IMG/VR virus record: IMGVR_UViG_3300032050_000010
DNA from: a virus
Strand: one strand, 5' to 3'
DNA: 64,000 nucleotides
Part shown: in pieces, positions 1-64,000 of the stretch
Layout: every line of letters begins with the position of its first letter
Numbering within the stretch: position 1 is the stretch's first letter
Position numbers and translations under genes: made by a program
Notes under the pieces: model-generated
What the model saw: only the letters and a program-made list of their open reading frames with translations
Database searches by the model: none
Told to the model about the DNA's origin: nothing

Positions 1-4
1 CCTC

Positions 5-661
5 GTGGGTGGCATCGACACGCAGACTGTAACGCATCTCATCCGTCACCGTGCAGGTTCCTTCGCAGCGCAGTGCACCGGTGACCGTTGGCTTTCACAC
101 GAGCGCAGCCTTGTTCCTGGTTCCATCCAGAACAGCCCGGAGTTCTACGCTCGCTGGCAGGCACACGTCCAGGAGGCAAAGCAGCTCTACACGGACATGG
201 TCGACTCCAAGCAGATCAGTCTGATGGATGCTCGTCACGTCCTTCCTAAGTGCCTCGAGACGTTCTACTACATGCGTATGAACATCCGCGACGCATTTGG
301 TTTCATCAAGCAACGCCAGGACAAGCAGATCCAGCCTGAGGAGGACAACATGCTTGCAGCGCTCATGGCACGCGAGATCCTTCGCGTCTTCCCTGAGGCA
401 CACGTGGCAATCAACCTCCGTGAGCCTGCCTGGCACTACATCAAGACGTTCCGGAATGGCACTGGTACGAACCTCTACTGGCCCGATGAGGACAGCGAGA
501 AGCACCTCACCTACCACCCAGACGACACGATCTATCAGGCAACACGTGACGACATGAACGGCACAGGTGGTGGTGTCCCTCACTTCCGGAAGCTCTGGAA
601 CGAGACACTTGCTGAGATTGACACGATCGTCACCAACTACAAGAACACACGGGGCATTTAA
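5..661 (+). CDS. thyX: FAD-dependent thymidylate synthase (ThyX)-like protein, 5'-truncated by window edge
   Basis: THLIRHRAGSFAAQCTGDR resembles the ThyX RHRx7S motif (Cys in place of Ser); DARHVLP and MNIR..F...R match the ThyX C-terminal motifs. Confidence 0.75.
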   Translation: MGGIDTQTVTHLIRHRAGSFAAQCTGDRWLSHERSLVPGSIQNSPEFYARWQAHVQEAKQLYTDMVDSKQISLMDARHVLPKCLETFYYMRMNIRDAFGFIKQRQDKQIQPEEDNMLAALMAREILRVFPEAHVAINLREPAWHYIKTFRNGTGTNLYWPDEDSEKHLTYHPDDTIYQATRDDMNGTGGGVPHFRKLWNETLAEIDTIVTNYKNTRGI

Positions 662-704
662 TACTTAGTTGGGCACTTTATATTAAAGAGAAGAGCCCAA
701 CTGA

Positions 705-1790
705 ATGTCTGCAGTTAGAGTAGTAGATGAACACCTCCTGTCTCCGGTACTTGTGTATTCGGGGTCAGGAGGTGTTTTTGAGAACGAGCTTCAGCTTGAT
801 ACCCAGGGTGGTATCTTAAGAGAGCAGATCGGCAGCCTGCTCGTCGTCAAGAACGACTTCGGCGTGGTTGCTGCCTTGACAGGATCGGTCTTTTCCGGTC
901 CTGTCTCTTTTTTGTCTGGTGCAACAGGGTCGATACAAGCGCTACCCGATGGATCGCCCTTCATCAGGGGTACAAGCGGGATCAATGTCACGTCTGGGTC
1001 AGACGGTAGCATCACGATCTCAACGTCCGGATCCTTTCTAACACTTGACACGCTGACATCAGCGTCATCTGTTACGTTCAGGGGTGACGTGTACATTGAG
1101 GGAACTCTTTACGGCGGGTCACCGCTTGATGTCGCAAGTGATATAAATGCGCTAGGAGCTGTGACATCACTAGGTGGATTGACTGGGTCGCTAACACAGT
1201 TAGCAGACGGTTCACCCTACCTCGTCGCAGGCGCAGGCATCTCGATCGTCACTGGGTCGCAGGGTCAAGTTACAATCTCTGCAACGGGCACAGGAGGAAG
1301 TGACAGATCACAGAGCACTTCCCTAATCACAGAGCTTGTCCTCAATGAAGCTCCTGTCGGTGCAATCGACGGAACAAATGCAACTTTCACGCTAGCTCAC
1401 GCACCAACTTCTGCGTCATCTGTCATGCTGTGGCTGAACGGCCAGTTGCTCATGCAGGGTGCAGGTAATGACTTCACTGTCACATCGCAGACGCTGACAA
1501 TGAGCTTCCCGCCTCAATTGGGTGACATCCTGCTGACGATGTACACAAAGTCATCACAGGCGAAGCTCTTCGCGATGAACGAAGCTGCTACAAAGGTGGT
1601 CACTGCGGGCGTCATCGGGTTTGAGCTGGCTAACGCTCCGTCACCGTCAACCTCCCTAATGCTCTTCTTGAACGGTCAATTGCTCACGCAGGGCAGTGAC
1701 TACACACTGTCGACAAGAAGTGTGACAGTCACAAACGGCTTCATTCAAGACAGCGACGTGGTTCTTGCGACCTACTCTTATTTGAGCTGA
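705..1790 (+). CDS. Virion structural / tail fibre-like protein
   Basis: Gly/Ser/Thr-rich; duplicated TGS..L.DGSP...G.GI..T.GS.G..TIS unit; two C-terminal LANAP..S.MLFLNGQLL.QG.DYT repeats. Confidence 0.6.
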   Translation: MSAVRVVDEHLLSPVLVYSGSGGVFENELQLDTQGGILREQIGSLLVVKNDFGVVAALTGSVFSGPVSFLSGATGSIQALPDGSPFIRGTSGINVTSGSDGSITISTSGSFLTLDTLTSASSVTFRGDVYIEGTLYGGSPLDVASDINALGAVTSLGGLTGSLTQLADGSPYLVAGAGISIVTGSQGQVTISATGTGGSDRSQSTSLITELVLNEAPVGAIDGTNATFTLAHAPTSASSVMLWLNGQLLMQGAGNDFTVTSQTLTMSFPPQLGDILLTMYTKSSQAKLFAMNEAATKVVTAGVIGFELANAPSPSTSLMLFLNGQLLTQGSDYTLSTRSVTVTNGFIQDSDVVLATYSYLS

Positions 1791-1847
1791 ATACTTGACA
1801 AGAGCTAAGCTTCGTGATATTTAGCTTTGTAGTTTACGAGGCAGGAA

Positions 1848-2066
1848 GTGACGTACACAACATCAGAGCTGGCACTAGCTGCGTATCTAAAGATGCGTGG
1901 CGTGAGGTTGATCAGCGCAGGCAAGGCACCCACAGGGAAATTTGAGTTCGTGTTCGACGATAAGACAGGGGTATGCTCAGGGCACTTCGTTGACTTCCTC
2001 AACGGTGAGTTCAGCACATACGATTCGAACCTCAAGTCGTTGAAGAAAATGATCTACTCAAAGTGA
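1848..2066 (+). CDS. Small hypothetical protein (DUF5659-like)
   Basis: YTTSELALAAYLK..G..L....FEFVF pattern. Confidence 0.5.
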   Translation: MTYTTSELALAAYLKMRGVRLISAGKAPTGKFEFVFDDKTGVCSGHFVDFLNGEFSTYDSNLKSLKKMIYSK

Positions 2067-2238
2067 TTTTTTATTGAATGTTTTAGAATGTCAAGCATAT
2101 ATAGAGACAGGCGCGTAACGCAGTTTTTGGTGATCAGAATAATCACCAGTTCAGTTTAAACAGTTAGCTGTTAGAGTTTGATCCCGTAAGTGGTGTTCAC
2201 GTGCGGGATTTTTTCTTGAAGATAAAGGATAAAACATC

Positions 2239-3900
2239 ATGGCAATCAAGACATACAGCGGCGCCGCAGGCGTCGAAGCCGGTCGTCCATCAACAAAGAT
2301 CCGCGCTGAGCAGGTCCATTCAGAAGACAGCTTTACCTCACTCGCCGTCGACCTCGAGGCACTCCGTGGCCAGGTCAAGGACATCATCGGCGCAGCTGAC
2401 TACAAGGAAGAGATCACAGGCGAGTACGCCAAGGTCCAGATCGTGGACCTCGCCGCTCACCTCGATGCATCAGGCGCATCCTCACTCAGCGTGAAGCAGG
2501 CCGCAAACGTTGTCGGTGCTTTCTCAGTCAACACTGACAAGTTCAGCGTTGCTGCAGCAACAGGTAACACTCTTGTCGCAGGCACTCTCGGCGTCACCGG
2601 CAAGGCTGACTTCGCAGGCATCGTCGACGTCGCAACCACACTCTCAGCATCTGAGATCAAGATCGACGGTGACGTGGCACAGCGTCTTTACCTCGTCGGC
2701 GCTAGCGGCCAGATCGAGGACGAAGCCAAGCTCGTCTTCGACGGATCAGAGCTCGCAGTAACTGGTGACTTTGCAGCAGTCAGCGGCTCCTTCAGCGGCG
2801 ACGTCGCAATGGGCGACCTCGGTGCAGTGAACGGTGCCTTCTCTGGCAACCTCACTGTCACGGGCGACCTCACCATCAACGGCACAACGACCACAATCAA
2901 CTCGACAGTCGTGTCGATCGATGACAAGTCATTCGTGCTCGCACAGGGCGCAGCCGGTGTTGCTCTCGATGGCGCAGGTATCTACGTCTCTAGCGACTCT
3001 GCACCCGATGCAGCAATTGCATGGAGCAACACCAACAGCAAGTGGACAGCATCCACTAAGCTTGCTTCACCCGCAATGCAGGTCACAGGCCTCAGCTCAG
3101 CACCCCTTGCCGTTGACGGCTCTGGCAATCTCGCCGAGATGGATTTCAGCTCCTGGCTCCTGGGCACAGCTAACCAGGTGTCTGTTACTCCGAGCGGAAC
3201 AGACAACCACGGTGTGACACTCAGCCTCCCCCAGAGCATCCACACCGATGCAGACGTCGAGTTCGATAGCCTCAAGCTCGGCGACAACGTTGCTGACGCA
3301 GGCAAGGCTCTCAAGATCGGCGCCGCAGGAGAGGTGATCGCTGCAGCTTGGAACGAGTTCGTTGCAATCGAGTCCAACGTCGGTCTCGAGCTCGTCCAGA
3401 ACGGCTTCAAGGCAGAGATCGGTCTTGCTCAGGACATCCGCTCTTCCGCAACGATTCGGTTCGCTCGCGTTGAGCTCGACGGCGCCGACAACTACGTCGA
3501 CTCCAGCGCAGACGGCCTCGTCCTCCGCGCCACCGCCGCAGGCGACTCCATCGTCTTCGAGTACGACGCAGGCAAGACCATCTCGCTCGGCACAGCCGCT
3601 CTCTCCGGCTTCACAGCCACAGACATCATGGGCGCTCTCAACGAGCTCAAGGCAGCAGCCTCAGCAGCTTCTAAGAAGGCCGTCTACACTGTCGCAGGCT
3701 CAGCCGTTGCATCAGGCACAGACATCAAGGCATCACTCAGCACCGACTTCCTCGCCGAGCTCACCGGACAGAACTCACTCGTGTTCGTCAACGGTATGCT
3801 CATGCTGGCTGGCGGCGCTGACTACACGCTCGCCGGTGGCGCGCTCTCGTTTACCTTCGCCCTCCAGGTTGGTGACGTGGTCGTCGTCCAGAAGGCCTGA
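2239..3900 (+). CDS. Tail fibre / virion structural protein
   Basis: GNLTVTGDLTINGTTTTINST..IDDK motif typical of phage fibre proteins; strong codon bias; SD AAGGA; followed by a terminator. Confidence 0.7.
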   Translation: MAIKTYSGAAGVEAGRPSTKIRAEQVHSEDSFTSLAVDLEALRGQVKDIIGAADYKEEITGEYAKVQIVDLAAHLDASGASSLSVKQAANVVGAFSVNTDKFSVAAATGNTLVAGTLGVTGKADFAGIVDVATTLSASEIKIDGDVAQRLYLVGASGQIEDEAKLVFDGSELAVTGDFAAVSGSFSGDVAMGDLGAVNGAFSGNLTVTGDLTINGTTTTINSTVVSIDDKSFVLAQGAAGVALDGAGIYVSSDSAPDAAIAWSNTNSKWTASTKLASPAMQVTGLSSAPLAVDGSGNLAEMDFSSWLLGTANQVSVTPSGTDNHGVTLSLPQSIHTDADVEFDSLKLGDNVADAGKALKIGAAGEVIAAAWNEFVAIESNVGLELVQNGFKAEIGLAQDIRSSATIRFARVELDGADNYVDSSADGLVLRATAAGDSIVFEYDAGKTISLGTAALSGFTATDIMGALNELKAAASAASKKAVYTVAGSAVASGTDIKASLSTDFLAELTGQNSLVFVNGMLMLAGGADYTLAGGALSFTFALQVGDVVVVQKA

Positions 3901-3938
3901 TAGAGCAAACGCTTCGGCAGATCTAATCTGCTAAAGCT

Positions 3939-3968
3939 GGGGCGGGATCTCTTGATCCCGCCCCTTTT
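3939..3968 (+). terminator. Rho-independent terminator
   Basis: GGGGCGGGATC-TCTT-GATCCCGCCCC (11-bp stem) followed by TTTT. Confidence 0.9.
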
Positions 3969-4028
3969 GCATTATTACTGCATGGCACCGCTATTTAACT
4001 CAATCTTGCACAAGAATATACTTCAACT

Positions 4029-4517
4029 ATGTCTGATGAGATAATCAAGAATATCTTTAGAACTGCTTCTGCAGATGTTCAAAATCGAATTGTTAGTTTA
4101 GGAAATGATGCAAAAGAGAAGTTGGCTGGGCTTGTTGCACGTGATAAGCACTACGGCGAATTTACTCAATTTCTTAGAACGTCACTGGCAGACATCATAG
4201 CAAGAGGACGCCAGCAAGAGACAGTCAGCAGGGAGTTCTATGAAAAAGAGATGTCTGATCTCATGTTGAAGGTCAACAAGATCATTACTGAGATCAAGGA
4301 AGAGGCACTGAAGCAGCAGGGCGCTTCATATGCATATGAGATCGCTGCTGACCAGTTTCAAAGCTTACCTGCCACACTTGACGTCGAGCTCTCCAAAGCA
4401 AGAGATCTGCAGACACGCGCCGCTGCAGGTGAGCTAGGAAAGCGTAGAAAGCCCGGTGAAAGGCCCGACAAGCTGAAGGACATCCGCAACTACGTCGAGA
4501 AGCCCGAGGATAAGTAA
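4029..4517 (+). CDS. Hypothetical coiled-coil protein
   Basis: Long ORF; TATACT 6 nt upstream of ATG. Confidence 0.6.
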   Translation: MSDEIIKNIFRTASADVQNRIVSLGNDAKEKLAGLVARDKHYGEFTQFLRTSLADIIARGRQQETVSREFYEKEMSDLMLKVNKIITEIKEEALKQQGASYAYEIAADQFQSLPATLDVELSKARDLQTRAAAGELGKRRKPGERPDKLKDIRNYVEKPEDK

Positions 4518-4522
4518 GCTGC

Positions 4523-5008
4523 ATGCCCCTCACAGTCGTCAAGTCAGCAAACTTTGGTAAGACACGCGGCGGATTAGCAACTGTCGGTTACACTCTGTAC
4601 AACGCAGCAGGCGCGGAAGTTGCAGCTCGCAGCACGGTGGGTGTCCACGAGGTGGGAACGGGCACAGGGATCTACGCCGCGTCAGTCACATTTCCAGACA
4701 GTTTTGCAGGTTCCGTGCTCTGGGACACAGGCCAGGGTGGAGACACAGTTTACGCATCTGAGGATCAGAACTTTGCTGACTCAGCTGCCTCCTTGACCAC
4801 CGACCTCACGTCGATCAAAACATCGATCGATGCAGATCTCACGTTCGTCAAGGATATGATCGGCGGGCGCTGGAAGATCGATCACGAGAACTTTCAGATG
4901 ATCTTCTACAAGCACGACAACTCGACTGAGGTCGCGCGGTTTGACCTCCGCGACAAGAACGACGATCCTAGCTACTTGTCCGTGTTCCATCGTAATAGAG
5001 TGACTTGA
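4523..5008 (+). CDS. Hypothetical, probably virion protein
   Basis: ORF in operon; beta-rich N-terminus. Confidence 0.55.
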   Translation: MPLTVVKSANFGKTRGGLATVGYTLYNAAGAEVAARSTVGVHEVGTGTGIYAASVTFPDSFAGSVLWDTGQGGDTVYASEDQNFADSAASLTTDLTSIKTSIDADLTFVKDMIGGRWKIDHENFQMIFYKHDNSTEVARFDLRDKNDDPSYLSVFHRNRVT

Positions 5009-5009
5009 T

Positions 5010-5387
5010 ATGTCACAGATGGTTCCGCTTGGTAACCCACTCATCGTGACAATGGGCATGGGTCAAGAAGGCCTGCTGGAGCCTGCGATGGCTGCGGCTG
5101 GAACTATTGAGTACTTTATCATCGTCGATGCTGTCAAGAAGGCACTGCGTGGTGATGGTGCTGAACCTCTTCTCGATGACGACATCAACGTCTACAAGAT
5201 CATCGCACTGCTTACAGAAGTCAATCGTCAGCCGCTTGCTAATCCCTTGTATAACAAGATGACACGCTTGATCATCGAGAAGAAGGTGCAGATCGACGCC
5301 GAGCTTGTCGAGCAGAAAGCACGAAAGAGCGAACCGTACAGGATAGTTATAGGGGAGCACCGCATCATAAGAGAGACAGATGAGTGA
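5010..5387 (+). CDS. Hypothetical protein
   Basis: Tightly packed ORF. Confidence 0.55.
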   Translation: MSQMVPLGNPLIVTMGMGQEGLLEPAMAAAGTIEYFIIVDAVKKALRGDGAEPLLDDDINVYKIIALLTEVNRQPLANPLYNKMTRLIIEKKVQIDAELVEQKARKSEPYRIVIGEHRIIRETDE

Positions 5388-5904
5388 TATAGCACTTTAC
5401 CTCGACCAGGACAATGAACTCCGCTTTAACGTGGCGATAGAGGGATCAAAGCCCGGCGCGCCCAAGTACCGCCTTGTTTTTGAGGGTAAGAACTTTTCTT
5501 ACACCTTCAGTGGCCAGCAGACGGCGCCTGGCGAGGTGTCCTTCACGATCCCGACCATGAAGAACCTCATCAAGGAGGGCGCTTACCACGCTGACCTCGA
5601 GGTAATGATCGATGACCGCTACTTTACACCCTTGTCGTTCGACGCGACGTTTGAGGAATCAGTTAAAGTTAGAGCTGAGGCAGTGACCCGAACCGTGCAG
5701 AAGAAGCCGGCCGTCACAGCTTCTATCGTCACAGCACGTGCTCCTGAGACAGCACGCCCCGTGCTTGAGTCAGCAACCCGCCCCGCCGCACCACGCCCAC
5801 AGCAGAAGGTCGCAGCTCGGGAGGATGACTTCATCGCCGAGGTTGATGGTCGCAAGATCACGGCTGATGACCTTCGTAGCTTGCTTAGATCCACCAGGAG
5901 GTAA
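5380..5904 (+). CDS. Hypothetical protein (Ig-like N-terminus, possibly virion)
   Basis: Overlapping ORF; C-terminal ITADDLRSLLR motif. Confidence 0.55.
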   Translation: MSDIALYLDQDNELRFNVAIEGSKPGAPKYRLVFEGKNFSYTFSGQQTAPGEVSFTIPTMKNLIKEGAYHADLEVMIDDRYFTPLSFDATFEESVKVRAEAVTRTVQKKPAVTASIVTARAPETARPVLESATRPAAPRPQQKVAAREDDFIAEVDGRKITADDLRSLLRSTRR

Positions 5905-5906
5905 AG

Positions 5907-6152
5907 ATGTTATCAGCATTATTCGCAGTCGTCGGTAGTTACGTTGCCGTCGCCGGTGTGCTCGTCGCCAAGCGTGCATTGAAGATCACTGATCTGCACG
6001 AAGAGTACACGTTCATCCGCTCACGTGAGCAGAAGTCACACATCAGAGCCTATGCGATTGTATTGAAGGGCGGCTTCAAGAGCGATCTGCTCTGGATCAA
6101 ACACCTTCCTAGCAAGGTCAAGACAGCACTCGCCTGGTTGAAGCCAGAGTAG
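5907..6152 (+). CDS. Small membrane protein
   Basis: N-terminal hydrophobic helix; SD AGGAGG. Confidence 0.55.
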   Translation: MLSALFAVVGSYVAVAGVLVAKRALKITDLHEEYTFIRSREQKSHIRAYAIVLKGGFKSDLLWIKHLPSKVKTALAWLKPE

Positions 6153-6156
6153 TTCC

Positions 6157-6858
6157 ATGAGCCGCGAGCTTCAGCGCGCGACGCTCTTCTTTAAGTACAT
6201 TAGAGAAGAGCACGCTCACCACATCGAGATGCTTGAGCGCGGAAAGCAGCAGCTACTTGAAGCCCTGAAGTACGTGAAGGTTGATCCAAATGCTCAGCCT
6301 CGCCAGCAAAATCAGCAACAGAGCACACCACCCCAGCAGCAGCCTGCTGAGCCAGAGAAACCTCCTGTGCCCGACGATGTTGCTGCAGACGTCAAGAAGC
6401 TCTACAAGAAGATCGTCCAGGAGACACATCCCGACAAGTTGGCACAGTCAGATCACGGTCAAAAAGAGCGCGAGAAGCGCGTCAAGCTGTACATGGACGC
6501 CGTCAAGGCATTTCAAGCATCAGACAGGGACAACCTTGTGGAGATCGCGCTTGACCTCGAACTTGACACAGGCCTCGAGGTTGAGAAGATCGTTGCATCC
6601 CTTCTGACACGCAGCAAGGCACTCGAGCTCCAGATCCAACAGGTCAAGGGTTCAGTCGAGTGGCTGTGGATGCACTCTGACGAAGCAAAACGCGTCGAGG
6701 TGATCAAGGAACTGTGCAGGCGAAATGGCTGGCTCTACGTCACAGATGAGCAGATCGTTGAGAGTGTCAGATACGCGTCCGGGATGCATCCAGGCACTAG
6801 AGAAGATGTCCGAGCAAGAGCACGCAAGATGATGCAGGAACGGCGCAGGATTACTTGA
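6157..6858 (+). CDS. J-domain (DnaJ-like) protein
   Basis: VKKLYKKIVQETHPDK = J-domain helix II plus HPD motif. Confidence 0.7.
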   Translation: MSRELQRATLFFKYIREEHAHHIEMLERGKQQLLEALKYVKVDPNAQPRQQNQQQSTPPQQQPAEPEKPPVPDDVAADVKKLYKKIVQETHPDKLAQSDHGQKEREKRVKLYMDAVKAFQASDRDNLVEIALDLELDTGLEVEKIVASLLTRSKALELQIQQVKGSVEWLWMHSDEAKRVEVIKELCRRNGWLYVTDEQIVESVRYASGMHPGTREDVRARARKMMQERRRIT

Positions 6859-6900
6859 ACACCGCACCGGGCGCATGTAGTATTGCTTAGAGGCAATAAC

Positions 6901-7344
6901 ATGAACAACGTCTATATCGCAAGTGGTTGGTTTTCTCCAGAGTGGCTCCAGGAAGTTGAGGACATTAAGACTGTCCTCGAGGATCTCAAACTCGATTACT
7001 TCTCTCCCAAGGATTATGCGATCGCTGAGGCAACTGCAAGCAACGACACGCAGAAGCAGATCTTTGATGGCAACGTCAAACACCTTGACATCTGTGATTG
7101 GATGATCTGCAACACCCGCAACAAGGACATGGGTTCAATCTGGGAGGCAGGCTATTTCTACGCTCGCAACAAGCCCATCGTCTACTTCTGCGCTGGCCTT
7201 CCACCCGGTGCCAAGTTCAATCTCATGCTGTCAGCAAGCGGCGTCGCTGTCTGCACTTCTCTCGATGATCTCCGTGAGTACCTGACACACTGCAAGCGTG
7301 AAGGTAAGCTGATCACTCGCAACTACAGCGGTTTGATCGAGTAA
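6901..7344 (+). CDS. Nucleoside 2-deoxyribosyltransferase / nucleotide N-glycosidase family
   Basis: VYIASGWF, FSP, IFDGNV..LD..D, DMGSIWEAGY, KPIV and NLML motifs. Confidence 0.8.
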   Translation: MNNVYIASGWFSPEWLQEVEDIKTVLEDLKLDYFSPKDYAIAEATASNDTQKQIFDGNVKHLDICDWMICNTRNKDMGSIWEAGYFYARNKPIVYFCAGLPPGAKFNLMLSASGVAVCTSLDDLREYLTHCKREGKLITRNYSGLIE

Positions 7345-7392
7345 TGAGGATATTGTGCGCTCCTGGTGGATAGTTATCTGCTAGGAGCGCAC

Positions 7393-8112
7393 ATGCGTAT
7401 GAATAGATTAGCCCTGCGTAAGATGATCCTCAGAGAGATGCATGATCACATGCAAGATGAGGATATGCCAGAGATTGAAGCTGAGGTCATCGACGATGAG
7501 GAAGATGAAGAGCACGAAGACGAAGATGTTCCAGAGGAAGATTACGACACCGACGTAGATGAAGAGGGCAACTTCGACTACGAGGATTCGAACGTCTACG
7601 AAGAAACTGGGATGATCAAGTCAAACCTCTACATGCTGTCCAAGAAGGCACATGAGCTCCATGACGAGATCGGAGATCGTGATGATCTTCCTGAGTGGGT
7701 GCAGGAGAAGATTGCAGTCGCATCCTACATGATGGACACAGTTCACGACTACCTCATGTACGAGATGGTCAAGGATGACCTCCACGAGAAGAAGGATGGG
7801 CACACCAAGAGCCGCAAGTACAAGGGCAAGGAGTACCGCGCGACACCTGCGATGGTAAGTGCAGTCAAGAAGGGTGCATCCTACAACCAGCTCGCAAAGC
7901 TCGCCAAGTGGGCTGATGAACCCGCTGCAGTCGTTCAGGCAGCAAAGATCGTGGCAAAGGGCAAGCCAATGTCCCGCGACGACGAGGAAGATGACCTCGA
8001 CGAGAACGACAGCTGGGAACCACTGCGTCAGTCAACCGGTATCATGTTCTTCGAGGACGAAGAGGGCACCGACTACCCAGCTCCCAAAGCGAAGGGTAAG
8101 AAGCGCGGTTGA
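7393..8112 (+). CDS. Acidic hypothetical, putative head-internal protein
   Basis: LRKMILREM N-terminal motif; LPEWVQEKIAVA domain seen in large-phage proteins. Confidence 0.55.
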   Translation: MRMNRLALRKMILREMHDHMQDEDMPEIEAEVIDDEEDEEHEDEDVPEEDYDTDVDEEGNFDYEDSNVYEETGMIKSNLYMLSKKAHELHDEIGDRDDLPEWVQEKIAVASYMMDTVHDYLMYEMVKDDLHEKKDGHTKSRKYKGKEYRATPAMVSAVKKGASYNQLAKLAKWADEPAAVVQAAKIVAKGKPMSRDDEEDDLDENDSWEPLRQSTGIMFFEDEEGTDYPAPKAKGKKRG

Positions 8113-8138
8113 GGTAGTTAGATAACCAGCGGTCGCTG

Positions 8139-8167
8139 GTGTAAATAGAGGCCTCGGTGATTATAAT
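8139..8167 (+). promoter_or_regulatory. Putative promoter GTGTAA-N17-TATAAT (leaderless)
   Basis: ATG follows the -10 box by 6 nt. Confidence 0.6.
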
Positions 8168-8173
8168 GAGTTC

Positions 8174-9154
8174 ATGAAGATACTCATTACTGGTCACCGA
8201 GGTTTCATTGCATCTAACCTTCCACCTGCATTCGCTGATCTCGATCACGAAGTTGTCGATCCCAGCCAGCTCAGGCTGACACACAAGCTGCCGACAGGTG
8301 AGCACTGCGTCTATCGTAACAGTGAGGATGACTGGGCGCGCGAGATCAAGCGGCTCGGCGTCGATGTAGTTGTCCACAATGCAGCAGCAGTGGGCACCGA
8401 TGTCGTCGCGCTCAATCCTAGCGATGCGACGCTGTCCAACGTGACAGGAACCTACAACATCTGCCGCGCTGCTGAGAAAGCACGCGCAGCCGTCCTCTAC
8501 CTCGGAACGACAGTCATCTATAACACAGATCTGTATCAGGGCTCCTGGATCGCTGAGCGCTCCTCGCACGGCCCACAGACGCTCTACGGATCTCTGAAGC
8601 TGGCAGGTGAGTACATCGTCCGTGCACACAGCACGAAGTGGTCGATCGTCCGGCCCCTCTTCTGCTACGGCGGCGTGGGTGACAACAACTCACTGATCGC
8701 GAAGGGGTTCTTCGGCGCTGCACACGGCAAGGAGAAGATCGACATGTTCCTCGATCCCAAGAAGATCAAGGATTACATGCGCGTCGAGGATTTCTGCGAT
8801 GCGGTGGCAACTGTGGTCGATAAGGAGCTCTGGAACGATGACTGGAACGTCGCTGCGGAGACGCCTGAGAACACAGGCAGGATCGTCGAGATGATGAGTG
8901 AGATCTCGTGCAAGGATCTAAAGGGTGTGGTAAAATGGCACCCAGGAACCGACTACTTGGGTAACCATCGACTAAGCTCACAGAAGTTCAGGGATGCTTC
9001 TGGTTGGACACCAAAGTTCGACCTATATGGTGGCTTGGAAAAGTCGTGGAATGACATCCAGCGTAATCTGGGTTCCACGGATTATAATCCTCTGCGATAT
9101 CTGGAAGATGCCAAGAAGCGCGGCATCGACCTCACACAATTCTTCAACCGGTGA
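8174..9154 (+). CDS. NAD-dependent epimerase/dehydratase (extended SDR)
   Basis: ILITGHRGFIAS, HNAA, YGSLK (YxxxK), RPLFCYG. Confidence 0.85.
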   Translation: MKILITGHRGFIASNLPPAFADLDHEVVDPSQLRLTHKLPTGEHCVYRNSEDDWAREIKRLGVDVVVHNAAAVGTDVVALNPSDATLSNVTGTYNICRAAEKARAAVLYLGTTVIYNTDLYQGSWIAERSSHGPQTLYGSLKLAGEYIVRAHSTKWSIVRPLFCYGGVGDNNSLIAKGFFGAAHGKEKIDMFLDPKKIKDYMRVEDFCDAVATVVDKELWNDDWNVAAETPENTGRIVEMMSEISCKDLKGVVKWHPGTDYLGNHRLSSQKFRDASGWTPKFDLYGGLEKSWNDIQRNLGSTDYNPLRYLEDAKKRGIDLTQFFNR

Positions 9155-9160
9155 AATAAC

Positions 9161-12100
9161 ATGAGTATCATTCGACCTCCGGATCGGTTTGTGGGCCTTC
9201 ATGCCCACTCCGGTTTCTCGACCATGGACGGCCTCGGCTATCCCGCCCAGCACATCGACTTCGTGCTGAAGAACGGCATGGATGCCTGGGCGTTGACTGA
9301 CCACGGCAACGGCAGTGGCCTTGCCCACGCACAGTCACATGCCAAGAAGATGAAGAAGGCGGGCCAGAAGTACCGTCAGCTGAACGGGGTCGAGTTCTAC
9401 TTCGTTCCATCACTGAAGAACTGGGCAGAGCAGTATCAAGATCACAAGGACGCAGTCGCTGCTGCTCGCTCTGAGAAGAAGTCGAAGGAGGCGACTGACA
9501 TCGACGCCGACGATGAGGCAGGTGCGGGTCACATCATCGAGAATGAGGATGAGACAAAGGACGCGTCATCACTCGAAGTGAAGGATGACGAGTGGAAGCG
9601 TCGCTACCACCTCGTTGTGATTGCTAAGGATAAGCGTGGCCTGTCCAACCTCTTCACGCTGGTCAAGCGGTCATTCAAGGAGGGGTACTATCGTTTCCCT
9701 CGGATTGACTTCGACATGCTCAAGCAGCACGGTGAAGGGCTTGTCGTCAGCACAGCCTGCATCGGTGGCATCATGGCGAACCGCGTCCTCCGCGGACAGG
9801 CGATGCACAAGTCAGATGCTGAGATCCAGCACGAGCTCAAGAACCTGACGGATCGGTTTGTGGACGCCGTCGGCCTCGAGAACTTCAACCTCGAGATCCA
9901 GTTCAACAAGCTGCAGGCACAGCACGACGTCAATCGGCACCTGATCGATCTGCACAAGAGCACAGGCGTCCCGCTGGTGGCGACCTGCGATAGTCACTAT
10001 CCCACTCCTGACAAGTGGAAGACGCGCGAGCTCTATAAGAAGCTGGCGTGGATGAACGCAAAGGAGGAACCCAAGCCCCTCCCAGCATTCGATGAGCTGA
10101 AGTGCGAGCTCTACCCAAAGAACGCCGAGCAGATGTGGGAGGAGTTCAATCGACATACTGATGCCTACACATTCTATCAAGGCAGCGAGGAGCTGGTTCG
10201 AGATGCGATCGAGCGGACGCACGACATCGCATGGCAGCAGTGTGAGGACGTCTGGGTCGATACAGGCGCCAAGCTCCCAGTTTTCGCCACGCCTGAGAAG
10301 ACAGAGTTCCAGCAGCTGGTGGATCTCGTCAAGGAGCGGATGGGCGAGATGGGGCTGCATGAAAATCCCGAGTACATGGCGCGTGTGAAGGAGGAACTCT
10401 CAGACATCAAGCACCTGGGACACGCATCTTACTTCCTCACAATGTACAAGATCTTCCACCGTGCTAAAGAGCGGACGCTCCTCGGGCCAGGTCGTGGATC
10501 GGCACCCGGTTCTCTCGTCAACTACATCCTTGGGATTACACAGATTGATCCACTTCCGTTCGGCCTCCTCTGGAATCGCTTCCTTGGTCGGCATCGTGTG
10601 TCTTGGCCCGATATCGACTCCGATGCTGGTGATCGTGACGTTCTTATTGACGCGGCACGTGAGCTCTTCGGTGACGATGCTGTCATTCCCGTCTCCAACT
10701 TCAACACCCTGAAGCTGAAGTCGCTGGTGAAGGACGTCGCGAAGTTCTTCAACGTTCCGTTCGATGAGGTCAATGCGGTGACAGGACCGCTTCAGGACGA
10801 GGTCATGCCTCACGCTAAGGATGATGACCAGGAGAAGTCGGTCTTCGTCCTCAAGCACGATGACTGCATGAAGTACTCACCTGCTTACAATGCATTCATG
10901 ACGAAGTACCCCGAGGTGGAGGAGCACGTTAATGCGCTCTTCATGGAGAACCGTTCGATCGGTCGTCATGCAGGCGGCGTCCTCGTTGCAGAACCCAAGG
11001 CGTTGGCTGAAGGCATGCCCATCATCGGTGTTCGCGGTGAATTGCAGACGCCGTGGACAGAAGGTATGAACTTCCGCAACCTGGAGGACAACGGCTTCCT
11101 CAAGTTCGACTTCCTCGGCCTAACACTGCTCAAGGACGTAGAGAACTGCATCAAGCGGATCCTGATCAAACAGGGTGTCAAGAACCCGACATTCAGCCAG
11201 ATCAAGGATTTCTTCGATGAGCATCTCAACTGCCGAACGGTCAAGCAGGATGATCAGCAGGTTTGGAAGCATGTCTATCACGAGGGTCGGTTCGTCGGTG
11301 TCTTCCAGTTCACAGCTGACGGTGCACGTAAGTTTTGCCTCGATGCGAAGCCCACAAACATCGGTGAGCTGGCAGCACTGACAGCAATCTACCGACCAGG
11401 CCCACTGAAGGCAAACGTCCACAAGCTGTATGTCCAGGCAAAGCGGGATGCCTCGAAGATCAAGTACGACCATCCAGTCATCCAGGAAGTGCTAGGGCCC
11501 ACGTTCGGTTACGTTGTCTTCCAGGAACAGTTCATGATGCTGGCGCAGAAGCTGGCAGGGTTCTCTCCTGGTGAGGCTGACCAGCTCCGCAAGACGCTGG
11601 TCAAGAAGTCGCTGGACACGCTGGGCAAGAAGTCATCTGAGAAGGAGGCAGCGCGGAAGCAGTTCATCGACGGTGCTCTGGCACTGCACGGTGTGCCTGA
11701 GAAGGTGACTGGCCCGCTCTGGGACACGATCGAGGCTTTCTCGGTGTACGGCTTCAACAAGTCGCACTCCGTGTCCTACGCGATCGATTCCTACTATGCA
11801 GGATGGCTCCACACGCACTACGAGAAGGAGTGGTTGGCAACAATCCTGCAGTCTGAGACAGGCAATCCCAAGGGCCTGGCAAAGGCTATTGCCGAGATCA
11901 AGGCAATCGGTTATAAGTTCTCGCAGGTCGACATCAACTACTCAGGTACCGAGTGGACGTACTCTGATGAGATCCAGGCGTTCGTTCCGCCGCTGACATC
12001 TGTCAAGGGCCTAGGCGACTCAGCAGTGAGTGAGATCATGGAGAACAGGCCCTACCGTGCGCTGGATGACCTCCTGTTCGATGCAGAAGGTGAGTGGCGC

Positions 12101-12724
12101 CACTCCAAGCTGAACAAGAGCTGCCTTGAGTCGCTGATCCTCACTGAGAGCCTGGGTTCGCTGCAGGAGTTCAAGGACGAGCGTCTCAACAATCACAATC
12201 AGCTCCACAAGATGATCATCGAGAACTATGACACGCTCCGCAAGGGTCGCACAGGAATGACCAAGACGGCCACCAAGAAGTGGGTAAAGGAGCACGGTAA
12301 AGAGCCCGTGATCATCGACCAGCTGATCGAGGCAACAGCGGATGTCCAAGATTGGAACCGCTACGAGAAGATCAAGAACTTCGTGGAGATCTTGACCACG
12401 GCGTCAGAAGAACTACTATTCCCACCCACCGTGATGGCAAAGATTGATCGTTCTAACGTCCCGTCTGCAATGCAGATCTCACCAGGATCGAAAGCAGTTG
12501 TCTGGTTCTGTGCGCAGGACTGGGTCAAGAAGCAGACAAAGAACGGCAAGACATTCTACACAGCATTCGCTGTTGACAATAACAGTGACACTGCAAGGAT
12601 CCGTGTGTGGGGCACATTTAAAGAAGAGCCCGAGCGATACACTATGTGGCTAGCTGAGGTAGAATATGATGCTAACTGGGGTATGTCAACCTCAGCAATG
12701 AAAATGCGAAAGATCGAGGTGTAA
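9161..12724 (+). CDS. dnaE: DNA polymerase III alpha subunit (family C)
   Basis: PHP motifs HAHSGFSTMDG, TDHG, DSHY; GRGSAPGSLV, PDIDSD, GRHAGG, KFDFLGL, YGFNKSH. Confidence 0.97.
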   Translation: MSIIRPPDRFVGLHAHSGFSTMDGLGYPAQHIDFVLKNGMDAWALTDHGNGSGLAHAQSHAKKMKKAGQKYRQLNGVEFYFVPSLKNWAEQYQDHKDAVAAARSEKKSKEATDIDADDEAGAGHIIENEDETKDASSLEVKDDEWKRRYHLVVIAKDKRGLSNLFTLVKRSFKEGYYRFPRIDFDMLKQHGEGLVVSTACIGGIMANRVLRGQAMHKSDAEIQHELKNLTDRFVDAVGLENFNLEIQFNKLQAQHDVNRHLIDLHKSTGVPLVATCDSHYPTPDKWKTRELYKKLAWMNAKEEPKPLPAFDELKCELYPKNAEQMWEEFNRHTDAYTFYQGSEELVRDAIERTHDIAWQQCEDVWVDTGAKLPVFATPEKTEFQQLVDLVKERMGEMGLHENPEYMARVKEELSDIKHLGHASYFLTMYKIFHRAKERTLLGPGRGSAPGSLVNYILGITQIDPLPFGLLWNRFLGRHRVSWPDIDSDAGDRDVLIDAARELFGDDAVIPVSNFNTLKLKSLVKDVAKFFNVPFDEVNAVTGPLQDEVMPHAKDDDQEKSVFVLKHDDCMKYSPAYNAFMTKYPEVEEHVNALFMENRSIGRHAGGVLVAEPKALAEGMPIIGVRGELQTPWTEGMNFRNLEDNGFLKFDFLGLTLLKDVENCIKRILIKQGVKNPTFSQIKDFFDEHLNCRTVKQDDQQVWKHVYHEGRFVGVFQFTADGARKFCLDAKPTNIGELAALTAIYRPGPLKANVHKLYVQAKRDASKIKYDHPVIQEVLGPTFGYVVFQEQFMMLAQKLAGFSPGEADQLRKTLVKKSLDTLGKKSSEKEAARKQFIDGALALHGVPEKVTGPLWDTIEAFSVYGFNKSHSVSYAIDSYYAGWLHTHYEKEWLATILQSETGNPKGLAKAIAEIKAIGYKFSQVDINYSGTEWTYSDEIQAFVPPLTSVKGLGDSAVSEIMENRPYRALDDLLFDAEGEWRHSKLNKSCLESLILTESLGSLQEFKDERLNNHNQLHKMIIENYDTLRKGRTGMTKTATKKWVKEHGKEPVIIDQLIEATADVQDWNRYEKIKNFVEILTTASEELLFPPTVMAKIDRSNVPSAMQISPGSKAVVWFCAQDWVKKQTKNGKTFYTAFAVDNNSDTARIRVWGTFKEEPERYTMWLAEVEYDANWGMSTSAMKMRKIEV

Positions 12725-12725
12725 T

Positions 12726-13634
12726 TTGAAGTTCAATCTAAAGACAGTTGTGCTAGAAGGTGTGGATTGCAGCGGCAAGACAACACTGTTTAGGAGCTTG
12801 CATCGTGCAACAGGCTTCAAGTGGAATATCCACGATCGAAGTGCTCTCTCGATGCTCTGCTATGCAGTCATGTACGGAAGAGATGTTGACCACTGGCGGC
12901 AGCTTCTCTTGGAAGAGATCAGCGATCTGAACAATGTGATCGTTGTGCTCATGCCCCCACTGGCCACCATCAAGGATCGCCTTGCTGAAAGAGGCGACGA
13001 GTTTCAAGATCAAGTGACGATTGAGAAGTTGTACACCATCTTTGAGGATGAGGTTTCACGTCTCAGCGCATACCCTAACGTCTTAGTTTGCGCGCAATCA
13101 AAAGCTTCTAGCGATGACATCGCACGGTGGCTGCTAAACTACGAGCGGCAGACATACAGTCGACTTGCAGAGATGACGCACGATCATGCGAGGATCAAGC
13201 TGTCTGGTGAAGCGCCTTTCCTAAAGATGACGTGGGAAGACACTGACTTCAAGACGCTCAGCACAAAGGCACTCTTCTACGAACCTGAGCTTGAGTACTA
13301 CGAAGCAACACGCAAGAAGCTTATTGAAAAGATCCAAGCAGAGCTGGCTGGACAGAATGAGTACGAGATGAAGCAGGATCTCAAGTCGCGACGGTTTGTC
13401 ATGACACAGGATAGTTGCATCTCCTATGCACACTTCATGTATCGTGGCGGCGTGCTTCACGCCAACATCGTGTGCAGATCTTCTGAGGTGTCGCGTATCT
13501 TCCCAAATGACATCCACTTCATCGGTCACATGGGTCAGACAGCCCGACGTGAGCTCGGCCTCACCGTTGAGACACCCGTGAGGTTTAATCTCACTCTCGA
13601 CTCAGCACATGTAATCTTTCAACCTACGCATTAA
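12726..13634 (+). CDS. dNMP kinase fused to thymidylate-synthase/dCMP-hydroxymethylase-fold domain
   Basis: N-terminal LEGVDCSGKTT and DRSALS (TMK-like); C-terminal SRR..DSC..RSSE..FPND..SAH. Confidence 0.7.
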   Translation: MKFNLKTVVLEGVDCSGKTTLFRSLHRATGFKWNIHDRSALSMLCYAVMYGRDVDHWRQLLLEEISDLNNVIVVLMPPLATIKDRLAERGDEFQDQVTIEKLYTIFEDEVSRLSAYPNVLVCAQSKASSDDIARWLLNYERQTYSRLAEMTHDHARIKLSGEAPFLKMTWEDTDFKTLSTKALFYEPELEYYEATRKKLIEKIQAELAGQNEYEMKQDLKSRRFVMTQDSCISYAHFMYRGGVLHANIVCRSSEVSRIFPNDIHFIGHMGQTARRELGLTVETPVRFNLTLDSAHVIFQPTH

Positions 13635-13651
13635 AGTACTTAGAGGCATAA

Positions 13652-14644
13652 ATGAAGAGAGCATTAGTAACGGGCGGCGCCGGCTTCATTGGGTCAAATC
13701 TGACGCACGCGCTTGTCGATGATGGCTGGACAGTTGACGTAGTAGACGACATGTCGAACGGCCACCTCAACCTTCTTGATAATTTGAGCTATCGAGTTTT
13801 TCTGCCGGGCATGGCAGAAATCTATGAAGCACAGAAGCAGAGAACTTCGAAAGAAGTTTACGTGCATGAGTGTGACTTTGCACACCCAGTCATTCTAGAC
13901 AGAATTGCTCGGAAGCAATACGACGTCGTCTTCCACCAGGCAGCTGTTCCGCAAGTTTCCTACTCTGTCGAGCAGCCTACGAAGACGACAGACGTCAATC
14001 TTCTGAGAAGCATTGAGCTTCTCCATTCTTGCGTCGGCAACGTCGACAAGGTGGTTGTTGCATCATCATCAGCTGTCTATGGTAATACGGAGACACTGCC
14101 GACAACTGAAGAGACGCCACGTAACCCAAGATCTCCATACGGCCTCCAGAAGAGTGCTCTTGAGGATTTCTGTCGACTATTTGGTGAGCTCTACGATCTA
14201 GACACCGTCTGTCTGCGTTATTTCAACGTTTTTGGAGCAGGCCAGTACGGCGACTCACCTTATTCCACAGCAGTGTCTGCATGGTGTGATGCAATCAAAC
14301 ACGGACGAACACTTAGATCAGATGGTGACGGATCGCAGTCCCGTGACATGTGTCATGTTGACAATGTTGTAAGTGCCAATATTCTTGCTGCCAAGACGCC
14401 GAACCGCCTCATGGGCAAAGGGTACAACATCTGCTGCGGTGAGCGGACGACAAACCTTGAGATCCTCCAGCACCTCACAGGAGCATTTCCAACAGTTGAA
14501 GTTCGTCACGCTCCCTGGCGTCCAGGTGATGTTAAGCACACACTGGGTGACTGGTCAGCAGCAAATCGTGACTTCGGATACCAACCAATAGTTAAGTTCT
14601 GGGATGGGCTTGAGAAGACGCTCGCCTGGTGGGAGCTCAAGTAA
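13652..14644 (+). CDS. NAD-dependent epimerase (UDP-glucose/GlcNAc 4-epimerase-like)
   Basis: TGGAGFIGS, HQAA, ASSSAVYG, SPYGLQK, LRYFNVFG, RPGDVKH. Confidence 0.92.
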   Translation: MKRALVTGGAGFIGSNLTHALVDDGWTVDVVDDMSNGHLNLLDNLSYRVFLPGMAEIYEAQKQRTSKEVYVHECDFAHPVILDRIARKQYDVVFHQAAVPQVSYSVEQPTKTTDVNLLRSIELLHSCVGNVDKVVVASSSAVYGNTETLPTTEETPRNPRSPYGLQKSALEDFCRLFGELYDLDTVCLRYFNVFGAGQYGDSPYSTAVSAWCDAIKHGRTLRSDGDGSQSRDMCHVDNVVSANILAAKTPNRLMGKGYNICCGERTTNLEILQHLTGAFPTVEVRHAPWRPGDVKHTLGDWSAANRDFGYQPIVKFWDGLEKTLAWWELK

Positions 14645-15198
14645 TGCGCATCCCACCAACATTCACTGTCTTCTGTGGGCCTATGATGTCGTCTAAGACG
14701 ACACGACTGATCGGCGCGGTCGACCGCTTTCGATATCAGAACCAGCGTGTCCTTGCATTTAAACCAAAGATGGATAGAAGGTATGCAAAAGAAGAGATCA
14801 CTACACACAACGGTGGAAAACTTGAAGCTCTCATTGTTAGCACTGGTGATGAGATACTACGCCACGTTGACGTATATGAACCAGACGTTGTAGCAGTTGA
14901 CGAAGCTTTCATGATTGACGGCTCTGCAGACGCACTCATTCAGATCTACCGTAGAGGCGTGTCTGTCGTTGTGTCGTCGATCGAGATGTCTGCCAGCTGC
15001 AACTCTTTCCCAGAGATTGAGAAGATCCTTCCCTGGGCGACAAAGGTTGAGAAGTGCACTGCCGTCTGTGTTGTATGCGGCGAGGATGCACCGTACACAC
15101 AGAAGAAGATCAATGACATCGCAGAGATCACAGTTGGGGGTTCTGAGCTCTATGAGCCTCGATGCTGGTCACATCATGCGACCGCGCGCGAAGCGTGA
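14644..15198 (+). CDS. tdk: Thymidine kinase
   Basis: GPMMSSKTT, FKPKMDRR, VDEAFM, C..C, VGGSELYEPRC. Confidence 0.92.
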   Translation: MRIPPTFTVFCGPMMSSKTTRLIGAVDRFRYQNQRVLAFKPKMDRRYAKEEITTHNGGKLEALIVSTGDEILRHVDVYEPDVVAVDEAFMIDGSADALIQIYRRGVSVVVSSIEMSASCNSFPEIEKILPWATKVEKCTAVCVVCGEDAPYTQKKINDIAEITVGGSELYEPRCWSHHATAREA

Positions 15199-15218
15199 TA
15201 CATTAGTATCGAGGTAGC

Positions 15219-16055
15219 ATGCTAGATCCTAACAGCATCAATCTGGTCATTTATCATGCGAGTTGCACAGATGGATTTGGAGCAGCTTGGGCAGCGTGGA
15301 AGTTACTTGGCGACCGTGCCGAATACTACGCTGCAAAGTACGGAGAAGCACCGCCAGATGTGTCTGGAAAGAATGTCATAGTCGTAGATTTCTCATATGA
15401 TAATGCTACTACCAAGCGCTTGATGAAGGAGGCAAAGGGGTTTTTCGTCCTTGACCACCACAAGTCGGCGATGGTAGAGCTCCACGATGTGTCCTGCACA
15501 CACTTCGACATGAACCACAGCGGTGCAATGCTGGCCTGGAAGTTCTTCCATCCCGGCAAGGAAGCCCCACGGATGATCAAGCACATCGAGGATCGTGACC
15601 TCTGGAAGTGGGAGATCCCGTACTCGAAGGAGTTCTCAGCAGCATTTGACATGGTTCCCTTCGACTTCGAGGAATTTGATAAGTACCTCGACGACTCAGC
15701 AGTCGACGATGCTCAGGAGCGTGGTGCCTACATCCTCGCATATTCTAAGACAGTGATCTCCAAGATCTCCAAGCACGCAGCACCACGCAAGCTGAACGGC
15801 AAGGATGTCCTGGTGGTGAACTCACCCCACTGGATGTCCGAGATCGGAAATGCGCTGTCACCTAAGTGCGACTTCGCGGTGATCTGGTACTACGACCACG
15901 ACACACGCCAGGTGAAAGTGAGCCTCCGCGCTCACCATGATGATGCTGATGTGAGCGAGGTCGCCAAGAAGTACGGCGGAGGAGGACATCGCAAAGCTGC
16001 AGGTTTCGCTCTTGCGCCCAACATCAGTATTGAGACAATCTTCGACAAGGAGTAG
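15219..16055 (+). CDS. DHH/DHHA1 phosphoesterase
   Basis: YHASCTDG, VDFS, LDHH, DRDLW, SLR, GGGGHRKAAGF. Confidence 0.9.
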   Translation: MLDPNSINLVIYHASCTDGFGAAWAAWKLLGDRAEYYAAKYGEAPPDVSGKNVIVVDFSYDNATTKRLMKEAKGFFVLDHHKSAMVELHDVSCTHFDMNHSGAMLAWKFFHPGKEAPRMIKHIEDRDLWKWEIPYSKEFSAAFDMVPFDFEEFDKYLDDSAVDDAQERGAYILAYSKTVISKISKHAAPRKLNGKDVLVVNSPHWMSEIGNALSPKCDFAVIWYYDHDTRQVKVSLRAHHDDADVSEVAKKYGGGGHRKAAGFALAPNISIETIFDKE

Positions 16056-16057
16056 AG

Positions 16058-16468
16058 ATGCGTCCAGGCTGGGATGAAGTGTGGATGAACATCGCACGTG
16101 AAGTATCACGCAGGTCAGCAGACGACAAGTACAAAGTTGGAACTGTGATAGTCACTGGAGACAACACACAAGTGCTGTCGCTAGGATACAACGGCGACCA
16201 CGCAGGTGGCCCAAATTGCAGAGAGTCGAGTGACCCTGGCGAGTCAGGTTTTATCCATGCCGAGATGAACGCGCTGATCAAGCTTGACTACAATAACCTA
16301 AAGCGACGTGTTATGTACGTTACGTTGTCGCCCTGTAAGATGTGCGCTAAAGCAATCATCAATGCAGGTATCAACGAGCTCGTGTACGGCGAAGATTATA
16401 GAGATCTCAGCGGTATTGACATTCTCACAGGCGCTGGGATAAAAGTTAGAAAAATAACTCAAACTTAG
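16058..16468 (+). CDS. dCMP deaminase
   Basis: GYNG, HAEMNA, SPCKMC. Confidence 0.92.
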   Translation: MRPGWDEVWMNIAREVSRRSADDKYKVGTVIVTGDNTQVLSLGYNGDHAGGPNCRESSDPGESGFIHAEMNALIKLDYNNLKRRVMYVTLSPCKMCAKAIINAGINELVYGEDYRDLSGIDILTGAGIKVRKITQT

Positions 16469-16481
16469 CGGATAGATATAG

Positions 16482-16781
16482 ATGATGAAAAAGTTAACTC
16501 CACAAGATGTAAACAAACTGATCAGACGATCTCTGACCAAGGTTGTGCTTGAAAAGCTAACAGTGAAAGTGGGCAAAGAGGTCGTCGTCTCACCTGAGCT
16601 TAAGATCCGTCACGTTGGAAACAACAAAATTGAGGGCTCTAAGTATCTTTACACAATCACTGGGATTGACAACGTCGACGGTGTTCTCCAGTTGAAGATG
16701 AAGTACTACGACGACGACACTCCTGAGCCCCTTGAGACGATCGTGGCGCAAGATGAATTTGACCAATACGAGCTGGCATAA
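16482..16781 (+). CDS. Hypothetical protein
   Basis: ORF with N-terminal LTPQDVNKLIRRSL..VVLE. Confidence 0.55.
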   Translation: MMKKLTPQDVNKLIRRSLTKVVLEKLTVKVGKEVVVSPELKIRHVGNNKIEGSKYLYTITGIDNVDGVLQLKMKYYDDDTPEPLETIVAQDEFDQYELA

Positions 16782-17482
16782 TGAGTAAAGACATCACACA
16801 AATTGTCCGTCAGACACTTGGCTTAAGCGGTGAGACAGCCAAGAGCTCAAAGCGGCTCGACGAGGCGCTTGTTGCCGACCCTAAGCCTTTCAATCTTCCC
16901 ACAGAGTTCCAGAGTGCTGGCACAAAACGTGCTCACTTTGAGCTGTATGAAAACTACATCAAGGCCTTCAACCGCATCAGCGCAGAACTAGACAGCGCCG
17001 ATAGGACAGAAGTTAATTCCAACAACAGTCAGTTTCGCTCGTTGAAGATCGATGAAACGTACAACATGAACGCGATCTTCCTCCACGAGCTCTACTTTGC
17101 CAACATCAGTGATCTACACAGCAAGATCACAATGGACTCGCTCACTTACATGCGGCTCCAGCGTGACTTTGGCACGTTCGACAAGTGGCAGGAGGATTTC
17201 CTCGCCTGCTGTCAGGCATCCCGCTGCGGTTGGGCAGTCACATACTACAACCTCTTCACACAGACATACATGAATGCTGTCGTCGATCTACACAGCATTG
17301 AGATCCCGGTTGGGTGCTTTCCAGTGATTGTGATGGATGTGTGGCAGCACGCTTACTACAAGGATTATCTCCGGGATGTGAAGACATACAGCATCGCGAT
17401 GATGAAGGAGCTCAACTGGCGAGTCATCGAGGATCGCTTCAAGCAATCTGAGCGCGTCGCACAAGCAATGAGGTCACTATGA
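16781..17482 (+). CDS. Fe/Mn superoxide dismutase-like protein
   Basis: LHELYF, RDFGTFDKW, GWAV, DVWQHAYY. Confidence 0.8.
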   Translation: MSKDITQIVRQTLGLSGETAKSSKRLDEALVADPKPFNLPTEFQSAGTKRAHFELYENYIKAFNRISAELDSADRTEVNSNNSQFRSLKIDETYNMNAIFLHELYFANISDLHSKITMDSLTYMRLQRDFGTFDKWQEDFLACCQASRCGWAVTYYNLFTQTYMNAVVDLHSIEIPVGCFPVIVMDVWQHAYYKDYLRDVKTYSIAMMKELNWRVIEDRFKQSERVAQAMRSL

Positions 17483-18102
17483 GATCAAGGCAGACAAGCA
17501 GGCGCCGCAGGCTCTACGAGGAAAGCGACGTAGAAAGTGTGTCAGTTGTTGATAAGATGACAGGCAGCACCCGCCTTTCACTCGACTCAGTCGACGACCA
17601 GATCGACTCATACATCATTAAGTTCGAGGCAGAAGCTGCCGAAGCTGCTGAGTCAGAAGAGGAAATGATCTTTGAGGCGCTCAAGCGCAGGTCGCTTTTA
17701 GGTTTGCTCTATGAGCAGGACGAGGCTCCCACCGACTTGTTCACGGGAGATCCTGCTGCTCCCGCTCCAGATGACGAGGCTCCTGAGCCCGAAGACAGCT
17801 CAGAGATGAAAGATGATCTGAAGCCTGCGCCTCTCGTTAAGTCAGCGATAGACATCGACCTCTTCACAAAGAAGCTGGCTCGCTTAGTGATGAATAATAA
17901 GCGGCTGCTTGACGTCGAGTCAGTCATCATCAACCGCGCGATGCTCTTCCTCAAGAAGAACTACAGCCAAGAGTACGTGGATCGCATGAAGGAAGTGCTG
18001 GATACGCAGTTTGACTTCAATATGGACGATCAAGATTTCCTGTACGCACCTGACGCACCCGGCTCAGAAGGCAAGCCCACAGGCGGTACTGGCGGCGCAT
18101 GA
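17479..18102 (+). CDS. Acidic hypothetical protein
   Basis: ATGA-coupled ORF. Confidence 0.6.
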   Translation: MRSRQTSRRRRLYEESDVESVSVVDKMTGSTRLSLDSVDDQIDSYIIKFEAEAAEAAESEEEMIFEALKRRSLLGLLYEQDEAPTDLFTGDPAAPAPDDEAPEPEDSSEMKDDLKPAPLVKSAIDIDLFTKKLARLVMNNKRLLDVESVIINRAMLFLKKNYSQEYVDRMKEVLDTQFDFNMDDQDFLYAPDAPGSEGKPTGGTGGA

Positions 18103-18401
18103 AGAAGCAGATCGACACGCAGCGTCTGATCAGTTTTGAGACAAAGAAGTCGGTTCACATCAACATCCCCAGAGAGACACACGGATTAGTTAGAGCACAG
18201 TGCTTCAAGTACAGCCTGACAATGCAGGACGTATTTGAGGAGCTCGCGCAGATGATTGCTGCTGAAGATCCCGATGCGCTGGAGATGATGTCGAACTTGG
18301 CAATGAAAAAGAGAGATGCATCAATAAAACGCCTTTCAGCGTCAGATGCAGAATCTATATTCAATATTATAGAAGATAACAATCCACTCTCAGACGGATG
18401 A
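18099..18401 (+). CDS. Putative ribbon-helix-helix DNA-binding protein
   Basis: KKSVHINIPRETH...LTMQDVFEEL beta-alpha-alpha pattern. Confidence 0.45.
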   Translation: MKKQIDTQRLISFETKKSVHINIPRETHGLVRAQCFKYSLTMQDVFEELAQMIAAEDPDALEMMSNLAMKKRDASIKRLSASDAESIFNIIEDNNPLSDG

Positions 18402-18694
18402 TGACATTGTTCAACAAACTAAGATCTCTCTTCATCGTTGATGAGGTCAAAGATAAGACAGATGCACTAGAGAACCAGCTGAAAGAAGCATGTGATAGAA
18501 TTTCCCTGCTTGAGAGGAAGCTAGTTGATCAAGATGCCATCTTAATCGACCACCACAAGACGATCGCTGCACTTGCGATGATACAGACAAATCTGCTGGC
18601 TGAGATGGAACGTGCAGCTAAGAACGCGAGCTTGAAGCGCACCAAGATGACTTCTCACACAACGTCATCAAAAGGTGACGATTTCATTAACTAG
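18398..18694 (+). CDS. Coiled-coil hypothetical protein
   Basis: Coupled ORF. Confidence 0.55.
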   Translation: MMTLFNKLRSLFIVDEVKDKTDALENQLKEACDRISLLERKLVDQDAILIDHHKTIAALAMIQTNLLAEMERAAKNASLKRTKMTSHTTSSKGDDFIN

Positions 18695-18735
18695 CTTTAC
18701 GATCTGCGCGATATATTTATCTGCAGAGGTTTTAG

Positions 18736-20991
18736 ATGCAGATTGTCGTCAAGAAGAAAGTTCTTGAGGAGATGATTGACCAAGTTGTTCGCGAGGTCAG
18801 CTCTTTTCACAGCGTAAGAATAGATGAGATCCCAGCCAAGCTCGATGACGAGGACGTCGTCAAGCCCACTGAGGAGATGGCCACACAGCTCTCGACGCAG
18901 AAGCCTAACGTTGACGATGACGCCTATAAGCCTGTCAATACGTCAGAGCTTACAAAGGCTGCGTCAGCTGTCGCAGAGAAGGTGCCTCAGGACAAGGTGC
19001 AGAAGTTCTACAAGCAGCTTAAGGATCTTGCACAGCAGACGGTCGACGGCAAAGAAGACGACAGCATGCTGAGTGAGAGAAAGATGTCCAGCATCCTCGC
19101 ATTCCTGCTCGATCGTCCTGTGTCGCTCCGTGAAGCTCGTAAAGGAGACATCGACCCACGGTCACCAGAGGGTATTGCTATCGATACGCAGATTAAAGCT
19201 TCTGATGCTAGCGTCGATAGATTTACAGGAAATATTGAGAGACAAGATAGACGGCAATCCGGATCAGTCAGCCTAAGTCGCGTTCCTTCACTAACGATGA
19301 GTGTTGTCTACTCACTGCTTGCTGCGATTGCCAAGAAATCTGGCGAGCAGTTTAAGCGCCCACAAGATCTTGCAGACATCAAGGCAGAGCTTCTTCAACC
19401 TGGTGCAATAACACTGTCTGATGACAAACGGAAGATGAAGCTGCGCGCTCGTGGAACCACAGCAGAAGTGGGCGGCTTTGGAACGGCCCTGCACAATGTC
19501 TCAAAAGAGCAGATGATTGCTGCAGCAGAGAAGGCAATAAACGACCACTTCGACGAGCTTGTTGAGTTCATCACAACAGGTCACCTGATGGGTGACCCAT
19601 CCAGCGGCATCAAGCGCGAACGTGAAGGATCACTTAGAACTGAAGCGGGCGACCTTGCTAAAGAGATTTTAATCCAACTTGGTGAGCAGCTCCCAATCAG
19701 TGCAAGTGTACCAGATGACACACTTAGAAGTTTTGGTACTGAATTGGGCGAATTTATTAAGAATACACTCAGCCCTGAAAATAATCAGTTTTCCTACACG
19801 TTTGCTGATCTTGTTATCAAGTTGAAAAAGGGCAAGAAGGGTCAAGAGGCTGCCGAAGAAGAGGAAGAAGATGCTGATGAAGTAAGCACAGTCAAGCAGG
19901 TCATCATTGACTTGTCTAAAGTTGCCGATGACATACAGCAACTTCCTGCAGAAGCTGGTGCCTATTCACGCGGTGACATGACAGCAATAGGACAGATGCA
20001 GATCGGTCGTGTCAACACAGCTGAATTCTTCAAGAATAAACTTGCTCAATCCATCATGACAAACATTGAAGATCTGTTGGAAAAATTTGTCAAGGTCAAG
20101 CATGACAAGTTCGCAGCAGGCATAGAAGGCCGCAACTTAGCATCTGACATACTTCGACGCATGGGTGGATCAAGAGCAGACATACCTGCTGAGAAAGTTA
20201 ATTTGCTCATGAGAGACATCAGTCAGTCGGGTGAGGAGGAGGGACAGACACCTGAGGAGATCGAGCGCCGGCAGTTTGATGCACTCTTTGCGTCAGACGT
20301 CCTTAGCAGAGAGCGCTTTGACATGAGGGTAGGCCTCTATCAGGCTTTTATTGAAGAATTCATGGGGCCTGTAATCTTCCTTGCTTCTAAGTCATTTGAG
20401 GATAGCACCAGAGTAAGTAGGGAATTCCAGAATGCCGCATTGAAGCCACTCAACCAGATTGCAGACAAAGATCCCGTCTTCAGCATGTACACAGACGTCT
20501 TGAAGATGTTCGGAAGTAGCAGAAAGATGCAGGTGTCAAAGTTCTTTAGAACCTATGAAAAGATCCTGCAAGATCCTGGATTTAAGGCGTTCGTTGAAAA
20601 TCAGACAGGTGCAACAGGAGTGTCAGATCTTAGTCGTGCATCAACAGCCTTCTTTGATAAAGACATCACACTCGTCTTCATCGTCAATATGGCAGCTGCA
20701 TATGCTAAGACAAAGCTTCGTGAACCTACCATGGTGCACGCACTTGTTGGAAAGACACAAGATGATGAATTTAATATTGTCAAATCTTTCAAAAATTACC
20801 TGGAGAAAGACGTCATCAATGGCATCAAGGACGGCGACCCAGAGCCTCTCAAGTTACTCAAGAAAGTCGAGGACATGATCGAGGACAGCGGGATGGGTTT
20901 CGTCAAGAAGCAGCCTGAGAATAAGAAAAAGGGTGAACCCGTGAGTGAAGCTGCCATCCTGCGCAGTATAATCAGGCGTGCAATCCGCTGA
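18736..20991 (+). CDS. Large hypothetical, putative internal virion protein
   Basis: 751 aa; N-terminal LEEMIDQVVRE and C-terminal VSEAAILRSIIRRAIR motifs. Confidence 0.6.
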   Translation: MQIVVKKKVLEEMIDQVVREVSSFHSVRIDEIPAKLDDEDVVKPTEEMATQLSTQKPNVDDDAYKPVNTSELTKAASAVAEKVPQDKVQKFYKQLKDLAQQTVDGKEDDSMLSERKMSSILAFLLDRPVSLREARKGDIDPRSPEGIAIDTQIKASDASVDRFTGNIERQDRRQSGSVSLSRVPSLTMSVVYSLLAAIAKKSGEQFKRPQDLADIKAELLQPGAITLSDDKRKMKLRARGTTAEVGGFGTALHNVSKEQMIAAAEKAINDHFDELVEFITTGHLMGDPSSGIKREREGSLRTEAGDLAKEILIQLGEQLPISASVPDDTLRSFGTELGEFIKNTLSPENNQFSYTFADLVIKLKKGKKGQEAAEEEEEDADEVSTVKQVIIDLSKVADDIQQLPAEAGAYSRGDMTAIGQMQIGRVNTAEFFKNKLAQSIMTNIEDLLEKFVKVKHDKFAAGIEGRNLASDILRRMGGSRADIPAEKVNLLMRDISQSGEEEGQTPEEIERRQFDALFASDVLSRERFDMRVGLYQAFIEEFMGPVIFLASKSFEDSTRVSREFQNAALKPLNQIADKDPVFSMYTDVLKMFGSSRKMQVSKFFRTYEKILQDPGFKAFVENQTGATGVSDLSRASTAFFDKDITLVFIVNMAAAYAKTKLREPTMVHALVGKTQDDEFNIVKSFKNYLEKDVINGIKDGDPEPLKLLKKVEDMIEDSGMGFVKKQPENKKKGEPVSEAAILRSIIRRAIR

Positions 20992-21003
20992 TTAGGAGGC
21001 GCT

Positions 21004-21339
21004 GTGAGCTTTGGATTTAAACTTCCCTTCCGCGAGGAGGGGCTTCCCGTCAAGGTCGACCAGAGCACATGGGCGCACTTCGACGATGGCAGAAAGCTGA
21101 GGAAGACATACGAGTTTGTCAAGTTCAGAGCTTTCCACTCCTTCGTCTCAGAGCTGCTCGTCAAAGCCCGACAGATGCACCACGAGCCGCACATCGAGCT
21201 CGAGGGGCTGAAGGTCACGATCACGCTGCAGACCCGTGTGATCGACGATGTGTCAGAGCAAGATCTCGTCCTGTCACGGTTCTGTGACGACCTCTACAAC
21301 GACGTCCGTTACTACTACGGCACTGATAAGGTCGCCTGA
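21004..21339 (+). CDS. Pterin-4-alpha-carbinolamine dehydratase-like protein
   Basis: W...KLRKTYEF..F..F, HHEPHI, VTITLQT, VSEQDL. Confidence 0.75.
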   Translation: MSFGFKLPFREEGLPVKVDQSTWAHFDDGRKLRKTYEFVKFRAFHSFVSELLVKARQMHHEPHIELEGLKVTITLQTRVIDDVSEQDLVLSRFCDDLYNDVRYYYGTDKVA

Positions 21340-21704
21340 TGCTACTAATGAGTGACGATCTGACAGATCGAATAATTTTGGCACACGACGAAGATGATGA
21401 CGGCCAAGTCGACACCATCACGTCTGTTGACGTCACATTCCACCTCGACGGTTCACAAATCACCATTCCGCTCAAGAAGATGAGTTTCTCGACCGATGAG
21501 ATCACATTGTCCTTCACAGCAGTACCTGCTCTACCCGTCATGATGCACCAGCATGTGGGCGCCGTGAAGTGCGTTGTCACAGCAGGCCACCACATGCTAG
21601 ATTTTGACCTGAAAAACTGTGCAGTCACGTGGGATAATACGGAAGGAAAGCAACTTTGCACGATAGTTAATAGATTAGAGCAGCATGCTAGGAGATCTGA
21701 ATGA
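21339..21704 (+). CDS. Hypothetical protein
   Basis: Coupled ORF. Confidence 0.5.
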   Translation: MLLMSDDLTDRIILAHDEDDDGQVDTITSVDVTFHLDGSQITIPLKKMSFSTDEITLSFTAVPALPVMMHQHVGAVKCVVTAGHHMLDFDLKNCAVTWDNTEGKQLCTIVNRLEQHARRSE

Positions 21705-21874
21705 GCCAAGAGTTCGACTTCAGTAAGTTTATGGAAGACATCGTTGAGCGCGAGGAGCACCAAGCCGAGCGCGTCGTTGAGTGGCAGCGCGACCAGGATC
21801 AACATCCTGCCCGCATCTACAACAAGCTCTACCGAGAGCTTCCCCAGAACCGCACAAAGTGGAGCGGACGATGA
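21701..21874 (+). CDS. Small hypothetical protein (57 aa, not in ORF track)
   Basis: MSQEFDFSKF...KWSGR*; SD AGGAG; ATGA overlaps at both ends. Confidence 0.6.
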   Translation: MSQEFDFSKFMEDIVEREEHQAERVVEWQRDQDQHPARIYNKLYRELPQNRTKWSGR

Positions 21875-22599
21875 GCACGATCAAGATCAAGAACGCCAGC
21901 CAGTTGGCGCAGTTTCTGAAGGTGCTCGCTGAGGAGAGCGTCACCACGGCGCAGGTCGACATCGACGACGAGCGTCGCCGGCAGAAGAGCGCTGCAAGCG
22001 CCGCCAAGCGCGATCTGGGACGCTTCATGCAGGAAGAGGACGCGCCCGGAGCAGCACCCGCTGCGGCACCCGCCCCTGAGCCGCCCGCCGACCTGGCCGC
22101 TGATCCTACTATGACAGCTCCACCCAAGGAAAAGGCAGCCGCTGCTCCTGCGCCTACACCAGGCGAGCAAGATCCTCTTGAGCCCTCCTTTGACGCGATG
22201 ACACGAGCGATCCTCGACCTGCGCAGCGGCAAGTCAGTGCGGGACAGTGCGATCGAGACGGAGCTTGAGGCCTACTACGACCGGCTCCAGGACGCTGAGC
22301 GATATGCTATGATCATCTTCCTACGTGCCCTGTCGGGCATCGTCACAGGCAAGATGACGGGCGCCCAGGCAGCTGAGCCCGGTGATGAGCCCCACAGCAT
22401 CACCATCAGCCGTGCAGGTGAGGAAGAGGCCGCGCCCGAGGCACCTCCTGCTGGAGAGCCTGCAGCAGGAGCAGCTCCGCCAGCTGCTCCCCCTGCTCCT
22501 GAGGAGCCACCAGCGCCAGCCGGCCCAATCCAGGTGGGCAGCCCGGTCACCGAGGCATTCCGCGAGCGGATCAGGCAGCTGATCAGAGCCAACAAGTAA
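21871..22599 (+). CDS. Pro/Ala-rich hypothetical, putative virion protein
   Basis: Start reassigned to MSTIKIK; C-terminal VTEAFRERIRQLIR. Confidence 0.6.
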   Translation: MSTIKIKNASQLAQFLKVLAEESVTTAQVDIDDERRRQKSAASAAKRDLGRFMQEEDAPGAAPAAAPAPEPPADLAADPTMTAPPKEKAAAAPAPTPGEQDPLEPSFDAMTRAILDLRSGKSVRDSAIETELEAYYDRLQDAERYAMIIFLRALSGIVTGKMTGAQAAEPGDEPHSITISRAGEEEAAPEAPPAGEPAAGAAPPAAPPAPEEPPAPAGPIQVGSPVTEAFRERIRQLIRANK

Positions 22600-22603
22600 G
22601 CTC

Positions 22604-22819
22604 ATGCCCCGGCGCCCCGAGCACTACGGTTCGATCCAGTACCTCGAGGAGATGGACAAGATCCTCAGGACGCTGGACGAGCTGCGCCACTGCATGGGAC
22701 GGGATGAGCGTAAAGAGAGGTATACAGTGTCGAGAGCGATGGACAGCATCAGACACCTGCGTGGGAAGGCGAAGCGACACGGCGTGCGGTTAGGCTTGAT
22801 CGCCGAGGAGGATGTGTGA
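22604..22819 (+). CDS. Hypothetical protein
   Basis: Packed ORF. Confidence 0.5.
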   Translation: MPRRPEHYGSIQYLEEMDKILRTLDELRHCMGRDERKERYTVSRAMDSIRHLRGKAKRHGVRLGLIAEEDV

Positions 22820-23586
22820 TGTTACGCAACCATGATCTAATAAGACAACTGATCCGTGAAGTTCTCGCTGAAGAGCGCGGACCCGTCTCACAGACTGTTG
22901 TAATCGGCCCAGTCGGTAGTACGTTTCGTCCTGTTGCTGCTCCTGGGCTCGGCAAGATCATCATCGCGTCAGCATTTGCGAAGGCGTATGGGTGGCTTGG
23001 TGACTACACAGGTGAAGGCTGCATTATGGCCAATCCAAACTACCCATGCACAAGGTCACAGCCCCTCTTTGAAGCATACAGCGGTGCAGCGGCATCTACT
23101 GGAACCACGGGCACTACACCCGCACCTGCGGGAGATTTTCAATCAAATACATACACAACTGCTTTAGGCGGCGACAAAGTTGATCTGATCGCGTCTTATA
23201 CCGCAGCGTCAGTTGCGGCGCAGCAGTGGGTCCTTGATAATAAACAGGAATTTAGCCAACTCACCTTTGACGCTGCCCGACAGGAAGTTGTTGATAGCGT
23301 CAGTACGATGCTGAGCAAGACGTGCCTCGTCAGCACAAGTCTTGACAATAAAAAGATAGACGATATGATACTCAATAAGCTGAACAAGCGCGCCGACTTC
23401 AAAGCATTTCTCTTAAAGTTTGTCGACTCTGCACACTCTGACTTCATTTCAATCACAAACGGTCATAGTTCTAAGTTCAAGATGGACACAAAATTCAGCG
23501 GCTCACTACCAGCTCAAATTCAAACTATCCAAAAAGAAGAGACAGCAGAGTACAATAGCGCAAAAGCAGAGATCAAAAAACTTTAA
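22816..23586 (+). CDS. Hypothetical, putative internal virion protein
   Basis: N-terminal LIRQLIREVLAE. Confidence 0.55.
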   Translation: MMLRNHDLIRQLIREVLAEERGPVSQTVVIGPVGSTFRPVAAPGLGKIIIASAFAKAYGWLGDYTGEGCIMANPNYPCTRSQPLFEAYSGAAASTGTTGTTPAPAGDFQSNTYTTALGGDKVDLIASYTAASVAAQQWVLDNKQEFSQLTFDAARQEVVDSVSTMLSKTCLVSTSLDNKKIDDMILNKLNKRADFKAFLLKFVDSAHSDFISITNGHSSKFKMDTKFSGSLPAQIQTIQKEETAEYNSAKAEIKKL

Positions 23587-23598
23587 TTAACAATAGGT

Positions 23599-23988
23599 GT
23601 GTCTTACTATATTAGAGATATGAGCAACACTAATCAGCGCAATTGGCTACCAGAGATCGTCTACGAGGAGATGGAGGGCGGTGGCTCCTCCAAGATCCCA
23701 TTCATCCACGTCCCTGACGACGTCGATGACCCACCCCTTCTCTTCATCTTCCTGACACGTAAGACAGGAGAAGTTGAGCCCGGTCCCGAGGGTGAGGAAG
23801 TTCCCGTCGTCGACATGACACTTCACCAGTTCGTCGACATGCAGCGTCTCCAGGAGAAGCTGACACCTGACGTCTTTGATCAGGTTCGCGCCGCTGTGGG
23901 CCTCGAGCCACGGGCTGACGCCGCGAGGAAGGGTAAGGGCATCACGTCAAATATCAGAGCACGTGTGGAAAGTTCCCAAGCTGAGTGA
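23599..23988 (+). CDS. Hypothetical protein
   Basis: ORF; real start may be the downstream MSNTNQ. Confidence 0.55.
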   Translation: MSYYIRDMSNTNQRNWLPEIVYEEMEGGGSSKIPFIHVPDDVDDPPLLFIFLTRKTGEVEPGPEGEEVPVVDMTLHQFVDMQRLQEKLTPDVFDQVRAAVGLEPRADAARKGKGITSNIRARVESSQAE

Positions 23989-24007
23989 TAGATAATCTCA
24001 GAGGATA

Positions 24008-24367
24008 ATGACCATGTTCGATATCAACCGCATCTGCCAGCTCGCCGGTCTTGAGGCACCTGCTGGTTCCAACGTCATCCGCGAGGGACGCGCCCCCGCC
24101 GCACGTAAGCCACTTCGTGAGTCAGCTGACAAGCAGCTCGACGTCGTCTACGAGATCGACGACCGTGAGCTCATGGCCGAGGCGAAGCGCGCCGAGAAGA
24201 ACCTCGTCGAGCACGACTTCCGCATGGCAGTCCGTGAGGAGATCGGCCAGATCCTGAACGGCCTCGAGCACGGCAGCCGCTGGATCTACGGCACGAAGGA
24301 GAACCAGCCCCGCAACAGCCGCATGGGCCAGATCGCCCGTGGTGGCCTCGGCATCGGCTTCAAGTAA
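24008..24367 (+). CDS. Hypothetical, putative virion protein
   Basis: RICQLAGL, VIRE, PLRE, FRMAVREEI; strong codon bias. Confidence 0.6.
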   Translation: MTMFDINRICQLAGLEAPAGSNVIREGRAPAARKPLRESADKQLDVVYEIDDRELMAEAKRAEKNLVEHDFRMAVREEIGQILNGLEHGSRWIYGTKENQPRNSRMGQIARGGLGIGFK

Positions 24368-24414
24368 GATCATTCTTATTTGAACAAACTTGACCGACTT
24401 CGTATTATGCGTTT

Positions 24415-24729
24415 ATGCAGAACTACGAAGTCGGTCAAATTGTCTATCTACTCGTCAAGGGCGAGATGAAGGTCATTCCCACTCGGGTGGTCGAGGCGAT
24501 CACCCGGAAGACACTTGAGGGAGTGGCAACTACCTACATGGTCCAGCTGCCGGACAAGGACAGGTCGGTCATGGATCTAACAGAGCTTGACGCTGAGCCC
24601 TACAACGACCTGAACAGGGTGCGTGAGGTAATGTTGGAGCGAGTCACTGCGTCCATTGAGGGAACAATCAAGCGCTCAGAAGCCCTGGCTCGTGCTCTGA
24701 TGGGCAACACGCAGAGCGACGCCGCCTGA
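24415..24729 (+). CDS. Hypothetical (SH3-like N-terminus YEVGQIVY)
   Basis: TATTAT 6 nt upstream. Confidence 0.55.
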   Translation: MQNYEVGQIVYLLVKGEMKVIPTRVVEAITRKTLEGVATTYMVQLPDKDRSVMDLTELDAEPYNDLNRVREVMLERVTASIEGTIKRSEALARALMGNTQSDAA

Positions 24730-24776
24730 CCCGTGCGCGCTCACACAGCTGTGGTATGATGGCTGCAGGAGATACG

Positions 24777-25592
24777 ATGCGACACCTTCTTCTCGACGGC
24801 TACAACCTCATGCACCGTGCACGCTTCGGCATGCGTAACGGTGACCACTACGTCATCTTCAACTTCTTCCGGTCGCTTCGCCCACTGGTCGAGCAGTTTG
24901 CACCCTGCAAGGTGACGCTCTTCCTGGAGGGTGTCCCACAGCACCGGATCAACTTGGACGGCGAGTACAAGGCAAACCGGGTCGCCGAGCCAGGCACGAA
25001 GCAGCACGCTGAGTTGGCCGAGTTCCGTAAGCAGAAGCGGGTGATCCTGGAGCTCCTCCAGCACCTGCCTGTGGATCTTGTCAAGCACGACCACCTCGAG
25101 TGCGACGACGCGATCGGCAGTTGGGTGCAGGCCCACCGTGACACGGATGAGTGCGTCGTTGTCTCAACTGACACTGACTTCATCCAGCTGCTAGTGCACC
25201 CAAACGTCAAGCTCTACAACCCAGTGCGTAAGGCCTTCATCGATCCGGCTCCCCACGACTACGTCCTCTGGAAGGCACTGCGCGGTGACAAGACGGACAA
25301 TATTCCTGGCCTTCCAGGCATCACGGACGGCAAGGCGACCAAGATCTGCGCCGACGAGCGCCTCCTAAAAAATCTACGGGATGACCCAGAGATGGCGCCG
25401 TTGCTCGAGCGCAACCTCACCTTGGTTGCCTTCAAGTACACACCCCTCGATGATCCTGGTTACAACAGGGTGGTACCGACGGTGGATTACGATGCACTCA
25501 AGCAGGCTTTCACCGATCTTGGCTTCTATTCCATCGTCAACACGACTTCGTGGCCCAAGTACTGCAAGACGTTCGACTCCGTATACAAATAG
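24777..25592 (+). CDS. 5'-3' exonuclease (PolI N-terminal / flap endonuclease family)
   Basis: LLDGYNLMHRA, YKANR, ECDDAI, STDTDFIQL, LRGDKTDNIPG. Confidence 0.93.
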   Translation: MRHLLLDGYNLMHRARFGMRNGDHYVIFNFFRSLRPLVEQFAPCKVTLFLEGVPQHRINLDGEYKANRVAEPGTKQHAELAEFRKQKRVILELLQHLPVDLVKHDHLECDDAIGSWVQAHRDTDECVVVSTDTDFIQLLVHPNVKLYNPVRKAFIDPAPHDYVLWKALRGDKTDNIPGLPGITDGKATKICADERLLKNLRDDPEMAPLLERNLTLVAFKYTPLDDPGYNRVVPTVDYDALKQAFTDLGFYSIVNTTSWPKYCKTFDSVYK

Positions 25593-25615
25593 CATACGGT
25601 GATTACTTTTAGGGT

Positions 25616-25804
25616 ATGAATCCACTACCCGACGATAAGCAGAAGTTACTGAGAGAGAACGGCCTAATGAGGGAAAACGAGGTTGCGTATGCAGCCGGTG
25701 ACCTCTTAGTCGTTGAGAATGTCATCACCCGCGAGCGCCGGACACTGCAAGTTGCAACCGTCCAGCCCCTCTTCGAGAGCTCCAAGCGTCTGTTGAGAGG
25801 TTGA
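25616..25804 (+). CDS. Small hypothetical protein
   Basis: ORF directly upstream of groEL. Confidence 0.55.
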   Translation: MNPLPDDKQKLLRENGLMRENEVAYAAGDLLVVENVITRERRTLQVATVQPLFESSKRLLRG

Positions 25805-25805
25805 G

Positions 25806-27401
25806 ATGGAAGAGACAGACAAGTTAGTCGTCTTTGATGCAGCTGCTCGTGAGAAGCTCCTCGCGGGTGTCAATACTTTGGCCGATGCTGTCCGAGTGAC
25901 GATGGGCCCACGAGGTCGCAACGTCCTGATCGAGCAGCGCGGTCAACACCCGATCGTCACTAAGGACGGCGTCACTGTTGCGAAGTCGATCAATCTCCGC
26001 GACAAGTTGCAGAACTTGGGCGCCCAGATGATCAAGGAGGCAGCGTCCCGTTCGGCTGATGAAGCAGGAGATGGGACAACCACAGCAACTGTCCTCACGC
26101 AGGCGATCTTCAGCGAAGGCCTAAAGCTTGTTCTAGCAGGCTACCCATCGACTGACATCAAGGCGGGTATCGACCAAGCAGTCGAGCAGATCATCAGTAA
26201 GATTGACCAGATCGCTGTGCCTGCGGGATCACCAGAGGTACTGCGTCGTGTTGCAGTCATCTCAGCCAACGGCGAAGAGAGCCTGGGCGAGCTGATTGAG
26301 AATGCCATCAGGACAGTGGGTGAGGACGGTGTCGTCACAGTCGAGGAAGCAAAGGGTTACAACAGCAGCTTGACTGTCGTCGATGGCACTCGCATTGACC
26401 GCGGATACACGTCTCCCTACTTCGTCACCGATCAAGATCGGATGGTGTGTGAGATGGAGAAGCCTGCTGTGCTCCTCCTGAATAGGCGGATTGAGACGAT
26501 CAAGGACATTGTGGGCCTCCTCGAGAAGAGCCTGTCCAACAAGCGCCCACTCCTCATCATCGCAGACGACATCGACGGCGAAGCAATGCAGACACTCGTC
26601 CTTAACAGAGTGCGTGGTGCATTGAGCGTTTGTGCCATCAGAGCTCCTGGGGCTGGCGCAGGTCGATATGATCAGATGCAGGATCTTGCTGTCCTGCTCG
26701 GCACTCGTGTCTTCTCTGCTGCTGATGCTGAGGATCTGTCAAAGGTGCAACTCACAGAGTTAGGCACATGCAACAAGGCGCTGATCGGGCGCACCGAGAC
26801 AGTTCTAGTAGGCGCCAATGCTGACAGAGATCGGGTAGGTGAACGCCTCGACGAGATCCGGAAGCAGTATGCAGAGGCGATCGATGAGGGTGAGCGGCTG
26901 CAGACAAAGCAGCGTCTTGCCCGCCTATCAGGTGGCGTTGCCATCCTCCGTGTTGGCGGTGCCACCGAGGCGGAGCTTAAGGAACGTAAGGATCGTGCTG
27001 ACGACGCACTGCACGCTGTGCAAGCTGCCATGAAGGAGGGTGTCGTCCCCGGCGGTGGCACAACACTCGTCAGAGCAGCCAACGATGTCCCGCTTCCTGC
27101 TGGTGACTTCACACCTGTTCAGGCGGGCTTTCAGGTTGTCAAGACAGCATGCCGTGCACCGTTCAGGCAGATCGTCACAAATAGCGGTGGAACACCCGAG
27201 ATTGTGCTCAACCACTTGAACACGTTAAGCAGCACACACGTCTACGATGCCTTCCACGGCACTTATGGAGAGATGCTCGAGCTTGGGATCGTTGATCCTG
27301 CGCGGGTCGTCAAGTGTGCTCTGAGAAATGCCGCCTCTGCAGCAGGCATGATGCTCACTGTAGGATGCGCTCTCGTTGAGGATGAAGCGCCTGCAACGTG
27401 A
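25806..27401 (+). CDS. groEL: Chaperonin GroEL
   Basis: TMGPRGRNV, TKDGVTVAK, AGDGTTT, VGGATEAE, GVVPGGG, GIVDP. Confidence 0.96.
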   Translation: MEETDKLVVFDAAAREKLLAGVNTLADAVRVTMGPRGRNVLIEQRGQHPIVTKDGVTVAKSINLRDKLQNLGAQMIKEAASRSADEAGDGTTTATVLTQAIFSEGLKLVLAGYPSTDIKAGIDQAVEQIISKIDQIAVPAGSPEVLRRVAVISANGEESLGELIENAIRTVGEDGVVTVEEAKGYNSSLTVVDGTRIDRGYTSPYFVTDQDRMVCEMEKPAVLLLNRRIETIKDIVGLLEKSLSNKRPLLIIADDIDGEAMQTLVLNRVRGALSVCAIRAPGAGAGRYDQMQDLAVLLGTRVFSAADAEDLSKVQLTELGTCNKALIGRTETVLVGANADRDRVGERLDEIRKQYAEAIDEGERLQTKQRLARLSGGVAILRVGGATEAELKERKDRADDALHAVQAAMKEGVVPGGGTTLVRAANDVPLPAGDFTPVQAGFQVVKTACRAPFRQIVTNSGGTPEIVLNHLNTLSSTHVYDAFHGTYGEMLELGIVDPARVVKCALRNAASAAGMMLTVGCALVEDEAPAT

Positions 27402-27425
27402 TAAGTATTCAAGCGGAGTCGTAGT

Positions 27426-27770
27426 ATGCGCTTGCTGAATGAGGAGAACAAGCATCTCACATCCAAGATGATCAAGGTCACCTTGTCTGTGAAGATGAAC
27501 CAGGACGCTCACGTTCCTGACACGATGACACGTATCCGCGTCCTCCCAACCGTCGCTGTTGTGGGTCAGTCGGATCGTGTTGAGCGCTCCTCAGCGGGCG
27601 GTACTGTCATGGATGTCTACGTCAAGTTCCTGCCCAATCCAGGCAGCCTCTTCTACAACCTGATGACGCTCTGCAAGCTGATCAAGTCGCTTCCTGGCGT
27701 CCGCGTCGTCCGGGTCGTCGCAGTCGGGAACCGTCCTGTGATCTTCAAGGGTCGCCCGATCGTCGTATGA
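27426..27770 (+). CDS. Hypothetical protein
   Basis: ORF with SD GGAG. Confidence 0.55.
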   Translation: MRLLNEENKHLTSKMIKVTLSVKMNQDAHVPDTMTRIRVLPTVAVVGQSDRVERSSAGGTVMDVYVKFLPNPGSLFYNLMTLCKLIKSLPGVRVVRVVAVGNRPVIFKGRPIVV

Positions 27771-27973
27771 TGAACATCGTCGCAGGTTACCAGACAGATC
27801 TGGAGATGGCTTTAAATTGGCTGCGTCTCAAGAAAGCACTGCAAGATGTCAGTGAGCAGAGAAAGGAAGGCAACTTGTACATTGCCACCATACGCACTAA
27901 GATGAATAGGTCAGAAGTGCAAAAACTCCTCACGGATCGCTTCGGGCACTACGTCAAAGTCGCACCTCGTTAG
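27767..27973 (+). CDS. Hypothetical protein
   Basis: Coupled ORF. Confidence 0.45.
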   Translation: MMNIVAGYQTDLEMALNWLRLKKALQDVSEQRKEGNLYIATIRTKMNRSEVQKLLTDRFGHYVKVAPR

Positions 27974-28016
27974 GTGCATATCATCAACAACAAGCTAGTA
28001 TCAAGAGTAGTTAGAA

Positions 28017-28238
28017 ATGAACATCGGAACAAGTGACGATCTCGCACGCATGGAGACGTCTGACCTCGAGCGACTTCAGAACATCCTGAAGGATCGTATC
28101 AACCAAGCACGTCGTCGTCGAGATGACAGCATTCCACTTGAGATTGATCTCACATATGTCCAGCGCGAGCTTACTGACAGGCAGCGCCGATCCGAGTGGG
28201 TGGCTCGCAACATTGTTGCAAAAAGTGAGCAAGAGTAG
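28017..28238 (+). CDS. Hypothetical protein
   Basis: Helical small ORF. Confidence 0.5.
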   Translation: MNIGTSDDLARMETSDLERLQNILKDRINQARRRRDDSIPLEIDLTYVQRELTDRQRRSEWVARNIVAKSEQE

Positions 28239-28282
28239 TTTTCACCGGCAAAACGGTGTTTAAATCAAGCTCAGGAGGAAAC

Positions 28283-28645
28283 ATGGCATACACATTCTAC
28301 AAGTACGACTACAACACACCCCACCCTGACACGGCTCGTGCAAACATCCTAAGCAACGACAAGGGCATGACGATCGAGCTTGAAGCACCAGGCTTCAGCC
28401 GTAGCGACATCACTGTCGAGACGAAGGGGTCAACACTGACAGTGACAGCAAAGCGCACTGACGCTCCCGAGGAGAAGTATCGCATTCAGGAGTTTAACGC
28501 ACACCACTTGACACGGTCGTGGACACTTCCCAAGTCGATCGACGTTGACAAGATCGTTGCAGCGTACGATGCAGGCATCCTCACGTTGACGATGCCCTAC
28601 CGCAGCGACTCCGTCTTCGAGACACGTCGCATCGAGATCGCCTGA
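28283..28645 (+). CDS. Small heat-shock protein (Hsp20)
   Basis: ELEAPGF...DITV, LTV, RSWTLP..IDVDKI.A.YDAGILTL; SD AGGAGG. Confidence 0.9.
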   Translation: MAYTFYKYDYNTPHPDTARANILSNDKGMTIELEAPGFSRSDITVETKGSTLTVTAKRTDAPEEKYRIQEFNAHHLTRSWTLPKSIDVDKIVAAYDAGILTLTMPYRSDSVFETRRIEIA

Positions 28646-28654
28646 TCTCACTCT

Positions 28655-28682
28655 AGGGCGCCCTTCTATGGGCGCCCTTTTT
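28655..28682 (+). terminator. Rho-independent terminator
   Basis: AGGGCGCCC-TTCTAT-GGGCGCCCT followed by TTTT. Confidence 0.85.
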
Positions 28683-28688
28683 GTGCCC

Positions 28689-28716
28689 GTGCGGGCCCAG
28701 CGCAACATGGTATAAT
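28689..28716 (+). promoter_or_regulatory. Putative promoter GTGCGG-N16-TATAAT upstream of the sigma gene
   Basis: Extended -10 TGGTATAAT; same -35 family as other sites. Confidence 0.6.
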
Positions 28717-28741
28717 AAAGACAGGAGGCAAGGAAGCAAGA

Positions 28742-29476
28742 ATGAACGACTCACTCGACCAATACTTCAAGCAGATCGCAACTGGTAAGCTTCTCACACA
28801 CGCAGAGGAGATCGAGCTCTCACAGCGGATCGAGGCAGGTGATAATGAGGCACGTCGGATCATGATCCAGTCGAACCTTCGTCTGGCGATCTCGATCGCC
28901 AAGAAGTACCAGCGGAGCGGCTGCAACCTGGAGGATCTCATCCAGGAGTCGAACGTGGGCCTGATCAAGGCAGTCGATCGATTTGATTGGCGTCGGGGTT
29001 TCAAGTTCAGCACCTACGCATCCTGGTGGATCAAGCAGGCCGTCCGTCGGCACGTGACTGACTCGATGTCTGACGTTCGGATGCCTTCTCACGCCGTGTC
29101 GCTGGCCTACAAGATCAGCAATTTCATCCGCGACTACGAGAACGAGTTCAACAACAGGCCCACGAACACTGAAATCGCTGAGATGCTGGGTGTCTCTGAG
29201 GAGACGGTCAAGGAGTCGCTGTACAACACTGGGCTCACTTCGACGATCTCTCTTGACACTCCCGTAGGTGACGAGTCGGATCGCACACTGATGGAGACGA
29301 TCGTCGACGACCGCGGGACGCACATCGATGAGCTGCTCGATCGAGCTCGTGTCTTTGATGTGGTCAAGCAGTGCATGCATCTTCTCACTCCCCGCGAGGA
29401 GCAGGTACTTCGTCTTCGGTTCGGCATCACTGATATCTCTGACATCGACGCACTTCCCAACACTCTTCAGGTTTGA
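28742..29476 (+). CDS. Sigma70-family factor lacking region 4.2
   Basis: YFKQI..LLT..EE, SNLRLAISIAKKY, DLIQE, FDWRRGFKFSTYASWWIKQA, ISLDTP, LTPREEQVLRLRFG, then stop. Confidence 0.9.
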   Translation: MNDSLDQYFKQIATGKLLTHAEEIELSQRIEAGDNEARRIMIQSNLRLAISIAKKYQRSGCNLEDLIQESNVGLIKAVDRFDWRRGFKFSTYASWWIKQAVRRHVTDSMSDVRMPSHAVSLAYKISNFIRDYENEFNNRPTNTEIAEMLGVSEETVKESLYNTGLTSTISLDTPVGDESDRTLMETIVDDRGTHIDELLDRARVFDVVKQCMHLLTPREEQVLRLRFGITDISDIDALPNTLQV

Positions 29477-29493
29477 TAAGGAGCAGAAATAAA

Positions 29494-29769
29494 ATGGCTA
29501 TGCCTATGGGTCACAAGTCCGAGAATGGTTACTCCACTGTCGCCGAGATCGACAACGGCCTGGGTTATCGTGAGATCGCGGAGGCAATGTCTTCTCGAGG
29601 TCACAAGATGAACCACTCGACCGCCCGCAATGTGCTCGTCTCGGCACTATCTAAGCTGGCAACCGGTGTCTGCAAGGCGTACGGCTCTGAGCCGTCGGAG
29701 GCAGAGATCAAGCGCGTCGCGTCAGATCCGCGCTTCCAGGCAGGCCTCTATGAGATCCTGTATAAGTAA
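29494..29769 (+). CDS. Stand-alone sigma region 4.2-like HTH protein
   Basis: LGYREIAEAM....MNHSTARNVLVSALSKL; own SD AAGGAG. Confidence 0.6.
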   Translation: MAMPMGHKSENGYSTVAEIDNGLGYREIAEAMSSRGHKMNHSTARNVLVSALSKLATGVCKAYGSEPSEAEIKRVASDPRFQAGLYEILYK

Positions 29770-29784
29770 ATACCAGGAGAAGAC

Positions 29785-30090
29785 ATGGCAATTTCACTCA
29801 AGTTCTTTATGATCAAGCGTGGATTAAGTTTTGACAAGCTTGTAGAAAAGTCGGGTGCAAAGTCAGCTGAAGATCTTGTCAGATACATGAGGGGCCTCTC
29901 TGTGGGCGTTACAGCAAACGATGAAGCTGACGTGCGCAATTACTTTGCATCAATTAAAACCGCACCACCCGATCCGCCCGCATCCGCTGTAGAGCAGGTT
30001 GAGGCTGCACCAGACGACCTGGACACAGTCGCACAAGATGACAAGCCCAAGCGCCGACGCTCAAAGAAGTCAGGCGGCTCTGATGTTTAG
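29785..30090 (+). CDS. Hypothetical protein
   Basis: SD AGGAG. Confidence 0.5.
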   Translation: MAISLKFFMIKRGLSFDKLVEKSGAKSAEDLVRYMRGLSVGVTANDEADVRNYFASIKTAPPDPPASAVEQVEAAPDDLDTVAQDDKPKRRRSKKSGGSDV

Positions 30091-30310
30091 CGGCTGGTAC
30101 GACGACGAGCAAAAGACAGCTTACATCCAGGTGGGTCGCACTGTCTTCATGGTGACAGCTGAGGAATTCATGGATTTCTTCGATCTAATCGGAGAATTGC
30201 AGCAGGACATGCTGGAGGATCCAGAGCTTGAATTGGGAACAGTCACCGACGAAGATGGCAATGAGTACCAAGAATTTGTAATTAAGAAGAAAGACGAAGA
30301 ATATAGCTAA
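30083..30310 (+). CDS. Acidic hypothetical protein
   Basis: Start reassigned to MFSGWY. Confidence 0.5.
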   Translation: MFSGWYDDEQKTAYIQVGRTVFMVTAEEFMDFFDLIGELQQDMLEDPELELGTVTDEDGNEYQEFVIKKKDEEYS

Positions 30311-30323
30311 AGGAGAAACACAC

Positions 30324-30539
30324 ATGACCAAAGAAATCGTTCAAGAGCTCATCGAGAAGATCACAACCATCGACAACGAGATCAAGCTTCTTCAGGAAGA
30401 TCGCAAGACGCTTCTTGAGGATTACAAGGACAAGCTCGACATCAAGGCGTTCAAGGCGGCAGTTCGTATCATCAAGCTGCGTGAGAATGTCGACAACGGT
30501 GAGCTTGATAACATCCTCGGAGTTCTGGACAACAACTAA
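30324..30539 (+). CDS. GapR/DUF2312-like DNA-binding protein
   Basis: LIEKI..I..EIK.L.EDRK.L...K...DIKA.K..VRI.K pattern. Confidence 0.55.
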   Translation: MTKEIVQELIEKITTIDNEIKLLQEDRKTLLEDYKDKLDIKAFKAAVRIIKLRENVDNGELDNILGVLDNN

Positions 30540-31042
30540 TGGACAACACTATCTCTGTGACACAGACAGGTTACAATCGCGTTAGCAAGCAGATCAACGA
30601 TCTGAAGCGCGAACACACACAGCTCAATGCAGACATTGCTGCTGCACTTGAGGGCAAGAGCTCTGAGGAGAATGATGAGTTCCTGCTTGCGAAGCAGCGC
30701 CAGCACCAGATCGAGACAAGCATCACAAAGCTGAGTGCGCTGCTGGAGAACTTTGAAGTCGTCGAGACGATCGACTTCACAGGGCGGGCAGATTTTGGCA
30801 CAGTTGTGACAGTGCGCAATCTCGACACTGACGTTGAGAAGACATACACACTCCTCAGTGAGTATGACTCGAACGCAAAGGCAGGCATCATTTCAACTGC
30901 CTCCCCGATCGGTGCAGGACTGCTTGGTCGTCGAGCAGGCGACTCAGTTGAGATCGAGATGCCTAACGGATCTGTCATCCCATTCGAGGTGCTCAGTGTC
31001 GGTGTCAGCAGCTTTGTCACTCGTTCGCAGCCAGACGCGTAG
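30539..31042 (+). CDS. greA: Transcription elongation factor GreA/GreB
   Basis: T..GY..., SEENDEF..AK..Q, FGTVV, GIISTASPIGAGLLG...GD. Confidence 0.85.
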   Translation: MDNTISVTQTGYNRVSKQINDLKREHTQLNADIAAALEGKSSEENDEFLLAKQRQHQIETSITKLSALLENFEVVETIDFTGRADFGTVVTVRNLDTDVEKTYTLLSEYDSNAKAGIISTASPIGAGLLGRRAGDSVEIEMPNGSVIPFEVLSVGVSSFVTRSQPDA

Positions 31043-31565
31043 GCAGAGATACGACCAGAAGAAGGAGACGGCGCAGCGGAGCAACATCTCTGTCTGCGCC
31101 GTTAACTTTGGATGTGATGAAAATTTAGGTTATCTGATCAGAGCTGCAGCGTGCTTCGGTGTTGACACAGTTCACGTGATTGGAAATGTTCCAGAGCGCA
31201 AGCATCTCGTGCCGGTGTCAGGTAGCCTGATAGATTACGTCACAATCGTGCAGCACAGTAACCCCCACAACTTTCTCGAGATGATGCGACAGCAAAATGT
31301 GTCTGTCGTCTCAGCAGAATTAACTGACATTGCTGTCTCTGTTCACGACTACGAGTTTGACGCAGAGCGTGCTGTCTGCATCGCTGTGGGCAATGAGCAC
31401 AGCGGCGTCCCAGCTGAGATCCTGCACAACAGCGATGTCGTCTACATTCCAATGCCCGGTGTTGGGTTCTGCTTGAACACTGCACAGACCGCCAATATAA
31501 TGCTCTTCGAGTTCAACCGCCAACAAAATGTGAGGAAGGCAAGTGAACATCTTTGTGCTGGATAA
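31014..31565 (+). CDS. SpoU/TrmH-family RNA methyltransferase (start uncertain)
   Basis: NLGYLIRAAACFG, VGNEHSGVP, YIPMPG...LNTA. Confidence 0.85.
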   Translation: MSLVRSQTRRQRYDQKKETAQRSNISVCAVNFGCDENLGYLIRAAACFGVDTVHVIGNVPERKHLVPVSGSLIDYVTIVQHSNPHNFLEMMRQQNVSVVSAELTDIAVSVHDYEFDAERAVCIAVGNEHSGVPAEILHNSDVVYIPMPGVGFCLNTAQTANIMLFEFNRQQNVRKASEHLCAG

Positions 31566-32121
31566 GGATCCCCGGCGTGCCGCTGAGTATCACTGCGACA
31601 AGCATGCAGTAAAGATGATACTAGAGAGTGCGCAAATGCTGTGCACAGCGCACTGGCTCGGATGGGCCCGCATGCTTAAGGCACCACCCATGAAGAAGAA
31701 AGATCTCCAGCAGTGGCTCTACAAGAACGTACCCAAGGATCTTCAGCCACCCTGGAAGATGACGCATGTCAATCACCCCTGCACTCAGTGGACACAGTAT
31801 GTGTGGGGCAACTACTTCTGGCACAGTCGTCTGGGCCTGGCACTCTGTGATGTCTACACTGAGCGCTATGGAAAGGTGCACAAGTCACATGAAGTGCACC
31901 GCTGGCTGAATCGACACATCCCGCCCACATTCGAGGCAACTGTAGAGAACCCGGTCGGTACGACGCAGTTTGCTGTGTGCATGCCCGATGAGTGTAAAGT
32001 GCCTGATGACCCTGTTGAATCGTACCGCAGCTACTATCGCATGCACAAGGTAAAAATGGCTCGATGGGCCCACAGCGAAAAACCCGTCTGGTTTAACCAG
32101 ATTAAGCAGGAGACACTTTGA
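31543..32121 (+). CDS. Pyrimidine-dimer DNA glycosylase-family protein
   Basis: MNIFVLD.DP..AA..HCDKH..KMILESAQML; HVNHPCT.W; RYGKVH; YRSYY. Confidence 0.75.
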   Translation: MNIFVLDKDPRRAAEYHCDKHAVKMILESAQMLCTAHWLGWARMLKAPPMKKKDLQQWLYKNVPKDLQPPWKMTHVNHPCTQWTQYVWGNYFWHSRLGLALCDVYTERYGKVHKSHEVHRWLNRHIPPTFEATVENPVGTTQFAVCMPDECKVPDDPVESYRSYYRMHKVKMARWAHSEKPVWFNQIKQETL

Positions 32122-33755
32122 GCACAATTAATGTAGATACATGGGTCGAGTACTTCCCGTTCAAGGCGCCTCGCGCAGAGCAGGTCGACGCGATTAATTT
32201 CATCCTCCGATCATTTCTCGAGGACGGAAAGCGCTTCGTCATTGCGGATCTAGGCACCGGTGTGGGTAAGTCGGCGATCGCGGTGACAGTCGCGAGATAC
32301 CTGAATGCTCATTCACCACCATCTTCACCGGATGAAGCTGCTCCCGGCGCGTGGTTCATGACGACCCAGAAGATCCTCCAGGAGCAGTACTGCGAGGATT
32401 TCGGCGCCCCATTGGGTGCCATGCGGTCGATCCGCTCTGCAACCAACTACACCTGCGACTTCCTCAAGAAGCACAACTGCAGTGAGGGCCAGCAGATGCT
32501 CCGCGGTGCAGACAAGAGCTCAAAGTTCTGGAAGGCGTGCATGTTCAGCTGCCGCTACAAGCAGGAGCGAAAGGCATTCCTTGAAGCACCCGAGTCGGTG
32601 ACCAACTTCTCCTACGCACTGACAGCAGCGAACTACGGCGACAAGATCCTAAAGCGGAACTTGCTCGTCCTTGATGAGTGTCACAACACCGAGACAGAGC
32701 TGGCGAAGTTCATCGAGATCTCGATCTCTGAGAAGGCAGCGAGTGCCGTGGGGCTTGATTGGCCCGACTTGAGCACATACTTACAGACTGTGAAGTGGAT
32801 CCGTGACACGTATGTTCCCACTTCACGCGGTGTTCTTCGAGACATGGAAGCTGACCTCGAGCAGTTTAAGGAGCTCGAGGGGCAGTCGAAGGAGTACGCT
32901 GACATGGCACGGCGATACGAGATCCTCAATGGTCACGTTCAGAAGGTGGAGACGTTCCTCCAGCTGCAAGATCCCGACAACTGGGTGTTTGAGAACCTCC
33001 CATCAGTCGGCAAGAACACTGCTAAGATCACCTTCAAGCCGATCGACATCTCACCCTTTGCCGAGCAGTATCTCTTCAGGCTGGGCAAGCGTGTCCTCCT
33101 GATGTCCGCGACTGTGATCAACTGTGACATCTACGCTGAGTCGCTGGGGTTACCCAAGGATCAGTACACTGCGATCTCGAAGCCCACACCCTTCCCAGTC
33201 GAGAACCGACCCATCTACTTCTCACCCGTCGGGCTGATGAGCGCTGATCACATTGACGCATCGCTACCCAAGCTCGCGGAGGCCGTGAAGGAGATCCTGA
33301 AGGAACACAAGGGACAGAAGGGCATCATCCACTCCCACAGCTACAAGATCACCAACTTCCTCCGGAAGAACATCCGCGATAAGCGCCTCATCTTCCACGA
33401 CGCTGACGACCGTGAGGAGGCACTTCGGAAGCACATGTCGTCGACCACTGCCACCGTCCTCGTCTCACCCAGCATGGCTGAGGGCGTCGACCTGCGGGAT
33501 GACCTATCACGCTTCCAGATCATCATGAAGGTACCCTACCCATCGCTAGGTGACAAGCTGGTCAAGAAGCGGATGCACCGCTGGTCGTGGTGGTACCCGA
33601 TGCAGACGATCAAGACGATTGTGCAGGCCGTGGGACGCTCAATTAGAAATGAAAAGGATCAGGCGGTCACGTATATTTTAGATGCTGATTGGCAGCGTTT
33701 CTACAACAAGAACAGCAACATCTTTCCAGATAGCTTCAAGCAAGCTCTCAAGTGA
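32118..33755 (+). CDS. DinG/Rad3-like ATP-dependent helicase
   Basis: GTGVGKS, Cys cluster, DECH, MSAT, EGVDL, QAVGRSIR. Confidence 0.9.
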   Translation: MSTINVDTWVEYFPFKAPRAEQVDAINFILRSFLEDGKRFVIADLGTGVGKSAIAVTVARYLNAHSPPSSPDEAAPGAWFMTTQKILQEQYCEDFGAPLGAMRSIRSATNYTCDFLKKHNCSEGQQMLRGADKSSKFWKACMFSCRYKQERKAFLEAPESVTNFSYALTAANYGDKILKRNLLVLDECHNTETELAKFIEISISEKAASAVGLDWPDLSTYLQTVKWIRDTYVPTSRGVLRDMEADLEQFKELEGQSKEYADMARRYEILNGHVQKVETFLQLQDPDNWVFENLPSVGKNTAKITFKPIDISPFAEQYLFRLGKRVLLMSATVINCDIYAESLGLPKDQYTAISKPTPFPVENRPIYFSPVGLMSADHIDASLPKLAEAVKEILKEHKGQKGIIHSHSYKITNFLRKNIRDKRLIFHDADDREEALRKHMSSTTATVLVSPSMAEGVDLRDDLSRFQIIMKVPYPSLGDKLVKKRMHRWSWWYPMQTIKTIVQAVGRSIRNEKDQAVTYILDADWQRFYNKNSNIFPDSFKQALK

Positions 33756-33761
33756 CATCCA

Positions 33762-33935
33762 ATGTTTGCACCTGTATTTCACGCAATTTTAGCAGCTTTG
33801 AACGTCTTTCTTGTAATCTTCAACTATCGTTCAGAAGATTATCTTGACGCAGGAGTGCACGTCTTGTTCGTGATCAACTTCTTCATCATGTTCTTAATAA
33901 CGATAGGAGAGGCCAGAGATGGATCTGCAGATTGA
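33762..33935 (+). CDS. Small two-TM membrane protein (57 aa, not in ORF track)
   Basis: MFAPVFHAILAALNVFLVIF...VHVLFVINFFIMFLITIG. Confidence 0.45.
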   Translation: MFAPVFHAILAALNVFLVIFNYRSEDYLDAGVHVLFVINFFIMFLITIGEARDGSAD

Positions 33936-34425
33936 CAGCTGGTGCAGCGGTAGTGGTACAACCTCCGACTGGCTGGGTGTGCTCGATGACGTGAAGCAGT
34001 CGATCCTGCAGGGCTGTAGGATCTTTGTGGGTGCTGACAGCGTCAAGGAGCAGAAAGATTGCACGTTCGTGGTGACTGTCTGCATATACAATCCCGGCGC
34101 AGGAGGTAGATATTACTTCAAGCGCTTTAAGCAGCCTACCAAGATCTTCCCGTCGCTTCGTGCGCGGATATTTCAAGAAGCTGCTGAGGCGATTGAGGTC
34201 ACTCTGAAGTTGCTGCAAGAGATACCAGATGCGCCTGTCGAGATCCACCTCGACGTCAACCGCGACAAGAGGCATGAGACAGGCACCTTCAGTGAGCAGG
34301 TGGTCGGCTACGCAAAGTCGATCGGCGTCGACTGTAAGATCAAACCCGACTCCTGGGCCTCATCTGACATTGCAGATAAACACACCCGCCACAGATATAA
34401 TAAGAGACAAACAGAGAAAAGGTGA
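33919..34425 (+). CDS. RNase H-like YkuK-family protein
   Basis: IFVGADS, GGRY, SLRARI..EA, EIHLDVN, IKPDSWASS.IAD. Confidence 0.8.
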   Translation: MDLQIDSWCSGSGTTSDWLGVLDDVKQSILQGCRIFVGADSVKEQKDCTFVVTVCIYNPGAGGRYYFKRFKQPTKIFPSLRARIFQEAAEAIEVTLKLLQEIPDAPVEIHLDVNRDKRHETGTFSEQVVGYAKSIGVDCKIKPDSWASSDIADKHTRHRYNKRQTEKR

Positions 34426-34429
34426 CACA

Positions 34430-34624
34430 ATGATGAACAAGTATGACATGGCCGACATCATCCTAAGCGAGCCCCTTCTTGGGGGAAAGAAGATGGATCC
34501 CAAAGCTGTCCTGCTCGACATGATCGAGGCACTCGACGATCGTGCGGCCGAGAGAGCACTCCGATCAGTTGCGAAGACGTGGGGCATCTCTCTCTCAGCC
34601 GAGCGCGACCGCAATGACGACTGA
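34430..34624 (+). CDS. Hypothetical protein
   Basis: Start reassigned to MMNKYD. Confidence 0.45.
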   Translation: MMNKYDMADIILSEPLLGGKKMDPKAVLLDMIEALDDRAAERALRSVAKTWGISLSAERDRNDD

Positions 34625-34886
34625 AGCGCCCCCAAAGACGAAGATCTTCCGCAAGAAGAAGGGCAGCGACGAGGATGTCATTGCCAAGATGACCAAGCTC
34701 CTACAGAAGAAGTTTCCCAAGCGGGAGATCGAGGTGAAGATCACGTCAGACGACGGTGGGCGACTCATCGAGGTTCACATCAATGAAGCCAAACTCTCAA
34801 GGTCAGTGCGTGAATTTCTGCCCCTCAACTGGGAAGGTTGGCGCACGGTAGTGATAAATAGATATGCAGCATCAGGTGCAGAATGA
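34614..34886 (+). CDS. Hypothetical protein
   Basis: Start reassigned to MTTEAP. Confidence 0.5.
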   Translation: MTTEAPPKTKIFRKKKGSDEDVIAKMTKLLQKKFPKREIEVKITSDDGGRLIEVHINEAKLSRSVREFLPLNWEGWRTVVINRYAASGAE

Positions 34887-35080
34887 TTAAGAGCGGTGAT
34901 AGAGTATACCCATACTACAACATGGGCCAGAAGGGACGCGTGGTTCGCGTCCAGCGGTCAAACGTGACAGCGAACGCAGTGGGTGGCACACTCGCTGCTG
35001 AGTTTCTTGCTGAGATCCTCCTTGACGACGGGCAGACAGTTGTTGTCCACCGTGTGCAGGACCTGATGAGGGAGGAGTGA
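34883..35080 (+). CDS. Small SH3/KOW-like protein
   Basis: IKSGDRV...GQKGRVVRV. Confidence 0.5.
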   Translation: MIKSGDRVYPYYNMGQKGRVVRVQRSNVTANAVGGTLAAEFLAEILLDDGQTVVVHRVQDLMREE

Positions 35081-35081
35081 G

Positions 35082-38000
35082 ATGAAGACGAAAGTTACCC
35101 TATCTGAGCAGCAATTAAGATCGCTGATACGTGATGTGTTAATTGAAGCACCCGTTCCTGAGGGTGCTGGAGATGATTTTAATTCTCTAGTTACTCCAGC
35201 AGTCAGAGATCAGCTTGAAACTACGATCCAATATCTTGGGAAATTCATAGATCCCACGGGCGTTGCGGGAAGCACTAGGTTCAAAGCAAAACTGTGGGTG
35301 CACATCATGAATTCGCCGCCTCACATTTGCAAGTCAGGCAATACGGAGATGGAAGGAGGCATAAAGTTTATAGGCTATCAAGTTCCTGAAGCTGCTTCAA
35401 ATGATTTAGGTCCCGATGCACTTCTCATTAATTTGGTCAATTTTATCGCGTGCGCCTTCGCGCAGGGTAAAGAAGTTTCTATTAACACGTTTAGTGGTCC
35501 AAAGAAACTAAAACCTAACTGCTCTCTGTATTCACTTGCAATTGGTGATAGTGCTTACATTGGATCAATGGATCCAGGACAGGTAGAGATCTACAGAGAT
35601 CCCGCGATTAATTTCACAGTACATGATGTTAAAACTCCAGCGGGTCAATCAGAATACATCAAAAATGTTGTCGCAAAGCCAGATGTTCTTAGTAAGATCA
35701 TTCCTGAAATCAAGATGATAGAGGGTGCCGGTGGTAAACCAATCCCTAAGCTAGATTATGCTAATGAAGATGCAAAGAAAAAGCTAGGTGATCTTATCAA
35801 GCAACAACTTGAAGGTGTTCAAGCAAGACTCCGCGAGCAGATCAATAAATTCAACACACCGCAGATGCAATACTATCTCTACGAGCCACTTCTGCGGCCA
35901 ACTGCATGGATGTCTAATCCTGATTTATCTGAGCCCACATCATCACCGTGGTGGGCGGCATGGGAAGCGTGCAACATTTTTGCTAGGACAGTTGATACCT
36001 ATAAAGACCCAGTGAGCCAGAATGCAGCATGCGCTGCAATGGTGTTAAACATGGCCAATCAGGCAAAGAAGGGTGTTGCGTTTAGAGCAACAGATAGAGG
36101 TTGGTCATCAGAGGCACGCGGTGGAAGTTATCAGACACTTCTTGAATCGCTATCGGGTAATGAATTACGTGTCTTCTTAACTGAGGCACAATTAAAGAGA
36201 TTAATACACTCGGCACTGTCTTTATCAAGACTAGATGAAGTAACACCGCCGCCGTCCTGGTCGTCGGCACTAGATATTGCTGAGAAAATTCCTGGTGTTG
36301 GGGGTTTAGTAAAAGCTGCTAGATCGATTGGATCACTTGGCGGTGATGCAGAACAAGCAACGGGCGCAGCAGGAGCAGCCGCAAGAGACACAGAAGCGAT
36401 TAGAGCGCTTGCAGGTGCAGTAAAGACTAAGACAGCTGCAGCAGGACTTGATACAGCGCTGGTAGGTGCATCAAGAGTTGTCAAAGCAATTAATCCAAGT
36501 GAAGCAGATCAAAGAATTGCTGCACTAACGACACGGCTCGTACAGCAAACTTATGACACTCTATTCAGAACCACTGATGCTATGGACGTTTTTATTGATA
36601 ATTTAGCAAATAGCGTTGGTGACCAGGTTGGAAGACTCGCTGCAAGTCGAAATTTTAATCAGACTCAAGTTGATGCTGTTGTTAATTTCTGTGTCGAGTC
36701 TGTCAAGTTCACCCTAAGAGAGACCTTAGCAGGAAATGCCGATGCTGCGGGTCTAGATGCTGCAAGAAATGCATTGATTGCGGCAGATCCTCAAGACCTT
36801 TTAGGTACATTCCTGACAAGTCCATCAACTACACCCATGGTTAAAGAAGCTGTAAAAGGGCAAATTATAGAAGTTTCTGACAGTATCCTTAAAGATCCAA
36901 GCTTCGCACCTGTTTCAACATTTGCAAAATCAACAGTCATCGACACTCTCAACGGTCAACTTGATGATGTGGGTCTAAAACTTTCTCCCGATGGAACAAA
37001 AATTACATTTCCAAGAAGCAATTCGCCAACCACAGAATATGCTGTTCTAGATATAAGAAGAACACTTGAGAAATATGAAAGTCAACTAGCACAAGCTGCA
37101 TCATCCGGCGCTCCGCCAATATTTACGACTGATACTGTAAAGCTGCGGTCTTTTCTTGATTCAACATTTAAGAGATCTGATGCCGACGGAATTGCTAAGT
37201 TTAGAGAAATTCTAGACGGTATTGATGAAACTGTAGGTGCACAGCCTGCCAAGAAAATAACGACTGATTTACTGGAGACTGTAAGCGGTGGGGTTGTTGA
37301 TCTTTTAGAGATAACTTTGTATCCTACGTTGACAAGTCAGGCAACGAAGGCAGCTAGACAAGTCCCAGGTGCAACAGGTGCAGCAAAGGCATCTAGGTAT
37401 GCGGACTTAATATTGGGCGGAGGAACGTCATCGACAGCGTCTTGGCTTCAATCAAAAATGGTGATTCAAGATATTCTCGGCACATGGCGCCGCGGCGGCG
37501 TCCTCTCAAAAGGATCAGCTGTACTTAAAGTTGCCTCTGTTGCGCTCTTCACAGCGCCTAAGACTAGAGCCGATATTGGACGTGGAATTTTGACAGGATC
37601 AGGTTGGATACTTACAAAATTAGGAGCGTCTAGCTTCGGTCCCAAGCTTATGAGAGCAGGCCGTCTTAACAAATACCTCATACCTAGGATTGTCGGAGAT
37701 GGCGCCATTTTTTTGCTCTTTTCTCCGCTTGTTGCCGATAAAGTTATGCAAAACGATCCTCTAGCAAGAGCTTTATATGCAGATTTATTTGAGAGAGGCG
37801 GCTATACAGAATTTGGCGGTCTTGCTAGAATGGCATTTGATGTGATCAATGAGTTAGGAAGATCTCTAGATGTTGATCAAGAATTAAAAGATTACTTGAA
37901 GTTTGTTGCGGACGGGCAGGCACCCGAAACAATGCGTTTAGGTTTTCGAAATTTATTAGCGACACAGCTGGGCACACTTTCTGATACACAGCTTGAACAG

Positions 38001-38759
38001 ATGTTTGAAATTATAGAACCTGATGCAAATCTTAGTAGATTAGGACCTACAGCTGAGTTTATAACACAACAAACTGACAAATTAGGCGGCGATTTTGGTG
38101 ATGCACTAAAAGGCTTAGCAGACTTAACCTTTGATCAATCACAAGAAGACATATCAGGCTTAATTGTAGACGTTGAAAACTTAAAGCAGGAAGCTGCACA
38201 ACTTGCTGCTGAGATCAGTAGATTTGGTCAATCGGCGCAAAACAATAAGACATTGACAGCACTTAAGCAAAGTAGAGTGCAAGTTATCAGTCAAGTTCTT
38301 CGTCTGCTTGACAACATGATGCCAAGTGGGACATCAATACCGCTCGTTGATGCGAGCTCAGCAGTCTCGCAAATTGCAAAATATGAAGATGCACTGACAA
38401 AAGATTATAGAAGAGAGCTTGCGGCAGGACCCACGTCAGGACTATTTAATTGGGCTGATCGTGTTAATCCCGATAATCTATTTTACTTAGCTGTTACTGC
38501 AGGAAGTCCCGTTATACCCGACGTCGAAGATCCTGCTATTATGAGTCAGCTTGGTGCTTCAGCCCTATACAATGGGCCTGGTCGTTATCAAGACCCGGGT
38601 GAGCTTGCTGACCTCCCACAAGACTTGCAAGTTGATATCGGAACACTGACTCAAAAAATGACAGAGCTCTTTGCAGATGTCTATAAGATTAACATGGCTG
38701 TTAATCCACCACCTCCACCAGAGAGCGGAACAGAGGCAAAAGGTGAACAAAATCCCTAG
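35082..38759 (+). CDS. Very large hypothetical, putative internal/ejection protein
   Basis: 1225 aa, AT-richer; LSEQQLRSLIRDVLIE and internal LTEAQLKRLIH..RLDE. Confidence 0.65.
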   Translation: MKTKVTLSEQQLRSLIRDVLIEAPVPEGAGDDFNSLVTPAVRDQLETTIQYLGKFIDPTGVAGSTRFKAKLWVHIMNSPPHICKSGNTEMEGGIKFIGYQVPEAASNDLGPDALLINLVNFIACAFAQGKEVSINTFSGPKKLKPNCSLYSLAIGDSAYIGSMDPGQVEIYRDPAINFTVHDVKTPAGQSEYIKNVVAKPDVLSKIIPEIKMIEGAGGKPIPKLDYANEDAKKKLGDLIKQQLEGVQARLREQINKFNTPQMQYYLYEPLLRPTAWMSNPDLSEPTSSPWWAAWEACNIFARTVDTYKDPVSQNAACAAMVLNMANQAKKGVAFRATDRGWSSEARGGSYQTLLESLSGNELRVFLTEAQLKRLIHSALSLSRLDEVTPPPSWSSALDIAEKIPGVGGLVKAARSIGSLGGDAEQATGAAGAAARDTEAIRALAGAVKTKTAAAGLDTALVGASRVVKAINPSEADQRIAALTTRLVQQTYDTLFRTTDAMDVFIDNLANSVGDQVGRLAASRNFNQTQVDAVVNFCVESVKFTLRETLAGNADAAGLDAARNALIAADPQDLLGTFLTSPSTTPMVKEAVKGQIIEVSDSILKDPSFAPVSTFAKSTVIDTLNGQLDDVGLKLSPDGTKITFPRSNSPTTEYAVLDIRRTLEKYESQLAQAASSGAPPIFTTDTVKLRSFLDSTFKRSDADGIAKFREILDGIDETVGAQPAKKITTDLLETVSGGVVDLLEITLYPTLTSQATKAARQVPGATGAAKASRYADLILGGGTSSTASWLQSKMVIQDILGTWRRGGVLSKGSAVLKVASVALFTAPKTRADIGRGILTGSGWILTKLGASSFGPKLMRAGRLNKYLIPRIVGDGAIFLLFSPLVADKVMQNDPLARALYADLFERGGYTEFGGLARMAFDVINELGRSLDVDQELKDYLKFVADGQAPETMRLGFRNLLATQLGTLSDTQLEQMFEIIEPDANLSRLGPTAEFITQQTDKLGGDFGDALKGLADLTFDQSQEDISGLIVDVENLKQEAAQLAAEISRFGQSAQNNKTLTALKQSRVQVISQVLRLLDNMMPSGTSIPLVDASSAVSQIAKYEDALTKDYRRELAAGPTSGLFNWADRVNPDNLFYLAVTAGSPVIPDVEDPAIMSQLGASALYNGPGRYQDPGELADLPQDLQVDIGTLTQKMTELFADVYKINMAVNPPPPPESGTEAKGEQNP

Positions 38760-39040
38760 TGACACGGTACCACGTCTACATCGTCACTTGCGCTGATGGG
38801 TCGCTCTACACCGGCATCACAACCGACGTGGAGCGACGTCTCCATGAGCACAACTGCACATCCCGAGGTGCAAAATACACTCGATCTCGCCGCCCTGTGA
38901 CGCTCGCCGTGTCCTGGTCAGTTGCAGATCGATCGGCTGCTCTGCGTGAGGAAGCGAGGATCAAGCGGCTGACGAGAAAGCAGAAGTTGGAGCTGATAGA
39001 TAACCTTATCGAGGAAACTAGAGTTGAGAAAGGTGTATGA
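38759..39040 (+). CDS. GIY-YIG nuclease (UPF0213/YhbQ-like)
   Basis: YHVYIVTCADGSLYTGITTDVERRLHEHN..GAKYTRSRRPV. Confidence 0.92.
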   Translation: MTRYHVYIVTCADGSLYTGITTDVERRLHEHNCTSRGAKYTRSRRPVTLAVSWSVADRSAALREEARIKRLTRKQKLELIDNLIEETRVEKGV

Positions 39041-39350
39041 CGGCCCGACGCTTCCCATGTGGGCCCATGTTGAAGTTGAGACGTTCTGCGGTGTGAAGAT
39101 CAAGTGCGAGATCATCGAGGTTCGCCGCATGGCATCGTGTGTTGCCTACACTGTCAAACCCCGTGAGGATAGAGAGGAAGAGCTCCGTAGAGCAGGAGTT
39201 CCCAAAGGAGATTGGCAGACACCATTCACCGCCTTCGACTGGCAGGTGCGAGCGCAGCAACCTGATTTATCTGTAACCAAACCCGATGCCCAGCAGGCCC
39301 GTGTCATCCGGCGAGCACAGCACAAGGGTGCAGGATACATATCTACATGA
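39024..39350 (+). CDS. Hypothetical protein
   Basis: Overlapping ORF. Confidence 0.45.
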   Translation: MRKVYDGPTLPMWAHVEVETFCGVKIKCEIIEVRRMASCVAYTVKPREDREEELRRAGVPKGDWQTPFTAFDWQVRAQQPDLSVTKPDAQQARVIRRAQHKGAGYIST

Positions 39351-39886
39351 TGCACGACACACCACGTATGACAGGCCAGGGCTTCGTCGTCATGGACATC
39401 TACGGTCCAGAGACAGACGGCAAGCTCTACAACTACATGTTCTCGCAGATCTGCTACATGAGAGCGATCCACCTCTGGTTCCACGGCGCGCACCACGTCA
39501 CCCGCGGTGCCTCTTTCTCAGGTGACCACTCCTTCCTGTACGACAAGATCTACACAGGTGTGGATGAAGCGATCGACGGTGTGATCGAGAAGGCCATTGG
39601 CCTCTGCGGTGCAGACATCGCATGCCCAAGCCACATCGCGACTGGCGCTGCGCAGGTGATCTGCGCGTACCCATCTCCCAACAAGCTGAACTCTGCTGGC
39701 ATCGCCGCCGCAGGGATGGCGATCATCAAGGACTTCATCGAGTTCCTCGAGTGCATGAAGAGTGAGCTGGATGAGTGTGGCTCAATGACGCTGGGCCTTG
39801 AGGATCAGATCGGAGGCATTGCCAACGACCACGAGGGCTACTACTACCTGCTCAAGCAGCGGGCTTGTGACGACCTCACGGGTTGA
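39347..39886 (+). CDS. Ferritin/Dps-like protein
   Basis: HLWFHGAHHVTRG.SF.GDH..LY..IY....ID...EK. Confidence 0.6.
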   Translation: MMHDTPRMTGQGFVVMDIYGPETDGKLYNYMFSQICYMRAIHLWFHGAHHVTRGASFSGDHSFLYDKIYTGVDEAIDGVIEKAIGLCGADIACPSHIATGAAQVICAYPSPNKLNSAGIAAAGMAIIKDFIEFLECMKSELDECGSMTLGLEDQIGGIANDHEGYYYLLKQRACDDLTG

Positions 39887-39921
39887 TGTAAACATAGATG
39901 GGTGCTTTGTATGATGCTTCT

Positions 39922-40398
39922 ATGAAGCACATCTATAAAGATCCCTATGATCTTATCAAGCAACAGGACGTAAAGGGCTGCGTGGTCACTAGCGGTGGAT
40001 TTGATCCGATGCATGTGGGTCACCTTCGCTGCCTGCAGGAGAGCGCAATCATCGCATCAGCCCACAAGCTCCCGCTTGTCGTGATCGTCAACGGTGACGG
40101 ATTTCTCCAGCGCAAGAAGGGTTTTGCGTTCATGCCCCACGAGGAGCGGATGGAGATCATTGCTGGTGTCCGTGGCGTCGACTACGTTGTCGGCTGGGAT
40201 GACGGCAGTCAGACTGTGACCGGCGCGCTGGGCGTCCTCCACCCACTGATCTTCACCAAGGGCGGTGATCGAGACAGCGCACAGAACGTGCCTGAGTTCA
40301 TCCTGTGTCAGGAGATCGGCTGCCACGTCTACTTCGGCATCGGTGGCGGCAAGATCCAGTCATCATCTGACCTTGTCAAAGCTGTTAGGGGAGGTTGA
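39922..40398 (+). CDS. Cytidylyltransferase-like nucleotidyltransferase (HxGH)
   Basis: TSGGFDPMHVGH, FMP..ER..I, KGGDR, KIQSSS. Confidence 0.88.
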   Translation: MKHIYKDPYDLIKQQDVKGCVVTSGGFDPMHVGHLRCLQESAIIASAHKLPLVVIVNGDGFLQRKKGFAFMPHEERMEIIAGVRGVDYVVGWDDGSQTVTGALGVLHPLIFTKGGDRDSAQNVPEFILCQEIGCHVYFGIGGGKIQSSSDLVKAVRGG

Positions 40399-40399
40399 G

Positions 40400-40741
40400 A
40401 TGCGTCTTGTGAAGAAGCCCTGGGGTCACGAGGAGATTTGGGCGGAGACAGACAAGTATTGTGGCAAGGTTCTATACATCCAGGCAGGACACAGGCTAAG
40501 CCTGCAGTACCACGAGAAGAAGATGGAGACAATCCGTGTCATGCAGGGGACGCTGCATCTCACGCTCCAGGAGAAGAACGGCATCATCTTTGACAAGAAG
40601 CTGCAGGCTGGTGAGTCGTTTCACGTTGCGCCGCTGACTGTCCATCGTTTCGGTGCAGGTGAGCACGACGTTGTGATCGTTGAGGTATCCACAACAGAAC
40701 TTGATGATGTCGTCAGGCTCCAAGATGACTACGCACGGTGA
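40400..40741 (+). CDS. Cupin (mannose-6-P isomerase C-terminal-like)
   Basis: KPWG.E, LSLQYH..K.ET, HRF, EVST..LDDVVRLQDDY. Confidence 0.85.
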   Translation: MRLVKKPWGHEEIWAETDKYCGKVLYIQAGHRLSLQYHEKKMETIRVMQGTLHLTLQEKNGIIFDKKLQAGESFHVAPLTVHRFGAGEHDVVIVEVSTTELDDVVRLQDDYAR

Positions 40742-40790
40742 TACTTTCTTAGCATAGCACGTATGATGCTAATATGAAGGAAGGTATCTC

Positions 40791-41369
40791 ATGGCTAAGA
40801 AGAGTAGGGTGCAGACTGCACCGGAGGTGTCTGCAGGCGTAGTCATCTTACGTAACGACGATAAGAAGGGTTGGTGCTTCTTGGCATTGAAGGTGTACGG
40901 CAGATTTGATGTCTGCAAGGGGCACGTTGACATGCAGGATGCAGATGTTGTCAGCCCGGCAGGATCGATTGGGCAGATCATGAACACAGCTGTTCGTGAA
41001 GCACGTGAGGAGTGTGGTTATACACTCACTTTTGATCCGGGGGCACCGCTATCGTCAGATGAGCGCATTGCTAGAATGTCCTGGGGAAATGAGCACTATG
41101 TGTGCAGGAACTTCAACAAGGACGGATCTCCAAAGAAGGACGTCTTCCTTTTTGCTGCCGAGACGCAGTGCGCCAACTTTAAGATTGGCGTCAACGACAA
41201 GGGAATTCGAGAGCACGACGACGGTGTCTGGGTTCCCATCAGTGACATCGATCGCGTTCCACTACACAACTACTTGAAGCCCGGTGTCAGGTGGGCGGTG
41301 GAGACGATGCAGATTGGCCTAAAATCGCAAGCTTTGCTAGAGCGTCTGCAGGAGCTCTCGGAGGATTAA
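40791..41369 (+). CDS. NUDIX hydrolase
   Basis: SAGVVI, KGHVD...AVREAREECG, EHD..W. Confidence 0.8.
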   Translation: MAKKSRVQTAPEVSAGVVILRNDDKKGWCFLALKVYGRFDVCKGHVDMQDADVVSPAGSIGQIMNTAVREAREECGYTLTFDPGAPLSSDERIARMSWGNEHYVCRNFNKDGSPKKDVFLFAAETQCANFKIGVNDKGIREHDDGVWVPISDIDRVPLHNYLKPGVRWAVETMQIGLKSQALLERLQELSED

Positions 41370-42140
41370 TTGGCCCGTGGCAAGTACAGATCCCTGGTCA
41401 GACGTGTGTCCAGGGACATCATGCACACTATCCTTGACAATGCAGATACGAGACGGTTTAAGACAACTCTGCCGGCACCAGGTTACTACTACCTTTGGGA
41501 TGCTCGGTGTTACAATAGCACCCGCGTTAAGACAGCAGTCGGTTTCGACGTCTCGCTGAAAGTAGTGAGAACACGCGGACGTCGCTATGATGTCTTCGCA
41601 TCTGTCCACTCGGATGACAACGGTAACAGTCACATCGAAGTTGCAATCCACCACGATCCTACGCGGAAGGCGCATCTATCTGATCTCTATCCAGAGTTGT
41701 GTGGGAGCATCAGGCATGAGCTGGAGCACATAGCTGACGAGGGCGGGCTCGCGGGTCGGGCGCCTAAGCAGAGATCATTCGTTCCCCACACACCGAGCAG
41801 CGGTAAGATCGTCCACACGATCAACAAGCGGGCCAAGTTGTTCAGCTGCGACTATAGATCTCTGGATGAGTGGGGTCGTGAGGAAGCAGATCGGCTTGCG
41901 AGGTCGATCAATGGAGATCTATTCAGTTATCTAACATGCTATGAAGAGGTGGGCCCAATCACGCAGGGCATCTTCTACGAGGCGAAGAAGCGTCGCTGCA
42001 CTGTCGATGAAGTGCTCATCCGCTACCTCGACCGACTGCAGGCTGCTGACATGATCTCAGACGATGAGTACGACGCAGCATACGACCACCTGATCGCATG
42101 GACAAAGTTGACCTTGCCGACCGCGCTCACACTCGATTGA
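41370..42140 (+). CDS. Hypothetical with HExxH motif
   Basis: IRHELEH plus downstream EE. Confidence 0.5.
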   Translation: MARGKYRSLVRRVSRDIMHTILDNADTRRFKTTLPAPGYYYLWDARCYNSTRVKTAVGFDVSLKVVRTRGRRYDVFASVHSDDNGNSHIEVAIHHDPTRKAHLSDLYPELCGSIRHELEHIADEGGLAGRAPKQRSFVPHTPSSGKIVHTINKRAKLFSCDYRSLDEWGREEADRLARSINGDLFSYLTCYEEVGPITQGIFYEAKKRRCTVDEVLIRYLDRLQAADMISDDEYDAAYDHLIAWTKLTLPTALTLD

Positions 42141-42452
42141 CCTACTTATAGACAGGAGGTGTGCATGCTTTTTAGTTCAGTCAAGATGCGGCAATTTGTC
42201 TTTGGTGTCCTGTGTGACACGCTGAACCACCAGCTTGACACGCACGCTTCTGCTTGCGTGGCATCATGATGCAAGTGCAGCATGGAAAAGAGCACACTAC
42301 AGGAGCGTCAATCGCTCTGGGCGTCTGTCTTCGCTGAGAACGTACTGATCAGCTACGCGACCTACATCTTCTGCTGCGACTTTGTCACCACACGTCGAGT
42401 CACACGCGGTGACTATGAAAAGCTCGGCGATCTAAGCATCGATGAGTGACCC

Positions 42453-42481
42453 GTGCACCGCAGTGCAGGTCGTGTTATAAT
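42453..42481 (+). promoter_or_regulatory. Putative promoter GTGCAC-N17-TATAAT
   Basis: Extended -10 TGTTATAAT. Confidence 0.6.
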
Positions 42482-42496
42482 GTATTTGAGGTGACG

Positions 42497-42727
42497 ATGA
42501 GCTGGAAGCATGAAGGTAGTTTCGCAAGCGGTATCACGATCTGGACGCTCGAGGAGCAGACGGACAAGTACAGTGAGGTGTCGATCCACACGTTTGGCGG
42601 CAATGAGGGATACACACTGACACTCGGAATGCACCAGGCGTCCCGCTTCAAGACACTAGAGGATGCGCAAGCTTGCGCATCCGCGATCCTCAATGCTCAA
42701 CCCAAGACGAGAAAGAAGAATGGCTGA
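42497..42727 (+). CDS. Hypothetical protein
   Basis: SD GAGGTG; start MSWKHE. Confidence 0.5.
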   Translation: MSWKHEGSFASGITIWTLEEQTDKYSEVSIHTFGGNEGYTLTLGMHQASRFKTLEDAQACASAILNAQPKTRKKNG

Positions 42728-43247
42728 GACATGGCTCACATCTGACCTGCACCTGTTCCACAGGAACATCATCGTCTACTGCGGGCGCCCACATGCTAAC
42801 GAGTACGAGATGAACGACGACATCGTCCGTGCATGGAACAGTGTGGTCGCTGATGATGATCGCGTGATCATGGTCGGCGATCTATCAGCAGGTGTGATGG
42901 GACGCTATGACGAGCTACGTGCCCTGATTGGTCGCCTCCGTGGGAGAAAGACGATGATCCGCGGCAACCACGACCACCAGACAGACGCGTGGTATAAGTC
43001 AGCAGGTTTTGCTGAGGTGCACGATTGGCTCATCATTGGTGACAAGCTGTTCATCCACAAGCCCGCGACGAGTATGAGCCCTGACGTGATCAGCCTCATC
43101 GAGCAAGTGCGCCCACAGCTTGTCGTGCACGGTCACATCCATGACGACCGGCCCAACATCCCGGGCCACTTCAACGTCGCCTGGGATCGTCACAAGCGCC
43201 TCATCAAGATGTCAGAGATTGATACACTGGGTGCACACGTTGTATAG
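42720..43247 (+). CDS. Calcineurin-like metallophosphoesterase
   Basis: SDLHLFH, GD, GNHD, HGHIH. Confidence 0.9.
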   Translation: MAETWLTSDLHLFHRNIIVYCGRPHANEYEMNDDIVRAWNSVVADDDRVIMVGDLSAGVMGRYDELRALIGRLRGRKTMIRGNHDHQTDAWYKSAGFAEVHDWLIIGDKLFIHKPATSMSPDVISLIEQVRPQLVVHGHIHDDRPNIPGHFNVAWDRHKRLIKMSEIDTLGAHVV

Positions 43248-43253
43248 TTTGTT

Positions 43254-43484
43254 GTGACAGGGCAGAAGAAGAGAACAGGGCGAAGACGACTTGCTGTGGG
43301 TGATCTTGTTGAACACATCAATAAGCAGCATCCAGATCATGGTAAGATCGGCATGGTTACCCGAGTCACTGACCAGACACAGATGATGAGAATAGCTTTT
43401 GTGATGGTTGAAGGCACAGAGCGTGTCTGGTTCATGGGTGACTTTGTGAAACTGAAGGGAGGCGAAGATGATGAAGCCGTCTGA
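43254..43484 (+). CDS. Small SH3/KOW-like protein
   Basis: LAVGDLV...GKIGMV. Confidence 0.5.
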   Translation: MTGQKKRTGRRRLAVGDLVEHINKQHPDHGKIGMVTRVTDQTQMMRIAFVMVEGTERVWFMGDFVKLKGGEDDEAV

Positions 43485-43986
43485 GATGGAAGAGAAGTTC
43501 CTTGAGTTCACTACACCACGCCTCGTCCTGGCGATCAAGGATCACGGCTATGCGCCTCGTTTCACATTTAAACCGGGACGAGAGTGGCACAGGATCCTGC
43601 ACCAGACAGGCGGAATAGGGTGTCACCATGCCCGGATGTGGTGCACTTTCTTGACACCAAAGCCCAACGTCATTCCAGTACTCAGCGAGATCAATGAAAC
43701 CTGGCTTGACTCAAATGCAGGTGTCTTAAACGTTCGTCTCGACGAGGTGATCAAGTATCGCACCCTAATCAATGAGAAGTTGGGCGCTGACTGCAATGTG
43801 AGCTACCCTGACTTTGAAGAAGCGATCTATCCGCTTGACTGCACCGTGGAGACGATCCGTGCACTGTGTGAGGATGATCTACCTGACGACCTTAACGATC
43901 TACTACACTTTGATAATAATTTCAGCATCGTGTTAGGATTAGCTAATCGATGGAACTTGTACATTCTTGGAGAGAATTGTGACTAA
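43468..43986 (+). CDS. Hypothetical protein
   Basis: ORF with SD GGAGG. Confidence 0.55.
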   Translation: MMKPSEMEEKFLEFTTPRLVLAIKDHGYAPRFTFKPGREWHRILHQTGGIGCHHARMWCTFLTPKPNVIPVLSEINETWLDSNAGVLNVRLDEVIKYRTLINEKLGADCNVSYPDFEEAIYPLDCTVETIRALCEDDLPDDLNDLLHFDNNFSIVLGLANRWNLYILGENCD

Positions 43987-44500
43987 GAGAATTGAAGATC
44001 AGCCTGCACCCACAGGTGATGGAACACCTGTCTGGGATCTTGTCGTCTCTGATATGAAGGAGAGAGACAACTTGGGTAGGCAGCGTTATGGCACGCCGCT
44101 TCGAACCTGGAACGGTCGTGATGCGCTTGTCGATGCCTACCAGGAGATCCTCGACCTTGCTGTCTACGTCCGCCAGGAGATTGAGGAGCGGCGGTCGATC
44201 CAGCAGATCTGCGAGCACGTGGCTCTCATTCCAGGCGCTGAAGATTGCACATCCCAGAATGTCATAGAGACGCTGGGAGAGATTGAAGAACGTGTCCACA
44301 TGCTTGAAGCATCCAACAAGGATCTGAGGAAGCGCCTGACAGCACTGCAGAACGAGTCGTCCTACGACGCAGGATTTAGGCGTGGATGCCAGGCGACATT
44401 GGAGCTAGTGGAGCGAGTGCAAGGAAAGCACGTCAGCAACGAGCTACTTGAGAGCGCGATGAACCTACGGAGCAACCACAGTGGACGCTCGGAAGGATGA
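43979..44500 (+). CDS. Phage protein, possibly all-alpha NTP pyrophosphatase fold
   Basis: DQPAP, G..RYGTPL...NGRDAL.DAYQE.LDLAVY. Confidence 0.5.
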   Translation: MTKRIEDQPAPTGDGTPVWDLVVSDMKERDNLGRQRYGTPLRTWNGRDALVDAYQEILDLAVYVRQEIEERRSIQQICEHVALIPGAEDCTSQNVIETLGEIEERVHMLEASNKDLRKRLTALQNESSYDAGFRRGCQATLELVERVQGKHVSNELLESAMNLRSNHSGRSEG

Positions 44501-44675
44501 GATCCGCGAGGGTGATCTTGTCCGTGTCTGGGAGACGCGAGAGGGTGTCGTTGTGGGCCGTTATGGCGACGGATACTACGAGGTTCTCGTAAAGCTGCCC
44601 CAGGGAAGGTCACTCGTTAGGGCATGTCGGGAGCAGGATCTCTCTCTTGTGCAGCATCCTGCTGTAAATGAGTGA
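44481..44675 (+). CDS. Small SH3/KOW-like protein
   Basis: IREGDLVRV...GVVV..YEVLV...DLSLV. Confidence 0.5.
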   Translation: MDARKDEIREGDLVRVWETREGVVVGRYGDGYYEVLVKLPQGRSLVRACREQDLSLVQHPAVNE

Positions 44676-44686
44676 TAGTTATCTGC

Positions 44687-45136
44687 ATGCTACGTAGATA
44701 CATCATCAATGAGATTAGAAAGGTCATCCTCAACGAGAAAGCGAAGGAAGACAAGAAGAGCGGCGGCACCTGTCCTCGAGCAACGCAGGACTCTGTCCTT
44801 AACACAAAGAACCGCAACAAGGCGATCAAGAAGCTGGGCTACGGTCCTGCTAATCCTGCAAAGCCTGGTGACTTCTGGGAAGAGAAAGCAGAGATGTGGG
44901 ATGACATTCCTGTCTCTGAAGCGGAGGATATGCTGTGCGGGAACTGCGCTGCCTTCGACATCTCACCCAAGATGCTTAACTGCATCGAGAAGGGGCTTGA
45001 GGGCGGTGATACCAACGTGAAGGGTTGGGACACGATCAAGGCGGGCAAGTTGGGCTACTGCAAGATGCACCACTTCAAGTGTGCTGCCAAGAGGACGTGT
45101 GACACATGGGTCACGGGCGGACCGATCAAGAAGTGA
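44687..45136 (+). CDS. Cys-rich phage protein, putative virion
   Basis: CPRATQD, YGPANP, CGNC, GYC..HFKC..RTC..W; N-terminal LRRYIINEIRKVILNE. Confidence 0.6.
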   Translation: MLRRYIINEIRKVILNEKAKEDKKSGGTCPRATQDSVLNTKNRNKAIKKLGYGPANPAKPGDFWEEKAEMWDDIPVSEAEDMLCGNCAAFDISPKMLNCIEKGLEGGDTNVKGWDTIKAGKLGYCKMHHFKCAAKRTCDTWVTGGPIKK

Positions 45137-45163
45137 CCTGATACTTAGCGTCAGGAGGCACAC

Positions 45164-45865
45164 ATGCCAGTAAGCGACAGCCAGAAGAAAGTGATCGATT
45201 CAGTCCTGACGATCTTTGAGACAGGTAGATTACCTACACCCGGTGCATATGCAACATGCGCAATCTTGTCAGACGGAGCCGGTATTTCCTACGGTAAGCA
45301 CCAGTCAACAGATAGGTCAGGAACCCTAGATAAGATCGTTGACTTGTACATTGCGAAGGGTGGTAAGCAGGCTGACGAGCTCAAGCAGTTCGTTCCTAAA
45401 CTTGCGCTGAACGAGACGGCGAAGCTGGATCCCAAGAACATTCCATCCTGGGCGAAGTACCTGATGGGCGTGCTGAAGACAGCGGGTGCTGACCCCGTCA
45501 TGCAAGCAGCGCAGGATGAAGTGTTTGATGCCAACTACTGGGTGCCTGCGATGGGCCACGTCCAGCGGATCGGCCTGCAGACCGGCCTCGGTGCGCTCGT
45601 CGTCTACGACACCTGCATCCACAGTGGCAGCGGCGGTGTGGCAATCATCCGAGCCCGTTTCCCAGAGGCTGCTCCCTGCAACGGCGGCGATGAGAAGGCT
45701 TGGGTGCTGGCCTACATCAAGGCACGCAGAGAGTGGCTTGCAGCCAACAAGAACCCAATCGTCCAGAGGACGGTGTATCGCATGGATGCCTTCAACGAGA
45801 TCGCACGGTCAGGCAATTGGGAGTTGGCGACACCTCTCACTGTCCGCGGCGTGAAGATCGTGTGA
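45164..45865 (+). CDS. Chitosanase (GH46)-like lysozyme-fold endolysin
   Basis: IFETG, DGAGISYG..Q.T, AAQD..FD..YW.PA, YDT.IHSG, TVYRMD.F, NW.L. Confidence 0.75.
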   Translation: MPVSDSQKKVIDSVLTIFETGRLPTPGAYATCAILSDGAGISYGKHQSTDRSGTLDKIVDLYIAKGGKQADELKQFVPKLALNETAKLDPKNIPSWAKYLMGVLKTAGADPVMQAAQDEVFDANYWVPAMGHVQRIGLQTGLGALVVYDTCIHSGSGGVAIIRARFPEAAPCNGGDEKAWVLAYIKARREWLAANKNPIVQRTVYRMDAFNEIARSGNWELATPLTVRGVKIV

Positions 45866-45889
45866 GATAGATATACTTGGGAGGCAGAC

Positions 45890-46075
45890 ATGGCACTATC
45901 ACCAGACGAACTGATTGACATCGCACCCGAGGCGATCGATCTTGTAAAGGCAATCTCTGAGGCGCTTAAGAAGGACGCGGACGGCAAGGTCCGTGTGACA
46001 CGTGAGGAAGCCCGTGAGATCCGCACCAAGGTGTTCAAGCTCGCAGTCGAAGTCGCACAGCACGCTATCGACTAA
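45890..46075 (+). CDS. Small hypothetical protein
   Basis: SD GGAGG. Confidence 0.55.
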   Translation: MALSPDELIDIAPEAIDLVKAISEALKKDADGKVRVTREEAREIRTKVFKLAVEVAQHAID

Positions 46076-46097
46076 GGCACAATAACACGTGCGTCAC

Positions 46098-46135
46098 TGT
46101 CGCCACGATCTATAATGATCGTGGCGACACTTTTT
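46098..46135 (+). terminator. 13-bp perfect inverted repeat plus T-tract, with TATAAT as the loop
   Basis: TGTCGCCACGATC-TATAAT-GATCGTGGCGACA-CTTTTT. Confidence 0.75.
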
Positions 46136-46256
46136 AGGAGGCGACATGCGGTTCACGGTCGACACGACAATCAAGGCGGTGTTCATCCTCTTCTTCTACT
46201 TGCTCTTCTCGGCAATTCGCATCCAGCTAGGTTACTAGCAGAGCACACATGACTTA

Positions 46257-46478
46257 ATGCAGGCGATCAAGAACCGCTACACACCCGGTGATCTGTACGA
46301 AGTGATCGACCAGTTCGGATCTTCAAAGGGTCGCTGCATCTTCGTGGAGCTCATCGAGCCTGGCACACTCGATCTGGTTCAGGTCGTCCGACCGATGCAC
46401 TGGCACTTTAAAGTTCTACACAAGAGCAAGATCGAGCTCTACGACACATCGCTTTATTCATTGATCGACATCTTGTAA
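46257..46478 (+). CDS. Small SH3-like protein
   Basis: YTPGDLY. Confidence 0.45.
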   Translation: MQAIKNRYTPGDLYEVIDQFGSSKGRCIFVELIEPGTLDLVQVVRPMHWHFKVLHKSKIELYDTSLYSLIDIL

Positions 46479-46520
46479 AAATCTATACCAACCCGTAAGA
46501 TCATAACAAAAGAGAGAAGA

Positions 46521-47636
46521 ATGAAGTTCCTTAAGCATGGTAATGCCTGGTCACTCACCCCCAACGCTCGGATGGATGTTCGAGACACATTGCCCGCAGG
46601 CAACTACACCGTCTGTAAGAACCCACTTACAGGCGAGTACTTCCTAGAGGAGAGTGAGCGTTTCACTCTACCCCGAAAGCTCTACGGCAAGACGGAGCGG
46701 CACGGTGAGCGCATTCTCAGCTCCTTCAAGGGGCGCCAGCCCGGATCGCAGGTAGGTGTCTTTCTCAGCGGTACCAAGGGATCCGGTAAGACACTCCTGG
46801 CAAAGTATGTCGCGATCCAGTCGGGCCTCCCGGTAATTATTGTCAATACACCCTACACGGACGAGCGCTTCATGCGCACCATCCAGGGCATCGAGCAACC
46901 CGCAGTTGTCCTGTTTGATGAGTTCGAGAAGCTCTACAATCAGGAGGATCAGGAGTCGATCCTCACCCTGTTCGACGGTGTCTACACTGCTCAGAACAAG
47001 ATCATGATCATCACCTGCAACGACAAGTGGGCAGTCCGTGAGTTCTTCCACAACCGCCCGTCTCGCCTCCGCTACTCGATCAACTTCGAGGGTCTCACCG
47101 CAGAGTTTGTGGAGGAGTACTGTGATGACCAGCTGCAGGACCGCAAGTACCTGAAGAGCATCCTCACCCTGCTTGGAACAACCGACGAGTTCAACTTCGA
47201 CATGCTTCAGACGTTGGTCGATGAGCTCAACCGATGGGGCGGTGACTTCGAGGAGACGCTTGAGATCCTCAACGTGAAGCCTATCACCACCGCTCGGTCC
47301 AAGTGGACACTCAGCGTTGCGACACCCGACGAACCCAGTTCCAAGTGGAAGTTCAGCTACGGAGAAACAGTGAGCCGCAGTCCTCTCATGTACATGCAGG
47401 TCGGTAAGCACGGTCACGGTTGTCTCGAGGTGGGCGTCAAGCGGATCGGTGATGATGAGGATGATGACCATGAGGAGATCGATCTTGCACTCCGTAGTGA
47501 GCACCTCTATAAGGTTGATCCCGCGAGCGGAACGATGGTCCTTAAGATCACTCAGCGAGGCCACAACTTCGTGGTCACCATCAAGGAGGAACGGATGGGC
47601 AATGGCTGGGGCTTCTTCGACCGGGATGCATTCTGA
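46521..47636 (+). CDS. AAA+ ATPase
   Basis: GTKGSGKT, LFDEFEK, LFDG, NRPSR. Confidence 0.9.
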   Translation: MKFLKHGNAWSLTPNARMDVRDTLPAGNYTVCKNPLTGEYFLEESERFTLPRKLYGKTERHGERILSSFKGRQPGSQVGVFLSGTKGSGKTLLAKYVAIQSGLPVIIVNTPYTDERFMRTIQGIEQPAVVLFDEFEKLYNQEDQESILTLFDGVYTAQNKIMIITCNDKWAVREFFHNRPSRLRYSINFEGLTAEFVEEYCDDQLQDRKYLKSILTLLGTTDEFNFDMLQTLVDELNRWGGDFEETLEILNVKPITTARSKWTLSVATPDEPSSKWKFSYGETVSRSPLMYMQVGKHGHGCLEVGVKRIGDDEDDDHEEIDLALRSEHLYKVDPASGTMVLKITQRGHNFVVTIKEERMGNGWGFFDRDAF

Positions 47637-47866
47637 TGGGCAAGATGGTGACACACGCGATCACAGTCAAAGGGATCGTCTACGGCACGATGCACGTCAC
47701 ATGTTCAGAGGATGAGCACCGGCCTGAGAAGCTAGGTGACGAGGTCGATTGGGACTGGGATAGCGTCGAGATGGTCGAAGTCGTCGACAGTGAGATCATT
47801 GATGGGTGGGAAGAGCCGGACGAGGAGGAGGAAGATCAGTCGACCGTGAACGGGGGTGCCAAGTGA
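47636..47866 (+). CDS. Acidic hypothetical protein
   Basis: Coupled ORF. Confidence 0.45.
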   Translation: MGKMVTHAITVKGIVYGTMHVTCSEDEHRPEKLGDEVDWDWDSVEMVEVVDSEIIDGWEEPDEEEEDQSTVNGGAK

Positions 47867-48270
47867 TGGTCCTGATCGCGTCGCTCCTCGGGTGTCTGAC
47901 AACGTCTCACTACAACGCTCGTGCTGAGGTGCGCTCTGTGACGTCAGGCGGCGGCTCACGAGAGTTCTACGTCGCAGCCGACATGTTCTGCGGTCCCGCT
48001 CTCTTTCCGATGGTGAGGAGTGGGCAGTGGCATCCCGTCACGATCAGGATCATGAGGTGTGAGATCGTCTCGTCGGGCAAGGCGACCAAGACGCAGTGCG
48101 ACGCTGTCGCTGACACTGAGACACTGGGCATCGCGTCAACCGCGGCAAACGGGGATCGATTCAAGATCACGAGCGGAAACGTGATGTGTCCCTACCTCAA
48201 GCTCGGCGGCATGGACGTGTCGGGCTTCACGCCCTACGATCCTGAGACAGCGAGCGACGTAGACTTTTAG
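47866..48270 (+). CDS. Putative lipoprotein
   Basis: MVLIASLLGC lipobox-like. Confidence 0.4.
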   Translation: MVLIASLLGCLTTSHYNARAEVRSVTSGGGSREFYVAADMFCGPALFPMVRSGQWHPVTIRIMRCEIVSSGKATKTQCDAVADTETLGIASTAANGDRFKITSGNVMCPYLKLGGMDVSGFTPYDPETASDVDF

Positions 48271-48410
48271 GTGGAGGACAGGACAGCATGACCAGTGTAC
48301 TATGAGGAGGTCAGGCGCGCGGCGATGGGAAACGGGGAGCTGTTCCACGTCGCGGCCTTCGTCGCAATCATCGACGGATGGGAAGAAGATCCTGAGTAGG
48401 AGAGCCTGAC

Positions 48411-49086
48411 ATGAAGGCAGGTGACATCGTCAAGCTGAACAGCTGGTTTCATCAAACTGTCTCAGTATTCCCAGAGCCTAATCCACAGACAACAATCGGT
48501 GACATTGAGTATCCAAGAGGGACGATTGCTCTAATTCTCGAGGTTCTCGACAGTCACGAAGATGACGGCCCAAGCATGAATACGTACATGCGTGTTCTTG
48601 TCGGAGGAAAGGTGGGTTATGTCCGTGCATATTCCTGCGAGGAGATCAAGTGAACGTGGGTGACCTGGTCAGGTTCTGGACACCTGCGGTCCCAAAGAGC
48701 CTGCAACACAATGGGATCATCATAGATGTCACTCACGAGAATGTGGGCGGTCTAAAGATGGGGAGCATGTACCACGTGCTCACATCCCGTGGGCAGATCG
48801 TGACAATGACTGTGGGTGGCCTGGAGCTCGTGTCACCCGTGCAAGACAACTTGAGCGTGGTATGATGCAGCTGTGAGGAGAGGCAATGAAGCCCGGTGAC
48901 CTTGTGCAATACACACTACGGCGAAGAGGTTCGACTGCGCCCTACCCAATCGGGATCCTGCTTGAGATCCGGCCTAAGTCGCATCCACTCATTCGGGAAC
49001 GCGAGCACGACTACATCGTCCTAATCGGTGGCGAGACACGAACTACGACACGACGATATCTAAAACCGATCGAGGAGGCACAATGA
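48411..49086 (+). repeat. Three tandem MxxGD(L/I)V mini-genes (48411-48653, 48650-48865, 48886-49086)
   Basis: MKAGDIV, MNVGDLV and MKPGDLV starts; SH3-like pattern. Confidence 0.7.
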
Positions 49087-49757
49087 AGATCTGGCATTTG
49101 AGCGACACTCACATGAACCACGACCAGCTCGTCATTCCCGATGGTATCGACATGGTGATCCACAGCGGAGACGCCTCGAACTGGCGTGACCCGTACCGTA
49201 ACGAGTCAGAACTTCGTGCCTTCATCGACTGGTTTGCTACCCTGTCGATTCCCCACAAGATCTTCGTCCCAGGAAACCACGACACGTCCCTTGAGAAGGG
49301 CCTGATCACGCGTGAGCTGATTGAGCACCGTGGGATCCACCTCCTCATCAACGAAGAGAAGACGATCGAGGGGCTGCGGATCTGGGGAAGCCCATTCACG
49401 CCACGCTACGGCGACTGGTCATACATGCGGGACCGTGGGACGATCAACCGGCTCTGGGATGAGATCCCGGAGAGCCTCGACATCCTCGTCACGCACGGCC
49501 CACCCTACGGCGTCCTCGACGCAACCTACACCCATCACAACAAGGTGGAGCTTGTGGGTTGCAGTGCACTCCGGAAGCGGGTCGCGAAGGTCCCGCCCCG
49601 GTTCATGCTCTTCGGGCACGTCCACTCAACGGATGACATCCGCAATGCGGGAACGCGGACGGTGTGCGGGCTCCCTACGATCTTCAGCAACGGATCCTGC
49701 TGTGACGACGGACGGATGGGTGTGGTGACGAGCCACGGGAACGTGTTGGAAGTGTGA
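49083..49757 (+). CDS. Metallophosphoesterase (MPPED-like)
   Basis: SDTH, HSGD, GNHD, THGPP, FGHVH. Confidence 0.9.
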   Translation: MKIWHLSDTHMNHDQLVIPDGIDMVIHSGDASNWRDPYRNESELRAFIDWFATLSIPHKIFVPGNHDTSLEKGLITRELIEHRGIHLLINEEKTIEGLRIWGSPFTPRYGDWSYMRDRGTINRLWDEIPESLDILVTHGPPYGVLDATYTHHNKVELVGCSALRKRVAKVPPRFMLFGHVHSTDDIRNAGTRTVCGLPTIFSNGSCCDDGRMGVVTSHGNVLEV

Positions 49758-49792
49758 TAGGATAGCCTATTTAATTGCTAGAGGATGATGCA

Positions 49793-50530
49793 ATGAGATC
49801 AGGTTTCGGCAAAGGTTTTCAAGGACCTAATGTGGGCCTCACGGCAGGTTTCAACTTCGGGTTCAATCGGCCCGATCAACTCAGCACGTCTGGCCTCATG
49901 CTACACCTTGATGCGTCAAATGCTCTCAGTTACCCCGGATCAGGTGCAACCTGGTTCGACCTCGCGACAGATCCTGCAGTGAACAACGCAACGCTCATCA
50001 ACACACCCACTTTCTCAACTGACAAGGGCGGAAGCTTCAACTTCGCGAAAGCCTCATCCGAGAGTGCCACAGTCTCAGGAACCGGGCTCGTTCCACAGAC
50101 TGCCTACACGAAGGCAGTCTGGTTCAACCTTACCGATCTGGTGAGTGACAACAACCTCGTAAGCTCCGAGACGGGTGGTCACTTCATGTATTTTGCAGGT
50201 ACGAACCGCCTCTACTCAGGCCACACAAACTGGGCCGTCTTCTCTGCATATCCGTCAAGCCGGACTTTCTCTGCAGGTGTGTGGTACTTTGCAACTCTCA
50301 CTTTCAACACGACCGACGGGATGACGCTCTATGTCAATGGTGCTTTCGACAGCTCCTACACGGCGAACAAGGCTGCCCACGGTGGCGACGGGTCGGTGAA
50401 CATCGGTCGTTTTGGCGTCGGTAACTTCCTCAATGGCAACATCGCGCAGGTCCTCACGTACAACAGGTCACTTACATCGACCGAAGTTGCTGACCTCTTC
50501 AACATCACTAAGGGAAGATTTGGTATCTGA
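49793..50530 (+). CDS. LamG/concanavalin-like domain protein
   Basis: GLMLHLDA...SYPGSG.TW.DL, W..., LYVNG, GNIAQV..YNRSL. Confidence 0.85.
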   Translation: MRSGFGKGFQGPNVGLTAGFNFGFNRPDQLSTSGLMLHLDASNALSYPGSGATWFDLATDPAVNNATLINTPTFSTDKGGSFNFAKASSESATVSGTGLVPQTAYTKAVWFNLTDLVSDNNLVSSETGGHFMYFAGTNRLYSGHTNWAVFSAYPSSRTFSAGVWYFATLTFNTTDGMTLYVNGAFDSSYTANKAAHGGDGSVNIGRFGVGNFLNGNIAQVLTYNRSLTSTEVADLFNITKGRFGI

Positions 50531-50592
50531 TTAATAATTTGGTTGAACATCTGCACAATCAAAAGCTAAGATAAACTAAATTAGGAGTAAAA

Positions 50593-51291
50593 GTGTACCC
50601 TCAAGATGAGTTTGTCAAGCTGCTAAATGATCTTCCAGACTGGTTTGTTGAGAAAGTTGTAAGCTTCGGCCAGTCTAGTAAGATTACGGCAGGCAATGAG
50701 CAAGAGGTTATTATAGAGAAACTTTTTAATAACCTAGGTGTCCCAGGAATTTCAGCTACGTGCGGTGACGCAATAGACAATACAACACGTGTCAAGAAGT
50801 CACACGTAGATGTTGCTGTTTTCCATAACAATCGGCCTATTATTGCAATTGATGTGAAAAATGGTGGTGCAAATGGCACGGAATCTGCAGGATCTCGTGC
50901 TAATGATGTTGAAGCACGTGTAGAGGGAGCAGCCCAGAAAGGATATGAATACTATGTCTATCTCTTTACACCGCAGTCGGCATGCAATACTCTTGATCAC
51001 GTTGACATTGCAATGAAGAGATTGGCAACCTCAACGATCAGTTGTAAGTTGATTACCGCGAGCTTAAAAGAGAATGACCCTAACCTGCAGGTATTGTGCA
51101 ATGTAATCGCTCAGAATACTGGCGTAAGCGTTGACACAACGATGGTCATGAATGTCTACAATAAGTTGAATGTGCAGCCAAGTCTCAAGGATAGAATTAA
51201 AAGCAAGTCAGAGAAAGTCTACCGTACTGCACTTGAAAGAGAAGAAAAGAAGATAACTAGATCAGGCAAGAAAGCTTCGCGCAATCGTTGA
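50593..51291 (+). CDS. Putative PD-(D/E)xK restriction endonuclease
   Basis: E..., HVDVAV....IAIDVK motif; AT-rich; adjacent to MTase. Confidence 0.45.
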   Translation: MYPQDEFVKLLNDLPDWFVEKVVSFGQSSKITAGNEQEVIIEKLFNNLGVPGISATCGDAIDNTTRVKKSHVDVAVFHNNRPIIAIDVKNGGANGTESAGSRANDVEARVEGAAQKGYEYYVYLFTPQSACNTLDHVDIAMKRLATSTISCKLITASLKENDPNLQVLCNVIAQNTGVSVDTTMVMNVYNKLNVQPSLKDRIKSKSEKVYRTALEREEKKITRSGKKASRNR

Positions 51292-51339
51292 TAAATTAAT
51301 AAACATCTCTAACCCATCTATAATTGTCTAGGAGACAAG

Positions 51340-52167
51340 ATGAAAAAGCTTTTTAAGTGGCCAGGCGGTAAATCATCTGAGATCAAGCAGATCACAGCCT
51401 TGATGCCAACCTCATATGATAGGATCGTTGAACCTTTTGCAGGTTCTGCAGCGCTGTCATTTCACTTAGAGCGACCTGCCATTATAAATGATCTTGATGC
51501 GCAGGTGATGAATTTTTACGCCTGTCTCCAGAAAGATTGGCAGCAGTTGCACAGCCTTATTGAACAAGACAGGAAGTGTCCATACATGCTAAACAGCGAT
51601 CCTGCCAGAGAGACAACACGATCACTTGAAGACGCATACTATGCTGCTAGAACACGTCTAAATTCTGCAAAGTCTCTTAGCTTGTCTAGTCTTGACTTTC
51701 AATCGGCATCTGACTTCTATGTGACGCGCGCGCTCTCGTTCTCAGGCATGATCAGAAACTCACCTAAAGGTGGGTCGAATGTCCCTTATGGGTGGTATAA
51801 GGACTTTAAAAATAGCTTAAATGTTAATGTGAGCAATCTTATTAGCTCTTGGACGATCTTAAACGGATCTTATAGCGCCGTGTCTGCACACCTCACTGAT
51901 GGTGATTTTGTGTTTCTAGACCCGCCATACCGCAGCAGAGCAGGCTATCAGACACCCGACTGGAACGATGTTGACCATCAAAATTTCATTGACTGGACAA
52001 AGTCTTTAAAATGTAAGTGGATGATTGTGCACACAGACGATGATCTATATCGTGCAGAATTTGCAAGCTATAAGATCATCACAAAATCACACATGTATTC
52101 TCAGAACTTCATGGGAAGAAATAATTCTGGTTCTAAAGTAGATCATATTTACATTCTCAACTATTAG
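51340..52167 (+). CDS. DNA adenine methyltransferase (D12/Dam class)
   Basis: KWPGGK, EPFAGSAA, IND, NVPYG, FLDPPY, ILNY. Confidence 0.92.
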   Translation: MKKLFKWPGGKSSEIKQITALMPTSYDRIVEPFAGSAALSFHLERPAIINDLDAQVMNFYACLQKDWQQLHSLIEQDRKCPYMLNSDPARETTRSLEDAYYAARTRLNSAKSLSLSSLDFQSASDFYVTRALSFSGMIRNSPKGGSNVPYGWYKDFKNSLNVNVSNLISSWTILNGSYSAVSAHLTDGDFVFLDPPYRSRAGYQTPDWNDVDHQNFIDWTKSLKCKWMIVHTDDDLYRAEFASYKIITKSHMYSQNFMGRNNSGSKVDHIYILNY

Positions 52168-52193
52168 AACTTCATAAGTCCAGAATGCAACTC

Positions 52194-52222
52194 GTGCAAC
52201 CCGACTCACCATAGGGTATAAT
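52194..52222 (+). promoter_or_regulatory. Putative promoter GTGCAA-N17-TATAAT heading the mini-gene array
   Basis: ATG 52229 is 6 nt downstream of the -10 box. Confidence 0.65.
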
Positions 52223-52228
52223 ACTACC

Positions 52229-52606
52229 ATGGTCAAGAAAGGCTACACTGCAGTTCCCAAAGGCTCTCGCGCAGTCGCGTGGACACCCCGGCGTTGCAAC
52301 AAGAACAGAGTAGTAATCCCACGTGGGGTAAGTGGTGTAGTGACGGGTAAGAGTAACGTCCGTGATTGCAACTGGACCAGGGCCGTTATCGGGGGTGTGG
52401 TCCACACTCTCCATCCTTGGGATTGGGACTTCACACCCATCAGAGTAGGCGAACTTCGCCGCTGGAAGGATGGACGGGCCGGAACATTCTTGGTTGTCAG
52501 TATCGAATCACTGTCATCTTGCCATTGTCTCGGGGACGGCAATGTCTTTGGGACGACCTGCAGGTACCTCGAGGACCTCACGGAGGTGATCAGTGAAACC
52601 CGGTGA
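52229..52606 (+). CDS. Array leader gene (tandem SH3-like units)
   Basis: Internal IRVGEL; ends EVISETR like array members. Confidence 0.55.
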   Translation: MVKKGYTAVPKGSRAVAWTPRRCNKNRVVIPRGVSGVVTGKSNVRDCNWTRAVIGGVVHTLHPWDWDFTPIRVGELRRWKDGRAGTFLVVSIESLSSCHCLGDGNVFGTTCRYLEDLTEVISETR

Positions 52607-52772
52607 TCTCGCAGTCGTCAAGTGCAAGCGGGTTCCCAATCTTAGCGGGAAGGTCGTCCTCCTTGTCGAGTGGCAGAAGCCCCCAGCAGCATTTCAGGGT
52701 AGTCGCTGGCTCTGCCTTGTTGATGGGACAGCACGATCCATCCAGTCAGGCTGGTTGAAGGAGATCAAGTGA
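52593..52772 (+). CDS. MKPGDL mini-protein 1 (59 aa, not in ORF track)
   Basis: MKPGDLAVVK...WLKEIK*. Confidence 0.75.
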   Translation: MKPGDLAVVKCKRVPNLSGKVVLLVEWQKPPAAFQGSRWLCLVDGTARSIQSGWLKEIK

Positions 52773-53005
52773 AGCCCGGCGATCTTCTGCGAACGATCCG
52801 TGGCGGGTTCATCCTACCGGACCCGGAGTACTGGACGAACGACGAGACCGGGACGTCCCTCCCGCTCGCTCGGATGGGCGAGCTCGTCCTCGCCGTGAAG
52901 TTCGACGGCTCTGACAGCGGGAGCTGGGTGAGGGTGATCCATCCCACCCACGGCATCCGAGATATCCTGCTGGGTGATCTGGAGCCTGTCAATGAAACCA
53001 GGTGA
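52769..53005 (+). CDS. MKPGDL mini-protein 2
   Basis: MKPGDLL...EPVNETR*. Confidence 0.75.
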   Translation: MKPGDLLRTIRGGFILPDPEYWTNDETGTSLPLARMGELVLAVKFDGSDSGSWVRVIHPTHGIRDILLGDLEPVNETR

Positions 53006-53210
53006 TCTCGTCACGCTCAACCACCACCGCCGCTATACTGGAATCGACATGGCCGATGGTTACTTCATCGATATCCCAGGCGGTGCCATTGGCGTCTACA
53101 TGGGACTTACCACCGATCGTGAGTACAACATCTATGATCTGGTCCTCACTAAGGGCAGGTTGGTGAAATGCGCCCGGAGCGTCTGGAGTGTCCTCGATGA
53201 AACCCGGTGA
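52992..53210 (+). CDS. MKPGDL mini-protein 3
   Basis: MKPGDLV...VLDETR*. Confidence 0.75.
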   Translation: MKPGDLVTLNHHRRYTGIDMADGYFIDIPGGAIGVYMGLTTDREYNIYDLVLTKGRLVKCARSVWSVLDETR

Positions 53211-53394
53211 CCTTGCCCGTCTCAAGGATATCGGCATCCACAGCGGAGAGATTGTGATGATAGTCAAGGTGCATCCCTGGCGTGATACTCCCAATGCCTT
53301 CGGTTCGTGGATGACAGTTGACTTCATGTTCGACGGACAAGTCGTTGAAGAATGCGACTCGAGCTTCCTGGAGGTGATCGATGAAACCCGGTGA
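53197..53394 (+). CDS. MKPGDL mini-protein 4
   Basis: MKPGDLA...EVIDETR*. Confidence 0.75.
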   Translation: MKPGDLARLKDIGIHSGEIVMIVKVHPWRDTPNAFGSWMTVDFMFDGQVVEECDSSFLEVIDETR

Positions 53395-53581
53395 TCTCGT
53401 TCAAGTCATAAAGGGCGTCCATGGTCAGGGTGAGATCGGAGTCGTCCTGGGCGAGGTCGAAGAGTCACGTAACTGGGACTTGTCCTGTCCTCTGCTCGAG
53501 GTTCTCTTTCACGATGGTCCTCGTGACTGCCACCCGTCGAATCTCCAGAAGCCTGATGGTAGGACCCGGAGGCGTGAATGA
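53381..53581 (+). CDS. MKPGDL mini-protein 5 (KOW-like)
   Basis: MKPGDLVQVIKGVHGQGEIGVV. Confidence 0.75.
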   Translation: MKPGDLVQVIKGVHGQGEIGVVLGEVEESRNWDLSCPLLEVLFHDGPRDCHPSNLQKPDGRTRRRE

Positions 53582-53805
53582 ACCTGGGTGATCTTGTTAG
53601 GCTCGACATTCCCGGCCAGCGTGCTCACGGAAAGATCGGCATTGTCGTGGGCAAGGAGCTAAAAGCCACCTACGATTGGATGCGGGACCACATGGGTCAA
53701 CCTGTCAAATCTTTCAGCTACGAGGTCATGGTTGGAACTGAGGTCTGGCGAGTGGGTTATAATGAACTCCTAGCGGAAACGGAGTGGGACGATGAAGCGC
53801 GGTGA
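53578..53805 (+). CDS. MKPGDL mini-protein 6
   Basis: MNLGDLV...HGKIGIVV...DDEAR*. Confidence 0.75.
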   Translation: MNLGDLVRLDIPGQRAHGKIGIVVGKELKATYDWMRDHMGQPVKSFSYEVMVGTEVWRVGYNELLAETEWDDEAR

Positions 53806-54040
53806 TCTCGTTATCCTGACAAACTGTAACACTAGGTTCGAGGGTTCGTACGGTTACGAATTCGGTTGTAATCCCAAAGGTGACTTAACGCTAAAAGACG
53901 AAGTCTGGGTTCCAAACGGAACTATCGGAATGTACTGTGAGGATCCCAAGGACGACGGAGGAAAGTTCGGTGTCCTCGTCCACGGTCGCCTCCTCTGGTT
54001 CGACCAGATCGATTCGAGGGCCATCAATGAAACCGGGTGA
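53792..54040 (+). CDS. MKPGDL mini-protein 7
   Basis: MKRGDLV...INETG*. Confidence 0.75.
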   Translation: MKRGDLVILTNCNTRFEGSYGYEFGCNPKGDLTLKDEVWVPNGTIGMYCEDPKDDGGKFGVLVHGRLLWFDQIDSRAINETG

Positions 54041-54227
54041 TCTAGTTCGCATAAACCGTAATATCCGCAATGAGAAGCCAGAGACCCGCGCCATCCAAGA
54101 AGGTGCAGTTTTCATGGTTGTCGGACCCGACAAGACATTCTCACGGGATGTTGTCTACATCATGACACCCTTCGGTCTGCAAAGTATTCACGTCTGCTAC
54201 CTGGAAAAGCTCGATGAAACCCGGTGA
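54027..54227 (+). CDS. MKPGDL mini-protein 8
   Basis: MKPGDLV...LDETR*. Confidence 0.75.
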   Translation: MKPGDLVRINRNIRNEKPETRAIQEGAVFMVVGPDKTFSRDVVYIMTPFGLQSIHVCYLEKLDETR

Positions 54228-54408
54228 CATCGTCCGTTTCAAGAGTGGCACGCCCATCTTCAAGCGTCAGGGTGAGACACTCGCGCTCATCACTCGGGTC
54301 GTTCCCCTGGATGAAGGAAGAACAACTTACCTCTGTCTTCTCATGCCTACCGGCGAAGTGAAGGCGAGAAGGATCGAGGATGTCGAGGTGGTCATTGAAG
54401 CCGGGTGA
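54214..54408 (+). CDS. MKPGDL mini-protein 9
   Basis: MKPGDIV...EVVIEAG*. Confidence 0.75.
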   Translation: MKPGDIVRFKSGTPIFKRQGETLALITRVVPLDEGRTTYLCLLMPTGEVKARRIEDVEVVIEAG

Positions 54409-54628
54409 TCTGGTCATCGCGAAGGCAGCCAAGGCCAAGAGGCGGGATCCTCCTCCCGCAATCATGCTCTACAACTGGAGGACGAATGTCTACCACCCGT
54501 GGAAGAACGGAAATCTAGGCATGATCATCGATCTCGACCCGAAGACGGAAGGTGTGATCGTCATGGCTGATGGGAGCGTGGGCTGGGTGTCGCAGGTGAT
54601 CATCGAGGTGGCTGATGAAACCGGGTGA
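54395..54628 (+). CDS. MKPGDL mini-protein 10 (TTG start)
   Basis: (M)KPGDLV...EVADETG*. Confidence 0.7.
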   Translation: MKPGDLVIAKAAKAKRRDPPPAIMLYNWRTNVYHPWKNGNLGMIIDLDPKTEGVIVMADGSVGWVSQVIIEVADETG

Positions 54629-54863
54629 TCTGGTCACAATCCGCAGGATGAACCTCTCCAATACAGCTCGCATCGCCTACATCGAAGTCTACGATAGGTA
54701 CGACCACATCGCAGTCCCCCACAAAAAGAAGTGGGAACACGGTGAGGTTGGCATTCTCCTTGAGGGACGGGACGACAAGCGGGAGATGGTCCAAGTCCTC
54801 CACTGCGGACGGGTAGGGTGGGTCGACGAAGAAATGCTGCGGGTGATCGATGAAGCCGGGTGA
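54615..54863 (+). CDS. MKPGDL mini-protein 11
   Basis: MKPGDLV...RVIDEAG*. Confidence 0.75.
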   Translation: MKPGDLVTIRRMNLSNTARIAYIEVYDRYDHIAVPHKKKWEHGEVGILLEGRDDKREMVQVLHCGRVGWVDEEMLRVIDEAG

Positions 54864-55041
54864 TCTCTGCATGATCGTGCATCCTGCCAGGCGTGAGTGG
54901 AGCGACTCCGACGTCTGCATGATCCTCAGGCCCGTTAGTCATGAGGACGGCATCGACATCTACTCACACTGCGACTGGTGGGTCATGTGGGACGGGCGTG
55001 AGACGGCCTGGGCAAAGACGGATCTGGAGCCCATCGAATGA
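54850..55041 (+). CDS. MKPGDL mini-protein 12
   Basis: MKPGDLC...DLEPIE*. Confidence 0.75.
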   Translation: MKPGDLCMIVHPARREWSDSDVCMILRPVSHEDGIDIYSHCDWWVMWDGRETAWAKTDLEPIE

Positions 55042-55325
55042 ACTTCCTCCGCAGGGTCTATCGCTGGCTCTACGTCCGCGTCAAAGGTCACTATCCGCTC
55101 GGGTCTCTCGTCAAGTTCAAGCCGGGTATCGGATTCGACGGGATCTACTGGAAGTCTCCGGGAGACCCAAGATTTCACGCGATCGGGTTGGTGATCGATG
55201 GGTGGCGGAAGAATGTACACCCGTTGCCGTCGGGTGTGTTTGCTGAGGGAAGTGTGGTGATCTTCGACGGTGAGCGATACGACATGGAGAACTGGGAACT
55301 CGAACCCATCGATGAACCCGTGTAA
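55038..55325 (+). CDS. Terminal array member with N-terminal extension
   Basis: YPLGSLVKF...IGLVID...ELEPIDEPV*. Confidence 0.6.
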   Translation: MNFLRRVYRWLYVRVKGHYPLGSLVKFKPGIGFDGIYWKSPGDPRFHAIGLVIDGWRKNVHPLPSGVFAEGSVVIFDGERYDMENWELEPIDEPV

Positions 55326-55348
55326 ATGGGCGCGACATGTGGTACAAT
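55320..55348 (+). promoter_or_regulatory. Putative promoter GTGTAA-N17-TACAAT
   Basis: Extended -10 TGGTACAAT. Confidence 0.6.
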
Positions 55349-55367
55349 TGCCTCATAAGGAGGCGAC

Positions 55368-55796
55368 CTGGGCACGAACTACTACAGTGTGAAGCGCGGA
55401 TTCGACTACGAGTCCATCGACTCCTTCTGGGAAGTCCGGGGCACTGAGGATTGCATCCACATCGGGAAAAGCTCCGGTGGCTGGTGCTTCAGCCTCCACG
55501 TTGTGCCCGAGATGGGTATCAACACCTACGAGGACTGGGTCCGCATGTTCATCGATCCCGACCGGATCATCATGGATGAGTACGGTGACGTGGTCCCGTT
55601 CACTGAGATGATCGCGAAGATCACAGCCCGGCGAGGCAACATCAACAAACCACCCACTCCCGAGTTCTTGGAGAACAACCATGCGGAACCGGGGCCTCAC
55701 GGTCTCGTCCGCCACAGGATCGAGTTCTTTGAGGACGGGGGCTGTGTGGGTCACGGCGAGGGCACATATGATTATATTTCAGGCGAGTTTAGCTGA
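55368..55796 (+). CDS. Phage protein MGTNYY...HIGKSSGGW (CTG start)
   Basis: SD AAGGAGG, then in-frame CTG GGC ACG AAC TAC TAC. Confidence 0.6.
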   Translation: MGTNYYSVKRGFDYESIDSFWEVRGTEDCIHIGKSSGGWCFSLHVVPEMGINTYEDWVRMFIDPDRIIMDEYGDVVPFTEMIAKITARRGNINKPPTPEFLENNHAEPGPHGLVRHRIEFFEDGGCVGHGEGTYDYISGEFS

Positions 55797-55805
55797 GGAG
55801 ACAAC

Positions 55806-56018
55806 ATGAGTATCCCATACATCGATTCCAGCCCGCTCTGGGTCTATTGCGACCCAGTGGATCACAATCACGTCTACTGGATCGTCACCAATGACGATGA
55901 CGGCGAGCTTGCTCGAGCAATGTTCTACAGTCTCGACGACGCTAAGGAATACCTCCACAAGGTGAAGGGCATGTCACTCGATGACATCAAGATCGTCACA
56001 GGCGAGGAGGAAGAATGA
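55806..56018 (+). CDS. Hypothetical protein
   Basis: SD GAGGAG. Confidence 0.5.
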   Translation: MSIPYIDSSPLWVYCDPVDHNHVYWIVTNDDDGELARAMFYSLDDAKEYLHKVKGMSLDDIKIVTGEEEE

Positions 56019-56248
56019 AGATCACACGAAAGACAAACAAATCTACCACACCATGGGATTACGTTGGAGTCGGTCAGACATTCGTAGAAAGGCCCGGTGG
56101 GACCGTCTTCCTCAAGACCGCCGAGTTCTTTGAGCAGCAAATGGGCGATCACTACAACTCGGTCAACCTCGAGACGGGAGAGCTTGTGGGTTTCATGTCG
56201 GATTGTTATGTCCTCATCGTCAAGTCTGAACTTATGGTCGAGGAGTGA
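56015..56248 (+). CDS. Hypothetical protein
   Basis: ATGA-coupled. Confidence 0.5.
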   Translation: MKITRKTNKSTTPWDYVGVGQTFVERPGGTVFLKTAEFFEQQMGDHYNSVNLETGELVGFMSDCYVLIVKSELMVEE

Positions 56249-56538
56249 ACATGATCGATAATGAGTACCCGCTCAATGATCCGCGCTTTGCTCCCCCGCG
56301 TGAAGACAACATCAATGCCCTGGTCGCTGAGGTGGAGCGGCTGCGCGCCGAGCGAGACCACTTCCGTGAGGCGTGGGCGGCAGCACAGGCGCGGTTGGAC
56401 TGTGGTGTGGATGCTGCGAACGCTGTTCGAGAGGAGCTCGCCGACGTGGTGGCGTGGCTGCGTAAGTGGGGCGGCGACTGCGACGACGCTGCTGAAACCA
56501 TCGAACGTGGCGAGCACCGCCGCGAGGAGGAGCCATGA
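56245..56538 (+). CDS. Hypothetical, paralogous C-terminus with next gene
   Basis: VVAWLR...IERGEHR. Confidence 0.55.
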   Translation: MNMIDNEYPLNDPRFAPPREDNINALVAEVERLRAERDHFREAWAAAQARLDCGVDAANAVREELADVVAWLRKWGGDCDDAAETIERGEHRREEEP

Positions 56539-56723
56539 AGGACACGGGCTTCGGAGGAGAAGGGAGCGACCGAGCGTACCATTGGGGGCGCATGTCAGAA
56601 CGTGATGCCATCGTGGCGTGGCTGCGTAGACAGGCCGAGACAGGTGATCCGATGCGGGCAACGGGTCGTCGTCGCATTGCAGACGCCATCGAACGCGGCG
56701 AGCACCGCAAGGAGGAAGAATGA
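56535..56723 (+). CDS. Hypothetical, paralogous C-terminus with previous gene
   Basis: IVAWLR...IERGEHR. Confidence 0.55.
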   Translation: MKDTGFGGEGSDRAYHWGRMSERDAIVAWLRRQAETGDPMRATGRRRIADAIERGEHRKEEE

Positions 56724-56890
56724 GCAACGAGCACGTAGACAATGAGATCCCCGAAGGGGTCAGCTTTCCCATCACGGATCCCACGATTATCGCGAAGCTC
56801 GATAGCCTGACGCCCGAGGAGATGGAGAAGTTTGCAGCCATCCTGAAGGAGAGCCTTCAGGAGCTTCGTAGGAAGAAGGAGAGCCCATGA
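56720..56890 (+). CDS. Small hypothetical (56 aa, not in ORF track)
   Basis: MSNEHVDNEI...KKESP*; ATGA overlaps on both sides. Confidence 0.55.
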   Translation: MSNEHVDNEIPEGVSFPITDPTIIAKLDSLTPEEMEKFAAILKESLQELRRKKESP

Positions 56891-57099
56891 GAAACTGGGG
56901 ACAGATCGACCTGAATGACGTTCGCGATGAGGACATCCAGGATCGAGACGTGGCTATCATCGAGCTGTGGGATGTTCTCGAACGGCACGTTAAGATGATT
57001 GATGCGACACGTCACCCGAACGACAGAGATGGGTCACATCCTGTTCTCGACAAGTATCGCCGGTTTGTAAACGAGGTTCGCGGCCTGTATGGTTTGTAG
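56887..57099 (+). CDS. Hypothetical protein
   Basis: Coupled ORF. Confidence 0.5.
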   Translation: MRNWGQIDLNDVRDEDIQDRDVAIIELWDVLERHVKMIDATRHPNDRDGSHPVLDKYRRFVNEVRGLYGL

Positions 57100-57111
57100 G
57101 AAGGAGAACCC

Positions 57112-57660
57112 ATGAGCCAGGACATTGAGATCGATCCCGATTCTCGGACGATCACGTATTACGAGAAGCCGACTGTGGAGTCGATCAAGGAACACCTCGA
57201 TGCGGGTGGCCTGGCAATCGGTGTAGGTCAGGCAAGAGCCCTCCTCGATGAGATTGATCGTCTTCGGAAGCTTGTCCCGCCTGAGTCCGAGCGTGGTCCC
57301 GGTTTCGTCGGGCAGGGGAGCTGGTCAGTCTACGCGGAGAAGGTGGTGGAGGAGAGGGATGCTGCCCGAGAGGGCATGAAGCAACTTCTCGTAGAGAACA
57401 GCGAACTCCACAGGGTCAATGCCGGCCTACAGGAGGAAGTGACGCGGTGCTCAACTGGGCTTGATAAAAAGAAGGAGCATGCCAACATCCACCTCGGTGG
57501 GAAGGGTGAACTCCACGGTATCGACGGCTACGGGCCGTTCAACCTGAAGCAGGTCAATAAGGATCGCTGGGAGATCTGGATGCTGCACGAGAAGGTGACG
57601 CTCTACAATAAGAAGGGTCATCGAGTCCGTGGCGATCACAACTACGAAGGAGATTGGTAA
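57112..57660 (+). CDS. Hypothetical protein
   Basis: SD AAGGAG. Confidence 0.5.
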   Translation: MSQDIEIDPDSRTITYYEKPTVESIKEHLDAGGLAIGVGQARALLDEIDRLRKLVPPESERGPGFVGQGSWSVYAEKVVEERDAAREGMKQLLVENSELHRVNAGLQEEVTRCSTGLDKKKEHANIHLGGKGELHGIDGYGPFNLKQVNKDRWEIWMLHEKVTLYNKKGHRVRGDHNYEGDW

Positions 57661-57911
57661 TGGGACGAGGCAAGGCATTTCGACGCAGCAAGACTGAAGT
57701 GAAGAAGACCCGAGCGAAGGTGATCCTTCGGAAGCTGGGTTACAGCGAGGAGGGGTTGACGAAGAGGGCAGGTCGATTCGTGGAGTCAAGGATCGGATGT
57801 AACTGCCAGCTCTGTCAGAACCCGCGCAAGCTCTACAAGGGAAAGAACTCTGCCACTCTCACGCTGAAGGAGTACCATACCTGGCTTGAGCGGGATGACG
57901 ACGATAGTTAG
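57660..57911 (+). CDS. Basic Cys-motif protein
   Basis: CNCQLCQNPRK. Confidence 0.5.
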   Translation: MGRGKAFRRSKTEVKKTRAKVILRKLGYSEEGLTKRAGRFVESRIGCNCQLCQNPRKLYKGKNSATLTLKEYHTWLERDDDDS

Positions 57912-57930
57912 TTAGGAACAGGTGTGATGC

Positions 57931-58680
57931 ATGATGATGAAATCTCTATTTGAGAGCTGGCGAAGATACATCAACGAAGGAGTTGACGCAAGAGGCCTGC
58001 CTATCGTCAATCGTGCATTACATTCATTTGATGCATTTGATTTCTCGCCTCAAGATCTTGCTTCTCGAAGAGGTGAGATCAAGCCAAGCATCGCATACCA
58101 CCAGGCACAAGATCCTGCCTTTGTTCTTGACATCAAGGAAATATTTTCCAAAACTGCAGACGACTGGGTTTTTATTGCTGTAAATAACGCAGAGCTTGAG
58201 CCGCGAGACATCGAAAGTCTCGCATTTCAGGAATGGGTGTTGTCCAAGGGCTATCCGAAAAATGCAAAGATCGTCGTCATTGGATCGTCTCCCTATCCCG
58301 GTGATTTTTCTTCGACGGTGTGGATCGCTCATGATATTATTGGGCACGCCGCTGGCCGTGCCTTTTTAGAGAGCCTTGGATACCCCAGGGGAGCGGGCAA
58401 GTGGATTGAAGATAATCCAGAGGTCAGCCGGATGATTTTGAAAGTCCACGGTCATCTGGGTCGGAAGAAGGGTGCCAGGATTAAACTTGCTGACATGCAA
58501 TTCGACATGATCTATGACATTTTTGCTTCAATCGTTCTAAACGACATCACGTGGGATGAAATTAAACAAATCGGTCTCGACGAAAGGCAGGCAGCCACGA
58601 TGGAGCAGATTTTTAATTTCTGTAATGCGTGGATTGATCAAATACCTGCAGGTGAACCGATTGTTATAAAGTCTTGGTAA
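57931..58680 (+). CDS. Hypothetical, putative virion-internal protein
   Basis: [15 protein letters not shown]-terminus. Confidence 0.55.
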
Positions 58681-58711
58681 TTTTGTAAAGATTCTCACGC
58701 GAGGCAATAAT

Positions 58712-59029
58712 ATGCCTATGACATTTAATGAGTACCAGGAAGAGGCAAAGAAGACTGCAATCTATCCGGCTGAGTATCGTCTCGTCTATCCAGCCCTAGG
58801 CCTGACCGGAGAAGCAGGCGAGGTTGCCGAGAAGGTGAAGAAGATGGTGCGCGACGGGAAGCTCGACACCGAAGGCCTCAAGAAGGAGTTGGGTGACGTC
58901 CTGTGGTACCTCGCCGCGCTGTCATCTGATCTGGGTGTAACACTGGAGGAAGTTGCTGCGGCGAACGTGGCGAAGCTCCGGTCGCGTGCGGAACGTGGTG
59001 TCCTGAGTGGCAGCGGAGACAACCGGTGA
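58712..59029 (+). CDS. MazG-like nucleotide pyrophosphohydrolase
   Basis: [39 protein letters not shown]. Confidence 0.92.
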
Positions 59030-59256
59030 CACCGACAGAAGACATTGACGATCCTACTTGGAACGATCTCTTTGATCGGGACGCAGTCATTAAGTTCCTC
59101 AAAGTCCAAGTTCAGCTGGCACCATGCCTGGTGTCACGACCGGGTGAGGGAACATACGAATGTAGACATGATAATCTCTGCCGGGTCTGCGAGTGGCGCA
59201 GGGACGTCCATCAGGAACTTATCCAAACGTGGCACATTGAAGACGGGATTTGGTGA
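59026..59256 (+). CDS. Hypothetical Cys-containing protein
   Basis: Coupled ORF. Confidence 0.45.
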
Positions 59257-59259
59257 CAC

Positions 59260-59472
59260 ATGACTAGTGAGAAGATCATTACAGGCCTGTGCATGGTGCT
59301 AGGTGCACTTGTGATTGTCTGGCTCGGCGTTGAGAGTAGCTCTTTCCAGCAGCAGTGTGAAGAAGAATGTGGAGATGCCCGAGCTCTGACACCTGTCATC
59401 GACTTCCAGGAGACGTGTCTCTGTGACATGGGACATGGAAAGTGGCGGAGAGTGACTAATGGAACCCATTGA
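59260..59472 (+). CDS. Small membrane-anchored protein
   Basis: N-terminal TM helix, Cys pairs. Confidence 0.45.
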   Translation: MTSEKIITGLCMVLGALVIVWLGVESSSFQQQCEEECGDARALTPVIDFQETCLCDMGHGKWRRVTNGTH

Positions 59473-59666
59473 GAAAGTGGTCGAGCGTTGCAGGTACAGG
59501 ATCGAACGATCACTTGACTGCAATGTTGCTGATATACTCAGATTAATCGAAGAGATAGAAAAGAAGGAGCAAGTAAAATTGCAACAACCTCCCTGGGCAG
59601 GTTTAGGAACAGGTGACTGACATATACATAGTGGGTGAATACTTATAATGAAAGTGGAGCCCATTT

Positions 59667-60056
59667 ATGTCTCTCAATAATCCTGTCCTCGGTGAGGGCT
59701 ACGTTCCTGCTTACCAGATCTCAGCTGTTCCATTTGTGACAGCTTCTCAGGTGGCGCTTGGCGAAGTAGATCAGATTGATTTCCCAACTGTCACACGTTT
59801 CATCACAGTCAAGAATTTTACGGCATCCACAGCAATCGCTGTAGGGTTTACGCAGAACGGCCTCAAGCCTGCAAATGCTAACTTCATCACTCTTTCGGGT
59901 AGCGACTCGTTCTCAGGTGAGATTAGGACATCTGCGCTCTTCGTCTCTGGTGCCGTTGGAACTGCTTCCTACCAGGTGATCGCAGGCTTGACTAACATCC
60001 CAGTCAAGAACTTCCTCACTGTGACAGGTTCAAACGGCTACAGCGGCGTGGGCTGA
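59667..60056 (+). CDS. Putative virion structural protein
   Basis: YQISAVPFVT, FP.VTRFITVKN; SGS/TGS motifs. Confidence 0.55.
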   Translation: MSLNNPVLGEGYVPAYQISAVPFVTASQVALGEVDQIDFPTVTRFITVKNFTASTAIAVGFTQNGLKPANANFITLSGSDSFSGEIRTSALFVSGAVGTASYQVIAGLTNIPVKNFLTVTGSNGYSGVG

Positions 60057-60104
60057 TGTTTGGGCACATATCTCACTTACTTCTACATCTTCTAGAGAGA
60101 GCTC

Positions 60105-60371
60105 GTGATCGACAAAAAGGTAGTGATCGGTGACTTTAGGGGTGTCAAGCGAGGTATGCTCGTCCGTCTAACTGAGTCGGGCGGGCATTCTAAGCGCGGT
60201 GATGTGGCACTTGTCTTAGAGACTGTCCTAATACCCCGCAACGTCAATATGAATGAGCACTACGACCCACTGCTTGTTGTCCTTAATCGAGGCTTAACAT
60301 CTCGGTGGCCTGTTGAATTTGTTGAGATCATTCCAGATGAGATGACAGATGAGCAGCATCAACTGCGGTGA
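60105..60371 (+). CDS. SH3-like small protein
   Basis: VKRGMLVRL...GDVALV. Confidence 0.45.
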   Translation: MIDKKVVIGDFRGVKRGMLVRLTESGGHSKRGDVALVLETVLIPRNVNMNEHYDPLLVVLNRGLTSRWPVEFVEIIPDEMTDEQHQLR

Positions 60372-60555
60372 TCTTGTCTCATTTCGCTGGCCCAAGGACG
60401 ATAACAAGACGTGGATCGAGTACATGGGCCTTGCAACAAATGAAGGAAGGTATGTGCATGGCAATAAGCACGTCGCTGTCATCAGATGTGACGGCATATG
60501 GCTTGTTCCTTGCAGCTGGTGTGTCAAAGTAAGTGACATTCAAATGTGTGGGTAG
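60349..60555 (+). CDS. SH3-like small protein
   Basis: INCGDLV; upstream stop lies in the GGTGAT codons as in the array. Confidence 0.45.
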   Translation: MSSINCGDLVSFRWPKDDNKTWIEYMGLATNEGRYVHGNKHVAVIRCDGIWLVPCSWCVKVSDIQMCG

Positions 60556-60571
60556 CTGATAGTTATGTCTG

Positions 60572-61549
60572 ATGTCAACGACACAACTTCGCGGCACACA
60601 AATTCTCGATGGAACGATCACATCGTCTGACATTGACGATGCTCTCGAGAAAGATTTTACCAAGGTCAGGACAACGGTAGATGATGCATCTGCCGACTTC
60701 TTGTCATCGAAGCTAGCAGCAGGATCAGGTATCACACTTACGGTAGTGGGTGCTTCGGGTTCCAGCCAGACGCTTCGAATCGCTGCAACGGGAGGTGGAG
60801 GCGGCGGTTCGTCGCTAACAATCTCAGGCTCATCGGGCGCAACTGCTTACTCTGATGTTCCCTCAACCGTCGTGTTTGATGACGGTACAGGCTTCCAAGT
60901 TGAAGATCTAGGTGGCGGAACTGCGAAGATCACGATTGCTTCGCACTTCAAGAACATCTTCGTCAGTGGAAGTGACACACTGATCGCCACGGGATCTGAC
61001 TCAGTTGAGATTATGGGCGGCGGTGGCGTTCAAGTCTACACCATGATAGATGAAGAAGCTTACGCAGAAGGAATACATCTTGCTGCAAAGTCAGTCATCA
61101 TCACAACAACTTTGATGTCGCAGTCTTTCGCATCCCGGATCGACAACATCGTCAATAGCATAACTCCTGCTCATTACATCATAAGCGGCACAACTTATGG
61201 CCAGACAACTTGGGTAGGATCATCTTCACAGTACGCACGTGCCGACCACATGCACGGAACTCCTCCAGCGCCCACACATGCGAGCCTATCAGACAGAGCT
61301 TGGGCCGGTTCCAACAGTCACACCGGGGTGGCAAACTCAGTGCCTATCTGGAATGCATCAGGCACAGCAGCAGTAGCAACACCCACATCAGATGGCCAAG
61401 TTCTCACATATCAGGGTGGAGCGCTTAAGTGGGTGACTTTGGCTGCAGGTTTAGCATTCTACAATGAACCCACAGAGATTACTGAATATCCAGGGCAGCC
61501 TGTTCAAGTGGGAACAACTTTCACAGCAACAGCGGGGACGTTAGCATAA
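60572..61549 (+). CDS. Tail fibre-like structural protein
   Basis: TQLRGTQILDGTI, FLSSKLAAGSGITL, YARADHMH, DGQVLTY....W. Confidence 0.65.
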   Translation: MSTTQLRGTQILDGTITSSDIDDALEKDFTKVRTTVDDASADFLSSKLAAGSGITLTVVGASGSSQTLRIAATGGGGGGSSLTISGSSGATAYSDVPSTVVFDDGTGFQVEDLGGGTAKITIASHFKNIFVSGSDTLIATGSDSVEIMGGGGVQVYTMIDEEAYAEGIHLAAKSVIITTTLMSQSFASRIDNIVNSITPAHYIISGTTYGQTTWVGSSSQYARADHMHGTPPAPTHASLSDRAWAGSNSHTGVANSVPIWNASGTAAVATPTSDGQVLTYQGGALKWVTLAAGLAFYNEPTEITEYPGQPVQVGTTFTATAGTLA

Positions 61550-62538
61550 TGCCTCTTGATACACAACACTGGCGATTTGTAGGAACTGTAACAACTTCCG
61601 TCTCAGCTGCTTCTTGGCTTGACGGGATCTACACACTTGGACAATTAACAACCTATGCTGATGGATCACCTCGATCTCCTGGATCGGGGACGGCATGGTC
61701 GTGGGGAAGACAGCAGGTAAGCAGTGTTACTGAGTGTGTCTTTGGTTCTATGCCTTATGCTAATCCTCTAAATATCAGGTACACAATCGCAGGTACTTCT
61801 GCATCGCGCTCATACACAATCTTGTCACCTGACACAACGTCATTGTTCACAAATGCTCTTCTATGCTCCATGAATAGAGGAGTTGCTTCTCCTGTTGGTA
61901 GCTGGTTTGATGCTGCGGGTCTTTACGGTGCAGGATCATCTGGATACTGGAGATTTGGAAGATCAACCTCAGTAGCATTTGATCGCATATCCATGTATGA
62001 GTGTGAGGAGCAGTGCATGATAGTGCAGAGTGTGTCTTCGTCAGGAGCGTCATCTATCGGCGGCCTCTTCTCTCTTGATCCTCGTGATACAGGCAGTCCA
62101 GCAGCTGAGACTGACGGACGTCGCTGGGGAATGTTCTGCACAGGAGGTACATCAAACGCAGGTGCATCAGGTAACTTTGAATACTTCCCAGCTTCTGCCG
62201 TGGGAATGTTCTCACATGGGACAGGTGCGCACGTGGGACACTGCGGAATATTTGTGCCTGGTTCAACCACCGTTATACCTGTTGCGAGAATGCTCACACC
62301 AGGTGGAGCTTCTGCAATGAACACGGGAATTTCTACACCCAGTGGTAAACTACCATACTCAGAAGACATTCCCTTCAACCAGGGCAACTCAACTGTGCAT
62401 GGTGTGTGGAGAGGTCTTGCCTACACAAGAAAGGCAACCAGTCTGACAGCATGGTCAGATGGTGGGACAGTGAACGGATATTTTGTAGGAGCCTCGACAG
62501 CATCTGCTGGTGATGGTGTGCTCCTCCTGAGGAACTAG
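61549..62538 (+). CDS. Putative virion structural protein
   Basis: Gly/Ser/Thr-rich, coupled to the fibre gene. Confidence 0.5.
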   Translation: MPLDTQHWRFVGTVTTSVSAASWLDGIYTLGQLTTYADGSPRSPGSGTAWSWGRQQVSSVTECVFGSMPYANPLNIRYTIAGTSASRSYTILSPDTTSLFTNALLCSMNRGVASPVGSWFDAAGLYGAGSSGYWRFGRSTSVAFDRISMYECEEQCMIVQSVSSSGASSIGGLFSLDPRDTGSPAAETDGRRWGMFCTGGTSNAGASGNFEYFPASAVGMFSHGTGAHVGHCGIFVPGSTTVIPVARMLTPGGASAMNTGISTPSGKLPYSEDIPFNQGNSTVHGVWRGLAYTRKATSLTAWSDGGTVNGYFVGASTASAGDGVLLLRN

Positions 62539-62780
62539 CGATGGACGTAACTGAATATATTCTATCAATCATAAGCAGCAACTCTAATATTGTTGTTATT
62601 AAACTTTCTGAATACGCAAATAGAGCTCTTGACAATTCAAGACTACCAACCAACATCACGTTCCAAGAGTGGCAGGAAGATTGGTGTGAGGGATGTGATG
62701 TTGATAATGCTACAGTAATTAGATTTCGTCCATAGAACAAACAATTATACAATCTAATTCTCTGTCACTAATTTAATCTT

Positions 62781-63074
62781 ATGGAAGAGATAAGAGTACA
62801 GATTGGTGATCTAATATCAATTGAACCATGGGATTGTGAGGGTATTGAAAATCCCTATGGTTATAGAAACTATGATAAGAGAGATTGGGATCCCTTAAAG
62901 AAGAAGATGTTTGAGAAGCTTAGCGGCAAGGTTCGAATCACCGCAGGCTCAAAGGCACTTATAACTGGAAGAGAAGAAGTTGACCTCGGTAATAATGAGG
63001 ACGTCATGTTCTGGTGTCTAGTTGAAGGGCGACAACTGATAGTTTCAAGTCGCTTCATTCAGCGCCTTGATTAG
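62781..63074 (+). CDS. SH3-like small protein
   Basis: VQIGDLI. Confidence 0.45.
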   Translation: MEEIRVQIGDLISIEPWDCEGIENPYGYRNYDKRDWDPLKKKMFEKLSGKVRITAGSKALITGREEVDLGNNEDVMFWCLVEGRQLIVSSRFIQRLD

Positions 63075-63988
63075 ACAACAGATGAAAACTTTTTGATTAA
63101 TTCTTTTTCAACAAACATAAATTCAAACTCATAATTCATTTTTAGACATGCATCTCTTTTCATCAGATTGATGTTGTCTATATCATGAATTTTACCATTT
63201 CTATTAAATGTCCAAGATGATTTGACTTCAATTATTTTATTTACAGAAATTATGTAAAAATCTGGAAAATATCTTCTTTTTTTACCGACGTTGTCTATGT
63301 AATAAATTTTTCCCGTATAGCGCTCAATTTCTTTCTTTCCCGAAACGATGTCAGCTTCATCATAATCTTCAAGAAGCGCACAATAAGCATAAGGTTCATA
63401 ACCTTGCAGAATTAGCGTTTTTCCAGATGGAGTTATAAAATTTTTTGTTTTGTGGAGCTTACAGAGCACAGTATTAGCAATGTTGGCATCGTGCATTGGA
63501 TGATCTACACCTAATGATTTTTGCCAAGTTAATCTACATTTTTGATTAAACTCTGACGTTTGAGAATAGTGATCAACACCGTGCTTTATACGAATGGATC
63601 TCTTGTATTTTTCTTTGAATTCGTCAGTCTGTGAGTAGTGATCAACACCGTATTTTTCTTGAATTCGTTCTTTGATAAGATCTTTTCTTTTAAAGTTATG
63701 ATCAACTCCAAATTTTTGTGTCATTTTAGTTTTTATTTTATCTTTAACAAGATCAGACATAAAAGGATTTGTTATACCTTCACCATACTTTTCTTCTAGT
63801 GAGGTTTTAAGTTTACTTTTGACGAGTTCGGAGTTTCTCTGACACTTTACACTACAATAATCCAAGTAGCCCCATTTATTATTGTTAAATTTGGGACTAT
63901 TTAAATTGCAATTTAGACATCTTGGAACTTCTTGCACGTTGTAAATAAGATGCCAGCAGCGTATATTTCTAGGTGTGTCTAAGGGCAA
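63071..63988 (-). mobile_element. Homing-endonuclease-like protein (KYGVDH repeats plus PD-(D/E)xK domain), probably 5'-truncated
   Basis: C..C/YCS..C, repeated K(Y/F/H/L)GVDH, QGYE, RYFPDFYI..KIIEVKS.W; AT-rich; opposite strand. Confidence 0.7.
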
Positions 63989-64000
63989 GAAAGCTGTGTG

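What the first reader, a model, noticed from the sequence alone, without database searches (positions are those of the whole stretch)
12726..13634. Kinase fused to a minimal TS-fold domain with a cytosine-specifying Asp
Seen: the C-terminal SRR...DSC..AHF.YR...LHANIVCRSSE...FPNDIHF...DSAH has the spacing of thymidylate-synthase-family motifs. Knowledge: the base-specificity residue is Asn in dUMP enzymes (ThyA N177) and Asp in dCMP enzymes (T4 gp42 D179, GFRND). Here it reads FPND. The domain is short and seems to lack much of the folate-binding region, and thymidylate supply already appears covered by the ThyX-like gene and TK. Inference: a dCMP-modifying enzyme coupled to a kinase for the modified nucleotide, or a degenerate nucleotide-binding domain.
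Basis: partly seen in the sequence, partly recalled or inferred. Interest (0 to 1): 0.72.

Follow-up and report, generated by a model that had tools for sequence, protein, structure and literature searches.

The report
Nucleotide kinase fused to mini thymidylate-synthase domain
An uncultured large phage encodes, directly after its DNA polymerase gene, one protein that joins a small nucleotide kinase to a stripped-down thymidylate-synthase-like domain with a cytosine-type active site, so this phage group probably puts a chemically altered cytosine into its DNA, although no chemistry has been measured.

Summary
ORF 12726-13634 (+, TTG start, 302 aa) has two domains. Residues 1-142 are a TMK/dNK-fold P-loop kinase. 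Residues 143-302 are a roughly 160-residue thymidylate-synthase (TS) fold. Profile and structure comparisons align SRR221-223, C231, R251-S252, D262 and H295 with E. coli ThyA R126/R127, C146, R166/S167, N177 and H207. D262 therefore occupies the position that is Asp in dCMP enzymes. The domain ends 7 residues after the His. The hydrophobic folate (PABA) position is polar and variable.

The family has at least 401 cluster representatives, nearly all from metagenomes. It has no match in 50,697 deposited phage genomes. The gene almost always lies directly after dnaE, among dCMP deaminase, TK, NTP pyrophosphatase/nucleotidase, NDT-like and NDP-sugar SDR genes. Split and stand-alone forms exist. 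A TS-like homodimer is predicted.

Most likely (about 0.55) the TS domain makes a C5-modified dCMP and the kinase phosphorylates it, which would be T4 gp42+gp1 logic in one chain. The substituent cannot be read: the residue at the ThyA-169 position flips among E, D and N within the family. It is E here, not the Asn signature of 5-hydroxy-dCMP synthases.

This scan has already found and followed up the same family on other genomes, with the same reading. I rate it a new variant of a known kind.

The parts
12716..12721 (+). Ribosome-binding site GAGGTG. It lies inside the last codons of dnaE (stop 12722-12724), 4 nt before the TTG start.
   Evidence: Read directly from the sequence. The homologues start at the same residue.
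12726..13634 (+). Whole gene, 302 aa including the stop codon: a kinase fused to a mini-TS domain.
   Evidence: The family has 228 relatives, most of them about 300 aa.
12726..13151 (+). N-terminal P-loop kinase domain (residues 1-142) of the TMK/dNK fold.
   Evidence: VIA Z 12.6, rmsd 2.7 A, 129 aligned to 2jaq (deoxyadenosine kinase). Z 12.3, rmsd 3.3 A, 139 aligned to 3kb2 (YorR). Z 12.3, rmsd 3.0 A, 136 aligned to S. aureus TMK. PDB profile hit to YorR, E 7e-10. phrog_761 'thymidylate kinase', E 1.6e-12.
12756..12785 (+). Walker A / TMK-type P-loop, EGVDCSGKTT (residues 11-20).
   Evidence: E11, G12, D14, G17 and K18 are invariant in 41 aligned relatives. Codons checked.
12834..12842 (+). 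DRS motif (residues 37-39), the counterpart of the TMK DRY and dNK ERS motifs.
   Evidence: D37 and R38 are invariant. The equivalence to DRY/ERS is my inference from knowledge of these families.
12978..12998 (+). LID-like segment RLAERGD (residues 85-91) carrying invariant R85, R89, G90 and D91.
   Evidence: The same RGDE motif aligns with YorR.
13152..13631 (+). C-terminal minimal TS-fold domain (residues 143-302).
13287..13301 (+). ELEYY (residues 188-192). Possible counterpart of the TS 'E58-L-L-W-F' motif.
   Evidence: E188 and Y191 are invariant and Y192 nearly so. The equivalence is inference only: hhalign does not align the N-terminal half.
13341..13364 (+). ELAGQNEY (residues 206-213). 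Possible counterpart of the TS 'G..N..Y94-G' loop.
   Evidence: E206, G209 and N211 are invariant and Y213 nearly so. The equivalence is inference only.
13386..13394 (+). SRR (residues 221-223), aligned to ThyA R126/R127. In TS these arginines reach the partner subunit's nucleotide phosphate.
   Evidence: hhalign. R222 and R223 are invariant. Both lie in the predicted dimer interface.
13416..13418 (+). Cys231, aligned to the catalytic nucleophile (ThyA C146, T4 gp42 C148).
   Evidence: Invariant in the 41 aligned relatives.
13476..13487 (+). R251-S252-S253-E254, aligned to ThyA R166-S167-C168-D169.
   Evidence: R and S are invariant. The fourth residue is E in 80, D in 75 and N in 74 of 232 members.
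13503..13511 (+). P260-N261-D262. D262 is aligned to ThyA N177 and T4 gp42 D179, the base-specificity residue.
   Evidence: D262 is invariant.
13608..13610 (+). His295, aligned to ThyA H207 and gp42 H216. The protein ends 7 residues later.

Best explanation
The gene encodes a bifunctional, homodimeric enzyme of phage deoxynucleotide metabolism.

Proposed mechanism, all inferred:
- The C-terminal mini-TS domain binds dCMP. Asp262 reads and protonates the cytosine. R251/S252, together with R222/R223 from the partner subunit, hold the phosphate. His295 contacts the sugar.
- Cys231 attacks C6, and a substituent is installed at C5.
- The N-terminal TMK/dNK-type kinase domain phosphorylates the product so that it can reach the triphosphate pool. 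The DnaE replicase, encoded immediately upstream, then uses it.

This is the logic of T4 gp42 + gp1, or of RB69 gp48 + its dNMP kinase, compressed into one 302-residue chain.

Shown here: the fold, the residue equivalences, family-wide conservation, the gene neighbourhood, the split and stand-alone forms, and a predicted dimer. Inferred: dCMP as substrate, covalent catalysis, the order of the two steps, and incorporation into DNA.

The substituent cannot be read from sequence. I rate hydroxyl (flavin/O2, AfhB-like) and hydroxymethyl or methyl (folate) as about equally likely. Something else accounts for about a third.
For: 1. TS fold and active-site register.

2. The invariant residues of the C-terminal half across 41 relatives (identity to the first sequence falls to 24% over this domain) are almost exactly the TS nucleotide-binding and catalytic set: R222, R223, C231, S233, R251, S252, D262 and H295. 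232 of 268 family sequences keep the full motif string.

3. Established knowledge: Asp at ThyA-177 gives dCMP specificity and protonates N3 (PMC13326640, section 24; PMC6400193). The T4 gp42 D179N and C148S mutants are inactive (PMC6400193).

4. The kinase part has an intact Walker A, DR motif and LID arginines. It is the only TMK-like signal in the 164-kb record.

5. Functional coupling. In locus L006 the kinase (159 aa) and the mini-TS (175 aa) are adjacent, overlapping genes. In L007 a stand-alone mini-TS lies 4 genes from a TMK-like gene.

6. Context resembles the T4 set. Within +/-10 kb of the 24 related loci compared, DnaE occurs in 22, dCMP deaminase in 21, TK in 20, an SDR in 19 and an NDT-like gene in 17. 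A dUTPase_2/NT5C gene occurs in 11. The window's own genome adds a MazG-like gene, the dUTPase_2::NT5C fusion and an RNR.

7. Predicted homodimer: ipSAE 0.89 in each of three runs, best of 3 controls 0.33. Partner pLDDT is at least 91 and the runs share at least 96% of contacts. In the tool's calibration the mark was reached by 20 of 30 proteins solved as pairs and 1 of 23 solved as single chains, and the counts hold only roughly because my own alignment was used. The interface is the TS-type beta-sheet (164-165, 225-252, 288-295) and includes R222/R223. The pass may partly reflect the model's memory of solved TS dimers.

8. Closest solved relatives by sequence profile are dCMP-modifying phage enzymes: AfhB 9iqc/9iqu at E 0.002 and T4 gp42 at E 0.05.
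Against: - No activity, cofactor or modified base has been measured.
- Pfam's TS model does not hit the domain.
- The N-terminal half of the domain cannot be aligned to TS by sequence. The counterparts of E58 and Y94 are therefore unproven.
- The domain lacks the roughly 55 C-terminal residues of ThyA, including Y209.
- An 11-residue stretch before the Cys is deleted.
- At the L172 (Ec) / F174 (T4) PABA-contact position the residue is polar and variable, R257 here (PMC6400193). A folate site of the usual kind is unlikely.
- The Asn signature of flavin-type 5-hydroxy-dCMP synthases is absent in this protein, which has E254. That residue flips among E, D and N at least 31 times on the family tree, even between sister sequences. 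Neither known chemistry is specifically supported.
- No DNA glycosyltransferase or DHFR was found near the gene.
Confidence: 0.55

Rival explanations
1. The TS-like domain is catalytic, but it does something other than classic C5 substitution of dCMP followed by NMP phosphorylation. Possibilities are Cys-assisted deamination or exchange, action on another cytosine nucleotide, or the reverse order. In the reverse order, the dNK-like kinase first makes dCMP from a deoxynucleoside supplied by the neighbouring NT5C, NDT and TK enzymes.
For: - The kinase fold matches deoxynucleoside kinases as well as it matches TMKs: Z 12.6 against 12.3, a tie.
- NT5C nucleotidase, NDT-like and TK genes are conserved neighbours.
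- No usual cofactor site can be recognised.
- MilA (TS fold) works with the NDT-fold MilB in mildiomycin synthesis. This is my own knowledge; MilA is among the fold hits.
Against: A zinc-type dCMP deaminase is already encoded 2.4 kb downstream. All characterised TS-fold enzymes substitute C5. The P-loop sequence EGxDxxGKTT is of the TMK type.
Confidence: 0.2
2. The TS-like domain is a non-catalytic module that binds dCMP or another nucleotide, dimerises, or regulates an ordinary phage dNMP kinase.
For: The domain is cut down to about 160 residues. It lacks recognisable cofactor-binding elements and falls below Pfam detection. Much of the predicted dimer interface lies in this domain.
Against: The nucleophile Cys, which pseudoenzymes usually lose, is invariant in the 41 aligned relatives and is kept with the rest of the motif in 232 of the 268 family sequences on hand. 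Stand-alone mini-TS genes without any kinase keep the same residues. The E/D/N choice at position 254 stays polar throughout.
Confidence: 0.15
3. It is simply this phage's thymidylate pathway enzyme: a dUMP-directed TS plus dTMP kinase. No modified base would be involved.
For: The architecture 'thymidylate kinase / thymidylate synthase' exists in viral proteins of about 437 aa in the ESM Atlas. Some sources name relatives of this protein 'thymidylate kinase'.
Against: The specificity residue is invariantly Asp, not Asn. A normal ThyX, a TK and a dCMP deaminase already cover dTMP supply. No DHFR was found in the available half of the genome.
Confidence: 0.05

Closest known systems
Flavin/O2-dependent 5-hydroxy-dCMP synthases of the TS superfamily (phage HY126 AfhB, PDB 9iqu/9iqc; RB69 gp48; DLP3 gp80), working with a separate dNMP kinase (PMC13326640)
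   Same: They are the best structural and sequence-profile matches. They share the Asp at the ThyA-177 position, the catalytic Cys, the RS and SRR motifs, and a short C-terminus after the His. They have the same kinase partnership and a phage origin.
   Different: Those enzymes are 217-240 aa, they pass Pfam PF00303, and they carry an invariant Asn at the ThyA-169 position (N186 in alignment A4). This protein has Glu there, its domain is about 160 aa, it is fused to the kinase, and hhalign aligns only its C-terminal half. Flavin binding is untested.
T4 gp42 dCMP hydroxymethylase + gp1 dNMP kinase + gp56 dCTPase
   Same: The active-site register is the same (hhalign E 8.6e-6). An acidic residue sits at the 169/171 position and Asp at 179. 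The pathway logic matches: an NTP pyrophosphatase, dCMP deaminase, TK and RNR are all encoded nearby.
   Different: gp42 is 246 aa with a folate site built from Y56, I81, W82 and F174 (PMC6400193). Here the F174-type position is polar, and the region that should hold W82 is shortened and cannot be aligned. In T4 the kinase is a separate protein of another family. No glucosyltransferase is found beside this gene.
Viral 'thymidylate kinase / thymidylate synthase' fusion proteins of about 437 aa (ESM Atlas cluster, PF00303 in 100% and PF02223 in 39% of 62 members)
   Same: The domain order is the same, kinase then TS, in one viral polypeptide (row 6).
   Different: Those proteins carry a full-length, Pfam-detectable TS domain. 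TM-score to this model is only 0.50 by the query and 0.37 by the match. I could not retrieve their sequences to compare specificity residues.
Bacillus subtilis SPbeta prophage YorR (PDB 2axp, 3kb2)
   Same: It is the closest solved relative of the kinase domain: profile E 7e-10, Z 12.3, rmsd 3.3 A, 139 aligned, 25% identity. It shares the EGPDC P-loop and the RGDE LID motif.
   Different: YorR is a single-domain protein of 173 aa whose substrate is uncharacterised.
Short archaeal thymidylate synthase (NCBIfam TIGR03283, thy_syn_methano, 201 positions)
   Same: It is a naturally short TS that ends soon after the His. Stand-alone mini-TS relatives hit its C-terminal third weakly, E 7e-5 to 0.08.
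   Different: All scores are far below its cut-off of 174 bits. This protein itself does not hit it.

Membership tests
Thymidylate synthase superfamily (ThyA / dCMP hydroxymethylase fold) | TS alpha/beta fold | tested here: met
   Foldseek E 3.8e-6 to 9iqu, followed by dozens of TS and MilA chains. VIA Z 11.8, rmsd 2.8 A, 148 aligned to 9iqu. VIA Z 11.2, rmsd 3.2 A, 144 aligned to 3v8h_B, spanning chain residues 1-263.
Thymidylate synthase superfamily (ThyA / dCMP hydroxymethylase fold) | Match to Pfam PF00303 above its gathering score | tested here: not met
   PF00303 gave no hit on the protein, even at E <= 1, and none in the whole 164-kb record. Only phrog_160 hits, at E 6e-4.
Thymidylate synthase superfamily (ThyA / dCMP hydroxymethylase fold) | Catalytic Cys (ThyA C146), with R166/S167 and the R126/R127 pair | tested here: met
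   hhalign register. C231, R251, S252, R222 and R223 are invariant.
Thymidylate synthase superfamily (ThyA / dCMP hydroxymethylase fold) | Conserved Glu58 and Tyr94 (invariant in my 8-member TS alignment) | tested here: inconclusive
   Invariant E188 (motif E-x-x-Y-Y) and nearly invariant Y213 (motif G-x-N-x-Y) are candidates. The N-terminal half is not aligned by hhalign and no residue-level structural alignment was available.
Thymidylate synthase superfamily (ThyA / dCMP hydroxymethylase fold) | Homodimer through the central beta-sheet, with arginines donated across the interface | tested here: met
   This is a prediction only. ipSAE is 0.89 against a best control of 0.33. The interface comprises residues 164-165, 222-252 and 288-295. 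The pass may reflect the model's memory of solved TS dimers.
Thymidylate synthase superfamily (ThyA / dCMP hydroxymethylase fold) | Folate site: C-terminal tail and hydrophobic PABA contacts (Ec L172/F176; T4 F174) | tested here: not met
   The protein ends 7 residues after H295. The position aligned to Ec L172 / T4 F174 is R257 here, and it is polar and variable in the family.
Thymidylate synthase superfamily (ThyA / dCMP hydroxymethylase fold) | Folate site: the I79/W80/W83 helix | tested here: inconclusive
   The segment from E188 to S221 is 33 residues, against about 67 in the AfhB-type alignment. It holds no conserved Trp. The register is unproven.
dCMP-specific branch (T4 gp42 type) | Asp at the ThyA-N177 position | tested here: met
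   D262 aligns with T4 D179 and Ec N177. It is invariant.
dCMP-specific branch (T4 gp42 type) | Acidic residue at the ThyA-L143 position (water activation for hydroxymethylation) | tested here: inconclusive
   Q228 is at Cys-3 and D229 at Cys-2. In the family, Cys-3 is Q, S, D, E or N, and Cys-2 is D in 155 of 232 members. An 11-residue deletion before the Cys makes the equivalence uncertain.
5-hydroxy-dCMP synthases (AfhB / RB69 gp48 type) | Asn at the ThyA-D169 position (the diagnostic of PMC13326640) | tested here: not met
   This protein has E254. The family splits E 80, D 75, N 74, with at least 31 changes on the tree. In true AfhB-type proteins the Asn is invariant.
5-hydroxy-dCMP synthases (AfhB / RB69 gp48 type) | Bound flavin, and O2 as the oxygen source | not testable with these tools
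   This needs UV-vis or HPLC of the purified protein and 18O2 labelling.
TMK / deoxynucleoside-kinase P-loop kinases | Fold, Walker A, DR(Y/S) motif and LID arginines | tested here: met
   Z 12.6 (2jaq), 12.3 (3kb2 YorR) and 12.3 (S. aureus TMK). E11, G12, D14, G17, K18, D37, R38, R85 and R89 are invariant.
TMK / deoxynucleoside-kinase P-loop kinases | Pfam PF02223 or PF01712 above the gathering score | tested here: not met
   Thymidylate_kin scores 14.8 bits and dNK 20 bits, each against a cut-off of 27. Only AAA_28 reaches its cut-off, at exactly 27.0 bits.

The most novel reading that the evidence does not exclude
The mini-TS domain is a new catalytic type within the TS superfamily. It would activate dCMP through Cys231 but use neither the classical folate site nor the AfhB-type flavin signature. 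With the conserved neighbours, it would feed a so far undescribed cytosine modification of a widespread clade of uncultured large DnaE phages, mostly aquatic. Those neighbours are a long ThyX paralogue, an NDT-like enzyme, NTP pyrophosphatase/nucleotidase, and two NDP-sugar SDRs bracketing dnaE. The modification might be sugar-linked.
Probability: 0.2. Interest if true: 0.9.

Novelty: new variant of a known kind. Interest (0 to 1): 0.62.

Why it matters
If the prediction holds, hundreds of uncultured large phages replace or modify cytosine through an enzyme that standard annotation misses. The sources name it 'hypothetical protein' or 'thymidylate kinase'. These phages come from marine and other metagenomes.

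Three consequences would follow:
- The census of phages with modified DNA would grow. That matters for restriction and CRISPR evasion and for sequencing bias in viromes.
- The family would give the smallest known working TS fold, about 160 residues, which is a useful case for how the fold binds its second substrate.
- It would provide a natural one-chain 'modify then phosphorylate' module that could be used to make modified dNTPs.

The free interchange of E, D and N at the ThyA-169 position also warns against carrying the published D169N diagnostic for 5-hydroxy-dCMP synthases over to distant branches.

Tried and rejected
- tblastn of the whole protein (E <= 1e-5) and of the C-terminal domain (E <= 1) against 50,697 phage records. 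The first found nothing. The second found only a 41-residue weak hit to an annotated TS of Brevibacterium phage LuckyBarnes. A stand-alone relative, P0252, hit only annotated TS genes of Bacteroides phages, at E 4e-3. No cultured carrier could be named.
- The search for fused forms of 530-2000 aa found none. The tool itself calls this weak evidence.
- NCBIfam gave no useful hit for the protein.
- Three hhalign runs tried to extend the alignment into the N-terminal half of the domain: against a mixed TS alignment, against 25 AfhB-type proteins, and against single sequences. All stopped at about residue 215. E58, Y94 and W80 could not be mapped.
- I tried using the residue at ThyA-169 to split the family into functional subtypes. 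This was rejected, because E, D and N interchange between sister sequences in the same gene context.
- I looked for a DNA glycosyltransferase or other post-replicative modifier among the unknown neighbours, using Pfam and PHROGs. None was found. The only GT1 hit in the record lies about 92 kb away, at the start of the record.
- No DHFR was found in the record. The record is only about 49% complete, so its absence proves nothing.
- Literature searches and text look-ups in two of the papers they returned found no description of a kinase fused to a minimal TS domain.
Full report
**What is there**

The ORF at 12726-13634 (+) encodes 302 residues. It starts at a TTG, 4 nt after a GAGGTG that overlaps the last codons of the 1187-aa DnaE gene, whose stop is at 12722-12724. 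Relatives begin at the same residue.

**Two domains**

An AlphaFold2 model built on 41 relatives is confident: pLDDT 94.2 and pTM 0.89.

Residues 1-142 are a TMK/deoxynucleoside-kinase-fold P-loop kinase.
- VIA gives Z 12.6, rmsd 2.7 A, 129 aligned to 2jaq. It gives Z 12.3, rmsd 3.3 A, 139 aligned to YorR 3kb2, and Z 12.3, rmsd 3.0 A, 136 aligned to S. aureus TMK. These are ties.
- The closest solved relative by sequence is the SPbeta prophage protein YorR, at profile E 7e-10.
- The Walker A (EGVDCSGKTT), a DRS motif and an R-x3-RGD LID segment are invariant in the family.

Residues 143-302 have the thymidylate-synthase fold.
- Foldseek ranks the phage HY126 dCMP hydroxylase AfhB first (9iqu, E 3.8e-6). 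Dozens of ThyA, DHFR-TS and MilA chains follow.
- VIA gives Z 11.8, rmsd 2.8 A, 148 aligned to 9iqu. It gives Z 11.2, rmsd 3.2 A, 144 aligned to a ThyA (3v8h_B), covering model residues 145-301 against chain residues 1-263. It gives Z 11.1, rmsd 3.4 A, 148 aligned to MilA.
- About 145 of the domain's 160 residues therefore lie on a TS core whose normal length is about 264 residues.

**Residue equivalences**

Four independent sequence comparisons give one register:
- a PDB profile search;
- hhalign of the C-terminal family profile against T4 gp42 (E 8.6e-6) and against E. coli ThyA (E 1.8e-4);
- hhalign against an 8-member alignment of diverse TS-superfamily proteins (probability 96.5%, E 9.9e-10);
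- hhalign against 25 AfhB-type proteins (E 1.6e-8).

In that register:

| This protein | E. coli ThyA | T4 gp42 |
|---|---|---|
| S221-R222-R223 | D-S-R126-R127 | |
| C231 | C146 | C148 |
| R251-S252 | R166-S167 | |
| E254 | D169 | |
| P260 | P175 | |
| D262 | N177 | D179 |
| H295 | H207 | |

Established work shows that Asp at this site gives dCMP specificity and protonates N3, and that C148S and D179N inactivate T4 gp42 (PMC13326640, section 24; PMC6400193).

**What is missing**

- Pfam's TS model does not see the domain.
- The protein ends 7 residues after H295. The last ~55 residues of ThyA, including Y209 and the tail that closes over folate, are absent.
- Eleven residues between the SRR strand and the Cys are deleted.
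- The position aligned to Ec L172 / T4 F174, a PABA contact in the gp42-THF structure (PMC6400193), is R257 here, and it is polar and variable in relatives.
- The N-terminal half (143-214) cannot be aligned to TS by sequence. It carries invariant E188 and Y191 in an E-x-x-Y-Y motif, and E206, G209 and N211 with nearly invariant Y213 (a G-x-N-x-Y motif). I suspect these correspond to the TS E58-L-L-W-F and G..N..Y94 motifs, but that is inference.
- The stretch between them is about half as long as in AfhB-type proteins and has no conserved Trp. The W80/W83 folate helix is therefore probably gone.

'Lacks much of the folate-binding region' is thus shown in part and inferred in part.

**The family**

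- A word-indexed search found 228 relatives, nearly all 295-316 aa and full length.
- An exhaustive profile search with the C-terminal domain found 401 cluster representatives at E <= 1e-3, and 155 at E <= 1e-10.
- Most are kinase fusions. A deep branch consists of stand-alone proteins of 160-200 aa with the same motifs.
- ESM Atlas structural neighbours are unnamed clusters that are 100% viral. The Atlas also holds a viral cluster of about 437 aa, 'thymidylate kinase / thymidylate synthase', with a full-length TS domain.
- Nothing comparable is present in 50,697 deposited phage genomes, so no cultured carrier is known to me.
- The window belongs to an IMG/VR record of 163,948 bp that is estimated to be 49% complete.

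**Conservation pattern**

In the 41-sequence alignment, the invariant residues of the C-terminal half are R222, R223, C231, S233, R251, S252, D262 and H295. That is the nucleotide-binding and catalytic set of TS. 232 of the 268 family sequences on hand keep the whole motif string. Retention of the nucleophile in the fused forms and in the stand-alone forms argues for catalysis rather than mere binding.

**The ThyA-169 position**

PMC13326640 proposes Asn at this position as diagnostic of flavin-dependent 5-hydroxy-dCMP synthases. In my alignment of 25 such proteins the Asn is indeed invariant. In the mini-TS family the position is E in 80, D in 75 and N in 74 of 232 sequences.

On a maximum-likelihood tree of 188 members the label changes at least 31 times. 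It differs between close sisters, for example P0109 (N) against P0114 (D), and P0065 (E) against P0066 (N). Loci with E, D or N share the same gene context. The window's clade is mostly E. The signature therefore cannot be carried over, and it decides neither for nor against hydroxylation here.

**Gene context**

In 24 related loci I compared genes within +/-10 kb of the mini-TS gene.

| Neighbour | Loci (of 24) |
|---|---|
| DnaE | 22 |
| dCMP deaminase | 21 |
| TK | 20 |
| extended SDR | 19 |
| SOD-like protein | 19 |
| NDT-like protein | 17 |
| DHH phosphoesterase | 15 |
| long ThyX paralogue | 12 |
| dUTPase_2/NT5C | 11 |

DnaE lies directly upstream in the loci whose gene tables I read. 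The flank does not reach the ThyX paralogue in the window's closest relatives, so that count is a lower bound.

Upstream of the window, the same genome encodes:
- an RNR, a normal ThyX, and HhH-GPD and Nei glycosylases;
- a MazG-like pyrophosphatase;
- a dUTPase_2::NT5C fusion;
- the 316-aa ThyX paralogue.

The set NTP pyrophosphatase + dCMP-type TS fold + dNMP kinase + dCMP deaminase + TK + RNR parallels the T4 hydroxymethyl-dC precursor pathway.

In two unrelated phages the parts are separate but still linked.
- L006 is a PolA phage. It has a 159-aa kinase gene overlapping a 175-aa mini-TS gene. It also has a dUTPase_2, a 222-aa PF00303 protein with E169/D177, a 349-aa ThyX and a dCMP deaminase.
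- L007 is a UDG::PolB phage. It has the gene order TMK-like, NDT-like, HD nucleotidase, ThyX, mini-TS.

**Quaternary structure**

Two copies of the full-length protein are predicted to pair.
- ipSAE is 0.89 in each of three runs, and the best of three controls is 0.33. Partner pLDDT is at least 91, and the runs share at least 96% of their contacts.
- In the tool's calibration the mark was reached by 20 of 30 proteins solved as pairs and by 1 of 23 solved as single chains. The counts hold only roughly, because my own alignment was used.
- The confident contacts are strand-to-strand across residues 164-165, 225-252 and 288-295, and they include R222/R223. That is the arrangement of TS dimers, in which these arginines reach the other subunit's nucleotide. 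The kinase domains also touch.
- Because TS dimers are well represented among solved structures, this pass shows likeness and not proof.

**Interpretation**

The best reading (confidence about 0.55) is a bifunctional enzyme. It makes a C5-modified dCMP through Cys231 and Asp262 and then phosphorylates it. This is the gp42+gp1 or gp48+dNMPK scheme in one chain, coupled to the replicase gene.

I cannot name the substituent.
- For a flavin/O2 hydroxylase: the best structural and profile matches are AfhB, the C-terminus is short, the PABA contacts are lost, no DHFR was found, and a SOD-like neighbour is conserved.
- For a folate-dependent hydroxymethylase or methylase: residue 254 is acidic as in TS and gp42, the residues just before the Cys are polar or acidic, and the ThyX genes indicate that CH2-THF is used.
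- Each set is weak.

The rivals are:
- a different reaction or a reversed order of steps (0.2);
- a non-catalytic binding or dimerisation domain (0.15);
- a plain dTMP pathway enzyme (0.05).

**Novelty**

The kind is known: a TS-superfamily enzyme plus a kinase that make a modified pyrimidine nucleotide for phage DNA. The new elements are the roughly 160-residue core, the obligatory fusion to a YorR-like mini-kinase, the position behind dnaE, and the unclear cofactor. I found no description in the papers library.

This scan has already flagged the same family in several other genomes, with follow-up agents reaching the same reading. I reached mine independently before reading those notes. This report adds:
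- the E/D/N tree result;
- the split-gene loci;
- the dimer prediction;
- the synteny counts.

Noticed in passing
window 1-661 (+), continuing about 290 nt upstream of the window (L001:17422-17901): A second ThyX paralogue of 316 aa. Pfam Thy1 gives E 2.2e-16 on the in-window part. It is additional to a normal 222-aa ThyX at L001:13989-14654. A long Thy1 gene of 290-349 aa also accompanies the mini-TS in distant loci L004-L007, and in L007 the two genes overlap by 4 nt. Its role is unexplained.
   Followed up: partly
L001:16108-17435 (genome 78107-79434, just upstream of the window): A MazG-like NTP pyrophosphatase of 126 aa (phrog_12184, E 6e-14). It is followed by a fusion of a dUTPase_2-type all-alpha pyrophosphatase with an NT5C deoxynucleotidase (316 aa). 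Together they could take a dNTP down to the nucleoside. In L004 the two domains are separate genes.
   Followed up: partly
window 8174-9154 and 13652-14644 (+): Two extended-SDR NDP-sugar enzymes bracket dnaE and the fusion gene. The first is dTDP-glucose dehydratase/RmlD-like. The second is like the GalE/TviC 4-epimerases. Both score far below the equivalog cut-offs. At least one SDR is present in 19 of 24 related loci. No glycosyltransferase lies beside them.
   Followed up: partly
window 6883-7344 (+): A nucleoside 2-deoxyribosyltransferase-family protein (Pfam E 1.3e-16; phrog_7995). It is conserved in 17 of 24 loci, including a locus with a stand-alone mini-TS. The family also includes dNMP and CMP N-glycosidases such as MilB, the partner of the TS-fold MilA. 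That last point is my own knowledge and was not tested.
   Followed up: no
window 7366-8112 (+): This 248-aa ORF has no Pfam or PHROG hit. The HMM built from it also finds one ORF in L004, which I take to be the syntenic gene at 5514-6341 that carries Methyltransf_23/31 domains, although I did not check the coordinates of the hit. It may therefore be a divergent SAM methyltransferase between SDR1 and dnaE.
   Followed up: no
L001:14654-15884 (upstream of the window): Adjacent HhH-GPD (143 aa) and Fpg/Nei (269 aa) DNA glycosylase genes lie in the phage replication module. They are conserved in L004, L005 and L014. Cellular enzymes of these classes remove oxidised pyrimidines. That is curious if the phage carries an oxidised or modified cytosine.
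   Followed up: no
window 16781-17482 (+): A SOD-like protein that matches only the C-terminal Fe/Mn-SOD domain (E 3.7e-15). It is conserved in 19 of 24 loci, next to the nucleotide-metabolism genes.
   Followed up: no
L006:3485-8980: An unrelated PolA phage carries three TS-type genes in a row. The first is a 222-aa PF00303 protein with RSLEV...GND, that is Glu at position 169 and Asp at 177. The second is a 349-aa ThyX. The third is a split kinase (159 aa) plus mini-TS (175 aa), followed by dCMP deaminase.
   Followed up: partly
L007:7760-10636: A UDG::family-B DNA polymerase fusion of 958 aa lies immediately after a stand-alone mini-TS gene.
   Followed up: no
window 25806-27401 (+) and L001:13192-13794: The phage encodes a GroEL-type chaperonin (Cpn60_TCP1, E 3.7e-71) and a ClpP protease (E 2.8e-33).
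   Followed up: no

Follow-up and report, generated by a model that had tools for sequence, protein, structure and literature searches.

Overlapping mini-genes of one SH3-like family, predicted to be translated in a chain and exchanged at their junctions, in a freshwater jumbo phage

An uncultured freshwater jumbo phage possesses, within the window analysed here (the whole stretch of 64,000 nucleotides), a run of twelve small genes that is likely to be an operon of approximately 3.1 kb, consisting of twelve old and divergent SH3-like paralogs with related first and last genes, the units of which would be translated in a chain and exchanged at their junctions. The evidence for this is comparative and computational. 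The record from which the window derives is 163,948 bp in size with a CheckV completeness of approximately 49%, meaning that genes may be missing from it, and its DnaE-type polymerase indicates that the phage is not T4-type.

The twelve units (u1 to u12) are back-to-back ORFs of 59–82 aa on the + strand, situated at 52593–55041 and flanked by u0 and u13. Their products start with M/V/L-K/N-x-G-D-L/I, show 18–34% identity to one another and range in pI from 4.5 to 9.9. Ten of the twelve junctions preceding u1–u12 have an overlap of 14 nt (ATGAARCCNGGTGA) and the other two (u1/u2 and u5/u6) one of 4 nt, with u12/u13 forming an additional 4-nt overlap. The twelve ORFs with their shared start and the ten long and two short overlaps had been described in the original prediction, and this is borne out by the ORF coordinates. 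The features are given below with E-values against the family HMM; G1 (approximately 90% nucleotide identity) and L050 (94–98% identity) are the genomes of close relatives.

52194..52222, +, promoter-like site heading the array, read from the sequence: GTGCAA, 17-nt spacer, TATAAT
52229..52606, +, u0, 125 aa, first gene of the operon, ends SETR, overlaps u1 by 14 nt; C-terminal half family-like, weak HMM match (E 0.005–0.007 in relatives); orthologs at the array head in G1 (87% aa) and L050 (66% aa)
52593..52772, +, u1, 59 aa, GTG start; E 5e-13; missing in G1 and L050
52769..53005, +, u2, 78 aa, GTG start, overlaps u1 by 4 nt; E 2e-9; missing in G1 and L050
52992..53210, +, u3, 72 aa; E 7e-17; missing in G1; L050 ortholog 82% identical, its C-terminal half identical and its N-terminal half divergent
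53197..53394, +, u4, 65 aa; E 1.5e-18; orthologs in G1 and L050 95–98% identical
53381..53581, +, u5, 66 aa; presence varies among relatives; missing in G1 and L050
53578..53805, +, u6, 75 aa, MNLGDL start, overlaps u5 by 4 nt; E 3e-7; orthologs 88–96% identical
53792..54040, +, u7, 82 aa, MKRGDL start; AF2 model pLDDT 90.3; head stub only in G1
54027..54227, +, u8, 66 aa; AF2 model pLDDT 87, SH3-like; unrelated unit in its place in L050
54214..54408, +, u9, 64 aa, MKPGDI start; E 1e-11; orthologs in G1 and L050 98% identical
54395..54628, +, u10, 77 aa, TTG start; E 3e-15
54615..54863, +, u11, 82 aa; E 5e-22
54850..55041, +, u12, 63 aa, ends LEPIE, overlaps u13 by 4 nt; E 5e-18
55038..55325, +, u13, 95 aa, last gene, distant family member with internal GSLVKFKPG; E 0.003–0.012; orthologs in L050 and in the further genomes G2 and L063
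48411..49086, +, satellite cluster of three family members (48411–48653, 48650–48865 and 48886–49086); E 5e-11, 3e-5 and 4e-11
43296..43484, +, single dispersed family member; E 3e-7; ortholog in G1

Transcription of the array would begin at the promoter-like site ahead of u0, which together with the u0 ATG spans 52194–52231. This ATG lies 6 nt past the −10 box, so the predicted transcript probably has little or no leader. Both hexamers and their spacing are kept in G1 and L050, where the DNA further upstream differs, and the site is absent from the list produced by a generic sigma-70 scan. A promoter had been proposed at either end of the array; the heading site is conserved in three genomes, whereas the trailing candidate (TGGTACAAT, near 55344) resembles the consensus. 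Within the array, no promoter or terminator signals above chance were found.

All twelve units match a single family HMM (E 3e-7 to 5e-22), and 217 metagenome clusters belong to this family at E ≤ 1e-3. Its members are standalone proteins of approximately 55–90 aa with few two-domain exceptions, and 84 of the best 150 of these clusters have the MKPGDL start. No family covering the units was identified in Pfam or PHROGs, and none of the Pfam profiles compared with the units and 101 family members came near threshold, the best being chance-level matches to SH3_CYT4 (E 0.026) and PsaE (E 0.0098). Structures were modelled with AF2 for two units of the array, u7 and u8, and as modelled both are SH3-like small beta-barrels with five strands and a long loop joining the first strand to the second, in agreement with the SH3/KOW-like barrel originally proposed. 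The top Foldseek matches of u8 in the PDB are the SH3 domains of Pex13, Abl and spectrin (TM 0.65–0.74). The u7 model shares the core of u8, to which the beta1-beta2 loop adds a long hairpin, and its best matches by VIA are SH3b, KOW, NdhS and YorP (Z 6.5–7.8). The neighbours by structure are small barrels of a generic kind, together with phage proteins that are uncharacterised. As modelled, the units resemble SH3, bacterial SH3b, KOW, Tudor, NdhS/PsaE and the Bacillus subtilis prophage protein YorP in their five-stranded barrel and long first loop (TM 0.65–0.78, Z 6.5–7.8), but differ from the curated SH3, KOW and Tudor families in matching no Pfam profile, and sharing so common a fold does not imply a common function.

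Orthologs of the units in other phages are 57–99% identical, while the best paralog of a unit within the window is 24–37% identical. The dN/dS of orthologous pairs is 0.10 (575 codons) and 0.20 (282 codons), so the units are under purifying selection and are real genes. These values, along with the lack of a match to reverse transcriptase (PF00078) in the 163,948-bp record, do not agree with the description of the units as hypervariable, and a diversity-generating retroelement was rejected on the same grounds. The array was also likened to an accordion, but it contains no recent duplicates; a gene accordion formed by recent tandem amplification was rejected, as near-identical neighbouring copies are lacking.

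The junction is distinct from the remainder of the units at the nucleotide level. An 18-nt junction motif (up to two mismatches) occurs nine times in the 163,948-bp record, always on the + strand and always within the array, with no matches to the reversed control pattern, and a repeat search recovers 10–11 junction copies. Mean pairwise nucleotide identity among the units is 0.66 across the junction (−13 to +17) and 0.31–0.34 in the adjoining 30 nt on each side. Codon usage was analysed in 119 unique units with 99 14-nt junctions. GGT encodes the glycine at position 4 in 87 of the 99 junctions, compared with 32% of glycines inside the units (p 1e-30), and in 75 of 87 in the subset free of search-pattern bias. 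In the tail of the upstream unit, leucine is CTG in 61% (19% in interiors), glutamate GAG in 95% (65%), valine GTG in 87% (23%, p 1e-13) and isoleucine ATC in 93% (68%), giving L-E-V-I a Shine-Dalgarno-like sequence, CTG GAG GTG ATC. Tails other than LEVI still have purine-rich AGGAG-like codons, while the head lysine, proline, aspartate and leucine codons vary freely at their third positions. This strong bias at synonymous sites points to selection at the nucleotide level. It upholds the original proposal that the upstream tail encodes the next Shine-Dalgarno and the next Gly-Asp codons supply the TGA, and shows conservation of the junction beyond amino-acid constraint. At the 12 junctions where the glycine is not GGT, the upstream frame extends for another 35–230 nt, so a stop within the head is not obligatory.

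With ten 14-nt and three 4-nt overlaps and Shine-Dalgarno codons enriched inside the upstream ORF, the array has the layout of an overlapping operon. The codons of the last beta-strand of each unit would serve as the Shine-Dalgarno of the following one, and codons 4–5 of the latter (GGT GAY) would contain the upstream TGA, so that ribosomes terminate 11–13 nt past the next start codon. Based on this geometry, translation may be coupled by termination-reinitiation. The ETR or EAG tail would then be a by-product of the MKPG of the next gene read in another frame. The family C-termini DETR, NETG and NESR follow the head of the next gene, NESR being paired with MKVGD, and the u4 tail is EVIDETR in the window and EVIDEPG in two relatives where u6 comes next.

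Unit content varies between close relatives. G1 has the order u0-u4-u6, a u7 head stub with a foreign gene, and u9, and L050 has u0-u3-u4-u6-u7, the unrelated unit replacing u8 (54047 to 54210), and u9 to u13. All array breakpoints that separate the window from G1 and L050 lie inside the head motif of the junction, with the crossover point differing within it (one at ATGAA, another near GAY-CT). In contigs that are more distant, other neighbours occur: a u12-like unit followed by a u4-like unit in G2, u7 followed by a u12-like unit in L062, a u10-like unit after u13 in L063, and u10 orthologs of 74–78% identity beside different genes in L059–L061. In Logan contigs from three other studies, 15 of 20 joint ends and 17 of 19 loose ends lie no more than 22 nt from the start of a unit (20% expected), though several of these joints have short sides (18–29 nt) matched at 90% likeness and may stem from other organisms. 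Loss of u5 (joint 53380 to 53578, with microhomology down to 5 nt) was seen in runs X3 and X5, and contigs with and without u5 coexist in the one sample X3. A joint at u8 (54040 to 54211) occurs in X3 and X4, and a single back-joint (54205 to 53378) in X5 could equally be a reordered array. One metatranscriptome has only small contigs covering parts of the array, possibly from DNA carry-over. As had been predicted, the order and number of units differ across relatives with breakpoints in the motif, and gain, loss, replacement and reordering are apparent both between relatives and in natural populations.

The junction of 20–30 nt is the sole nucleotide homology between units. Recombination from junction to junction, within a genome or between co-infecting relatives, would delete, add, replace or rearrange complete units, each measured from its own start codon to that of the next. 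Whichever tail meets whichever head, a stop, a Shine-Dalgarno and a start result, so the products would survive. However, the position of the breakpoints may be due in part to survivorship: genes remain intact only when an event runs from one start to another, and recombination may thus not favour the junction as a site.

Among the closest parallels are the promoter-early stem-loops (PeSLs) that T4-type phages carry in their hyperplastic regions. These are intergenic regions of approximately 100 bp, with a sigma-70-like promoter and a terminator stem-loop, which lie between unrelated ORFans and flank small non-essential ORFs, close relatives differing by insertion, deletion or replacement of whole ORFs; the conserved sequence carries expression signals, which keep a gene expressed after it has moved (Arbiol et al. 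2010, PMC2839356). The array is similar in having a short conserved boundary that contains expression signals, with indels and replacements of whole ORFs between close relatives and breakpoints, joints and loose ends at that boundary. It differs in that the boundary is a 20–30-nt joint read by both genes, within a single paralog family and in a phage that is not T4-type, and no promoter-like or terminator-like site and no hairpin was found in the junction repeat. A literature search found no paper describing such an array.

It is unlikely that these are ordinary tandem paralogs, with head and tail kept by protein constraint on strands 1 and 5 of the barrel and by common descent, and with differences that are random indels filtered by viability. 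In both models, the head GDLV and tail LE.I residues do form structural strands, terminal units with no downstream family member retain LE.I, and accessory indels unrelated to the motif flank the array (47814–48367, 49750–52189 and 55800–56004). Such an origin cannot readily be reconciled with the synonymous bias toward GGAGGTGATC and the TGA stop beside free synonymous sites, the AGGAG-like codons of non-LEVI tails, or the location at the junction of the breakpoints in three close genomes and of most joints and loose ends in other samples. [quoted passage not shown] 2017, PMC5646251). In these, too, members of one family of small genes follow one another head to tail in a long series within a large phage genome, but the present paralogs are divergent and each has closer orthologs elsewhere.

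A site-specific cassette system, in which a dedicated recombinase from the unassembled genome half or the host acts on the junction and units form circles, is highly improbable. The units are discrete, bounded start to start and behind one promoter, the record is incomplete, and PeSL-bounded cassettes of T4-type phages form mini-circles (PMC2839356). The comparison with integrons made in the original prediction has a basis in the promoterless units of the same orientation behind a common promoter and in their variable content between close relatives. However, tyrosine recombinase/integrase (PF00589) matched each of 14 control genomes but nothing in the 163,948-bp record. At unit boundaries the repeat search gives direct junction repeats only and no imperfect inverted repeats of the attC type, its three weak inverted pairs being separated by more than 1.3 kb. 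The likeness to an integron is thus not supported. Furthermore, the varying crossover points are unlike a fixed cleavage site, and integron cassettes are not all homologous to one another, unlike the array units. Scarcely credible is a reading in which the units do not act as independent proteins, and either programmed +1 frameshifting or readthrough at CGG-TGA links them into multi-SH3 chains or they are stoichiometric subunits of a single hetero-oligomer. The next frame is indeed +1 relative to the upstream one, the Shine-Dalgarno-like element ahead of the stop loosely resembles the prfB site, and chained coupling favours equal stoichiometry. Yet no unit lacks a start codon or a Shine-Dalgarno of its own, the Shine-Dalgarno is approximately 13 nt from the stop as opposed to 3 nt in the prfB frameshift site, members of the 217 clusters are standalone with few exceptions, and units are freely gained and lost between near-identical phages.

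Returning to an operon of chained and exchangeable units, these are probably a repertoire of putative binding modules for host or phage macromolecules, which is the least certain part of the proposal; specificity would reside in the first loop, between strands 1 and 2, which varies in length and corresponds to the RT-loop. More tentatively, and with some doubt, the junction may be a selected universal adaptor whose translation signals double as a recombination site, forming a cassette pool that operates without a recombinase and from which phages draw SH3-like modules, for example host-takeover or anti-defence binders, without breaking expression. Movement of accessory genes at short conserved boundaries is known in phages, the examples described being PeSLs, which are regulatory cassettes located between genes. 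In the present array, the boundary consists of overlapping code that would at once end one protein, bind the ribosome and begin the following protein, so translation could proceed with the units in any order. If it is truly an exchange site, the phage population would keep a shared and reshuffled library of small binding proteins with no dedicated recombinase. With more than 200 clusters and no entry in a curated database, the family, which also turns up in large phages not related to this one, is a reasonable target for host-takeover and counter-defence screens.

Outside the array, the satellite cluster is kept in both G1 and L050. It is worth mentioning that the last 18 nt of u13 (55308–55325) resemble a decayed junction, with a copy of repeat family D3 at 55308–55323.

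The array lies at positions 52229-55325 of the window with its coding entirely on the plus strand, and is composed of a first gene, u0 (125 aa), twelve small paralogs, u1-u12 (59-82 aa), and a last gene, u13 (95 aa). All twelve paralogs start M/V/L-K/N-x-G-D-L/I. The junctions ahead of them, these being the short overlaps shared by neighbouring units, have a 14-nt overlap (ATGAARCCNGGTGA) in ten cases and a 4-nt overlap in two, while u12/u13 forms a third 4-nt overlap. The ORFs read in the window thus confirm the twelve-unit array of the original prediction, including its ten 14-nt and two 4-nt overlaps. An 18-nt junction motif (≤2 mismatches) has nine copies in the whole record, 9/9 inside the array (reversed control 0). 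Compared pairwise, the units have a nucleotide identity of 0.66 in the junction versus 0.31-0.34 on either side, and the unit proteins are 18-34% identical to one another. The end of u13 (55308-55325, ATCGATGAACCCGTGTAA) resembles a decayed junction with the head motif lacking one base, and may mark the place from which a downstream unit was lost.

The 14-nt junction reads E-T/A-R/G-stop in the upstream frame and M-K-P-G-D in the downstream frame, and these last residues of the unit tail, which follow its L-E-V-I strand, are therefore a by-product of the head of the next gene (M-K/N-x-G-D-L/I). Across the family, the C-termini DETR, NETG and NEAR accompany MKPGD, and NESR accompanies MKVGD. 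The comparison of codon choice drew on the window genome and the retrieved loci, which gave 119 unique units and 99 junctions of the 14-nt type.

Codon choice at the junction and in unit interiors (tail rows: subset without units matching the search pattern, 28-41 codons per row)
Gly4 as GGT: 87/99 at the junction, 32% in interiors, p 1e-30
Gly4 as GGT, units matching the search pattern excluded: 75/87, 32% in interiors, p 1e-25
Tail Leu as CTG: 61% at the junction, 19% in interiors, p 1e-6
Tail Glu as GAG: 95% at the junction, 65% in interiors, p 9e-6
Tail Val as GTG: 87% at the junction, 23% in interiors, p 1e-13
Tail Ile as ATC: 93% at the junction, 68% in interiors, p 3e-4

The preferred tail codons jointly spell CTGGAGGTGATC, which is complementary to the 3′ end of 16S rRNA, and tails other than LEVI often read TCG AGG AGA, which is likewise Shine-Dalgarno-like. 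In the head, the Lys, Pro, Asp and Leu codons are free to vary at their third positions. Codon usage shows a constraint on the junction that goes further than the protein sequence requires. The strong bias at Gly4 and the tail codons is synonymous-site conservation of the kind whose absence would have spoken against the original prediction, and therefore supports the proposed arrangement, in which the upstream tail would supply the Shine-Dalgarno of the next gene and the Gly-Asp codons of that gene the upstream stop. From this we infer that the units would be translationally coupled.

Gene content at the locus differs between relatives. G1 (IMGVR_UViG_3300047564_006327, ~90% nucleotide identity to the window) has the order u0-u4-u6, a u7 head stub with a foreign AT-rich gene (~340 aa), then u9, while L050, a 122.5-kb JGI contig with 94-98% identity, has u0-u3-u4-u6-u7-X-u9-u10-u11-u12-u13, where u8 is replaced by an unrelated family member of 63 aa (X). 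At the nucleotide level all breakpoints between the window and these relatives fall within the head motif. At the u0/u4 joint of G1 the u0-type GTG start is kept and u4 sequence begins after GGTGAY; at its u4/u6 joint the switch is at ATGAA, changing the 4-nt overlap to 14 nt and giving u4 the tail EVIDEPG in place of EVIDETR. Orthologous units have other neighbours again in more distant contigs, with u12-like then u4-like in G2, u7 then u12-like in L062, u13 then u10-like in L063 and, in L059-L061, u10-like units next to different partners. The predicted insertion, deletion and shuffling of units at the junction is thus borne out as a pattern, and gene order and content differ from the window in G1, L050, G2 and L059-L063 alike. 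Arrays with 5-19 members apiece were present in each of the five related viral contigs examined. The foreign gene of G1 (L045:160-1315, minus strand) is Gly/Ser-rich, stands in place of u7 and u8, and is preceded by a 28-aa stub in which the MKRGDIV head is retained together with a GTGCAA motif; it resembles a moron-type insertion for which a junction was the landing site.

Variation was also seen in natural populations. At least half of the sampled words of the array are contained in 17 DNA runs (freshwater, lake, estuary, other), which come from separate studies except for two estuary runs from one study, one run possibly being the source sample. Joints were read from Logan contigs of three of these from different studies (X3, X4, X5), at a likeness threshold of 90%. 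The joint 53380->53578, without u5, is found in X3 and X5, and since another X3 contig keeps u5, both forms coexist in one sample. Joints 54040->54211 (u8 replaced) and 54005->54846 (u7 to u12) are present in X3 and X4, and a back-joint 54205->53378 (u8 to u5) in X5. Among the best-supported joints listed, several of which have sides <30 nt, 15/20 joint ends (p 2e-7) and 17/19 loose ends (p 2e-10) lie ≤22 nt from a unit start, with 20% expected. An assembly artefact was rejected as the source of these arrangements, as no two units share more than ~17 nt of exact junction sequence and the same alternative adjacencies turn up in assemblies made independently.

These patterns would be explained most simply by general or microhomology-mediated recombination from junction to junction, either inside a single genome or involving relatives that infect the same cell. 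The junction bias of breakpoints would be strengthened by survivorship, because start-to-start events leave every gene intact and translated. The integron-like library originally proposed fares less well, as neither a tyrosine integrase in the 164-kb record (~49% complete) nor attC-like inverted repeats were found, and an integron-type mechanism is therefore not supported. Nor is the array accordion-like, since every window unit has an external ortholog 57-99% identical and a best in-window paralog just 24-37% identical, and there is therefore no sign of recent amplification. The interiors had been described as hypervariable; dN/dS between orthologs, computed without the dual-coding ends, is 0.10 for window versus L050 (575 codons) and 0.20 for window versus G1 (282 codons), which marks the units as genuine conserved genes rather than hypervariable ones. 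Diversity-generating retroelement activity was rejected, the record having no reverse transcriptase. Synonymous divergence per unit within a single genome pair ranges from 0.02 to 0.45, with u0 saturated, and in u3 (52992-53210 versus L050:4975-5193) the N-terminal half is divergent while the C-terminal 30 residues are identical. Mosaic histories are therefore indicated, and the u3 pattern implies an allelic recombination breakpoint inside the unit between phages otherwise 94-98% identical.

Among published systems the nearest is the PeSL-mediated modular shuffling of T4-type phages, where ORF boundaries are likewise marked by a short conserved expression signal and close relatives differ by whole ORFs (PMC2839356). 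However, the PeSL element is an intergenic promoter plus stem-loop which flanks unrelated ORFans in another phage lineage (PMC2839356). Phages G and 121Q have tandem arrays of similar genes, but unlike the window array these are described as recent duplications (PMC5646251). Literature searches on the motif strings and on tandem SH3-like phage gene arrays gave nothing relevant, and no paper describing the unit family or its junction was found. The locus is a variant of known modular shuffling, built on a family present in no curated database, and the original interpretation is partly supported. Its distinguishing points are that the phage is a freshwater one with a DnaE-type polymerase, that the synonymous-site bias is quantified, that breakpoints are resolved to the nucleotide between near-identical genomes, and that a single sample is polymorphic.

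A search of 1.84 billion proteins with a profile of the twelve units returned 217 clusters at E≤1e-3 (50%-identity representatives). Almost all are standalone and of 55-90 aa, with the MKPGDL start in 84 of the best 150. A second database gave 158 proteins, all unnamed or "hypothetical" and without a Pfam domain, while Pfam and PHROGs searches with the units and 101 family members gave chance-level matches only. A related-locus search with u11 alone returned two loci, both distant. The family HMM identifies 21 members in the whole record, of which 17 fall in the window (those of the array, a group of three at 48411-49086 and a single one at 43296); at E<0.1 no members were found at 24415, 34883, 44481, 46257, 60105, 60349 or 62781. 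The four members downstream of the window lie at genome 148121-148696 and 160033-160197, three being clustered. A second subfamily of ~84 aa, with the start MKPGDLIEWVYK, occurs in arrays with far greater similarity between adjacent copies, which suggests recent tandem duplication, unlike the window array:

L038:2747-3870, L026, L014 and L031: second-subfamily arrays (IMGVR_UViG_3300014838_000014 and 3300037099 contigs)

The model of u8 (pLDDT 87) is a five-stranded barrel with the SH3 domains of Pex13, Abl and spectrin as best PDB matches (TM 0.65-0.74). That of u7, the longest unit (pLDDT 90), has a u8-type core whose strand 1-2 loop contains a long hairpin, and matches SH3b, KOW, NdhS, PsaE and YorP at Z 6.5-7.8. 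The predicted SH3/KOW-like beta-barrel therefore holds in the models of these two units. Length variation in the family is located in this first loop, the RT-loop equivalent, and the last five residues are modelled at lower confidence. Searches of BFVD and ESM Atlas gave uncharacterised phage proteins along with DUF3148 and DUF4926 as fold neighbours, with no functionally annotated close neighbour in BFVD, ESM Atlas or PDB. The pI of the units is 4.5-9.9. Our best guess, made with low confidence, is that they may be a repertoire of binding modules.

A promoter-like site heads the array at 52194-52231 (GTGCAA, 17 nt, TATAAT, 6 nt, ATG), as predicted, and is kept in G1 and L050 despite differing upstream DNA. 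This suggests that one promoter serves the array and that its first gene is transcribed with little or no leader. The second promoter, predicted to follow the array, has consensus resemblance only, and no internal promoter or terminator signals above chance were found in the array. RNA run X18 has small contigs only, on u0, u4, u6 and u11, with DNA content possible, and was set aside as support for transcription. The pattern GTGCnn, 16-18 nt, TAYAAT has six matches in the record, all on the plus strand and none on the minus strand:

28689, plus strand, pattern match
42453, plus strand, pattern match
46089, plus strand, pattern match
52194, plus strand, pattern match
genome 55581, plus strand, pattern match
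genome 148299, plus strand, pattern match

At two of the six (52194 and genome 148299) an ATG lies 6 nt past the -10 box, suggesting leaderless transcripts at both.

The window corresponds to positions 79711-143710 of the 163,948-bp IMG/VR record (CheckV completeness ~49%), and its genes include a DnaE-type polymerase, GroEL and a helicase. No annotated relative was usable because the nearest cultured phages are <30% identical in the DnaE-type polymerase, and the array had no megablast match among 50,697 GenBank phage records. The record has no obvious host flank, and a 24-nt consensus junction scan of genome contigs found one 1.3-kb MAG contig, which gave no host clue. Seven tRNA genes are clustered outside the window at genome 152469-156102 (Arg-CCT, Gly-TCC, Asn-GTT, Arg-TCT, Ile-TAT, Tyr-GTA, Phe-GAA).

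The flanking accessory region has further indels unrelated to the junction motif, one being a 2.4-kb low-GC (~45%) insert at 49750-52189, directly upstream of the array promoter and absent from G1 and L050. It contains:

49775-50530, ConA-like/Laminin_G_3 protein, 251 aa
50593-51291, 232-aa protein without a family match
51340-52167, Dam-like DNA methyltransferase

With this methyltransferase just upstream and up to two GATC sites per junction, GATC was considered as a specialty of the array but was rejected, because the site is equally frequent genome-wide (9.6-11.8 per kb). In the whole record GATC occurs at 9.6 per kb versus 3.9 predicted from base composition and is avoided nowhere, which fits with a phage-encoded Dam-type methyltransferase.
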